A DNA stretch of 64,000 nucleotides from positions 1,054,001 to 1,118,000 of the forward strand of contig JAAOMT010000295.1 of the NCBI GenBank assembly GCA_016748015.1. The letters run 5' to 3'. The notes beneath the pieces were generated by a model. The model saw only the letters and a list, made by a program, of their open reading frames with translations, did no database searches and was not told where the DNA came from. The position numbers and the translations under genes are program-made. This DNA comes from Geosiphon pyriformis uo1. Its lineage: Eukaryota > Fungi > Glomeromycota. Below are positions 1 through 64,000 of the stretch, piece after piece (within the stretch, counting starts at the first letter, position 1; every line of letters begins with the position of its first letter).

Positions 1-1599
1 ATGTCTTAAAAAATTATTATTATAAATTATAAGTTCAGATTTAATAATTTTTGAAAAGTGGTTTTTTTCTTGGAATTTATTTTACATTAGTTAAAAAATA
101 ATTGCAATTTAGAAATATTTATTTTCTGTATTTGGAATAACTTAAAAAATTAATAAAAAATTATTCAAATAAGTAAAAAAATAGCAATCAATTAAAAAGA
201 ATTAACTTAAATAATAAAAATTTGGTTATATATTTTGCAAAAAATAATTATTTAATAAACAATATTTGTAATTAAATTTAAGAAATGCAAAAAGAAAACA
301 TAAAACTGTAACAATAGCACTATTTTTTATTAAAAAGTATAGATTTTTTTACATTTTTTTTGTAATATCTTAAAACTTATTTTTTTTATTTTGAAAAAAT
401 TTATTTATTAGCACATATAATAATTGAACTTAAAAAGCTAATTTTGTATTTTTTTAAAGAAATGTTTTCACTGTCATTAAATAGGCAAAAAATAAATTAA
501 GTAATAATAAAAAACATAGATCTAATAAATATAATACATAAAAATTTCAGATATTTTTTATTTTAAATAATACTTTTTAAAAAAATATTTATTTAAATAA
601 AAATTTAAGACAAGATACATTTTTGAATTAGAAATGTTCATTAAAATCAATTCAGTTTTATATGTTATAACCAAAAGTTACAGTAAAATTTAATTTTTTT
701 GTATATATATATATATATATATATATGTTAATATTTATAATCTTATTTTTTATTTTAATAATAACATTTTTTACAAATTACTTACCAATACACTTGGTTA
801 ATAACAAAATACAAATTTTAAAAATATTTATATTTGCAATTAAAACTAAAAATTTTTAATTTTTATTTCCAAGAATTTATTAATTAAGTTTATTAATAAA
901 ACAAATAATAACTAATATATAATTTTGTTAAATTAGCAAGAAAAAAATTATTTTTTAAAAATATTATAATTAAATATTTTTTACTTTTTTTATTTTTCGT
1001 AAGAAATATTCTATTATTTTTCTGTATATATATTGTTTCAATTTAATCCAATTCTTTAAGGATTTATTTTTCTATGTTTGTCTTGACAATATTTTACAAC
1101 TTTTTTAAAAAAATTAATTGTAGAACCAGTTTATAACTTATTGCATTGTTTTTTTAAACAATCTTATTAATGTGTTTAAAAAAAACATTTATTATTAAAA
1201 GTTAAGAAATAAAATAATTTATTAATAACATAAAACTTTTAAGAAAATAATAAATATATATATAAATATTTTTTAAAAACCCAATTTTGAAAATTTGAAA
1301 ATTTTCAGGTAAATTTTTGATTAAATACTTATTAGCACCCATATTTTTTTTAATTATATTATATTGAATTATGTTTAACTTTTTTAAGATTGATTACCAT
1401 TATTTTTGTATTATTTAAAAAAATATAAAAGTTGAGTCGTCAATTAATTTTTGGATAAGTTTTCAAATGGACGCTTTTTTAAAAATATTAAACATTAAAA
1501 AAACATATTTGGAAAATATCTACATCATAGTTAATATTTGATATGGAATATGGGGTCACAACAAAAGACTTTTTACGACTCTCCAACATAATAATATTG

Positions 1600-2303
1600 T
1601 TGTGTAAAAAAAATTACACAGTTAAACGAAATTGACAAAGGGAAGATTTTGATATACATGGAAACCATAAATCTCGTTAAAATCGCAAAAATGCTTGGAC
1701 GTGAGCCCACAATTATACGACCCATTATTTACAAGCAGCAAAGAACGAGAAAAAGTGAAAATTGACCACACCACAAATTCTCAGCAACAATGAAAAAAAG
1801 ATTTATTATTGTGTAAAGCCAAGGAAAAACGACATCACTTTACGAAATTTTCAACAATTTGGATCTACAAATCTAGTTTTTCAAGTGCTGCAAATGCACT
1901 CGACTTCATTTATGTATCGCAGCAAAAAAGCCTTATATCTCAGAAATGCTGCCTATACTCGTTTTAGTTAGTGCGAGTAAAATATCTTCTCTGATGAGAC
2001 ACAAGTATAGAAATTGGGAAGCAATAACGATAGCCAAGGGTTGACGGTACATTGGAGAAAAATTGAATAATAATTGCTTGGCGCCTACTTTCAAAAGTGG
2101 GACGAAAATCCGTAATGGTTTGAGGGTGTTTTGCAGGGGGATTCAAAGGAATATTAGTATTTGTGATGAATAACAAAAACTTGAAGTCTTTCTGAGGAGT
2201 AATGGGAGAAATTCGATACCTCTATTCTCGAAGGAGTTATTGCCTTAATGCCAAGAAGGATTGAAGCAGTATTAGAGTCAAATAGAGTGCTTAGAAATTA
2301 TAA
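1600..2303 (+). mobile_element. Degenerate Tc1/mariner transposase remnant (copy A), internally deleted
   Basis: Manual translation across frameshifts and stops gives LNEIDKGKILIYMETI..KMLGREPTIIR (HTH-like), IFSDET (first catalytic D), CLAPTFKSG..SVMV*GCFAGGFKG and WEKFDTSILEGVIALMPRRIEAVL (Tc1 C-terminus). It is clearly homologous to 58705-59400 on the minus strand. Ends are approximate. Confidence 0.8.
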
Positions 2304-3240
2304 TTTTTTATTTGGTGGATAAATTCTAAAAAAATTAAGTAAATCAAAATTTTTTTGTCCAATTTGAATCAGGAGTGACAAATATGTATTCTATTCAGAT
2401 GAAAATAAGAAAATTTCAAATAATTTCTGGATAAAAAGTTAATTACAAGAATAATTATTCAAAACTCAGTGGGGTAAAATTGTCCAGGATTTTCTGTAAT
2501 AGATGTATTATAAGAGTTACAGGTATCCAAGATTTTTCCAATGTTCTTGGTTAAATTATTTGTTAACATGTATTAGGAATGTGTAAGGATTGACTCATGA
2601 AGTGAAAATGCCAAGAAACTCAAATGTTTAGATAACACTTTATTTCGATAGAATCGTCAGAGAATTATGCCTATTGTCAGGAAAAAACTGTAGTAAAAGA
2701 AGAAACTTTCATCAAAATCACAAGTGATCGAAAAGAACAGAATTAATCATATGGTTTGTAAATAAATACGCATACCTTTGACAGAAACATTCGATTTTTC
2801 ACGTATCTATGATTATCATTCTCGGCAACCAAATAATAAATACTGTAACACATCTTTTTTACTTCTTGGAAATCTTTCTATATTACTGATATTAAACACG
2901 TTTCAAACCTATTTTGAAACTTGTTTTATTTAATTAAATTTAGTTATCAACCATATGTAGAAAAAAAAAAGCATATTTTCAAAAATATTTAAACACATGG
3001 CGTTAATTTGAATAATAATAATAATAATAATAATAATTTGATTAGATTAAAAAAAAGATATACAATACTAATAATAAGTTTTCTCACCATAAATAAAAAA
3101 AAAGTCTTCTAAAGAACAAGTAGAACAGGGAGAACAAGAACGGAAGTTTTTATTCAAATTCCAAATTAAATAGGTTTTAATAATTGGATTAATGAGCTGA
3201 AAATTTTTAATTTTCTATTACTCAAAAATATAAATTAGAG

Positions 3241-3317
3241 ACTACCACTACTACTACTACTACTATTACTACCACTAATACTATTATTACTACTATTACT
3301 ACCACTAATACTATTAT

Positions 3318-3394
<77 letters not shown>

Positions 3395-3410
3395 TCACTA
3401 CTACTATCAC

Positions 3411-3452
<42 letters not shown>
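3241..3452. repeat. Compound (ACT)n/(ATT)n trinucleotide microsatellite; resumes at 4102-4208 after the hAT insertion
   Basis: Directly visible. It produces the spurious poly-Val ORF 3222..3410. Confidence 0.95.
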
Positions 3453-3454
<2 letters not shown>

Positions 3455-4101
3455 GTGATGTTCGCTGGAACGTCCAGTGGGATTTACTGGAATTGGAATG
3501 TCACTGGACCCGACTGGATGGACGTCCAGTGATGTCCAGTGGCTTGGCAAAATTTTTTCTCTATTAAAATGTACCCATCGATGAGGTTGCCGATGAGTCT
3601 ACCGATGAACCTACTAACGAACTAAATGAATATAGGATGGATAATGAACAAGACGAATTGCAAGATATCGAACCATCAAGTATAATAACCCCCGATGATT
3701 GGGAAAATCAATTGCGTGACTGGGAACAGATGTTAATAGATGAGGAGATTGCCAGATTAGAAGATGAAAAGGCAGAACGTGATAATAATGGCAATATGGA
3801 AGGTGATTTGTTAAGTAATTACAGACACCCAGCAATAGATAACAGGGCAAAATGGGAACTGAGTAGTATATTTGGTTTATTGTTTCAAAAACCAAATTTT
3901 ATAAATAATAACAATTAGTTTTCGCTATTAATGTATACAATTTTATTGGTTACATTATTTACTATGTTTACATTTTGATTGGTTAACATTATATTGGTTC
4001 CAGTGGAATAATTGTTCCAGTGAGAGTTTCCACTGGAATTACTGGAACTCTGGAAAAATCTGGACGTCCAGTGGAATTCCAGAAGTCCAGTGCCAACACT
4101 G
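3453..4101 (+). mobile_element. Non-autonomous hAT-family DNA transposon (deletion derivative, 649 bp)
   Basis: Ends CAGTG...CACTG with imperfect TIRs (left CAGTGATGTTCGCTGGA; right reverse complement CAGTGTTGGCACTGGA). Identical 8-bp flanks ATTATTAC at 3445-3452 and 4102-4109. Dense subterminal CCAGT/ACTGG repeats at both ends. 8-bp TSDs and subterminal repeats are hAT hallmarks. Confidence 0.85.
3637..3918 (+). CDS. 93-aa acidic ORF inside the hAT element; probably the C-terminal remnant of a hAT transposase
   Basis: ORF track. It ends HPAIDNRAKWELSSIFGLLFQKPNFI, resembling the HPAxDxxAKWxLxxxF tail I recall from Glomeromycotina hAT/BED-finger transposases. No catalytic domain. Confidence 0.5.
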   Translation: MDNEQDELQDIEPSSIITPDDWENQLRDWEQMLIDEEIARLEDEKAERDNNGNMEGDLLSNYRHPAIDNRAKWELSSIFGLLFQKPNFINNNN

Positions 4102-4956
4102 ATTATTACTATTACTACTACTATTACTAGTACTATTACTACTAATATTACTACTATTATTACTATTACTACTAATATTACTACTATTATTACTATTACT
4201 ATTACTAATGAATCATTGATCAGGGATAATTAACTAAATAAGGATAAGCCACGATTATCATGCAATTGATTTATAATTTCGGTAAGTACGTACACTGACT
4301 AAAACTCGATCGCATGACAAATTTACCCGCAAATTGAAATCGGAATTATTTTAAATATATATGTACTCCTTCTTATTGAAGCCTGATTAAATGTAATAAT
4401 ACCTTTTTTTAATTTCCTCGGCGAAAATGTCAAAAGATAATGGATTTACTAGATTAAGTAAAAAAATAAAATTATCACCATATATTTTGTTTCGGTTTAT
4501 TTATATTGTATAAAACTTAAAGTGGCCTAGCGAGTTTTCTTAAACTCAATTTTTTCTCGAGACAATTAAATAATTTAATCATATTAAGCATAAACAAAAA
4601 ATTTCACTTTCTATTTCTCCGTGTCTTTAATGTTGATCTACGAATAAATTTTTTTCGGCGAAATATTAAAGTTAAACACCGATGATAGGACAAATTGTAT
4701 ATCGATATTACTTTTCAGTGTGAAGGTTACAATTTTTGGTGATCGTGTATTTCCATATTGCCATGATACTTGCTAATTGAGTTTGTATAAATATTGGAGC
4801 TTTTTTTCAATTTACATCATATTTTTTTACTTTCTGATAGCTATTTCTTTGTCTATTAAAGATCAATTATTTGTTAAAAAATAACAAAATCATTTCCTTA
4901 TCAAAAATAGATTTTTATCCTTCCACATCGTCAAATATACAAGTAAAAGCTTCAAA

Positions 4957-6673
4957 ATGAGTTTAAATTCATCTAAATCAAAATATAAGTTATTTATATT
5001 CTTCATCTATATATTATTTCTAATACATTTTAAAGGTATCATCATTAGTTCATACTGATAAAATCTCCCTATTTATTCGTCTAATTAATCATCACTATTT
5101 ATTTTTCTAGATGTAAACGCTCAATCAACTTTCTGCGACAAAGATACAAATTTTTGTTTTAAAATAGAATTACCATCAAACTCGGCGGCGAAAAATGGAA
5201 GCTCAACTAATAACTATGCTACATTTACTTTAACTGCTCCTTCCACTATTGGGTAAGTCAAATATTTAAATAGAAAATTTTAATTTTCTTGAAATCTTTT
5301 TTTAATTTCAATTTCATGTTGCCAAATATATTATTTAAACTTTTTTAAATTAAAATATTGTTTCCTCGTCAAAGATGGACTGCTATAGGAATTGGAGAGA
5401 GTATGAATGGCGCGTATATGATGGTAAATTTTTAAAAATATTTAAAAATGTTTCATCCATTTCTTTTGCAATTTATATAAAGAATTTCTCTAATCCTATA
5501 ATTATTAAAACTATATATTTTAGATTGCATGGCCAAATAGTGATGGCACAATCACTATTTCCCAACGAAAATCGACAAGCTATTATCCGGAATCAACCAA
5601 AAATCAGGATGATCTCATTCTTCATCCTTCAAGTAATATTAAAAATGGTCAGATGACTGCAGTAATACAAAGGGCATTATCAGTTCAAGGTTCTACTCTC
5701 ACCACGTCATCCGCGGGTCAATCATTTATATGGGCTGTCTCAAATATAAATCCGAAAAGTAAAACTGAAAATGCTGATTTAGAAAAGCATAATTCTAAAG
5801 GACAAGAAAAAATTGTGTTACAGAAAGCCACCGCCAATAATAATAATAATAATAATAATGGGGGGACAATTATTACTTTAGCTTCTAAATCAGGGCTGAC
5901 AAAAACTCAAAAGTTGGTAATTGCTCATGGTAGGAATTTCAAAAAATTTTTTTACAAGATTTATCGAAAATTTAAAATTTATATCATTTTTCCTTCTTAC
6001 TTTTCTAGGATCTTTCATGTTCTTGGCATGGATGGTGGCAGTTCCTTCCGCTATATTTATCGCTCGTTTTGGTCGTGTCACATTTGCCTCCTCATGGTTT
6101 CACTTACATTGGGGTATTCAAGTTTTCGGCACAATGATTTTCGCAATCATTGGGTATACTATAATTAGAATTCAAAATTTTAGCTGGGGGTCAAAATATA
6201 GTAATTCTCATGTGGTGAGACTTTGATTTTAATTCATTAATATTCTAATTTCAAGTTCAATTTTTATAAGTTTTTTACTAATCTTACTGAGCTTTTTCTT
6301 TTTAGATAATTGGGAACATAATTTTCTGGGGCATTTTTGGTCAGCTGTTGATTGGTATAATACATCATAAATTATTTAAAGCTGATCGAGGTTATATTCC
6401 ATGGTGGACTAAACTTCATTGGTATGTAAATTTGGACTTTTGATGAAAGAGTTTTTCCGATCAAAATATTGATTTTAAATTTCTTTTAATTTAAAAAGGT
6501 GGGTAGGCCGTGCACTATTCATATTAGCTCTATTTCAAATCGTACTTGGTTTCAAAATCTATGGCGTTTCGACTGGTATATATATCGCATATTTCATCTA
6601 CATCGGTATCGTTCTGTTGGCATTTTTCGCGGGATCAATTCGTTTGATGCTTAAAAACAAGTCAAAACATTAG
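4957..6673 (+). CDS. DOMON + cytochrome b561 (CYBDOM) membrane protein, 7 exons, ~390 aa
   Basis: Exons 4957-5035, 5111-5252, 5375-5423, 5524-5929, 6009-6214, 6306-6421, 6499-6673; all introns are GT-AG and the frame is consistent. N-terminal hydrophobic signal, DOMON motif GWTAIGIGESMNGAYMMIAWPNSDGTITISQR, and TM helices with four b561 heme His (IAHG, FHLHW, NSHV, KLHW). Confidence 0.9.
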
Positions 6674-7773
6674 TTTGAGTTGATAAATGTAGTATAGTGA
6701 TTAATGTTCCATGGTTTAAGTTAATGAGAAAATCATGAAAATTTTGAGATGGCTTCTACGGTTCAAACGATAAATTGGGAAATTTCTGTTAAAAAATTCT
6801 AATCTTCTTGATAACATGTAATTTTATTTATATTATACAAAAATTCATTATCGAATGCCTTTATTTAATAATATTCTATAGAAAAATTTTTCCATCTAAA
6901 TAAGTAAGTTTTTGAAAAGTAAAGCTATTTTATTTTGAACAAAACTAATGTATCAATTTTTTATCAGTTACTGGAGTTAAATCTTTGAATAAGCGAGTAT
7001 TTGGCTCTGAGACAGCAAAGTCTAAAGATCTGTGCTTGTTGAACACTGTGTTTTATGATTCGCTTTATATTCATTGAATTATTTATCGATACATGCTTTT
7101 TAAGCTATGAATCTAATTAGATTGGATTTAAATATGAAAAATGAAGCTTTTTTCTAATTGTTATAATAAATAACTTGGGAACATAAGAGTTTTGATAAAG
7201 AAAATGGTTGTGAGTTTATATTTTTTTGCTAATTCATAATATTTTAATCTTTGATACAATTGTTAAAAATATATTTAATAATAATTTTATAGATAAATTT
7301 GAAAACAAAAAATTAATTATATCAAGTTATCTAACATTATAAATTTAATTTTTTATATATCAATTTTGAAAATGATAAAACTATAATATTTTTAAATTTG
7401 AATATGATCAATTGAAAATTGTATAATAAAAACAGATTTAATTTTAAATTAGTTCATTTCAAATAGTATTATCTAAAAGATTGTGGTAAATCACAATGAT
7501 ATGTATAGTAAAAATAACTTGTATAAAATTTTCGAAATTTTTATATCAACTAGTAGCAGATTATGATTGACGGAATTATTTTGCACATTCTCACAAAAGG
7601 ATTTTAATTAATGCTTAGTTTTTCGAAAGTTTCAAATTTTTATCATTGGTCGAATTTATATTAAATTTGATTTAAAGTTCCGAAAAATTTTGCATTACAA
7701 AAATTTAAACTCTTTTTATATAAATGAAAGATTTTTTTTCATTAATTATTCATACACTCTCATTTAAATATTC

Positions 7774-7813
<40 letters not shown>

Positions 7814-8920
7814 TTTTTTTTAACTGAAATCTCAAATATTTTAATTAATTTTTTATAATTGTGAAACTCTTTGAATTTTTGTATTATTAAGTCAGATAAA
7901 TAAGGTATTAGCACTGATATTACATAAAATTACTTATAATTTTATTCATTTAAAATGAAAATTTTTAGATTTATGAGTTTTTTATTATTAAATCTGTTTT
8001 GAATAGTACTAAAAATAAAAAATTAATCGCTGTATAACACAAAACAAATATTTATTGTCAAATTATTTCCAAAATCATTAGCTGTAATTTATTCACAATT
8101 ACTAAAACACTTAAATATAATTTTAATTTGCCAATAGATTTTAGAGACATCAAATAATATTGTTATAAATATAAGTTTAAATCATTTAGAAAATGTAGTA
8201 TTTTTAATGCATTAGATAGTAATAAAAATGATTTATTATAAGAATTTAATATAAATTATAAATTTAATATTTAGTTGGTCTTTCTTGTGTTGCAACTACT
8301 GCTTGAATTTGTTTAGACATACTATTAATCAACTTTACAATTGTTTGATTTATAAATTGACTTTTATGCTTTTTTATAATATTTATAAAGTTCCTTAATT
8401 CATTTTTTATACAAAAATTATGTTTGATTATAACTTAAAAATTTTCAATCTTTTTGAAATCTGGATTTTGAAGAGCCAAGAAAGAATATGCAATTTTTTT
8501 TCAATATGAATCGTCAATTATTATTTTTTCCTCGTTTTGTTTTTGCAAAAAAATAGAATATAAAAAAATTACTGTATTTAAATAAATGATATACTTGTTC
8601 ATAAACTTTTTATAGAACAAAAAAGTAAATGAAATTTTATTAAAATTATTTTTAAAAAAAGGCTTGCATTATTCAACTTTTTTTAAAGTTTTAATATTTA
8701 AAAAGGGAAATATATAGTACTATAATTTGTTTTTCAATTTTTTCAAATATTTTAAGTATTGTCAATTATTTTATTATTTGATTATTAATTAAATTTGATA
8801 TATTCAAATAAAAAATTTAATTTAACAAACAAAAATTTAATTTCAAGTATAATTGTTATTATCTTTGAAAAATAATTAATAAATGTATTGAAATACAATA
8901 AATTGAAAATAACAATTGTA

Positions 8921-9011
8921 TACCGTAAAGTCCCGAAAGTAAGAAACTCTTATTTGATTAATTTTGTACCGAATTTTGAAGATGATTGCTTGTTCTCGAG
9001 ACTTTACAGTA
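8921..9011. mobile_element. 91-bp MITE with ~23-bp imperfect terminal inverted repeats including terminal TA
   Basis: Left TACCGTAAAGTCCCGAAAGTAAG; right reverse complement TACTGTAAAGTCTCGAGAACAAG (18/23 match, all mismatches are transitions). TA ends fit the Tc1/pogo superfamily. Confidence 0.65.
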
Positions 9012-11303
9012 TGGGTCACACTGTAAAGTAACCTTAGGGGTTAAAAACTCTCAGCACCAGCTATTATTGGTTTAATTTAATAATAGCGGGAAATTTTTTT
9101 ATCTAAATCGTAAATTTATGCTGATGAATAAAAAATCTGACGTTATTGACACAAACCAAAAAATACTCAAAACATCATGGCTAGCGTTGAAGATATCAAA
9201 CGTCAATTAGAAATGGCTACGACCGAGTATAGAAGATAGCATTTTGCATGTATTAAGGTTTTTTTATTGTCCTAATTACGTTAAAAAAAACTGAAATTCA
9301 TTATAAAGAACAATAAGAGGCGCTCGTCGATATAATTCGGGGAAAGGGTACTCGTGTTGCATGTACGCAGCGAAGTGATGGAGACAAGCCCTCGACGAAA
9401 TTTATAGTCACAAGGGGTAGAGTCAGATGAAAATGAGACAGTGTTTGAAAATTTGATGAGACCGATAATTTATGAAAAAATTAAAAAAGGTTGAGCATTG
9501 TTTTGTTAAAAAAAAAGAATTCAGTCTTAAAAATTTCAATTGTCAAAGCAAAACCAATCTACTAAATTAATAAAACATAATTATTAATATTATAATTAAA
9601 TTCTGATCAAAGATAATAAATTCTAATTGCCAATAATTTTATTATATTTTACATGTTAGCAAATAATTTGTTTAAAACACATAAATTATAATAATAAAAA
9701 AATGTAGAAAATAATAAAATTTTTAAATCATTTTTTATTTACCAGTTATAATTATTTTATAAAAAAAAAATAACACAAAAATCAATAATTGATTAAATTA
9801 TAATATATATTATTTTTGCAATTTCAAACAATTAATCATTGAATCAAAAAAATATAAATATTAAATTTAATAATAACTAAAATTCATCTTTCTCAAGCTG
9901 ATGTTTATCTTAGCCAGAATAAAATGTGTTTCGTCAAACTAAATGTTTAAATTAACTTATAAATACTGTAAAAAATCAAACTTTCAAAAATATAAGTTAT
10001 TTTATTAATTTAATTATTAATTTTATTATTTAATACATGTATAAAACTATTATTAAAAACTGAAAAGTCAATTATTTAGAAAATATAATATTGAAATAAA
10101 ATATTATTTTAAAAGTTTTCAACTGAAAAGTAAAGTGTTAATTTATTGTTTAATAACCTTGATTGATTCAAATTCCACATGTTTTTCACGTGATTTTTTA
10201 ATATAATCATCTTTCAATTAATTGGCTTTTGAATTATTAATGATTTTTCATTTCTCGTTTCAAAAAAAAAAAGAGACCTCAGCTGACTTAAATTCAGCTG
10301 TTTAAGAGAAATTTTCTTTAACCTGAAACTAACCGGTTTTAACGGAATTTCCAATAAAATTTTATGCAACTAATCTTCTAAATGCAACGAAATCTCATGA
10401 TCTTGGCGCTTCTGTGCGCTTTTTATCTTCCTTCTTCCGAAATCTTAAAAAATTTGTGATAGAAAAAAAGCAAATAGAGAAATTCATCCCTTCCTAAATT
10501 CAAATATTATATTTAAATTTTGCTGCGATAAATCCAGACTTTTTTTGGTATATCTAAAGAGATTTCTTAAATGACTAATATTCTTAGGCAGTCTCAACTC
10601 CATGTCCAATCTAATTATGAGAATGGAGACCACATATCTAAAAAGGATTTAGTTTTTGAACGTAACCTAACGGCAATTATGGATTTTCAAAATAAATTTA
10701 TGGAAAAATGTCATAGAGTTTAAACGTGCGATATACGACAAATAAAACTAGTAATTTTATGAAAATATATATGTTATTGTTTTATTGCCAATTTTGAACT
10801 AGCGCAAGTGTAAGTTCAACTTGCTTTTTCTTGTAAAAAATGTAACACCGCAGCAGCACTTGAGGTTAGAAGCCAACCAGAATGTTATTTTTAGAAAATA
10901 TGATCTATTACATTCAAATGATCATCCAAATTTGATATTAAATGAGCGCTTAGTTAAAGTAAATACTTTTATTCTTTGAAAATTTCCTTTTTAAAGTCTA
11001 AAATCCGATATATTTAAATGGAATTAATAACTATATAAACAAATATAGAAATGATGACCTATACGGCAAAAGAAATTTTCTATTTTGGATAATTTTACTA
11101 GGAAAAATTCCATTATAATATTTTATGAAATCAAATCAGAGACACATTAGATTCTCACATGAGGTGAGATAACTTACTCACTCACTCACTCACTAAACTC
11201 TCGTAATGATATCCCGATTTAGAAAGGAGGTGTTTCATTTTAAATTTTAAATTTAACTTGCTCATTTTTGGCAGTAAGCATTTTGCCAAAACTCTCCTCT
11301 GAA

Positions 11304-11954
11304 ATGAATAATGTCAATTTTCAAAGTGAGGATCAATCTCCTTCATGCTCAAACTTTTACGAACCTGATGATAGACCCTTATTTCCACCAGTTTTAGTAG
11401 CTTCTGAATTAGTTACCACAAAAACACCTCCTAATGGATTTTTAACTTACCGTAAGGCTCTTGTTCGAAATCTGAAAGCTAAAGGGAAAAAAATTCATCA
11501 AGCTCGTATCTCACAATTGGCATCTTTTCTCTGGAGCAAAGAGCCAAAACATGTCCAGTCAGCTTATAATGATTTGTCAGAAGAAGTGAGAAAAATTTGG
11601 CTGGAAAGATCAATGCATTCAATTCATCCTTATGATCCAGAAAAAAAAAGAATGAAACATAGAGCTTCAAAGAAAAAAAAATCATCATCAGGAATATATA
11701 AAGAAACACCTTCGGTTCAATGTCTTGATAATGACATTGAACAAGATGCTGCAGCTGATGCTGCGGCTGCTAGCATATCTGAAAACGTATATCGTGAGAT
11801 AAATGATTTCTCTAGCACTATGTCAGATGCCGTACAAACAGATGGAGGCACCGAAGAAGAAAGAATAGATGAGGTGGTGGTATTAAATCTATTTTCACAA
11901 TACCCTCATCAAGACTTTCTTGCAGAGTTAGGACTCTCAATTTATTATTTCTAA
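11304..11954 (+). CDS. HMG-box (MATA_HMG-like) transcription factor, intronless, 216 aa
   Basis: PPNGFLTYRKALVRNLK...ISQLASFLWSKEPKHVQSAYNDLSEEVRK matches the HMG-box pattern, followed by a basic NLS-like tract and an acidic tail. First ATG is at 11304; the track start at 11268 is TTG. Confidence 0.9.
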   Translation: MNNVNFQSEDQSPSCSNFYEPDDRPLFPPVLVASELVTTKTPPNGFLTYRKALVRNLKAKGKKIHQARISQLASFLWSKEPKHVQSAYNDLSEEVRKIWLERSMHSIHPYDPEKKRMKHRASKKKKSSSGIYKETPSVQCLDNDIEQDAAADAAAASISENVYREINDFSSTMSDAVQTDGGTEEERIDEVVVLNLFSQYPHQDFLAELGLSIYYF

Positions 11955-12659
11955 ATTAAAATTTACACCATCATTAAAAATCCAGATCTCAAAGTTTTTT
12001 TCCTTTTTCTTGAAAAAAGTGTCTGATAATTAGTAGATTTCAAATATTTATAATTATAATAAATTACATAAAAATAATAATTTAATATTCCTAAGTAACT
12101 AAAATTCACATAGTTTATTATAGGAATATCAATTTTATTTTATTTTATTTTATTTTATTTCATTTCATTTATGATTAAATATTTTAAGAATTTTTTATTT
12201 TATAAATATTAAATATTGATAATAAAACATAAACCATTTGTAATCAAAAATGAATTTTATATATTTTATGGAAAAAAATTTTTGATGGTTTTTTTACTAA
12301 GAATTAAAATTTATTAAAAATATAAATATTATTGTAATATTATTTTATTGAATACAATTTAATAATCAAATAAAGATTTATAATTATATATGAAATTGAT
12401 TTTTTATAAGTTTTATTTAAAATTAAAACTTTTTACTCCAAAATATTTAAAATATGATTTAAAATTATTAATATATTCAATAATATCATTGTAAATCTTT
12501 TATTTTTATATGCTTCATTTTAATATTTATATTTATTATATGAAATAACATTTACAATTAATAGATTATTAAAATTTTAAAATTTTAATCTTGTTTAAAT
12601 AAATTTCTAATTTTAATAAAAACTATATGAATTTATTAATATTTGGATCCTATCATCGT

Positions 12660-12729
12660 GTGAGTGAGTGAGTGAGTGAGTGAGTGAGTGAGTGAGTGAG
12701 TGAGTGAGTGAGTGAGTGAATGAGTGAGT
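12660..12729. repeat. (GAGT)n tetranucleotide microsatellite
   Basis: Directly visible, about 17 units. Confidence 0.95.
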
Positions 12730-13078
12730 TAATTATTAGTACTATTTTAAAAATAAAACATCAGGTTGTGTTTCATAGCTTCTCATCATAAAGCCTCTAT
12801 GTCATTATTATTTGATCATCAGAAATAGGTTAGCGGTATAAAGGAAAAAAGGAATTCCCATCATAGGAATACGTAATCAGCTAGTTCAGTTTTGTTCTTT
12901 CCCAATCAAACTCTTATCATTGTAAAAAGCTTAATATATCTTTGCTTCTTAAATAAAACAATTACGGTCAGAATTTGCTCATATCTTGAGGCATATATAT
13001 TCCCCACATAGACTGATAATAAAAAGAAAACTCTTGAATATAATCTTTTTTTCATAGCCATATACTCGGCTCAAAAAT

Positions 13079-13730
13079 ATGCTTCGAAGCATTTTAACCA
13101 CTTTGTTGTCGCAGCCAACACCCTATAATGAAATGACAGACAGAGAGGATTTTAATCGAAACCCTGAAAGTTCTGATTGTGTTATAGTTGATAATCCAGA
13201 AAATATTAAGTATATTCGTGAAGATGTACCCCAAGTTCATGGTTTGATGCCGTTGAAAAAACCTGCCTCACCTATCTCCCAAGAATTCCGGGTTATTACG
13301 AAAGATGGTAAGGCTGGTATAATTACTTTTATGATTTATCATTTACTGTCTATTGCTTATTTATAATTTAACTTGAATTCGATGCTTGATCGAAGATCAT
13401 ATCATAGAATTGAGTGATGAACCCAGAATATCGACCAATGCCCTTCATCCCATGTCGCTGCCAATTACCAGAGAAGAATTGTTAAAAAAACATGAGGTTT
13501 TATTTATTTATTTATTAATTTATTAATTTGAAGATTATTTTATCCCTTTCAAAGATTTCGAGGCCATCAATTCTAATCCTCAAAAATACCAATTTTTATC
13601 CTTAAACTAGGAGGCCAAAAAACGACATGAGTTTGAAAGAATTAATGTGGGACAAACAAGTCGTCGTTCAGAAAAAGCAGCTAACGTTGAAAAACCGTTC
13701 CAAAATTTGAGAAAGAATAAGGCAGGATAA
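13079..13730 (+). CDS. Hypothetical protein, 3 exons, ~149 aa
   Basis: Exons 13079-13307, 13396-13496, 13611-13730 join in frame via GT-AG introns and end ...KRHEFERINVGQTSRRSEKAANVEKPFQNLRKNKAG*. No family recognised. Confidence 0.7.
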
Positions 13731-14597
13731 TGAAAAGTAGCAAGATTAAATTCTTGAAACTGACAAAGGATACGGACAATACATATAAATAAAGTTTGGT
13801 ATATTCTTTCTTTTTTTTTTAAGCATAATATCAGCCGAATTATTATACATAGTTCTTGTTCCCGTGGATTTGATATAAAATAACTAGATTATCTTTTCCT
13901 CTTTTGTAAAAAATATAGTGATTTTAGGTTTTAATTCTTATTACAAGTTATATGTTTTTATATTTGTTACTATGTTTAATAAATTTACTATCATTATAAA
14001 ATTTTCCTATTGAACTTTTTTTCACCTTAATTCCAGATTTTGGATTAATGTAAGTGATAATAATTGAATAAAATTTTTTAACTTTATTTGGTTATAAAGT
14101 TTATAAATATAAATAAATTACACATGCAAAAAGTCATTTTACAAAAATATTCATAACATGTTTACTTATTAATAAAAAAGCAAAACATGTGGCTAATTTT
14201 TTAGTTATTATTTTTATACAATTTAGTACATGTATAATAAAAATTGTGACAATTATAATTAAAGAATTTATATATTCTATTTGAATACAATCACAAGGAT
14301 TAATTAAAAAATAATAAAAATAATATTATTATTATTAATAAATTAAAAGTAAAATTTATCAGAAAATGAATAAGAAACTTGGAACATAATATTTTTATTT
14401 GTTATTAGTATAATATTAATGTATTATTTTATAAAAGTAATAAATACCCAAACTTATATAACTATATAATAAAAATCTTATAAATTGATTTTTGATCAAG
14501 TTTTGAAACCTTATTTGTTATTATGACAGTATTATACAATTTAAACATTTTAATTAGAGAAAAAATTATTTAAAAATATATTTGCAATAACAAAATA

Positions 14598-14635
<38 letters not shown>

Positions 14636-17600
14636 TTTAGTATAATTAGATCTAATAAAATAATACTTAGTTAAAAATTTAAATTAATTTAAAAATTAGT
14701 ATAGGAAATTATGCGCCCATAACTATGACAATAATATTGATACAGATACTAAGAATTAATTAAAAAACAAATACTTATCAAAGATTTTGTTTGATAAAAA
14801 ACTTGCAGAAATAGTGCCCAACAATACAAACACCAAGACGAGAATAAATAAGTAATTTCTTTGTAATAAAAAAATTATTTAAAAAAACATACTAAAGATT
14901 CTGTTTAATAGTTAACTTTTAACAAATTGGAAGTGTGAACGACAAAATTGAAACTAGGAATATCGGACAAAGTAATTAATTTTTATAATTAAGAAAGCTT
15001 ATCTAAATCCTGTATTGTAGTGACCTTTAGCAAATTGGAAACATGCAAATGCAACATCAAAACTGAAAAATGGGAAAGATAAATAATTTCGTCATAATTA
15101 AAAAATCTTTTTAAAATTAAAAACTTATTTACAATTTTGATTTGTGGTAAAATCTATATTAATTAGATATTAGCAGTGTGTAATGCCAAAGCAAAGAAAG
15201 AAAATGATAAAATCATTTTATAATCAGAAATTGCTTACCAAAAATTATAATTATTTAAGAACAGAAAACTTTTTAACGAAAATAAATTTGAGAAATGCAA
15301 AGACAAATTATAAAGTTTATGTGAATTGACTGTTCAAAAAGTTTAACGAAATGCTGAATTAATTTCAAAAAGAAACCCAAAAACATTTATTACTTTTTAA
15401 CGTGAGCAATTATGTTCAAATTAAATTTCCAAAATAGATAGAATGAAATTAATAAAAAAACCACTTTCGTACAAGATTTTAGAAGTTTGTAATAAAAATT
15501 CATATCATCTTTGTTGTGCTTATCAAATTTTAAAATTTTTCCTTTCAATTAAAAGTATTAGTGCTGAATTTTCTGAACTTAAAACTATATCAGATTGTAA
15601 AATTTCACTTACTGAAGCAACAAGACTCCAAAGTTCTACAATCATCCAATGTATCATATGTCAGTATAAAGCAGATATAAAAAATTGAGTGCAAGAATAT
15701 AGTTCAAAGATGTCACCATTAATTCAAAATTTTTAATTATTAATGTACTGTTTATTCATGAGATTTTGAATCCTATTTTCTGTTTGTTTTCTCCTCTTAA
15801 AATTAAAATTATAAAATTATTTTTGATTATTTAGGATGCATTTCTTGCTGAATCGTTTTTTTTTCCATAAATTTTAGAACTATTTAGCAATAAACTTAAA
15901 AAGACAAAAAAATTTTCCTTTTAAACCGTTCAATTAAATGAAAAGAAATTAGTTTGCAATATAAAAAAGTGAATTTTTTAATCTTTGCTTCATTAAATAT
16001 TGTGAAGAAATTAATAAAGGATTCAACTTTATAACCAAATAAAGTTAAAAAATTTTATTCAATTATTATCACTTACATTAATCCAAAATCTGGAATTGAC
16101 ATGCAAAAATTTCAATAAGAAATTTTAAAATGATAGTAAATTTATTAAAGAAACTCATCTGACATCTAGTTTTTTAGTGCACAACGCCCGAAACTGGAAA
16201 GGTAAGTATTATTTTTTATTAATCCTAAAAACTTATCTGAAATAGAACTTTCTGTGAGGTATAAGCTCGCAATATTAACTTTAATTTGGAAACATGGAAG
16301 CAGTCAATATTAGTTTAATATCGAAAGTCCAAGAACGATAATTATTAATTTACTAGTTTATATAATTTACTAACTATTACCAGATGTCGGTTAATTAGTT
16401 CTTAGAATTGGGCCAAATCTCGATATATTTATATATTTTCAAAAATTTATCTTTTAGGTTTTAAAACCAACCATAAAAATAGATACTGTCTGAGATGTTC
16501 ACATCATTCCGCGCTAAATTAAGAGTACAAAACGTGACCCAACAGATAATATTGTGACTCATAAAAAATTCTAACCAGGTAAAACCCCATAATATTTCAT
16601 GACTATCAAAAACCTATTGATCATTAATTATTTTCTTAAAGCTATAAAGCTTTTTTAATATTAATCATTTAAGCGCGATGTTAAAATGGTTTATTTTATG
16701 AATATTCCTGTTCTCGATGTAAAAGATAGTGCTGATAACATTATTCACAAAAATTTTGAGACTTATTCTAAATGTAGTTTAAAATGATCAAAAACACAAA
16801 ACTTCTCAAATTGTAAAAGTTAGATATAAATATATTTAATTATTTAAAAAGTAGCATAAAGAGACTGAAAAATAGAAAAAAACTTTTTGAACATATTAAT
16901 TTTACTTTTATTATCAATATTTGTTTTTTTTTTGGTTTATTACAAAATTATAAAAAATATGACAAAATAAAAATTTTATTGTTAATAGTTGGTATTTAAG
17001 AAAAAACTTAATTTAAGCATTAATTAGCAAGTTAATTTGTTTATCTAAAACTTACATATAAAATTTTTGGCATCATTATTTTGTTTTACTAACTATATTT
17101 TTAAGATTAAAAAATTTTAGTACCAAAAATCATATTTAATTGTTTTTTAAACAATCATAGAGTCTTGATCAAAAATTGTTTTATTTAAATAAAACCTATC
17201 TGTTTGATTGAAACTTTAGAAAATGGGTTGAAGCAAATAAATTATCATTATCTCTTAAAATTGGGGAGATTTTTTATATTTCAGGCAAAAAAGGTTTCAT
17301 CTTTAAGATTTATGAGTTAAATTCAAACAAATTAATCAAAGAAACATTATTCAACTCTTTGTTTCATTTAATTATTTAAAAATATCTTAATTTAATAACA
17401 AAGTTTGATTATTGAGAGTCAGTCCGAAAAAATAATTATAAAAATTAAACTACTTCATAATTTGGTTTTTAAACGTTCGCGAAATATTTGACTTTAAAGT
17501 AACTTGATACTTTGACAATGTATGGATTGTGTTTTTAATAAGTCTTGACAGTTTTTTAAAGTTATGAATCACTATTCAAGTCTTAATCATATAGCCAATA

Positions 17601-19207
17601 ATTTATTTGCAAATAAAATCAGTTAAAAGCCAGGAAAAAATACATTTTGAACAACAATTCTGATGCTGGTTAAAAGACAAATGTTTCATTAAATAAATTT
17701 TTTTTATTTAATAATCAAAGTTTCTTGTATTAATTTTTTGATTTCAAAATAGTTGAATGATTTTAAAATCATTTTATTTTTTAAAAAAATGAATTAAGAA
17801 TATTTTTGATCTGAAGTTCAATTTTTAAACCAAATTATTTAATGTACAAAAAAAAAATATAACTTGGAAAGAATTTTTGATTATAATACTTTTCAAGTAT
17901 AGTCAAAAAATTAATTTTTTGATTTAATATTTTATTCCGTTTTATTTATATAATTTCAAAATGTATTTCTAGTTTTATTTTGACTAAAATTATAAGATTT
18001 TCAGTAGATATTTTTTCTTTTATTCTAGCCTGAAAAAGTTGTCCGTTTAAAAATAACTTTTTTAGGTTCAAAATCAAAACATTATGTAGATCATTTCTAA
18101 CAAGGAAAATTTCCGGATCAACACTTACCAATCTCGATACCGTAAATGAAACTATAAAAAGTAGCATGAATGAGTAACTATTTTTAGCGAGATCACCTTA
18201 TGACATGTTGCCACATGAGATATGGCTTTTATAGGAGATAACTGTGAATAATTTTAGGTAGTACTACATTATAACATCTGAAAAGAAAGGATGAGAATAA
18301 TAATAGGTCAAGTGATGGCTGCTGCAAATAATATTCAAAAAAAGGATGGGATGAATGTGAAGAAGCCTTCAAAACTTGAAACTTTTTAGACCGAAATCGT
18401 ATTGTTTTTTTAAGATAAAAACATTAAAAATTTTTAAGAAATGGTTCACACAGTCAGAATATGAACATTCAAATATTGAATTTTTCTTTCGTTATAACGA
18501 ACCTTATTCATTTAAAAACTCTTGAAAAATTTATTTGTATTTTGTGAAAGATTAAATTTTCGTAAAAAAGAAGTCGATTAATGAAAAATTTAGAAAAAAT
18601 AATTTATTTCATTTTTTAATACGTTCCCCTTATCATGAAAATGGTATGTTTGAAGACGAGGAAAAAAATTTAAAGTTTATTCTGACTTGAAATGTTTAAA
18701 GGTTATTGTCATTTAAGACCAATGGACAAAATCTTTTATTGAAAAAAAATGAAAAAAATTTCGTAAATATAAAAAATTTTGAACAAGTCTTTCCGATAAT
18801 TGTTTACTATGATTGATGTCCTTAAATAGACATTTCAACTGTAACTTTTCCAAATTTAACCATTTTTCGGCTTTTTTTTTTTTAAAAAGTAAAAAACTCA
18901 AATATCTCATTAAGGGTCACAAAAGATTTCAATAATTTGGATGCTTTATTCATGAGCCATAAATCATCTCTTTTTATTTATGTACGGGTATTTTTCTTGG
19001 ACTCTTTTTGGCAAAATTTTCATATAGATTAAAACTGTCAGCTGAGGTCATAAAATATTTCTATGATAAAATTGCCAATTTTTTTGATCCTGTTTAGAAC
19101 CTGATCATGGAGTTTGACCTAAATCTCATATATTAAATACCACAAAAAATTATTTAAAATTAAAAGAACGTTATCTATCTTATTATCAAGTATTGAAGTG
19201 GGTCTAC

Positions 19208-19208
<1 letters not shown>

Positions 19209-19243
<35 letters not shown>
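19209..19243. repeat. (ATC)n microsatellite
   Basis: Directly visible. Confidence 0.9.
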
Positions 19244-20759
19244 AATGACTATGATGTTAAATAAAATTAAAAAAAGGATTGTCCGAATTTAGAATTTTTT
19301 AAGGGGCAATAAGATATACGTGTAACAGACCACGCTATTATTGTTTGCCAACTTATCATCTTACAAGCATGCATAAAATAGTATCATGGACGACAGGTGC
19401 CTGCATTTCGTCAGATCGTACAAATGTCTGATCTTTGACAAAATATCGGGCAATGAAAAAGATGAAAAAAAGGTCCAATATTAATTCGTGACATCACAGT
19501 TGTTTTGATTCAACATTGGTTACCTATGACACATGTTAATTCCCAAAATTTCCCATTCTTTTTTAATTTCTTTACGAGAAGTAGATTTCCTAAAAATTTA
19601 TTAAAAAACTACGAAAATAATTTGTCATAATCAGAGGATCTATGTTATCGTTTGAAAAAAAATTTTGTTAGAAAATTTTCAAAATCTCATCTTAAAAAAA
19701 TACCGGGTATATTTCCTTGATTGAATTCAAGTAAAACATGCACAAACATGCACTGACCAGCATTGTGTACGTGCTCCCAGCAGGTTCCCCTCTTTTTAAC
19801 CTTTGTTTTTTCTTTTTATTTAGTTCATGCATGCAATGTTTGTGCAATTTTAATTTTACTATGGTACTTGAGCCGTGATCTTTTCGCATTATCATTCACA
19901 TCAAATAATTTAAGAGCAAAACTGCATTATTATTATTATTATTATTATTTTATTGAAAAATGGTTTAAAGATTATTTGATAATAATTGGTCTGGGTAGGT
20001 AATATCATAAAACTTTTTTAAAAAAAAATTCTTTGAAGAAATTTTGCTTGTCTTTTTTAAAAATTTACAACTTGAATTTTTTTTGTAATCAAAAGGATTG
20101 GAAAGTTAAAATTATTTTTTGATAGTGCAGTGAAAATTTGAATAGTTCATTCTTGCAGATCATACCATGAGCTCAATAAAGATTTTTTCCATTGATTACC
20201 AATTTGTCATTAAATATGACCTATTTAGTATATTTAAATAGTTTTCCCTTGTGTGCTTAAATTTGAATTTGCCGTTGTCAGATGATAATAGTTGGTTTAT
20301 TTATGAATGAAATAACTTACAAATGGTGAACGTGAAAAAAGTTCTAGGGACAAATGAAAACAAAGTTTTGAGTAAAAAATAGGTTTTTTTTTCATTTCAA
20401 AAATTTCATTGGTTCTAGTTTTTTATCTTATTTATTAAGATATTTTACAGGTATATATCAGGATTTAAAATTGAATTTCCTTTAAACCTAATCTTTGTGA
20501 ATGTAACACCATTGTCACCGAATAATTTTCTAAAAAAAAAAAACTCAATTATTTAAATCTTTGGAATCTTTCTTAAAATTAAATTCAAATCTATTGGTTA
20601 AATCATATTAACAAATATCCTTTAAGCAAAATTAGGGTTTCTCTTTTCTTTTTTTAACTAATATTTTGATTCAAAACTAAAGCGAATTAATGAATAAATC
20701 AATGAAATTTAATGTTAATTTTTAAAATTATTAAAAAGTTCGTGTGTCTATTATATGAA

Positions 20760-20805
20760 ATGATATGATATAATATAATATGATATGATATGATATGATA
20801 TGATA
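20760..20805. repeat. (ATATG)n pentanucleotide repeat
   Basis: Directly visible, imperfect at the left end. Confidence 0.85.
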
Positions 20806-21451
20806 CCTTTCACGGTCAAATAAATGAAACTGGTCGGCTACTACTTACAAACAAAAAATAAGCTTGTCTTAAATTTATCATATCAGAATAATACCTTTTC
20901 GACCTTCTTTTACAAAAAATGCTTTGAAAGGAAGGCTCAAATAACTTCAAGTCTCTAAACTTTTAAAGGAGCAATAATTCTTATTTACTGAAACCGTAAA
21001 TTTTTTTGGTTTAAACAAGAAACTAAAAATGAGGAGTATCCCTATTCTTAATCACAACATTCACATATACAAAGAAGCAAAGATATTTAAAATTATTGTT
21101 TGCCAAAAAAATTGGTCTTTTCCTTCAAGATTTGTGGCTTACTTTTAAAATGACATGTTATGCAACCCGAGTTTAAGGTAACGATCAACATTTCTTTATT
21201 GATAATAGCTCTGTGATAGGCGGTTAATCCAAAAAAGGGTGAGTGAAAAGAGGAGATTTGGGAAAACGGGGAATAATTAGTAATAAAGCATTTAAGGAAT
21301 TGATATCAACCATACTCCAAATAATAGGCATTCAGCAAATTTTAATAAGCCTACAGATTGACCCAATATTATCTTTTCATGATTCCAAAAAGTTATTTCT
21401 GGCATGTTCAACAGAATGTTTAATTTTACCGTTAAACCTGTTTTTCCTTTT

Positions 21452-21487
21452 ACCACCCTCACCATCACTACCACCACCACCACCACC

Positions 21488-21545
<58 letters not shown>

Positions 21546-21546
21546 T
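21452..21546. repeat. Compound (CCA)n/(CTA)n microsatellite
   Basis: Directly visible. It explains the poly-P/L/V/S/G ORFs at 21243-21610. Confidence 0.9.
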
Positions 21547-21986
21547 AAAAACCAGTTATTGTCCTCTGTTTCAAAAATAAACTCGATAATTTTTCCATTA
21601 AACTTTTCAATTTATCAATTTCCGAAACTTGAATTCCCCAACGTTATCTGAAAACGATGGCCACATTACCTGATTGACTCACTTTCCCCAAAAAAATTCA
21701 CATTCTAAAATAAGGCTGTCCACCAACTTTGGCATCTTGTGCTTCCATAAATGGAAGCTTTCGAAGATTCTCTTGATACGGCGCTAGCAACTGAATACAA
21801 CATAGACTTGACAGCCGGTCTTTTGTCTGCTGTACTGCAGAATTTTTTATTAAAAGATTGTGATGCAAACATTTCGACGATTTAAAGTATGAGAACAAGT
21901 AGCAGGATCGCAGGCTTGCACTAGATTCGATTTCGAAAAGCGAGGACTGAATTGGAGATCGATCAAAGATAAATAAGAAAAATATC

Positions 21987-22050
21987 CCATCCATCCATCC
22001 ATCCATCCATCCATCCATTCATCCATTCATCCATTCATCCATTCATCCAT
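21987..22050. repeat. (CCAT)n/(CCATTCAT)n repeat
   Basis: Directly visible. It explains the MDGWMDGW start of ORF 21698..22018. Confidence 0.9.
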
Positions 22051-24747
22051 TTATTGGAAAACTTTTCTTTAACAGCAAAACTTGAATTTATCAATAAGCT
22101 TATTTCATTTTTAATGACTAAAGCCTTTTCATTCAAACCCATAATAAAACAAAATATTTGAAGGTAAAAAATGTTTAATCAAGAGAAAGAGCAGGTATAA
22201 AAAATTTTGAATCTGGATTTATACTGGACTGAACTGGGACTAGGCTAGGACTAGGCCAGACTAGTCCGGACTTGAGTTTTCCATCTTCCAAAAAAGAATA
22301 TCAATTGTTGTTATTTGCATCATCTTAATCATCATCCTAAAATAAACTATTAATTGAGAGACCAAAAACACAAACGCTATTATCAAATAACAAAACTAGC
22401 CCACTCCCAATCAAATGAGAAATCTGAATGATGAACATGAAAAAATCGCATTTTTCTTTTAAACGTAAAAATCAAAGAAAATTAAACCATTTTATTTAGA
22501 AATTATTCATCTCTTAGGAAAAAATGGACTTTCTGGAAATTCGTTGTCGATTTAGAAATCAAAATTGCTTTAATTCGTGTGAAATATTGTATGATGAGTG
22601 TGTGTTATGACTTTGTTGATCTTTTTGGTGGTAGTTTTTCCCACAATGCAGCCCTATTTACGGGTGATTTGAAATGAACTTGCAAATGAAATCAGATAAT
22701 GCGACTCCCAGGCTAATTGAATATGGAGAGCAAGTTCCAAAGGCCCATAATAAACCATTGAGATTTAAGGGATGAGTAAAAAAAGGGGTCAAATCACAAA
22801 TGGAACCTGATTGTTCTGGAATGATACTATTAAAAATTTCATGCTGAATATATTTAAAATTTCGTTAATTTTCATGGGAAAAAAAGACGAATCGCAAGAA
22901 ATTTTTGAAATAAGATCAAAGTTTGTGTTAAGATAGCTTAATTTTGAAAAAAGCTACAAGATTTGTCTCTGGGAAAAATCCAAAATTTCAAAATTCGGGA
23001 GAACAACATTGATTTTACTGTGATGTATAGCTTTGGTTGTTTGGTTGTACATGAACACACAAACAGCACACAGGTTCGGATTTTCTAATGATTGGTCCAT
23101 CCTAAATTGGTATGATAATGTGGCCAAAAAGTCAGAGAAAACCAAGAATTGGCAAAAGTTTTGACAGGGTGGCCCAACAAGCAACATAGCCAGGGTGATT
23201 GTTTGGTCCTTGCCACATTCCATCTTACCCGTTTCAATACTAAACCTCCTTCAAAATTGTTCGTTTTAATGATACCAGGTATGATGAAAGTGATTCCAAG
23301 AGAAAAATGTTCATTTTCCTTTGAAGAAAATTGAATTTTTTTTTTTTTGATATTCTGCGGACTTGATATGAAATTGAATAATACATAAAACTTCTAGATT
23401 TAGAATAGTTTGTTTACGAAAAGGGAATTGGCCTGAGTCGTATAAACTTGCACGAGGTAAAAAAACGCATAAGGCCGTGATTGGATATTATATATTGCAC
23501 GAAATGCAAGCCGAGGCGATCTCCATAGCTAAAATGGATCGAAATACTGGAGAACTTTTTTGAGTTGACCGTAATAGCCAAAAGACATGCGGTAATTCCT
23601 CACGCCATGCTTTGTCAGTAATTTTTTGATTTCTTCGCTTTCAAAAATAATTGTATTTTAACATATTTTCCAAGGACCAACGGTTCGTTCCTTGTGGAGC
23701 TGCGCGAAAAATATATCATCAATGACGACGAAGTAATACACTGTTTATATATGGGAATTTTTGAGTCTTACCAGGAAAATCAAGGCAATTGTAATTGTGT
23801 TGGAATATGATATTCCTCACCTGTTTAGCCACCACGCTCATCAGTGATCAATATCGTGACGATTATCCCATTTCATTTTCAACCCCCCGGATTTATACGA
23901 TTCTTTTTTTTTTTTAATCAGACATTCTTTTTTCTGTCAGCAGAGTACCATCTCTCTTTTTCTCATTTCATTCTCTGTCAATTTTTCCTAACCAGAAAAT
24001 AATTTTCTTTCACCTTCTAAAATACATAAATTCAATTAAATCTTTCCTAATTGGCAAATCAAACAACGGTTTCAACTTTTGAAAGGTGAGCTAATTTTCA
24101 AGAAAATTATTAACTGCCCAGAAAACAGAGTTTCATTCACCGAATTCACATAAATGAGGCAGTAGATTTCTTGTTGGATAAATCTTTAATTCGGCAATAA
24201 TTATTATCCACGATTATTCATAATCTTTTTGTTTTCCTATTTTTTTTTTATTATTATTCACCTCCTGATCATTTTTTTTTTTTTTTTTGAGCTTTTCACC
24301 TTTGAGACTTCCTATTTACAAACCCAATTTACATTCTTTATTTATATTATAAAAAATGTTGATTACTTGCTGCATCATTCACGCTTAAACTCTGAAATGC
24401 ACAGTATCTGCAGTGTAAAACAATCATCAATATATATCGGAACAAATTACACAATCTTCGACATTCAACAATAGCCTTTTAACCCTTTGAAACATACGCC
24501 ACTTCAGTTTCAAATTAACAGATAAACACACACTCACTCACATTCACAAGTTGAATTAAAATATATATAAAAAAGATTTCATTTTTTCATTCGTCAATAA
24601 CTTACTCTTTTCTCTCTTCTGATAAAAAGTTGACAGGATCAAGAAAATCAAAAAAATTCAGTCTGCATTGTTAGCTTCTTTTTTTTTTCCAAAGAAAAGC
24701 TGAATACACTTTCAAGAAATTGAAAGAGCTTCCCTCGAATCAAGAAA

Positions 24748-25716
24748 ATGGAATACCCAAAAACAAAACTCATGCAACGTTATCGACTATGTGAAGCGCC
24801 AGCTTCTCTTTTACAACTCATTACAACTTCTAACAAAGAAGCCGATGAAATACTTGAAAATTCTACGATAATGACACCACCTTTAACCCCAACTACCACG
24901 ACCACTTCTGTATTTTCACTTAATTCCAATGAAGAAGGCACTAAACAAGAAAATCGTGTTGGTCCTTTACGGCATAACATTGGAGGCCGTCGTCGTAAAA
25001 ATCCTTACCCAATACGTTCCCCTGACACAAATTCTGAAGGCATTACCTTGAATGTGGACATATACTCAGCATACATACATAACCCGATCTCATTAAGAGC
25101 TCCTGCACTTTCAGCCAACTCTCACAAGACGTTCTCTTCAGCATCCTTGAATTGGACATCTGATTCCGGTGAATCAATAACAAGTTCAAGAAATGCTGAT
25201 ATTTATGGAAATTCTTGTCATAATAACACTTCTCATGTACAAACTCGAAATCGACGTCAACGACAACACACCACACAAAGAACAAGGCGAAGTAAAGCAT
25301 TGGGAAGAGTAATCGGTGCAAGTAATAATGGAGGTGATTCAAACACAGTTCGAAACCCTCCTCCATTACCCCAACAAGAATGGCGTGTATTGACAGAAAA
25401 ACTTGAAAGTTTAGGCTTGGATAATTCCGTGTTGGAAGGAGAAGTACCCAAAGTCACATGGAAAGGACCGTTGATGCAAATATCAAATTTACCTCATTAC
25501 GATTATTTGCATTCAACGGAAACTGTATTAGCGTCAACATTACGCTTGACCCCAGCACAATATCTCACCTCTAAGAGTTCAATTATTTGTGCTGCGCGAC
25601 GTTACGAAAAACGAATGATGCCATTCAGAAAAAGTGACGCACAACGCTTGCTCCGTATCGATGTCAATAAGTCGAGTAAGCTATGGGAATTTTTCAGGGG
25701 AATCGGTTGGATCTGA
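24748..25716 (+). CDS. SWIRM-domain protein (Fun19/YOR338W/Laf1-like chromatin regulator), intronless, 322 aa
   Basis: C-terminal VTWKGPLMQISNLPHYDYLHSTETVLASTLRLTPAQYLTSK...FRKSDAQRLLRIDVNKSSKLWEFFRGIGWI is the fungal stand-alone SWIRM signature. The N-terminus is low-complexity with TPPLTP. Confidence 0.93.
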   Translation: MEYPKTKLMQRYRLCEAPASLLQLITTSNKEADEILENSTIMTPPLTPTTTTTSVFSLNSNEEGTKQENRVGPLRHNIGGRRRKNPYPIRSPDTNSEGITLNVDIYSAYIHNPISLRAPALSANSHKTFSSASLNWTSDSGESITSSRNADIYGNSCHNNTSHVQTRNRRQRQHTTQRTRRSKALGRVIGASNNGGDSNTVRNPPPLPQQEWRVLTEKLESLGLDNSVLEGEVPKVTWKGPLMQISNLPHYDYLHSTETVLASTLRLTPAQYLTSKSSIICAARRYEKRMMPFRKSDAQRLLRIDVNKSSKLWEFFRGIGWI

Positions 25717-28700
25717 ATGGTTCAATCAAAAAACGGAAAAGGAAATTCAATAATACTAGCTTGTTTAGGCGGATAAATCAACACTGCAGATACCGACAAC
25801 ATCATAATCTAAGTTTAGCAGATTTCACAAAAAAGGAAATTTTATTCGGGGTTGAGTTTTGCCCAGAAAATTAGTATCATATCAGATATTAGCTAATTTT
25901 ATGATAATTAGTGATAGTTGGTGAAAAATATTATTTGTACAGATTCTTTATTAAATTGCCGGTTGCAAGCATCTTCAGTATTTCACCAGCAATTTTTTAC
26001 TTTGCTTCAATATGTAAAATTAAATTGCAAAATTGTAAACTTTCTCTTCTTTGAATCTGGAATAGCACGCCAATGCCAGCAAAAAAAAATGCAATTTCGT
26101 TTGTTTACCGGAATTAGCCAAAGGTTTGGCGTTTGACCATCTGATCGAGTATTCCACTGTCATCATTTATTATATTAAACCTTCCATTTAGAATGTTTGT
26201 GTAAGCCAAGCTGCAATGCTGTGATTAACCGTTGTAAATATGTTCCTTTCTCTTCTATTGAATCTCAACAATTTAAAAAAGGTTTTCTGAAAGTTCCCAA
26301 GTTTCTTTTGACTCGGAAAAAAATATATGAAAATTTTCAAGATAAAAAGAGTGGATTCAAACAAACTCGTTTAATCGAATTCGTTTACCATAAATCGTAT
26401 AGAAAATTCCTCGAAAACCAGGAATTAAAGTGTGAGAACCTCGTCAATAGGAATCACTTTATCATTCACTTAATTGCATGCTTTCTAGGATAGAGTTTTT
26501 AATGAGTTGTGCAAAAAAAAAAAAAAAAAAATTGATTGAGAGGATTCTATGAGTGGTAAAATTCATAAATAAAATTTCCCAGCATTCCACATATATTCAT
26601 TCATTGGCACATATTCAATTTAAAAAAAATTTACACATGAAAGAAGAGCTCAATTATAAAAAAAAGCACCTGGCAAAACTGTAAAATCATGAGACCAGGA
26701 AAAGACATCCTTTTTCTTTTACATTTTAATCGCTAAAACAATTTCAGTGAATATTTTTTCATTGTTTAATTTTTTTGAGAGATTGAATTTCTATATCTCA
26801 TTTTTATTTGAAGAATTTTTATAAAGTACTAAAAATGATATATTTACTAACGAGTAGGCAAGAAATGTCCGCACGTCACATTCAGAAAGTAGAAAGTAGA
26901 AAGTGAATATTAAATATATGCAGAGAACCTGATGTTTGAGACTTCGATTAGAGGAATATCATTTTATGCTGTGGCCTATTAATTTCAGACTTCACGTATA
27001 CAAATAAATTTTGGTAATTGTTTCAAAAATCAAGTTTTCCAAGTTCTAAGTAGGTAAGTATGTAAATGATGAAATGTACACAGAATAACAAAAGTTTCTC
27101 ATTGAAATTTGACTATAATAGCTCACAAAATACTTTTCTGAGAAACAAGAGTTTTGAAATGTTTCTAACTATGAATCTCAAGTAACTAGAAATTGAGACA
27201 AAAAGAGTCTATCAGAAAAATTGACCCAATTCAAAGATTTATTTGTTTTTGAATTTGATATTTATTGTTTTCTTTAAAAACTCATTAGATTCTAGAGAAA
27301 AAAATTGTAACCAAATGCAGCTACACAGTCTACCATTGAAAGCAAAGTTCTTTTATTTTTCATTAGAAAATATTGAGTCATCTGCTCACAAGTTATTTGT
27401 TACTGAATCAGCATTATAAAGCGTCCAGAACTGATTATATAAAATTGGTCTCCCCCCCCCCCAAAACATTTCATAAAAGACGATCATTTTAAAAATAGGG
27501 AAAACGTTTAATTTTAATCTACTTGTACGAAGGGACACAAAAATTTTTCAATTTATTAAATGTCATACGGGAATTTTTTGTGAATAATTAAACGCACGAT
27601 TGTTGTTTTCATCTAAGTTCTAAATAGATGGGGAAAAGAGAGTAATATATCAAACTTTATATTATAATGTGAGAATAAATATATTGGATTGGTAATAATT
27701 CGTTCTGTAGATTGACTGAGAAACTTAAAAACCATATTTTTCAGCTTACAAGAAAATTTTAATATCATTATGTAATTTATAAGAACCTAACTTCTTTTTA
27801 TTCATTTCAATTTTGCCTCTAAATAAATTTGACACTGAAAAACTCTATCCAACGTTGTAAGCGAGTTTAAGCAATATCAACAATAAAGTTAAGACTATTT
27901 CCCTTTTTCGAAGACTTAAATGAATTAGAAATCTAAACATCCAAATGTAATTCAATCAACAAAAATAAAAGCTCGCGCTCTTCTATCATTATCATTGAAA
28001 TAACCTAATTAGAAAGCTTTTAGAGAAATCAAAGTCAAAATAAAGCTAGATCTTGGTCATCTTACATCTCGATTGAAAATGTAAATATTGTGTTGGTCAC
28101 TGCAAGATTAGAAAAGGCTTGGTCAGGTGATTAGTAATTGTATCGAAAAACGAGTAAAAAAGGGATTGGTGTGTGAGAGTAAAATTGTGAGAAGTGTGAT
28201 TTAAAAATTAAAAAAAAAAACTTGGTTGCGGGAGGAGGGGGTTTTGAAGTTTTTTTTTATTTAGAAATTTTTATAGTGTGGTGCGATATACATGAAAGGT
28301 AGTTTTAAGAAAATTTTTCAATAGGACAAATAAAAAGTTCTCATGAATATGAAATTAGATTTTTTAAACAATCAAATTTCTCCTAATTTCCTTCTCATAA
28401 TTTTTGATATTGTTTACATAAATGAAAAAACGAGTTGATCACGCTTTTTTTTGATATACACCGATCCTTGAGACCAAAAACTTTCTTTTAAAACCTTAAA
28501 GTACCATGTTTTTGTAACTATTTTTTTATACGATGATTTGAGCTAAAGAATTTTTGGAAAAAATCGAAGTGTGAATGCAGTATTAAATTTTTTTTTCATA
28601 CCCCTTAAATTTACAAAGCCTTAACTTTTGGTCAATGAAAAAGGAAAAATGAGAAAATTTTTAAGTATTGTTCCAAATTTCCGTTTATAGAAAAAAAATT

Positions 28701-31700
28701 AATTTTTAATTTTTACGGAGGATAATTTCAATCACTTTAAGGACAATCCCTCATTTTGAAACAAGTGATGAATAAAATTTTACTCTCACATCTACATAAA
28801 TATGTGCAAATTATTTATCTAAGGTAAAAAAAAAAATCTTTTTCAAAACTTTTTTAGATAAACATCAAGTTTTTTTTTTGTAGAAATTCTTAAATTAATT
28901 TATTACAAGTGAATTTCCAAATTTTTATTTCAACTTAATTTATCCAAAATATTTTTTAGTCGGGATAGGATAGTTAATTGTCATTTTTATAATATCCATC
29001 AAAGTGAAAACATTTCAAAATAGCTAACTTCAAAAATGTAAAGATTAAAATAGTTTAGACAAGATAGTTTATTTTTTTCTAGACTAATTTAACTTTTGAA
29101 TTAAAATTTTTTTTTGAAACTTACAGCTATAACAGGTTACTTTTTTGTCATTTAAATAAAATTTTGTTTTTCTTTTTGAAGCCAAATCAAAAACATGAAC
29201 TTGATTCAAGAGAAAAAATTATCATTTGGTAGTTTTAGTGAGGTGTTTTGCAAAATTATTAAAAAATGTATTAATACAAAACATAATAAATTAATTAAAC
29301 TTAGTAGCTTTAAAATTGAAAATTTTCCAAAAGAAATCATCCTTGGCACATGATTGAAAACATATATATATATACAAAAATAATATATGAATTTTTTCAA
29401 ACAATATAACTGGTGCATTTTTGAAAGATAAAGAAAACTTGAAACAGAGAGCCAAATCAAAAGTCTATATTGAGTTCGGAAAAAACTGGTTTTAGATTAG
29501 ACTGTAGAATTAAATTAAATTCATATATTTAATTTTTTTTTTAAAAAGATCTCTGGTTTTTTGTCTTTCTTTAAGCCAATATTATAATCATCTAGCATTC
29601 AAAAGCGTACAAGATAAATGAATTTTATTTTGTAAGAAATACACAAAAAAGTTGAGTGAGTTTTTAAAAATTTGCATTTTTAATTTCAAATTGAATGATA
29701 AAATTTTCCAATCCACGCTTCTATATTAATATTAAACATTGAATGCTATTTATCTTTACAATTTTAGATTAAAATAATAAAAATAAATAATAATGATATC
29801 TTTTACTCTTCAGAAATTCACCATTCCAAAACTGAATATTTGAAAATATTTTTTACAGATTACACGACCACAAGGTATCTAATTTTTAATTGATTTCTAA
29901 TGAATAACTTTAGGATCTTTTAAGAAGTATGTTTACTATGACAAGAACCTTTCTATCTGTTTTAGAATATATTTTTCAATTCAATCTTGACATAAGTTTT
30001 TGAAAGAACTTGCTATAAAAGTAGCTCTTTCTTCACCGTAAATTTTTTATGTTTCCTTCAAGCGAGGCTTTAAAAGTATTTTGTGATTTCAAAGTACTAT
30101 AAAAAATATGTAGACTCCTGAAAATTTTATAAATGCTGACATAAATTTTATATATTCTTATTTAACAAAGTTTTAGGAAATTTTTGAATGAATAAATATT
30201 TTGACTTTTAAACTATAAAAAATTTCAACTCTAGAAAATAGAAATAGAAAACTTAATCCAAATTATTGGGTTTTTTATAGAAAAAAGAACAAATATTTTA
30301 GTTTAAATTTTTAAACTTAGATAATTGAGATTCAAGAACTATTAAATTTAGGAAAAAGAAAATCTGCTAGTTTTTTCTTTAAAAGATATCATCAAAGAAC
30401 TGAGTCTCTGGTTTATTATTTAAATTTTTTATCATAGATTTTCCAGTTAAGTTTACAATATAATCACCAAAGGTTTTTTATAATTTAGATAGGTTATTTA
30501 ATTTTGTGAAAAACTCACTAAAGAATCAAGCTCAAAATGAAAAAGAATATTTTTAAGGTTTTTTATGTGCATGTACATGTACATGTACATATACACGTAT
30601 CATTCATGAATTATTGCTTATATTAAATGAGAGATACAAAGAAAAATAGACAAATAAGTGAGTATTGCCCCTTTTTTTTAATCATTTCCAAAAAGGGTGA
30701 AAAATTTCATTCATTTCAAAAAATTAATGACATGGAAATATTACTCCATTGTTTACTAGGTCTTGTATCACGAGCTCAAGATAATTTCTAAATCCTGACC
30801 ATAATAGCTTGAATCCAACCTGTAATTGATACAAAGATTCGTGAGAATTGCCAATTTACTTCCTCAAATATTGTTAAAAAAGCGTTCATTTAAAAGCACA
30901 TGCTTCTCTCAGAGCTTTCCCTATCTCCGGAGCAGTTCAAAAAACATGGTCAAGCTCAAGGAGTGCATTCGTATGTTGGTAATCGGTTATCAGATACACA
31001 GAGGTTATTGTTTCCTTTTGTAGACATGTAGACGAATATCCTCATCACAACAATAGTTTATGAGTTATGCATTGTCAATGGATTATAGGATTTAGATTCA
31101 ATAAATTGGGGAAACGAAAAATATTTCCAACATCAGCTTTAGATTGATGGTATCATACGAAATAAAATAGACAAGTATCGTTTTCATTTCAAAATAAATG
31201 AAATAATTCATTATACTGGGCTTACTATGAAATTTTTCCTCATAATAGTTATTTATTAAGAAAAACTGTGACTTAATTCACTTATTTTAAATTATTAAAA
31301 TTGTGAAATTTTTTCAAATGCCAATAGATTGATTAAAGATTTACATGAAAAAATATATTAGGAAACTTGTTTAATATTTAAAGCTTCACCTATCCCATAT
31401 GGTCATTGAAGTTTGTTGATTTATCGTTACATATAGTCATTCATGTAAAAAACATAGGAAACTTTGATTATTTGGAAAACAATTAGGAAATCTTTATTTG
31501 CAAAAGATAAGGAAATAAGTTTTAACTTGGAATTAGCAATGATAATATTTTGGGATTTTCATAATTTTGTTTAAAATCAAAGAATGAAAATTCTTTGAAT
31601 GTTCTAAGACTCGTAAGAAATGAGAATTGAGTGAAGCAAGCTTCAAATTAAGCTGAGTTATAGAAAAAAGAATTTAGTAATGAAAAAATTTTCTCCCAGT

Positions 31701-34700
31701 TTAAAAGTAGATTAAATTTTACTAATATCATTTTAGAACTTGTTAACAGATGAAATCGCTTTTTTAATTGATATTAAAATTTACTAAATATTCAAATAGC
31801 TGGTAAAATATAGATAATGAATAAAAATTTATCCTGAATTTCGAAATTAAAAGTTTTTTTTTCAATTTCTTTTTTTATAAAAAAGTTTCTTAAAGCTTAA
31901 GCGGACAAGGGGAAATAGTATTTTATATCCCTTGGAATAAAAACATTCAAAAGTAAATCTAAATTTGATATTTTTTTATTTTACTCTCTTCATCAAACTG
32001 AAATATAGTAGAATTATTGAAAAATTAATTTTGATTTATTGGCCCAATTAAACAGTTCTATTATAGAAACGATATTGATTTGACTAATTATTCGGGAATT
32101 TTGAATAAAAACCACTAAAAATCCCACGGTCAAGTTTAACCACTTTTTTTAAAAACAAAGACTAATCTCAAATTTTTAATGGAAAGTTTATCTATTGATT
32201 AGAATTAAGAAAAAAAAAGCACTTTTTTAAATGTTAAAAATATTTGGTTTGTATCAATAAAATCTTACTTCAAAAATTATTTCTGAAAAATTAACAGATT
32301 TTTGTGATATCCAAGAAAAAAATATTATATAATTAAATTTTTATAATGTCAAATAGAATAAAAAACAATTATCAAATCTTTAAAAGTTCTAAAGTTATTT
32401 ATATGCATAATAATAATGTTTTAATTATACATAAATAATTTAAAAATTAATGATGTTAATTGAATTTTTATTATTAAATGTTAACCTGAGTTTATGTGTA
32501 ATGAAAAAAGTTTAGCCAAGAAGTTTTTATGCATTTTTGACTTATATAATTAATTCAGAAAATAGTAATATAATGATTTAACTATTTTTTTTTTTGAGAT
32601 ATAAATTTATAACAAATTTAGATATTATTCATCAATTTTTGGAATACTTTTGAAAAGTTAGTGAAGTTTTATTCGAAAGCAACACGAGTTGTCAGTTATT
32701 TATTTTCATAAGAATAAATTTAAAGCAATATTACTTTGATTGTATATATAAATTTATTGTTTTTATTGTATTAAAAAGGATTTACTTTAGCAAATAATAA
32801 AAGAAATTCAATATCAGAAGAATAAAATTTTAAAATTGGGAAATAAAAATGGTATTGAATTATGACCTCCTGAATTTTAAGAAAGAAATTCTAATATAAA
32901 TAAAGCCATATTTGATATATATTTGTGATGATAATCAATAGATGGTTTAATTTTACCCAAACTGATCAAGATTTCAGTAAATAGATTACTGAGTGTAATC
33001 AAAAGCACTAATTTTTATTTTAAATAAAGTGAGTTTATTAGATCTTATATTTCAAGTGAAAATAGAAGTAGAAATTGATCCTATGTTTTAAACCATTTTG
33101 TGCTTTGATTTAATTAACAGGCATTTTATTATTCTACAAAATAAAAAGACATGGATATAATAATAGTTTTTTAAAACTACTTTCTTACCATTGAAAAACT
33201 ACCCTTTCCCATTTTTTAAAGTTGTAAATAATTTCAAATACCGCTCCCATTATTTAAAAATTTACAAGTAATTGTGAAGCTCAAATTTTTTTTGCCCCTT
33301 ACAAAATTTGCTTGAGAATGGCTACAACCTTCAAAGTATTTTCAAACTTTTTCACCACACACAAAAAACGAACTTGGCAGATCGCAAATTGTATACTAAT
33401 TATAAATTAATCTTGATCAAATAAGTAAGAATTTTTTTTATACGGTACAGCAAAAACCATGAGGTTTCACGTTATAAGAATTTTTATTTTATTAATAGAA
33501 ATTAAAAAAGAAATATTCTCCATTTATTAATTAATTCATTTTAAAAAATTTATTATATAGAAAAGTGAAGTATATATTGAATAAAATACAAAAAAAAATT
33601 TTTGAAAAAATGTTTAAAGAATAATATAAAAAGAGACTAATAATATAAAGAGTGAAAAATATATTTATTACAAATTTTATCTTAATTGTGAGAAGTGGTC
33701 GAATATAAAATGACCATTTTTATAATATTTTTAACTTCTATATTTATCATATTTTTACCGACATATAAAATTAAAATATGTAAATTGTAAACAGAATTTT
33801 AATAAACCTTTTTGAAATACACAGTCTTTTCAATCTACTAAAGTATTTTTTCTTTTGAGACAGATACCGTTAATCTAAAACTCGGAAATTTTCTGCAGGT
33901 CTTTAGGAGTTGCTTTATACAATTCCAAATTGGGAAAAATTTGAAAAAGCGGTTTAGTTTTTCAATAAAAAATTTTCACTCGTATGTATTTTTACCAAAT
34001 GACAAGAATGCACAATTTGATGTTTTCAATGTTTTACGGATGAATTGAATTAGTCAAATAAATTGCATACATATAAAAAGACTTTTTTCTTTTTTGATTC
34101 ATCTGCAACTTTAAATAGTTTTAACTTGTTTCCCTAAATTTTATATTTTTTCATAATCAGTCTTGAATACGTTTATGATATCATATTGTGCACTGATCTG
34201 TTGTTAATTTTTTATGATTTATTTTTTTCCATTCTTCTGCGAAAGATTCATTGGACATCATAAGATTAATATAAGATAAGCAGAAAAAAATTTAAATTAA
34301 TATTTTAATTTTATTATTAAGTAAAAATTGTTTGGCTGAAATCGTTTTTCAATAATTAAAAATTGACTTATATTAAATTAAAAACTTAACCATATATAAT
34401 TATATTATTATTATTATTATTATTATTATTCCAAAAATGAAATTTTTTTTTATCTGAATTTTATTAGTTGATTCTTTAACTTAAAAATGATTATTTAAAA
34501 AATTAAATTTATCAATCAATAATCATTAAAATTTTTCTAGATATGAATTCTGAATTGGTTAATTAAATTTTTGATTGATTTCTGAATATTTTTGTTTTGA
34601 TTTATAAAAAGTATACTAATCAAAATTTATTGTTAACTTTTAGATTTTAAGATTTAGAATTGAAAATTGCACTTTCCTTTTTAGTTAAAAAAGCTAATTT

Positions 34701-37700
34701 TACAATAAAAAATAGAATTTTTATGATGTTACAAAAGCATACTTTTTTGAAAAGAATCAATAAATTATACATATTAGTAACGTAAAAGTTATTTGATATC
34801 GATTGTTTGCTAAGCATTTCGTCATATAAATAATTTATACATTTTAGACTGTTGAAATGAAAATCTGAATTTCAGTTGATTTGAAATTTTCTATATGTAA
34901 TGAAAATTGTTTCATTCTTAAATATGTAAAGGTTGATATTAATATAATTAATTTCCTAAATTGCTAGAATATTTTTCAAATGAAAATAAAGAGGTTGAGA
35001 TTGTTTCCTTTTATTTAGACCTTAATATATTAGATAAGTTAAAAAAAATATTTGTAAAAGATCAAATTCTTTCTTTGAGCGAACAACCATTTCTTGAAAA
35101 GTCCCACGTCAAATATGATACACATTTCAAAATTGACCTTTTGATTTCAAATTAGGTGCATCTCGATTTTTTAAATCTGAAAAAAAGTTCTTTTGGATGA
35201 GATATTAAAATCTATTAAATGAAATCTGATTTTAGACAAAATTAAATTTACACAATGTAATAAGACAAATTACAAAATTCTAATTCCATAAAAATAATTT
35301 TCCAACTTGTAATTGACAATTCTTGCCAAGATTTTATTTTCTAATAAACCTTTTGAGACTCTTTTGATTAGTCCTATTCTTAAGCGCTCAATGCTCAAAA
35401 AAGTGAGCAGATAATGTGTTTGTTTTTAATCATTGTTGGAAATGAGAAACATCAATTCTTCTTGAACTAAAATATAAAGTTTGGATGATTCACTAATTCC
35501 CAGATTTTATTTCTCATAAATGCTTAAGTAAGCTGATTTTGCAAGCCAGTAATAACAATTTTTCCTCACATATTTCGTCATGTTGGAAAAAAGAATAAAA
35601 AAGGGTTTGAACCTGTGATAAACTATGACAATCAATTTTCTCAACTACGACACTATATTAATATTTAAATAAATTGAATTTATCTTTAAATAGAAGTTAA
35701 AAGATATATATTATGCTTTACCTGAACAATATGCTAATATAAAGTCAAAGAGAAACTTTTATTTTTTTTCACCGAGGCAATTACGTACTATTGCTGAGTT
35801 TCTTTTAGCGACAAATTGAACTCCCACGAAGTGCGGGAACTTTTATATCTCGATCTCCAATTTTTTAGATGACATAAAAAATAGCGGAATCTGAGGTTTT
35901 AAAGTTTATAGGCTTAATGTATTAGTCCGGTAATCTTCACTGTTTTCATTAACACTTATCATTAATTCCAAGTGAATAAAATTCGATATCTAAGTTAATC
36001 ATCAGCAAAGCTTTAATAATATAGAAATTTTAATTTGTAATAATGCTAATACTTATTCCATTTAAATTTATGAGAATAATTGTAGTCAACGATTGACTAC
36101 TTGAAAAATTTAACCCTAAATTCAAATATTTTCATAACTGCCTTTTAACTTTAATTTATAAGTATTTCAAATTTCAAATTTTGGCAAGTTTTCTCAATCA
36201 ATATATTTATATGAGCAATAAGATTGGCTTCAGAAATTTAACTTTATATTTTATCCCCACTGAGATTCCTTTTGGAATAGAAAATTATTTGAAAAAATTA
36301 GTTTAACTTTTTTTGAAACGATTTTCGAGTTGTATATTATTATTAATTAATAATAATTGGTCATTTTTTTTATTAGACGGTAAAAGCCATATAGAATTAA
36401 TTGTATTTAGATAAACTAAACTTAATAGAAGGTTTGTCTAACTTTGTTTATTAAAAGTTTTTCCGCTCTTTTCCTTAAAAGTTTGTAAGTAAATTAAAAA
36501 AGAAATATAAACAAAAGATAAAAAAAATTTTTCCCGACTTCTTTGGTATCCAAACCTAGTAAAAATTCAACAATATTTTAAAATTGGACTTTAACCTAAA
36601 TACAACTAGTCACTGGCTACTGGTCTACTAATATTATGTTTATGAGTTTATTCTCATCCTTTTCTTTGCTTTTTCGAGAATAATATTATTTTGATAAGAA
36701 ACTTTGAAAGACGAAAATAATTTTTGTTTAAAACTTTTAAGATTCACATTCTATGGGTTAATTTTACCGATAATTTTTCCTTTAAGGTGAAGAAAATTCA
36801 AAAAATTTTCAAACTTACTTCTTATACAAATATAGAGTAAAAATATGAAAAAAATAATACAAATAAATACAATTTAACTTGTCACCATATATAAACCCTG
36901 ATTATGAAATTTACAGATGTAAAAATAGATTCTATTCTTTTAATAAGTCAACAGAAATGTTTTTTTTTGTAAATAAATAATATAACTATTTGTTTTAATT
37001 TCTTTAAAAATAAACAGGTTAATTGTTTTGCTTTTGAATTTTGTTTTAATTAATTAAACAATATTTTGTTATTATGTAATTTTTAAGTAGTTTTATGTTT
37101 TTGTCGTTAAAGCTTTTTATTTAATTAATTGTCAAAATTTGTCAATTTTTATTTTTTATTGTTATTTAATATATTCAAGTTTTTTATAAGTTTTTAAATA
37201 ATAACGGGTGGCTAATCAAATGTAAAAAACGCGTGAGCCACGTTTATTATAGAACATGTATATGTGTATATAGATAGTGGTTAGATTACATTCAATTTTT
37301 TTAATATTACCCAATTTTTTTTTTTAAATAATTTATAACTTATTGATCTCAATTTTTTTTTAATTAAAAGCAAAAAATTATGGTTGGTAAAGTTTATTGA
37401 TGACATGATAAACAATTAAATCAGAAATAAAAAGCATCAAATATATATTAATAATATTAATTAATAGAAAATGCTTAACCAAAATTTTTAATTTATTTAA
37501 ATTCAAAAAAGTAAAAATGTTTTAATTATAAAATTTTGTCCTAAAAATTCAATTAATCAAATAAACAATTGCATTACACTAATTTATTAAAAGAATTTAC
37601 AAAGTACAAATTAAATCAATCATCTTCTCGATTGGAAAAATAATTTTAAAATTGGGACGAATGTATTTTAAGTTTAAAACATTTCAAATAAAATATTCCT

Positions 37701-40700
37701 GATAGCAGAGCAAACATATTTTCAATTAGCGACCTCTTGCTAAACTTTTCGAACAAATTTACTTAAAAACCAAAAAATATTCAGACTTGAAATTTTTTGT
37801 TTCTCTAACTCTTCTTGGGAAACTCAAAGTAATAAAAATTTTGATAAAGATTTTATAATTTTAAGCATTTATATCTATTTCCAGTTTCTTTGCTTCCATA
37901 AACACAAGAATCGTATTTAATATGCGACTACAATTTGACAAAAGCTAGAATTTATCAATAAATAATGAGATCATAATTTTTATTTAAAAAAAATTTACAT
38001 TCAAAATAAGTATTAAAGGATTTATTAGGATTAAGTTGAGAGGGAAATTAAAATGCTATATAAATTGCAGAATGCTTTTAACCTTGATACTTTGATTTAG
38101 AGAGATAAAATCCTTGTAAATAAAGTGATCAAATTAGAAAGCTAAAAACTTGATATGTTCTACAAAGCACTTTTTCTTATTTTTGAAAATTCTTAAAATA
38201 AAAAATGCAACATGGAATATTTTTTAAGGGATAAAATCAAGATTTTTATAAATTTTCTTCTTAAATTCAAGGTGCCTCAATTTCATGAGTTAAACTTTTT
38301 CTCCTTTTTATTTGTTCAGAAATTTTATGATAATTTACATTGAATACAATATCTTGGTCTTTCTCTTAAACGTCAACATTGTTGTATTTTGCCAAAGAAG
38401 AACCAATAGAGCATTTGACTTCAAAAAAAATAATCTAACTAGATATTTCTTTATCATTAAAAAAATATAATTCTCTTCAAAAGATCTGAGAAACAGCCGG
38501 ATATTTGAAAGCTATAGCATATAGTCTAAAAGAGTTTGAAATTTCAGTGTATCACAATCATTAATTTTGTAAATAATTGAAATTCTAATGGCTACTCCCT
38601 TTAGAAAGATTCAAATAAAAATTATTTTAAAATTATGATTAAATAAAACTTGAGAATTTTTGAATATTCAAAATAAAAGTTCATTTTATATTTTTGAGTT
38701 TTTTATCATAGCCAAGTTTAACTGGTTTTTTTCTTGATTTTAAATAGGACTTTTTTAAATCGGTAATAGAATAAAAAAAGTACATGATAATCCTAATAAT
38801 TGTGGTTTCACAAAATTAAATAAGCGCTTTATTTTTCCATTTTGTATTGTCTTATTACTAAAGACATTTTAGAAGCTGCGGTCAATAAAGCTGAAATATT
38901 AATGCATTCTAACTTGATTGTATGAGGCTGGAAGTTTTGTATTCTAAATAAAGGGAATATTATTCATTATGATTTACTTTTATTTGAATTTACCCTGCAG
39001 CCATTAATTAAATAAGGAAAACTCGGATCATATCTATCATTTCAAAAGAAATATTATTAAATATTTTCAATACTATGGTCAATCCTGAAGCTTTCAGGAT
39101 CTCTATTTTAAATATTTCCTTTATTTATTGGTCATTTTCAGGTGAAAGGATTTCATATTATCCACTTAATTATAAATTTGCACAAAAGGTAAAGGTGACC
39201 CCTTAAAAATGATTTATTTCAAGCTTTCACGGGTTTAAAAAAAGTGAGAACCTGATGATACCATATTTATAGGGTTCATTTAATTTAGAATATAAAAATG
39301 ACATAAGAGTAATTATATATATGTTTCCTTTCATCTCTAAAAATGAAAAATTCTAGCATTGGAATGACCAGTTCCATTATCAACTTTCAATTCAGGTTTT
39401 AAATTTGAAAAGAATATTCTAGCTAAAATATGATTGATGCAAGCCCTTCTAGCCCAAATTCATTCACAAAATACTTAAACGGTTGAATACATTATAAAAA
39501 GATATACATGTATTATGCCTAAGCAATATTTGCCAAAAGAGCTGGCAACGTTTTAATTCAGGATTGGTTCAAGAATACAGCATACCATTTAACATTATTA
39601 AACTTGTTTAAACATAGTCTATTAAAAAATATTCAAGATCCTAATGAAAAAACTCTAATGCTGTATTTTTTGTGCTTTAAAGTTGTCCTTGGGGGTTGTT
39701 TAAAATTATACTTTGACGAGGTTTATTAAAGCAAGCAAATGTAAAAGTTTTGTTTCAAAAAATATCTTTAGAATAGGAGATTCTTATAATTATGTAATGC
39801 TATGCTTCAATTTTTTTTTACAAAGAAACCAAAAAAGATCATTAATCTGATTATTTCGGAAGTTTTGAATCTAGAACCTTCTTTATGATCGACTTACTCC
39901 TATGTTTATAGAAAGGATTCAAATATCTTTGATTTAGAAAGAATAGCTTAAGATTTGGGTCAATCTTTACAGACTGAATTTTAACTCTTTTGGAATGAGT
40001 TTAAAAAAGAATAAATTTGATGAAATGATAGATGACTCTTTTGTAATTTGAAGTAAGTTTTTAATTTCTAGGTCAATCATTTTGATGAGAAAAAAAAATT
40101 TACTTGCAAGCTAATGTGAATCTCTCATTATTACGGAGAAAGCCTTACATTAATAACCTTTTTTTAATACGAAGTTTTACTTTGAGATTCCTAATTCTTA
40201 TTTTTTTTATATGGGAGTCAATTTGCTTCCAAAAAATCCTAGTGTAAGAATTCAAAGGAAATTTTCATGAACCTATAATATACATCCCCATAAATAAGGG
40301 GCAGTAAAAAATTTAGATATAAACTAGCCCCTTTTTTTTTCTGAACTTGAAATTTATCATTCGTTTGAATTTAAAGTTAATATGATATAAAAATTTATTT
40401 TACTGTTAATGATAAAAATAAAATTTTACGTGCAGGTGAAACTTGTATCAAAATTATTGCACAATAAAACAAAAATTATCAGACGTTGTTAAGTTAATAT
40501 TTGTCTGTTTCCTTTTTCCTTTTTCTTTTTTTACGTCTCCTTTTTAGGAATAGAAAATTGAGACCAATTGTTGTTTAAAATTTAAAAACTTAATTTTTAA
40601 TTTTCTTTATTTGAATATTCATTTAAAGAATTGTATTAAATAATGTACAAAAGAAATAAAAAGTATTTTAAAAGCTTAATTTAAATGAATAAAAAAATTT

Positions 40701-40969
40701 TGACTTTGTAAAAATCCTATGGTTAGATGGAATAAAATAAAACTATATTTTAAGGGGAAAATACCCTCCTATGCTAAAATTGGTGAGAAATTTTAAAAAT
40801 ATGGCTTAAATTTTTCATTAATTAATTTCCTATCTTTGAAAATGAAAACTCGTGAAAAAAAATGCTAATTATTCCTGTGCAAATATTTTGACTATATTCT
40901 ATTGAGATTAACATTTCATGCTTTCATAGATAATATTATTTGACTTGGAAACTAGTCTAGATATGCGAT

Positions 40970-41677
40970 TTAAGGGTACATCCATGCGGCATGATCATTC
41001 CATATTTCAGAGGAACTAAAAGTTAAAGGTTCAATCATATTAGAAATGACTGGCTGGAATGTCAAATTCGTAACCATTTCAGTTGTATAATGTTCTTCTG
41101 GTGAAGGAAAATTGAAATTTAAAGAAGTTTGTAAAATATTCTCTGAGGCTCTGTTATCAGGTCTGTTCAACAAAGAAACTTCTTGAATGGGATCAAAATG
41201 AATAAAGTCCTGTTTGCTATTTTTTTTCTTTTGTTCCTCTAACCTTCTAAATGTGAAAGTTTCATGAACTTTATTGGCAAAAAAACGAAATGAATTTTTA
41301 TAACTTTCTGATTCCTCTTCCCATGATTTAGCAATCAATTTTGAGGCAACAACCATTTTTTGACGATAACCAAATTTTTTTAACTCCCCAAGATACAATT
41401 TTCTATAGATAAGGAAAGCATTGCAAGTTTTTTTGCTTTCTTTTTTACGTGGCATGAACTCTTCAATATTCAGAGTTTCAGCTGAAGGAATTGAAATTCG
41501 AAGTGATGTTTCAATTGTTTCCTGAAATTTTTGAGAAATTTTCATCTCTTGCTTTTCCTTTCTATTTTTTCTTATACGAACGGGTGGTAACGATAGTGAA
41601 GTCTTTGATCCCCAATTTGATTTAGCGTTGTTGGATAATGTTTCTGACGAAAATTTTTGATTTGAGAAATTTTCCAT
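40970..41677 (-). CDS. HMG-box (MATA_HMG-like) transcription factor, intronless, 235 aa
   Basis: KKTCNAFLIYRKLYLGELKKFG..QKMVVASKLIAKSWEEESESYKNSFRFFANKV matches the HMG box. ATG verified at 41677. Confidence 0.9.
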   Translation of the reverse strand: MENFSNQKFSSETLSNNAKSNWGSKTSLSLPPVRIRKNRKEKQEMKISQKFQETIETSLRISIPSAETLNIEEFMPRKKESKKTCNAFLIYRKLYLGELKKFGYRQKMVVASKLIAKSWEEESESYKNSFRFFANKVHETFTFRRLEEQKKKNSKQDFIHFDPIQEVSLLNRPDNRASENILQTSLNFNFPSPEEHYTTEMVTNLTFQPVISNMIEPLTFSSSEIWNDHAAWMYP

Positions 41678-44209
41678 TGTAATTCAGTATAATTTTTGTT
41701 GAAATTTTAGCAATCCTATTTATAATGCTTGTGTGTGGTGTTTAAATTCCGAAATTTTAATTTTTAATTCAACAAAATAGTCAATGACTTTTGTTTACAA
41801 TACTTTACAATTCATTCTGAATTATAACCAAAATGATTTATCCCTATATAATTTGTGAAAATGAGAAGCGAATGAAAAATTTCTCAATTCTACTTTAAAA
41901 TTTTCTAAATTTTAATCTCTCCAAAACTTTGAATTAATTAATTGATTGATTGATTTTATCAAGGTTTTTATGCCAAGATTTTTTCTTAATATGTAATTTA
42001 TCACTGGGTTGTAACAAATTTATGGAGAAGAAATTCCAGTTTTAGATATTCTATTTTAAGATAATATTGTATTGATTTCAAAGATTTAATGATGTAAATT
42101 TCAAACAAACCTCATTATAAATAGAACAACAACTAATCCTAATCCTAATAATATTATTATTATTATTGTTGTTGTTGTTGTTTTGTTTTTTAAAAAAAAT
42201 TAATTGATTTTAATTTTGGAAAAAACCTAGATATTTTTCAAAGTTCCTGAAACAATGTAAGAAAAATCATTTCCCTAATAAAATCTTTTCTTTCTAGATA
42301 ATTTTACATTTTAAAATGAAAATTACTTTTTGAGAATTACCCTAAATCCGAATACAAATATGCAAGGGAAATAATTGAAAACTCCTATTTTTTGCAAGAA
42401 AGAAAGTTTTTTTTTACCAATTAAATTTCATCTCCCTTTCTTATACCCGTTTCAGGAACCTTTGTTGAAATTCATTCTCACAAAGATCTCATCCGAATTC
42501 TATAAAAAGTAATCAAGGCTGTTTCTCAGCCACAATTAAATCACATACGATTTTAGGAAACATGTCATTCCCTGCAAATCTGAATAAAAGTTAGAATTTA
42601 TCTTTTCATATGAAGTGATTGATTTCGAGATAGTTGTTCTTATAAGTACTTTAGTTTCTAGATTTAAATACTCAAGATTTTAGCATTTTTCTATATTATA
42701 AAATTTGTTTCCAACTTTATAGTTTATTTTTATTTAGTGTGACAATAAATATTATGATAAAGACTAAATTCCAGTCAAGAATTTCTAATGATTTCGGGTA
42801 AGAAAGTTTAAATTTTTGTTTTCCTTTATGATTCCAAAAGTTCTTTTCGACTCTCAATAGAAAATTACAGTTGGTAAAAGCACATATAATTTGGTTTAAT
42901 AGCAAAAAGCTCCTTTAAAGATTGAATTACAACTTTTGTGCCTCTGCTGTAAAATCTTGGAATCAAAGTTAAAATTATTTATATTTCAATAAATCATTTT
43001 TTAAATAAATTATAAGATCAGTTGTCAATAACCTTTTAGTTAATTTTATCCCTCCTAAAGAAATAACAAAAATTATAAACTGATTCAAAGATGATTTTTA
43101 CAGCTTTGGGAAAAGCTCTTTATATACAAAATAAAGAGAGACATTAATTAGATCAATAATTAGGCCAAAAAACAGGTCAGTAACTTATAATTGTAAGAAT
43201 AATTTTTGATATTTATTATAAGCTTCGATAATCATTTGAACTAGTTAACTTCCAAAGACAAGGTTCTTGATTAAAAAAAAAGAATATAGATTTTGAAATT
43301 ATAAAAATCATCTTGAGCCATTGAAATATTCATGGAGATTTAAAGTGAATTTATAGTTAAAATAGTAGAAATTTCATCAGACTTTCACACTTCTTTAGCT
43401 TTTCAAATACATAAATAGTATAGTCAACCCTAGATATTTATACAAATATAATTCATTTATAAACTTTGAAACATAAGTACATGTACTTAAAACTCACATT
43501 ATTGAAAAGAAGACCTCATCAAGTTTATCAAATTATTGTCAATTTTTGCCTCCTTGAAAGAGGCTATGCCTAAGCTTGATAAATTTTTTGTCAAAGAAAA
43601 TTTCTGTTCATCTGCTAAAATGCAATAATGTTTGTTTTAAATATCTTTTTCAAACATTAAAGAACTGTAAAATTTTTTTATTTATTCCGAAAATTTCAGT
43701 GATTGACAAACTAATAAAGCGTCGAATTCCAATTTTTTTCTTTTAAATTATTAAAGCTGTAAAAGGTCTTCATATGAATCTCAAACCAACTATTAATTGA
43801 AATGTATCTTTCTGAAGGTTTTTAAGAATTAATAACACGTGATAATGAATTTTTAACTCAATAATTTAAGATTGATTGTTAAATTATTATTTTTTAACAA
43901 TTAAACATAAAGACTGTTAGGATAATATTTCGGTATCTTTTTCGAAGAAATAGCTTTGTTTTTTTGCCCATACAAATAAACCATTTCTTCTAGAATACAT
44001 TGTGTATATTTCAATAGAAATATTTATTCCTTCATCATTTTGGAATTTTTTTTACTTTTGAATGGAATTTGAATATTTTCCGGATTGGATTAATCAAATA
44101 AAATTTCTTTTATATTGGTTTATTTTTAAAGCTCCAGTATCTTCTTTATTTTCAAATATCCATCTTTGTAAAGAGTGTATGAATACAAACCCTTTTTTTG
44201 ATTAAAAAT

Positions 44210-44316
44210 TCGAGACATTTAGAATTTTAATATCCATTTTATATATAATGTAGTAAGAAAAAAGTCGAGATATTTAGAATATTAATATCCATTTTTTATA
44301 TAATGTAAGAAAAAAT
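44210..44316. repeat. Tandem duplication of ~55 bp (TCGAGAYATTTAGAAT.TTAATATCCATTTT...)
   Basis: Two adjacent near-identical copies starting at about 44210 and 44265. Confidence 0.8.
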
Positions 44317-44613
44317 TGGCATTTATACTTAATTTGATTAGTCCTAAAGTCTTTTCTTTGAAATTGGTAAAAAAGAGCGTAACGCTGAAAAAAGGGAAAA
44401 TTGTTATTATTTCAACTCAAACCAATATTAAAAACAATTTACTTTAAATAATTAAAACAATCATCCTTTTAGTATGTACAACTCCTAAATTTGAATTTTA
44501 TGTTAAAGGGGAGTAAATGAATGGTCAAAACATTTTGAAACTTAACGGTTCAATAATCAACTTTTTATAATTTATAAAATGAAATTTTTATTTAAAATTT
44601 TACATTCAAATTA

Positions 44614-46106
44614 TTAGATAGAATTGTATTTTTGAATTCCGGTTTCTTCAAATCCTTCACATTCCCCCATTAAAGTACCAAAATAAGGTCCTTGATGTAT
44701 AAAACTATCTGGAAGATTAGAAGAACTTTCGGCAGCATTACACTTCTATTGGTTAAATAAATAAACATGAACAAATATTAGATATAGAAATATTTGAATA
44801 TTTCATTTCATTTCAGAAAAACTTACTGGATTTTCACCGAGCCTTAAGAATGAAGGGATTAAGAAATTGAAAATTTTATTTATTTTTCCTTTACATAAAT
44901 AATACTCCAACTCAATTTCATCATTCGCATCAATGCAATCACAATTATTGTCAGTTGGCTTTATCCATATCTCAGTCTGAGGATGTTCCATAATTGCTAA
45001 AGGATTAAAAGATTTTCGGGCAGGAAATTGAGGAAAATAGTCATTTCCATAGGTCACTCGATTTGTATCGCCAACTTTAAGGTTGACAAATTGTGCGAAT
45101 TTTCGATTTCCGACTCTTGGGGCGCCAAATGTTATTAGACGAAGTCCAATATCCTCATAATTACGCGAATGAAAGTCTATTTCTTTATGAATGCTCCATA
45201 ATGCGCTTGCTAATGTTGCGTATGCTAATATAAAAAATTATTTAATTTACATGCTAGCTAACTTTCTGAAATCAAAATTTTCAAAAATTTAAATTTAATA
45301 TACAAACCACCACCAACAGCATGCCCAATAAAATAAATTTTAGAAATGAAAAGTTCTTTGCGCTGCTCATGCATATTACGTGAAATTTCTTGGTTAATCA
45401 ATGGCCACATTTTCTTAACATCATCAAACCATTCTTTATCCACCAATACAAAAGGTTTTTGTTTTTGTCCCGGATACTTGAATGGAACAAGCTCTGGCTT
45501 TCTTGAAACCAATTCTGCCTTTGTCAATCTCTGAATTATTTTGTTAAAATGCAAGTAAGTTAGTGAGAATCATAAATATTCCTAGTTCGAAAGATTGTTT
45601 TACCTTTCCTTTAAAATATATCACAATTTTTGAAGAAGAAAATCGAGAACCCGATCCCGATACATAAAGTCCTCCATTGGCTTCGGATGAAAAAAGTTAG
45701 GATCAAACGACGAATAGATTGATTCAGGTAATATTATAGATCATTTTTTACCTACTATATCTCTTTTTCCAACTACTCTTCCAAAAATATTTTTATATGG
45801 CATGCAGTAACCATAATTTGCTATAAATGCTAAGATTGGTAAATCTGCAAGTAAAAGGTTAGAAGATGAGATTTTTGTTTTTGATGAATCAAAAGGAAGA
45901 ATCGACCTCTTTGAATCGGAATTTTTTTTTTTGCCAATGGAATAAATAATTCCTTTTGAAGAATTTTGATGAATAGCTGAATTCTGCTGGGTATTTACTG
46001 AAGGAACGTATTTTTCATTTGACATCAAAGCTTCAATATGTTTAGGGTCGATAAAAGTCAATACAAAAAATGGTAGAAACAATATTGTCCCAATCAAAAG
46101 TTTCAT
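44614..46106 (-). CDS. Secreted class-3 lipase homologue with GHAVGG in place of GHSxGG, 5 exons, ~394 aa
   Basis: Exons 46106-45752, 45680-45604, 45530-45308, 45224-44827, 44745-44614; all GT-AG and in frame. Signal peptide MKLLIGTILFLPFFVLTF; motifs IVIYFKG, YFIGHAVGGAYATLA, LITFGAPRVGNRKFAQFV, RVTYGNDYFPQFP, HPQTEIWI, GENPKCN, HQGPYFG. Confidence 0.9.
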
Positions 46107-46434
46107 TTTGTCTTCAGAAAGAAATATTTATTAATTGATTAGTACAATGTAATTTTTTGCGGGAATTTATCCTAATGGTGTGTATATTATCTCTTTTAAA
46201 TACATGGATTTTGTTTGTTTATTTGCATATTAAAAATTCGGATCGTTAAAAAGAATATATAAATATTGATGAATATCAATAAAATAAAAAGATGACTTTT
46301 TCAAAAACTTTTTATTTGATATTCACTTGGAGTATTCATCTCTATTGATTTCATAAACTATGGAAAGTTTCACAAAAAAAATGTTTTATCTATAATACTT
46401 TTACTTTAGAATAATGGGTGGAATATATAAAAAT

Positions 46435-46560
46435 TAAATAAAATAAATACTTTTATTAATGTTTTTTTTTTGACTTTATAAAAATAAAATACTTTAATAA
46501 GTTGATTTTTTTTAACTTTATAAAAATAAAATACTTTAATAAGTTGATTTTTTTTAATAA
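46435..46560. repeat. AT-rich ~41-bp tandem repeat, about 3 copies
   Basis: Unit ATAAAAATAAAATACTTTAATAAGTTGATTTTTTTTAACTTT visible repeatedly. Confidence 0.75.
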
Positions 46561-46962
46561 AATTATTTATATTTTGTTTTGAAAAAAAAAAGTTTAATAA
46601 TTAAAATAATAATAATAATAAACATTAATTTTAATCAATAGTTTTTAATTAAAAAAAATGGTTTTTTTTTATAATTTTTAAACAAAAGAAATTTTTTATA
46701 AAATAAAAATTGTTTTTATTTCTTATCTCTGAAATTTTTTAACATAAGAACAATAATAAATAATAATTTTTTTTTTAAAATATATACATACAAAACAACT
46801 TTTTACTAAAGAAATTTTAATGAATTTTATCGAATAAATTATGCCTATAATAAAATTCATTTTTTTTAATGAAAAATCTTTTAAATCTTTATCGTAAATT
46901 AATTACGAAGAATGGTTGAGCTTCTATTTATTATTATTATTATTTTTTATAATAATATTTTA

Positions 46963-46998
<36 letters not shown>

Positions 46999-48043
46999 TA
47001 TATTTTCTATTATATGAGCTCTATTTCTTTGTATCGTGTTATTATTTTTTACTTAATAATTATATTTCTAATATTTGTCTATAAAATATAAAATACATTT
47101 TACATAATTAAACAAAACTATATGTTTAATATTTTAATCAATTGCAAAATTTTAGTAAATTGCTACAAAAAATTTAATTCCTGTTTCGGCTTTTTTGTAC
47201 TATACAATAATAATAATATTTTACAATAATATTTTAATTATTATTATTATTATTGCTGATGTTTTTGTTTTTAACATAATATTTATTCAGATAAAAAATT
47301 AAACACACGCAATTTAAAACAATAAAAAAGTATAAATAATATTAACAATCAAATTATTAATCTAAATATTAATTTTTTATTTTTAAAGATTGCTTCATGT
47401 AAAGTCATTCGAATTTAAAAAATTATATTTTTTAAAATGTTGGTGTTTCTAAAAACTTTAATTAAATAAAATTTTTCTTTTATTCAATCAGGTTTTTATT
47501 CTGCAAGTTGTTTTTCAAAGAAAATTTTCAAAGCATAAATTGAGATATAAAAAAATATAAATGTTTATTATATATTGATTTTTTCATTTTTTCATTTTAT
47601 TATAAAGCTCTCAAAATTATTCAAATTATTGCATATTTTTGAAGCTTTTCCAAAGACAATTAATTTTAACCTATCAAATATACATCAAGTTTTAAAAAAG
47701 ACAAAAAATCACCCTTTCACTTAATTTGATTTATGGTTTGACCGCGTTAAAAACCTTTAAACTCCCCCACTGAGGAAACTTTAGCAGCCATTAATTGTGA
47801 TTATCCTAAAAAATTATGAAAATCATACCAATCAATATACTAGTTTAAAATTTTATTTTTAATTTTGATTATTATAAATTAAGTTCAAACTTTGAAAAAT
47901 TTGCCGAATATCCATTGCTTCTAAATGAGCATTCCAAGCCGTAAAGCACCATGTTTAGCATTCGAATAGGTAAAATTTGGTGGGAAACAGTAGCCGATTT
48001 TGTTATTGCCAATCTTTCCTGATATGGGAGCCTGCTTAGTAGA

Positions 48044-49371
48044 TCACTCAAGACCCTTGAGCACGTAATAATAAAATTCGGGGAATGGTTTTTCCATACG
48101 CCCTTCCAATTTCTGCAACTGGTTATCGCGCAAGTGGGTACAAGCAATAAAGTACAATTCCTCAATTTGAGATAATATTTCGATTCCAACTGACCAGGGA
48201 AATTCACTGAAATCGCATTGTGTATAGCCGACACGCTTCAGTGAATTGGCACGAGGGCGTAGGGCATGGTGCATTTGAGCGAATGTTTCACCACATGCAT
48301 TTTCAATAATGAAATCGCGAAGGAAACGACCTTGCACCTTTATACATTCAACGACCAATTTACCTAAATCTGAGGTATCGGCTTGGGACCCACCACCGTT
48401 GAAGACGACAGCAAGACGTACAAGGCTTTGTTGATATTTTGCAACTGATTCCAATATCTTGTCAGCCATGTAATCTTGATGTGTGATAACTCCATCGTAC
48501 CATTTTGCATTAAGAGCATCACAATCAATATTGAACCATTTAATATTGCTACTTCGTTCAACAAACATTTTGAAAAGCATAGCGCTAACAACTGTCGCTT
48601 CATACTTTCGAGCATTTTCTTTTGTTGTTTCAGCTTCAGTTTCGTTGTCTGCATGGGAATCAGTCTCGGTTTCACCTTCAGTTTCACCGGTCTTTTCCTT
48701 TTTTACCTCAGATCTTGGCAATTTTTCATACCAACTATTAACTGATTCAATGATGTTTTTTTCCTCTAAGACAGTGATATAATCAGTATAATCTATTGAA
48801 GGACGTGGATGATATGGAATATCGGGATTGCGTCTGGCAAGGAAGTCCTTATCGTGATCTGAAAGGCATCCAATAAATGTATCAACCAATTTAACTCGAT
48901 TCTCTGGTTGTTGGCACATAAGGAACGGATTTGTCCATAGTAGAGGCAATGCATGTTGACACCAAGTGCGATTGACAAATAGCAAGTTATGTAGAATTTC
49001 TTGCTCGTCTATGGTAGATACATCCAAATTGATTAGTTTTTATTATTACTTGTGCGACTAGGATTTTTCTTTTTTAAAAATAAAAGTATTTCTCTATAAT
49101 AATGCTACGAATAATAGTTGTAAGCTCACAATAAGATGAGCATGTTTTATGATGCTGGCCACAGGCAACAAATAGAAACATTTGGAAAAAGAAACTAATA
49201 ACTTTGAACGCAACTTAAAACAAGAAAGCTTCAACCAATCAACTCAACGAACACAGGTTGGGTAATAATGATTCAGTTTTCAAGCTCGAGGTCTTAAACT
49301 TACGTACCTAATTCACCAACGAAATGTCTCAAAATTTCCGGTAGAATATCAATCGGGAGTTGAGGAGGCAT
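48044..49371 (-). CDS. F-box protein with RNI/LRR-like C-terminal region, 2 exons, ~342 aa
   Basis: Exon 1 49371-49308 (MPPQLPIDILPEILRHFVGEL, F-box start) splices in phase through a 299-bp GT-AG intron with a CTAAT branch site to exon 2 49008-48044 (DEQEILHNLLFVNRTWCQHALPLLWTNPF). The track ORF misses exon 1. Confidence 0.85.
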
Positions 49372-51349
49372 ATTGTTTCTATTTGGAAAAAACCTCGTAG
49401 TCGTTACTGCTGATGGAAGAAGTTGAAGCCGAGAAAGTGCCAGTCACTTATTCTTTATCGAGGCAAGTTCATCATTATTATTGGTTATCCAGTAGATCTA
49501 TTACCTAATTCAAAAAGCTCAACCTGATCGTTGGCTATCTTGATGTGTGCTAAGCCCATTCCACTACTTAAAAGAGAAAACTTTGGTTAATAGAAATAGG
49601 GACTTTTAACAATATATTACATTGTTTGATTTTACATAAGAAGCAAAGGATAAAAAGTAAAATCATCAAAGTTTCATATTTATTATATATTTAAGATAAA
49701 ACAGTAGAGACACAAATTGGTTATTTACTTTTTTTCTGGGTTAATATTAATTTTTGTTTTCATAGTTTCGATCGACACTAATAATATAATCTTTACACAG
49801 AAAATAAAGGGTCGAGCCTTTAAATATGAAAGTTTTACGTTTTAAAATGAAGAAAAATATGATGATAAAACATTTATTGAATTAATAATCATACTAATTT
49901 CTATTAAGCCATATTAAATAAATTTTTAAAAAGTTTTCTTTCAATTTCATCTTTTTAAAATCATAAATTTAGAAACACTTTATTTTTAATGATTTATAGA
50001 TCGAATGAATTATTGTATTGTATATTTCAGTTTTAAAGTTGAAAAATTTATAAACATGTATTCTAATTTTTAATAATTAGAAACTAATATAGCATGATTT
50101 TTAATTCTATAAGAAAATTTTCAATCCGACTATTTTTGAAAGAGTTTTTCTAATTAAGTTTATATGACTTATATTTATTCAAATTTTAATCATTAATCTA
50201 AATTATAATTATATAAAGAGCTCATTTTTATTTTATAATGATAAATTTCTGGTAAAAAGAGATTTTCAAATCATAATAATTAAAATATTTATTAATCTAC
50301 ATGGTTTAATTAAATAAGCGAATTTTACTTCAAAAATAAAAGACTTTTTATGTTTTTATTGTTAGATTACAAACCATTTTCCGCAGATTTAAAATTTTGG
50401 CAAAAGGCAATTAATAAGTTTAGGTTAGTATTAAAAAAAAATTGGATTTATTGTGTTCAGAATTGTTTTGAATTATGTATTTAATGTTTTGGCTAATTAA
50501 AACTTGATATAACCAGAAATAATAATCTGGCTGTTAATGCAAATAATAATTTTGTTTACCTTTAAATATGAATTAAATTTAAAGTTACCAGCTAAACTAA
50601 CACTTTTTAATGCTATTTAATGCTCTAATAATTTAATCAATTTTTTTTTTAAATACAATTAATAAGTGAATTGTTTTAAATAATGGTTTTTAAGTTTCAT
50701 TTCATAATAATTTTTTAATCAAAAAACAAATGTGCTTCTCATAGTTGTCGACCTTATCAAAAAATTTTAACCTCCTCCATTTATGAAAATAGCTTTCGTC
50801 TTCCAATATGTTGTTCAAAACAATTCAGAATTACTTTTTTTGTGACAAGTCACATGAAGCCCTTATATTTTGGCTAAAGGTTTCAAGGTAACGCAATCAC
50901 AGTAATCACTAGGATTATTTTTGGTCTATAAAATTTTCTTTAATTTGCCTCGGGAACCATTTTTTTATTTAACAAAAATTCTAAGATTCTTGGGACATGC
51001 GAGATGTAAAATGAAGATAAACTTTTTAAAAACTAATTCGCTTGAAGAATTTAAAAAGCTAATAAAATATGAAAACAAGATAAAAAAATGAAAGGATAAC
51101 AAAGAGTTTCCAAACAGCAGTTTTATCTTCAACAAATTAAGCCCATTTATTTTTCAACTCAAAGTAAATTTTATTTTAAGCAACAGTTATATGTGAATGT
51201 TAATCGCATTTTTTCGATCTCAAAAAATTATCCCCATGGATTAAAATCAAATTTTCTGTGCCTGCAAATTTTATTTTGACAATCTTTTTTTAATATACAG
51301 TTTGTACAAAATCTAATTTTGCTAACCCAATTAAATAAAATAATTTCAA

Positions 51350-53913
51350 CTATCCCTCAAATCCGTCGAAATACGTGATTCTCACTCGAACCTCACCAAC
51401 CTCAGCATTAACGAGATGCTCCATAAATTGTTTTGCTTTTCCATTAGCTGACTCTCCTTTTGTTTCAACCTTTACAATTTTTGTAAACGGTTTTGTGACT
51501 TCAAACATTTTTCCCTGTTTATCATCAGCTGCAAATCGCCCAATATCAAGCTGAACCTCACCAATCACTATACCCTTCTCATACAATTTCATAGCGATAT
51601 TTGACTTTTTCGGATCCCGAACATAGAATACATACTCCTGTCCAGCAATTGTATCAAGCGAATGCTTGATTACCGAATCAGAATTTTGATTTCGCTTCCC
51701 AGTTTTCAGATCAGAGAATATCGTCTTTACACATCCTCCATGAACTTCACGCTTTAAACTAATTTCTATGATTTTCACTCGTAACATTCCCATAAAGTAT
51801 GAATTTTCGGGATAAAGAATTGAATTATACCATTTTTTTACCGGTTTATCCTCAGATAAAAGAGTGGTGTTTAGTTTATGTGATGAAAACATACGTAAAA
51901 AGTATTTTGATTCTTGTCCTGGCTCAAATGTCGAAGGAATTAACACATATCTGCCTGATTTAAGCCGTAATCTTGCTGTTACTTCACGCGCATTACTGTA
52001 AGTGATTTGCCCGGCAACTTCATAAGTTGGTTGATGTATACGATATTTGCGATTTTCTTCGACTTTGAGACATATGAAACCAATAGTCAGATTTAAACCA
52101 CCTTCGAGTCGTTTTAGACGGGTGTCTTGTTGCATTAAGGCGGTTATTATTGTAGTTGGCTGGCAGAGTGTGAATGCATACTGTGGATTTTGGTAGAATG
52201 TCTCAAGAAAATTTATACAACCACCTGCTGTTGAATCTCTTTTTGACCATGCTCCCGTAAAAGATTGACTATACCATCGTGAGCCAAGCGTGAACCTTGT
52301 GGTGTTTAAATGACGTGCAATCGTGAGAGTTGAAAAGTTTGCTAAGAAATCTTCAGTCGACTAAAAAGAAAGATTGAATTGCGGTATATTCAGAGAATGA
52401 AAACAAGTTCTTTAAACAATCACTTCTAGATAATCATGCCTCTTGAAATTGTACAAACCATCCAAAAATCACCGTCATCATCCACTTTCACATTGAACTT
52501 TTTCCGTTGACTATTATTGATGGTATTCCAATTGGGCGAATCGTCTGACCATGCGCCATTCCATTCGCCCTGACCCCATGGATTATGAAGCTTTAAGAGA
52601 AGTGTTGTTTCGTTTCTACTCGGATCCGAATGTTTTAAATTTCGAATTTTTGTAATCCCATAAGCGTGCTGTGAATTAAGATAATTTTTCAAAACCTCGA
52701 ATTAAGATTGTGAGGAAAGAGAAAAGTATTCCCGAATTCCTTCAATAAAAATACACACCCCAACAATAAGTCCATTTGATAGCCTCTGTTCCAATATCTG
52801 TTCACCCTCTTGTACATTTATTGAACAACTCATTAATCCACCTTCTTTATTTGCCTTTTTTAAATGATCCATCAAGCTTTCCTCGGTCATTCCATTAATT
52901 TTTCCCTGACTATCTCGATCCAACTCGATTGTTTCTGGTACAGTACCTGTTAAATCTACCATAGCATCTGAGGCAGAACCAGCTTCAAGAGCCTCATAAC
53001 ATCCACATAGTTTGGCATAGGCTTTTTCTACAAGAGCACACCATACTTCGTTTGGATTTCGGGCATGAGCATAAATTAGATGGTTATTAACGGTGGGTAG
53101 ATAGTCGTCGACAACTACTTCAACCCATTTACCGAAACGATAAAACCTGAAACGAAATATTCCTTTATGTGGGAGTAAGGTTATTTTGTTGGTTTTTAGT
53201 TTGAAGATTAAAATACTTCAAAGAATATGAAGGAAACCAATAGAATACCTGGATGACGGTCAATGTCATTGAAAAATGAACCAGTATTCACAAATCCTGG
53301 GTCATCAGCATGAACCCAGTCCTGTAATCGCCATCTTGGTATGACTTTGTGTAAAAGTGAAGGGTGTGCTGCGAGGACTGATAATGCCGTGACAAGCCAA
53401 CAGTTTCCTACGACACTTAAGGTTGATGATAAAAGTTTAAGTTAATTAGATTAACGGCAATGAATTGCTAGGAAAATATAATATATGCGAATTCTTAAAT
53501 CGAATAAGGGAGCAAAACCCTCTTATACTGATATTTGCCCCGATTTCAGAATTTACAGTAAAATAATTTAATGGCCACCTACCCTTGCACGACTTCTGGA
53601 GTCGCCTGACCATTCTCATAGACAAATAAATGTGGCTTTTTGCAAATATCCTATTCATTTTTGAAACATCAATGTTAAGTATTACAGCTTAACCAGTTGA
53701 AGCCGAAAAGTCAAAATTTGCCCGTAGGATGTCTAAAATGATCACCTTGACCCGTTTCCATTCCACGGTTCCCTGAATGTTTAATCGATTTACTCGCCAA
53801 AGAGATTTTTCTTCTGGTGGGAAGGTATCATCATGGAAATTCTGACCAGTACTCCGACATTTCAAGGCGAGACGTTTGTAATGTTGGTTATTGAATTTTT
53901 CGTAACGTTCCAT
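51350..53913 (-). CDS. Calpain cysteine protease, CysPc + domain III + C-terminal C2-like (TRA-3/CAPN5 type), 6 exons, ~675 aa
   Basis: Exons 53913-53746, 53650-53583, 53415-53249, 53162-52759, 52668-52459, 52360-51350 sum to 2028 nt in frame. Catalytic triad intact: QGVVGNCW, GHAYGI, LHNPWG. Also WCALVEKAYAKL, AGGCINFLETFYQNPQY, GRYVLIPSTFEPG. Confidence 0.95.
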
Positions 53914-54509
53914 TGTTATGGGTTATGAAATTATGAAAAGATTCCGGAGCTCGATTTCAGATATTTTTTAAAGTTGGTCAAGGAATTTCCAATATTCGCA
54001 AAAAATTATGCTTCTATCTTGTATATGGGGCACCCAAAGATGAGACGCACCTCGTTTATATTTCATTTCTAGCTTTCACGATTCTATTTAGCCGAACCAT
54101 AAGGGTCATAGTTAATTGCTTGGTGATACATTAATTTTTGTCATACAAAGTATTGCCGAGCCTGTTTAGGCATTTAACATTTTTCTGTACATCGATTAGT
54201 TTCTGTATCGAGAAGCGGTTAATTTTCACAAGACATAATTTGATTGTGAACTTAGTGACATTAGTTGAATGCTTGCCCCTGTGTTATGATAAATTCATGA
54301 TCCTCCCAACGATTATAATGACGTATTGAAAATCGCCTGATGTATCAGAAAGATAAATAAAGAATTTTATTTTTAGTATGCTTAAAATTGCGCATTCCCG
54401 AATCCCTGGGTTGTCTAAAGGATTTCCTTTTTCTTTGTTTGTTTGTGCACGGAAAATTTTTTTTGGAAAGCGAATTGTCAAACCCAAAATCTAATTTATT
54501 TAGGCGTGA

Positions 54510-54562
54510 ATATCTGACGTCATCGCCATTTTTTCACGTCACGTAGTATTGTCGCGCGTCGA
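54510..54562. promoter_or_regulatory. CpG-rich motif cluster upstream of the calpain gene (TGACGTCA, CACGTCACGT, CGCGCG)
   Basis: Perfect CRE palindrome at 54515-54522, tandem ACGT cores at 54535-54544, CGCGCG at 54553-54558, in otherwise CpG-poor DNA. Function is inferred only. Confidence 0.35.
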
Positions 54563-54659
54563 TTTGTACTTATAAGTTCCCGACAACCCCCGGTTCGTTT
54601 CCGCCATTCTTTGATAAACTTCTCGTGACTTATTCCCTGAATTTATTTCAACATTCAGC

Positions 54660-55590
54660 GCTCGATGGGATCCGTACTTTGATGCTACGCCGCCGCTTCG
54701 TTGGCTTCTACGAGTATCTTCAAGATCAAGATGACTGTTGCAGAAGGAGGCCATAAAACTGCGAAAGAGTTTGGAAGCTTTGGTGTCGAGCACTAAAGGA
54801 GAGAGTCTCGTTAAGTAAAAAGATATGCTTCCCTTTTGCGAGGATGGGAAGCTCCAGAGCCCCGAGGAGGGGTCAATACTCACACATCAGCGGGAACATC
54901 TGCGTGTTGTTTTAGGTACGAGCCAGATCTCTTGTGACATATCCCACGATATAGAAAAGTATGAATCTCAGAACACGTTTCCTTTAAAATCGCTTTGAAT
55001 TATTGCCAATATATATCTACCTTCTAACTTAATAGATGAATCCGAAAGATCTCTGAAAAATTATAAATGTACCATGGTATAAAAAAGAAAGCGATTTCGA
55101 CGAAGAAAGGAAATTCGATTTTACCTGGGTCACTAATTGCATTAGCAATTTGTAAGTTTTGGTTTCACCTCATTAACGTTTCTTTGTTATGAGCCTTTTA
55201 ACGATAATTTATTCAATAGGCTTCCACTCTACGTGGTCAAACCATATATATTTCAAATGACGCACCTTGAACGGTGGTATGACACAAATATATGGTCTTC
55301 ACTCATAGACCAGTGTATGTGGAATCTCAAAAATGTCAAGCTTGTTAGGTAAATTTTGAACATCGCACACACTCTCTGTGCATGTCTTTATTATTTTTTC
55401 CATTAATCTGTAACTTGGAACATTCAGAGGCGAATTGTTTTTTAATAGCAAGCAGTAACCGCAAATCCAAAGGTCGGGTTATTGAGGAGCGCAAGCCGGT
55501 CGGCCGTCGAGGTGATGGTGTTCTACGAATGGAAAAGAGTCGCCAAGAGTATGGTGCTTCCGAAGACGGTCACTTTATTAATTCTTGAAT
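54660..55590 (+). pseudogene. Fragmented Crinkler-type PD-(D/E)xK restriction-endonuclease-like gene
   Basis: Pieces WDPYFDATPPLRW; HLERWYDTNIWSSLIDQCMWNLKNVKLVR, GT-AG intron, GE then a frameshift to IASSNRKSKGRVIEERKPVGRRGDGVLRMEKSRQEYGASEDG, then truncation into AT-rich DNA. The D...ExGxxE arrangement fits REase-fold domains of Mucoromycota CRN-like proteins (recalled). Confidence 0.6.
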
Positions 55591-57339
55591 AACTTTTTAT
55601 TTTAGTTCATATTTAATAACTACGTTTAATTATACTAACCATTAATTTTGTGTATATATTTTTCAGACTTGTAATGCAAATAATTTGTGAGTATTTGCAG
55701 GATGCAGATTTCATTCTCTGATTTTTTTTAAATAATTTCATAAATGTTAAATAAGATTAAAATTGGGTAATTACGCTGGCCATTTGAGTTATCCAAGTTT
55801 TGCAGTATGAACTGGAGCATTATCTTGTGGAAAAAAATAAATTTGTATTGAATCTATGGCAATAAATAGCTTTTCAATAGCTCAATATATCCGAATTGAT
55901 TTAATATTCTTTTTTAAAACTAAAGAATTCAATTCAATTTTACAAAAACATTTCTATATTATAATTTTTTTATGGTGTTTTACAATAAATACTAAATTTT
56001 TCTAAGAGTAATAATTTTTATATGTTTAAAATTTATTAATTCTTTTTATTTAATTTTAAATGTACAAAATAAATATAATTAATAATAAAAATTTGTTCCT
56101 ATTTATAAATAATTAATAAATCGATATATGTAATTTTAAAGTTATTATTATTTTAAAAATGACAAAAATATAAAATATTTTCTGTTTAGTGTATATTATA
56201 AATGCTATAATATCAAACATTATAAAAAAATGTGTTAGAAATTTGTATTATATATATAATAAATGTTGGAACGTTGTTCTAAATCAAAAAATTCAGATTA
56301 CAAATTATAAATACTTAATTAAACAAATAAAATAATCAATATGTTTTTACTTATAAAAACAAAAAATTAAATAACAAATAAATTAAATTAAAATTAAAAT
56401 GTAAGAAAATAGTATATTTAAATATTTAATTAAAAGTGAAGTTTTTTGTATATTTTAAAAGTTTAACTAATGTATATTTAATAATTTTTTTTAATAAACA
56501 ATATATTTTTAATTTGAAAATAAAATCTTGTTTTTGCTTTAAAAAATATATAAAGTATTGTAATTTTTTGGTTTTGTAGTAAATTTAATATCAATAATTT
56601 TTATATTTAATTTATATACAAATAATTCTATATATAAAAAAGTTTTTTATTTTATAAAAATAGACTATAATTATAATTAAAAAATGGTTTTTTATTACAA
56701 GTTCATAATAGCATAAAAAAATGGTTTAATAAAAAACCAAAATAATTATCAATAAAATATACCTATTGTTGTTAAATTGTTTAATATAAGAGAAAATATT
56801 AATTGAATTTATTAATTATTTTTTTATTAGTAAAATAAGCTACAAGTTTGTGTAATGTTACTTCTTAGTTAATTTAAAAGAAAATAATATTTTAACCATT
56901 TTAAAATATAATACATTTTATAAATTATATCATTTAGTTAATTTTGTATATTTAAATTATAAATTCCTAAACTGACTTATATAATACTTATTAATACTCG
57001 CAAAATAATTTATACTCAAAGCTCATAAAAAAATTTTTGAGACTTATTGAAAATAATTATAGCAAAAATACTAAATTGGTTAAAAAACATAAAAAACTAA
57101 ATGATCAGAACTATTTTATAGTAAAAGCAAAATACTATATTGTAATATTAAAATTATTGCTTATTATACTTATAATTAAGCTTAATATGTTCATGTATTT
57201 TATTTAAATATTTAAGATAAAACAGTTTATAAGCAAATTAATTACATGTTAATAAGAATAAACTTTTTAAAAAAGATTTTAATTAAATTAAGCAATTAAA
57301 TAAAGACAAAAAACATTTTAAAATTACTTGTAACAATGC

Positions 57340-57770
57340 TAATTTTTGGTTTTACTTATATTTGGTAATTGGTGGTTATAATAAAAATATCAAGCTGAGC
57401 TTCATAATTTCCATATTAAATTCAAATATGACAATAGTTTTGGTCTAATTAAAAAACTTTTCACAGTAATTTGTGTTAATTGTATGGTCAAAGTAGTAAA
57501 TAGGTTTAGTATTTCCGGCCTGAATAAAGCCTGTTGTTATATTCGCATGGTTAAAGCCCAAGAATTTGCTAATGGCACTTTTCAGGAATTCAAGTTATTA
57601 AAATTGATAAGTCAGAGATTTTTATGGTAATAAAAAAAGAAGGGCTTTATTATTTTAGGTATTAGTACCTCCATCTTTGAAATATGAGTAGCAAAAATAT
57701 CTTTATCAAAATATTTGTCCATTTGTCAAGAATGAATTCAAAGATACCACTTGTCCTCAAGCCAGTACAA
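57340..57770 (+). mobile_element. Decayed DNA-transposase relic (DUF7869/Sola-like)
   Basis: Fragments IKLSFII..HIKFKYDNSFGLIKKLF..VNCMVKVVNRFSISGLNKA and PSLKYE*QKYLYQNICPFVKNEFKDTTCPQ resemble the GHTKFxxDxxFGLIK and RQxYLYxxIRxFV..DxxCP motifs. Multiple stops and frameshifts. Confidence 0.55.
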
Positions 57771-57905
57771 AATGGGATTGAATAATTTTGACACTCAACT
57801 ATGTCTTATCCAAGAATTTGTTAGTCATATTAAAAATAAATATAAAATATAGTTTGTTAAATTTGAGGTGAAGTATTTAAAAGGACAATTAATAAAATAT
57901 AAATT

Positions 57906-58385
57906 ATGGCACAAGAAAAATTAAAAAATCCACTTGTGAAAAAGCTTGTTTTTCTTCACAAAAGAACTAACTCAAAAGCTGACTATCTGACCTGGGTGGA
58001 ACAGTCTTTTCCTCAGTTAATTTTCGACCCAATGTTAAAGCTCACACAGTAGTTATCACCAAAAAATATGTTAACGATTTAAGAAGTATGACTGCTCAGA
58101 AATGAAATAATATCCTAGATACAAAACTGCAGCGATGATAACTACCGAATGAAGCTCAGCCTACTGATAAAAAAATTTCAGGCACTACGGAAAATGAACG
58201 TATTGTCGAAAAACTCCGTGATCCAGAAGGCTATGCAAAAGAGTGAGGTGAAAAGAATAAAGCTAACAAATTAGAACAAATTAAGAGACAATTAGAGAAA
58301 GAAAGCAATTCAAGTTGAATATCACCAATATGATTGATTCCTACTGTGTTAGTAACTATGGCAGTAACGGCATTGAGAAAAGAAT
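57906..58385 (+). pseudogene. HIT-family hydrolase-like fragment with C-terminal hydrophobic segment; reads best with UGA=Trp
   Basis: One frame gives STCEKACFSSQKN*LKS[W]LSDLGGTVFSSVNFRPNVKAHTVVITKKYVNDLRSMTAQK[W]NNILDTKLQR[W]*LPNEAQ...DPEGYAKE[W]GEKNKANKLEQIKRQLEKESNSS[W]ISPI[W]LIPTVLVTMAVTALRK, where [W]=TGA. It resembles the HIT PxxxGHTLVIPKKHV motif; the HxHxH motif is missing. Confidence 0.55.
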
Positions 58386-58704
58386 GTTCTTCAAGTGTAA
58401 TGGTAAGTAGCCATTGCAAGTGGCGTCATATGTTTATTCACGTTGTCTGGTTTTGTTGCAGCACGCCCCAATTTAAACGTATAGTCGAGCCTGGCAAAGG
58501 AAACAGATTCTTAATATCATATAATTTACTTGGCTAACTTCCCTTTGATCGAAAATTTGGGATGAACTTTAAACACAAAATAAATTTTTGGTATATGTAT
58601 TAAGAATAGTTTTCTTCACTCTTTGAGGCAATTCGATAATTTGCTCTTTCACAAAGCCTCAATTCTATAATGAATTAGTAAGCCACGTAAATGACATTCA
58701 AAGT

Positions 58705-59400
58705 TTAGTGTAACATTTTGTTGGCCCTCCATTTGATTTTAATACTCCTTGGCATTGAGGCAATAACCTCTTCGAGAACAGAGGTATCGAATTTCTCCCA
58801 TTCCTCCTTTTGCACAATCTTAAGTTCGACCATAGACATCATGTTTTTGGATATTTGTCCTTCAAATACTACTAGTCCTTTGAATCCCCCCGCGTAACAC
58901 CCAAACAATTATGGATTTTGAAAGTAGGCGCCAAGTAATATTTCTCCAATGTGCCGCCAAACTCTTGGCTGTCGTGATTGCTTCCCAATTTCCCCACTCG
59001 TCTCATCAGAGGAGATAACTTTTGCCCAATCGTAAACGATTTTATTTTTATTTTCCTTGCACCACCTAACACGAATATAAGCATGTGTTTCTAAGATATA
59101 CCGTGTTTTGCTGCAATACGTGAATGAAGTCCAGAATTGTACAGCACATTGACAGACTACATTTAAAGAGCTATATTTTTAACAATTTCGTGAACCAGTA
59201 AATATTTTTCGTGATTGCTAAAAATTTGTAGTCTTCCAGAACGTGGTAATTTTTCACTTTTTCCTGTTCTTTGGTACTTGACAATAAAGGGGCGTCTTAT
59301 TGTGGAGTCACGTCCAAGCAATTTTATGGTTTCTATGTATGCCAAAATCTTCCTTTTGTCAATTTCGTTAGCTGTGTCCAAGTGGATGTCATTTTTTTAT
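58705..59400 (-). mobile_element. Degenerate Tc1/mariner transposase remnant (copy B)
   Basis: Track ORFs 59163..59381, 58872..59084 and 58705..58908 are frameshifted pieces: NEIDKRKILAY..LGRDSTIRR..LPRSGR, WAKVISSDET, LAPTFK, GCYAGGFKG, EEWEKFDTSVLEEVIASMPR. A possible terminus TACAGTACCCC lies on the minus strand near 59500. Confidence 0.85.
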
Positions 59401-60033
59401 ATAACGATATTATAAGTGGTAAAAAAATAAACAAGCACCAAGTCTATTTATAAAAAAACCGAGAAAACTCCTGATATCTTTGATTTCTTGGGGGTACTGT
59501 ACAATGTACAATTAACTAGTTCTGTTTAACAAAAATTATGTAGTTACAAGCCTAAAACATTTGAATTAATAAAGTTTTAAGTTTTTAATCATTAATATCT
59601 AAAACTATTTCTTGTTAACGAAATATGAGTCGGATATATATTTAATTACGCTGAATCTTTTCAATTTTTTTTAAAAAATGATTTTGCTAAGGTGTGAAAC
59701 GCTATTTAATTTGAGAAATAAAGCTTTTTTGAATTGTAAATGGTCCAACCTTGATGAAATTAATCAGAGACACATTATTCTATAATATTCTGCTTGCAAG
59801 CAATCTTGTTGAAGATTTGCTCGAGTTTTTTGATACCAGATTTTAAGCCATTAGCTTTCATTCCATAAAGCTCATCTTTATCTTTGGTCAAAAATTAACA
59901 ACGTGTCGGATAAAAAGGATAAATTTCTTTTATCACATTGCTCAGAAATCTGTTTCATTCGAGCTCTTGTTTATTTATAATTCAAGTCAAAGATTGAGAG
60001 AAGGTATCATATTTTACAAAAAAAAACATAATA

Positions 60034-62007
60034 CTAGTGACTAATTCCCTCATTTACAGAAGAGTTAGTCGCAGTTGGAGTCCCATAAAATATCTCTTCC
60101 AACGTTTTATTATCAAAAAACCTTTTTTCCGGATCATATTTCGCGCGAACTTTTTCAAATATCTGTACACGTTCGGCCAACTGTTCACGTAAGTAAGGTT
60201 TTATACCGGGAACGTATTCATATAATTTACCCCAGTGAGGTCTATTTCGTGAAAATTTGGGCATGGATCAAAAAATTTTTGAATGATGAATTAAATAAAG
60301 ATACTTGACAAGTAATTCAATGTTTGAAACTATAATCTGTTGAACTCTTTACCTTGCACGGTACTTTTCCATCCATCTTTTAGATAACTCTGAAGAAAAT
60401 TCGTCATAACCAATGGTGTCTTTTACAGAAAGAACTTCCATATGTGCATATAGTGCATTGGGATCTTTATCGTATCCCGGAGATAAAAGGGAGCTTGATG
60501 ATTTGACGATTCGCATTTCGGCCGTGAGGTTGCATGGGAATTTACCCTCTCTTGCTAACTCATAAATCTGTAAAAGGCCGAATGACATATTAAGATTTTG
60601 AATTGCTCATATGAATTTCATGACAAAAACCTAATGAAAATGATATTAGCTATTTACCCTCGTGACAATGTGACGAAATTCCAAAGCAATATTCTTAAAA
60701 TCTTGATCTACTTTAATCGAAAACTCCAAATCTTTGATTTGAATATTTTCAATTCCAGCCTGATAATGAATCGCATCAGGTGCTTGGAGAACAACATCCG
60801 ACGGTCTACTTATTGGCGCCGCTTTCCATAGCAAATGAGAGATATGTGGGGTTGCTTCAGGGTGTTTTACAATAAAATCATATAAATGATCACCAAATTT
60901 AGTTCCTAAATTTTCAACAATTTGTTGTTTTTCCAGTTTTAATTCTGATTTGGTCACTGGCTCCTCAGTCCTGACCCATTGTTTGATCCATAATTTGTCG
61001 GTGGAGTCGTCGAGTTCATTTTCGTTGAATGGCCAGTAAAATATTTCAACGCTATCTGAGGTTTCCACGAGTTTTTTGAGTTTTGGGCCGGTGAGCCAGG
61101 TATTGAGTTGTGGCTGGGAATCAATCATTCGAAGACTAAAGATTGGTTCGACACGAAATGTGAGGTTATAAATGATTCCAAGGAGTCCTTGGGAAAAGAT
61201 TTTTAACTCAATAAATTTATTAAAGTTCAGAAATATGTCTCAATATCCTTAATAAATACCTAAGCTGACTCGCGCAGCACTCATCTCAATAGGATCCTTT
61301 TCGTCGCTAAATTCGTGCAATTCACCATCCGCGGTAAGTATTTTTAGCGCAATAACGTTATCTGAAATACCGCTCGAATCAACTTTAGCACCATGCGAGC
61401 CAGTCGATACAACACCTGAAGCTCTAACAGAATCCAATACAGTCATTGAATTGAAAGCTAATGGTGGATTATGCGACCTAAGGGCATCGTCCATCTGCTT
61501 TATTGTTGCTCCTGATAACATAAAAATTAATAAAACCCAGATTAATAAATAGTTTAAGGTCAAATAATCACATTTATTAAAACTCATGAATCTTAAACTT
61601 TCAATTATTGAAGAAGAAAACTCACCAGCTTCAGCAGTAATAACCCATCCAAACTTCTCGCTCTTTTCGATATTCACCTTATCAAGTTTTTGCACAATTA
61701 CCAAATAATCATTGGTGACTGATAAAGAATTGAAAGTATGTCCTTGGGCCACACATCGAATTTTTTTTCCATTCTTCTTAGCCTTCTTCACAATATCTTT
61801 CAAATCTTGTAAGGAACGCGGTCGAAAAATAAGTTCCGGTTCAACAGCAATAGTCCCGGCCCAATTCTCCCATCTTTTTTCATGACTTGGGGTTAGATGA
61901 CTTTTAGTTGCTGCAAAAATTTCTTCTGTATGTTTCCCGAATGTATCTTTATGTTTTTCGAACGATTTTTCAATTTTATCTTCGAGTTTTTTGATCAGGG
62001 CTGCCAT
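60034..62007 (-). CDS. FAD-linked aldonolactone oxidase (L-gulonolactone / D-arabinono-1,4-lactone oxidase family), 5 exons, ~528 aa
   Basis: Exons 62007-61626, 61511-61260, 61187-60658, 60567-60353, 60241-60034 sum to 1587 nt in frame. Motifs WENWAG, RCVAQGHTFN (FAD-linking His position), GVVSTGSHG, ARVSLGLLGII, EMRIVK, ARPHWGK. Confidence 0.93.
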
Positions 62008-62453
62008 TTTTTAGAATTATGAGCAATTAAAGAAATCTAGAGCTGAGCGAAATAGAAACCGTGAGCTCAACGATAGATCTTATAAATTAAACGATGGGAA
62101 TATATTAGAAAGCAATTCACCTTTTTTTTTGTTCGAAGCCCGATTTGAGGATTTCCTCCTTGTTCCACGAATACAGCCAAATTGATGTGTGGGAAAATCA
62201 TCTTTTTTGTGTAGAGATTGAAGAGGGTACGGCAGATTTGAGAAGAGAGAAGCTTCATTTCGTGGATGATTGATACATATTTAGCAAATTTACAGTTTTT
62301 GTTCGAAACAATGCGTAAATGCTATTTTTGTTTAACCCTTGATGTCAAACAAAATCTTATTTATTCCTGCCCGTCGGCCGATATGAAGTTTATTTAGAGG
62401 ATAAATGTTTTTGTTGAAAGCATATCCTGTGCGTTTAGAAAAAATAAAAAGTT

Positions 62454-62700
62454 AATGATCCTAACGTACAAAGCCGTCTTGCTAAAGAATTTATTGTAAA
62501 GTATATACGTCAATTTTTAGACTGGTCAGCATATAGTCCAAATCTACGATTTATAAGGAATAATCCAGAGAAATGTAGAAAAAAGAATCCCTAAAAATTG
62601 TAGAGATTTGACAGTTTATGGTGAAAAAGTGAAATAAAACAGATGTGTTAAACAATTCAATTAAATCAAATCAATAAAACATGGATGTACAGTAGTTATA
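62454..62700 (+). mobile_element. Tc1-like transposase fragment (second-D to E region and C-terminus)
   Basis: NDPNVQSRLAKEFIVKYIRQFLDWSAYSPNL resembles Tc1 DNDPKHTS...LDWPxxSPDLNPIE; followed by RNVEKRIPKNCRDL in a shifted frame. Confidence 0.7.
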
Positions 62701-64000
62701 AATATATAAAACTTGAACTATCAAATAGTACGAATTATATTAAATGCTATAACCATTGTAGAGTAATTATTAATTATATAAATGCAAATTTTTTTTGCAA
62801 CAGACTGACATTTAAAAATTAACATGAATTAATTTTTTCAAAAATATTATATTTTTATTTTTATTTTTATTTTTAATTACTGCTTTTTAAAACTTTTACA
62901 AAAACCAAATTTATGTTATTAATCAACTTATTTTTTTCATATTTTTTACACTACTATTTTTGTTTAATTTATACTATTTCTTGTTTTTATATTTAAAAGC
63001 TTGCTAAATTAATTAAATACATTATAATATTTAGTATTTTATAATGTTAAATATTTATTTATTTATTAACAAATCATAAATTTTTTTTTATAAATTTCCA
63101 AAATCATATATATTTAAAAAATAATTTTTTTTTGTTTTTATACTAATTAGAGTTTTTAAACAAACAAATAAATAATCAACTTAAACATATTTTTAATTTG
63201 AAATTTTAGCAAAATAAACTTAGCTTTAATATTTATGACAAGATTTACTTGAGTTAACAAAAAAAAAAGTAACAAAATTTATTAAAAAATTAATTTTGAC
63301 AACAACATATTAATCAAGTTCTAAAGCTTAAACTTAAATAAACCAATAGAAAAAATAATATTAAAACACATTAAAGAAACAATAACTTTAACATAAAACA
63401 CAAATTTAGTAAATTAATTAATAAGAGCTTTAAATAAAACAAAAACTTAAAAAATTGCTTAGAAATAACAAAAGCTATATGATATAATTTTTAATATTTA
63501 TAACAATACTAATATTCAGAAGTTTTTTATTTGATAAAATTTTTGTTTAAATTACAAGTTTTAATAACTGCTTTATTAAGAACTTTTTTGAACTTAAAAG
63601 TAATAATAATAATTAATATGAAAAAACTAAAAAATAAAACAGGTTTGACTACCAATTTGAGAAACTAAAATTCACAATTTTAAAGATTGTACAGCTAAAA
63701 AAAATATTAAATCATAAAAAGCAATAGCTTTTTTTTAATTAACAAAAAAATAAATTGTATTATTATTCTTTATTATTAAAACAAATTTAAAAGTAAAAGC
63801 AATTTTAAAAAACTTAAAATAAACAATAGGATATCGTTACAAGTCAAAAAACTTCAATTTAATACTTAAAATTTTACCAAAAACATTTAAAACATTTTTG
63901 ATTTTGTCAATAAAAATGTTTTAAAAAATATTATATAAAATTACAATAGTAAAAGCAAAAACAAATACAAATACAAAAACAAAAACAAATACCACAAAAA

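Follow-up and report, generated by a model that had tools for sequence, protein, structure and literature searches.

The presence of bacterial DNA in eukaryotic chromosomes is familiar from two settings, the Wolbachia DNA known in insect and nematode chromosomes and the nuclear copies of organelle DNA, in both of which DNA from an intracellular bacterium lies in a host chromosome, unexpressible and decaying. Nuclear copies of mitochondrial DNA additionally carry a foreign genetic code as a fingerprint; fungal mitochondria read TGA as tryptophan. Fungi of the Mucoromycota harbour bacteria of another kind, the ancient, Mycoplasma-like Mollicutes-related endobacteria (MRE). The transfers published for MRE run from fungus to bacterium (PMC10507103, which refers to Torres-Cortes 2015 and Naito 2015 for such events), bacterial-looking matches in Glomeromycotina assemblies are usually treated as contamination (PMC10507103, PMC11423566), and matches confined to Glomeromycotina have been set aside on the same suspicion (PMC10507103). 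A literature search found no description either of transfer from MRE to fungus or of the element reported here. The present locus shares with the Wolbachia and organelle insertions the position of intracellular bacterial DNA in a host chromosome, and with nuclear mitochondrial DNA the fingerprint of a foreign code; unlike them, it appears to have arrived as cargo within a transposon that is bounded by repeats and makes target-site duplications, and it is represented by many diverged copies rather than by random fragments.

The DNA analysed, referred to throughout as the window, is a 64-kb stretch of the 128-Mb Geosiphon pyriformis assembly (G000:C664:1054001-1118000). A preliminary description had singled out positions 57906-58385 as a candidate decayed gene for a membrane-anchored HIT hydrolase, transferred from an endobacterium that reads TGA as tryptophan and lodged between two transposon relics. 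The explanation that we regard as highly probable is that 57056-58473 is a 5'-truncated and dead copy of a DUF7869 transposon written in genetic code 4, and that 57906-58385 is its passenger, an MRE-derived gene for a membrane-anchored protein with tandem HIT-like domains. It builds on the established code, family, bacterial homologues, transposon anatomy and lesions, and while it retains the decayed, MRE-related, TGA=Trp gene in a fungal chromosome, it replaces the insertion mechanism first proposed and withdraws the hydrolase function.

A recount of the frame that opens at 57908 and runs for 159 codons to 58385 gave the same translation and the same codon counts as before: six TGA (57980, 58103, 58136, 58244, 58316 and 58331), two TAA (57968 and 58139), and neither TAG nor TGG. 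The stop-codon make-up had been thought telling in itself, but within the window it is not unusual and on its own does not go beyond chance: a second frame of the same 480 bases likewise holds just two TAA/TAG codons, and the 64 kb contain dozens of stretches free of TAA and TAG with three or more TGA. The most striking of these other stretches translate to junk, and they were rejected as genes. Since such counts are weak evidence alone, the case rests on comparison with relatives. The flagged stretch had 13 further matches in the genome, at DNA identities of 70-85%, and a 122-aa piece of a better-preserved copy recovered 15 genome copies at 36-72% protein identity, so that the Geosiphon pyriformis genome holds at least 15 diverged copies of the HIT-like gene. 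The insignificant window-only counts would suit a chance open frame with no biological meaning; set against these DNA and protein matches, the protein matches in bacterial contexts and the conserved tryptophan columns described below, that view has a virtually negligible probability.

Alignment to the family allowed the surviving parts of the window copy to be delimited, all of them on the forward strand. The N-terminal part (57906-58117) begins with the ancestral start ATG at 57906, followed by the remnant of a Cys motif and then by the first strands of HIT domain 1 as far as Q-E/K-W-N-D/N-I-L. The ATG is out of frame with the remainder of the gene owing to a 1-nt deletion in an A-run near 57924, and alignment to three relatives (L015, L024 and L032) further disclosed a 3-nt deletion near 57933 and a CAA>TAA change at 57968. 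An in-frame internal deletion of about 0.5 kb, with its junction at 58112-58117 and a short TCYTA microhomology there, took away what remained of HIT domain 1 and almost the whole of HIT domain 2; copies on two other contigs (L015 on C702 and L005/L016 on C580) carry some 510-520 bp more between the two halves than does the window copy. The C-terminal module (58118-58385), also recognised by its match to the bacterial-context relative P0007, then presents in order the R-W-W motif (TGA 58136 and TAA 58139, the latter a former Trp), the GT-x-ENERI-x-EKLRDPEGY motif, a Trp codon at 58244, a coiled-coil stretch, the CGA>TGA change at 58316, a Trp codon at 58331 and the first half of a membrane helix (LIPTVLVTMAVTAL); after about 58376 the remainder of the helix is lost, as is the stop codon.

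Reading the TGA codons as tryptophan holds for five of the six: TGA 58103, 58136, 58244 and 58331, together with TAA 58139, all align with conserved Trp columns, and TGA 57980 aligns with TGG, TGA or Leu in relatives. The sixth, at 58316, is a mutated CGA, most copies having Arg at this position. With one frameshift, two nonsense codons, the 0.5-kb internal deletion and a missing left end, the window copy is dead. Polarisation was possible for three point lesions (57968, 58139 and 58316), and each is a C>T or G>A transition; that at 58316, CGA>TGA, lies at a CpG.

The genetic code was assessed at six conserved Trp columns, defined on the best copy, in 19 copies, which together gave 51 TGA, 9 TGG, 4 TAA and 1 TAG. 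One copy (L021, on C669) runs for 436 codons with 15 TGA, no TGG and neither TAA nor TAG, and another (L024, positions 973-2193 of its locus near the end of contig C601, with an intact terminal repeat adjoining it) has a code-4 frame of 407 open codons with 2 TGA and 4 TGG; the TGG codons of the latter coincide with TGA in the window copy in the contexts Q-A-W-N, H-R-W, K-I-W-G and P-L-W-L-I-P. Pairwise Nei-Gojobori dN/dS values were mostly 0.1-0.3 at pS values of 0.55-0.8, ratios that are rough because synonymous sites are near saturation; the window copy compared with L015 gave 0.21 (pS 0.67, pN 0.28), and a few close pairs lay near 1 (L018-L019, 1.24). Low dN/dS with TGA in place points to lineages that diverged under purifying selection in a setting where TGA means Trp. 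Judged by its Trp columns, the family is written in genetic code 4 (TGA=Trp).

The same observations bear on the caveat, already entered in the preliminary description, that TGG decays to TGA elsewhere in this DNA, and on the fuller rival that follows from it, in which a fungal HIT gene or pseudogene family of standard code had its TGG codons converted to TGA by repeat-targeted G>A mutation. The three transitions in the window copy are changes of that type. However, TGG>TAG is a G>A change of the same kind as TGG>TGA, and decay of a standard-code gene should therefore be incapable of yielding TGA over TAG at 51:1, a proportion that disposes of the caveat. TGA occurs moreover in the same columns of bacterial genes flanked by GatB, NusB and MnmG, which use TGA themselves; the dN/dS values of 0.1-0.3 signify selection with TGA in place; and no intron-bearing fungal orthologue occurs among the 69 relatives retrieved by the search described next. 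Mutation of a fungal gene family is accordingly regarded as exceedingly improbable.

That search, exhaustive and profile-free, used the TGA-free first domain of L024 as query against 1.84 billion representatives, and it returned just 69 relatives. Full-length members of the family, at 300-500 aa, comprise an N-terminal Cys motif, two HIT-like domains, a coiled coil and a C-terminal membrane helix, with a conserved module of the form R-W-W ... G-T-M-E-N-E-R-I-A-E-K-L-R-D-P-E-x-Y ... W-G-K-K; a subfamily made up of L021, L022 and P0007 has in addition a Cys-rich N-terminal extension. On its own, the HIT-like stretch of the window copy (57983-58102) matched Pfam HIT weakly (E=0.085), and Pfam and NCBIfam searches of the pieces gave sub-threshold HIT matches and nothing else. 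In direct comparison the HIT-like stretch is 57% identical to P0006 over 35 aa (pairwise E=4e-12) and the C-terminal piece 65% identical to P0007 over 23 aa.

An AlphaFold model of P0006, a full-length relative (mean pLDDT 70, with 80-95 in the domain cores), was matched by Foldseek to GalT-like tandem-HIT proteins at E=1e-8 and to single HIT proteins at E of about 1e-3, and precomputed PF01230 matches exist for the relatives P0015 and P0019. The predicted structure is that of a two-copy HIT alpha/beta fold (PF01230) of the GalT-like branch, an assignment that applies to full-length P0006 and not to the window fragment. Compared with the GalT-like enzymes themselves, namely galactose-1-phosphate uridylyltransferase, the ADP-glucose phosphorylase At5g18200 and Apa2, the P0006 model aligns over some 265 columns and shares the N-terminal Cys motif and the order of strands and helices. 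The differences are equally plain: identity is just 11-17%, the H-x-H-x-H/Q signature is replaced by H-x-Y-x-R in the closest relatives of the window copy, the family adds its conserved C-terminal motif, coiled coil and membrane helix, and the window copy itself is without both domain cores. Canonical HIT/HinT proteins of Mollicutes provide a second comparison. The first domain of the family is 29-37% identical to the single-domain HIT protein in three MRE-family genomes, and the Q-E-W-N-x-I-L and PKYKK stretches are common to both, but the canonical proteins are of only about 125-140 aa, have one domain and an intact H-x-H-x-H, and are without a membrane anchor.

At the position of the histidine triad, the clade of the window copy has H-F-Y-M-R-V-V and L024 has H-F-Q-L-H-L-V, the intact triad H-F-H-F-H being found solely in the distant relative P0015; in the window copy this segment lies within the internal deletion. 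By its residues, then, the active-site triad of the window's clade is degenerate (H-x-Y-x-R), so that the term HIT-like is justified and the term hydrolase, as first applied, is too strong. Given that degeneracy, the protein probably served the bacterium as a nucleotide binder at the surface or tethered to the membrane, and not as an active hydrolase.

The relatives include members in an MRE genome and in bacterial contexts. The relative P0015, a weaker homologue, is WNE40889.1 on CP125275.1 (615,212 bp), which is the circular, complete MRE genome of Benniella sp. AD185 (PMC10507103). On a 7.2-kb JGI contig (L037), P0007 is flanked by GatB and MnmG/GidA. A Logan contig carries P0006 downstream of genes for an ABC transporter and NusB, two tandem members adjoin a PemK toxin gene at L039, and P0018 and P0019 are located on a 125-kb contig with HigB, PemK, HU and HET/LRR genes. 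Housekeeping genes on the contigs of these relatives contain TGA but neither TAA nor TAG, the GC content is 31-35%, and the bacterial homologues of the HIT-like gene carry 4-14 TGA each. The contigs bearing relatives of full architecture are short metagenome contigs (~3.5-7 kb), and they are assigned to MRE by their genetic code, their GC content, the genes they carry and GatB identity; the GatB adjacent to P0007 is 47-54% identical to that of the GTDB family to which the Benniella MRE genome belongs.

A HIT match was obtained in all five genomes of that GTDB family. Three of the loci (L040, L041 and L042, in G039, G008 and G020 respectively) encode a canonical single-domain HIT protein with H-x-H-x-H intact, its gene standing immediately ahead of SmpB and GatB, with TrmD and a restriction-like gene in the vicinity. 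With the queries used, the five MRE-family reference genomes yielded weaker homologues only, of which the tandem protein P0015 of G001 is one, and no C-terminal module. A scan of the genome contigs with a single-protein query gave no match. Homologues are thus present inside bacterial chromosomes of this group, and by its gene neighbourhoods and code the family is native to TGA=Trp MRE; together with the Trp columns and the dN/dS values, the code-4 bacterial homologues uphold the endobacterial TGA=Trp origin originally proposed for this decayed gene in fungal DNA.

Other donors that read TGA as Trp have nonetheless to be weighed, whether a nuclear copy of mitochondrial DNA, a mitochondrial plasmid or an unrelated code-4 bacterium. 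Fungal mitochondria share the code, and the closest full-length relatives are on metagenome contigs. Those contigs, however, carry GatB, MnmG, NusB, an ABC transporter, PemK/HigB toxins and HET/LRR genes typical of MRE, the named matches are to an MRE genome and to Ca. Moeniiplasma MAGs, the GatB identities lead to the MRE family, and every informative relative has bacterial neighbours, all of which makes a donor of another kind very unlikely.

The vehicle of the gene was recognised on either side of it. Upstream, on the forward strand at 57056-57764, blastn to three full elements (L011, L012 and L015) identified the decayed C-terminal half of a DUF7869 transposase, a remnant with internal deletions, one TAA and two TAG from which the N-terminal half and the left end of the element are absent; in a tblastn search with the Ca. 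Moeniiplasma MAG protein P0145, residues 110-319 matched 57278-57760 (E=5e-20). Downstream, an intact right terminal inverted repeat occupies 58419-58469 of the same strand and ends in ...GCAGCACGCCCC, and directly after it, at 58470-58473, stands AATT, in the place where complete copies show a 4-bp A/T target duplication. The 24-mer at 58447-58470, the outer part of a terminal inverted repeat about 50 bp in length, occurs exactly in 19 places and in 62 with two mismatches or fewer, as against none for a reversed control, and its matches pair up in inverted orientation 0.4-10 kb apart. No left terminal repeat was found for the window element at up to three mismatches; the DNA upstream of 57000 has a GC content of 12%. 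In the inner part of the repeat (58420-58446) a palindrome, TGACGTCA, is conserved in all copies and reads GGCGTCA in the window.

The target duplication, ATAT or ATTT, was exact in five of six paired elements, and its form in L011, ATTT on both sides, identifies it as a direct repeat and not as part of the inverted repeat. Long elements have an open frame of about 610 codons containing 3-6 TGA, intact copies of which matched Pfam DUF7869 at E=3.7e-17; the genome as a whole gave at least 35 DUF7869 matches, most with internal TGA. Its repeats, duplications and coding frame mark the element as a cut-and-paste DNA transposon, bounded by ~50-bp terminal inverted repeats and encoding a DUF7869 transposase. 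The order transposase, HIT gene, terminal repeat seen in the window is repeated in L015, and the end in which the gene is followed by the repeat recurs in L024 and in the metagenome contigs L032 and L033. In the fungus, no autonomous copy in the standard code came to light, and no tRNA gene, such as a UGA-reading tRNA-Trp, was present in ten element-bearing loci or in the window.

The upstream relic is consequently the transposase of the gene's own vehicle, and an intact terminal repeat of that vehicle follows the gene, which is at variance with a gene lodged between two transposon relics, just as a family of at least 15 copies with its repeat at 62 places is at variance with a one-off insertion. 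The related proposal of a single integration of endobacterial DNA by end joining, falling by chance between unrelated relics, draws on the fact that the window copy is without its left end and so cannot display a target duplication of its own. Against it stand the intact repeat common to those 62 sites after the gene and the matching transposase remnant before it, the recurrence of the gene-then-repeat order in other copies and of the upstream transposase in L015, and the 4-bp duplications of complete elements; it is judged very improbable.

Several minor features of the element were recorded in passing. In two copies (L011:7428-9020 and L012:605-2023) the space between transposase and repeat holds other cargo, in the form of coiled-coil and Cys-rich frames with TGA. 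At two further places (L057, G000:C348:37691-38113, and L058, G000:C718:2169519-2170059) two repeats stand 0.4-0.5 kb apart with ATAT on both sides, and both places resemble non-autonomous miniature derivatives of the element. Apparent stop-free DUF7869 frames of more than 1000 aa proved to be spurious, being produced by runs of N, and the element copies L054, L055 and L056 (G000:C692 and C596) are interrupted by about 3 kb of N.

Pfam lists the domain to which the transposase belongs, DUF7869 (PF25273), as one of unknown function, and annotated relatives come from Geosiphon, Ambispora, Diversispora and Ca. Moeniiplasma glomeromycotorum MAGs; the form found here differs in being written with TGA=Trp. 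A transposase relative in a Ca. Moeniiplasma glomeromycotorum MAG is 63% identical, has four of five Trp residues encoded by TGA and sits among type I and type III restriction-modification genes, with no terminal repeat of the Geosiphon type found around it. With the queries used, neither the DUF7869 family nor the transposase piece was detected in the five MRE-family reference genomes.

The setting of the copy is that of a fungal chromosome, as had been stated at the outset. It lies 1.1 Mb into a contig of more than 1.1 Mb; upstream are the exons of a calpain gene, in which Calpain_III and Peptidase_C2 fall in different frames and so imply introns, and the downstream gene encodes a FAD-oxidase (FAD_binding_4). 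A Tc1/mariner-like relic on the reverse strand (58710-59400), with more than 70 genome matches at 64-90% identity, begins some 240 bp beyond the terminal repeat and is unrelated to the code-4 element. An assembly artefact, in which endobacterial or element reads were misjoined into a fungal contig, has a precedent in the co-assembled MRE contigs known from fungal assemblies of this group (PMC11423566). Here, by way of contrast, the copy is heavily decayed and 5'-truncated and lies deep in its contig between fungal genes and repeats, further copies are found at many other loci, with different flanks where these were examined, and a query for endobacterial SmpB found none in the Geosiphon assembly and thus detected no MRE contig; misassembly is very doubtful as an explanation.

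In a quick maximum-likelihood tree the Geosiphon copies did not form one cluster but several, among which metagenomic and bacterial-context sequences were interspersed. The window copy belonged to a well-supported group of eight, and the terminal repeat adjoins those members whose ends were examined. The sequence of events that we favour would begin with evolution of the gene under purifying selection inside bacteria reading TGA as Trp; the transposon would then have brought it into the Geosiphon nucleus, in one of many independent or near-independent arrivals. There the copy would never have been translatable, would have decayed by transitions, small indels and the 0.5-kb deletion, and would presumably have no present function in the fungus.

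More tentatively, and with appreciable doubt, the DUF7869 element may be conceived as a shuttle that lives in endobacteria and inserts copies of itself into fungal chromosomes, thereby sustaining a repeated and possibly ongoing one-way flow of bacterial genes to the host nucleus, the gene in this case being that of a membrane-anchored pseudo-HIT protein. Its TGA-bearing genes would be translated in endobacteria lying free in the fungal cytoplasm, and either transposase made by the bacterium or released complexes of transposase and DNA would insert copies with 4-bp target duplications; the deep, selection-shaped divergence among nuclear copies would then reflect many separate arrivals and not amplification in the nucleus.

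Read together with its family, the locus indicates that endobacterial genes lie physically within a fungal chromosome, and it offers a plausible vehicle, a transposon bounded by repeats that writes even its transposase in the bacterial code. The question raised is where a transposase that the nucleus cannot translate is made, and how it reaches nuclear DNA. For annotators, code-4-only open frames in these genomes are to be treated as real relics rather than noise: the open copy on C601 is already partly annotated as a fungal protein, its last 170 aa being the GenBank Geosiphon hypothetical protein G9A89_007681. C601 ends in the same sequence with which C643 starts, which suggests an assembly overlap.
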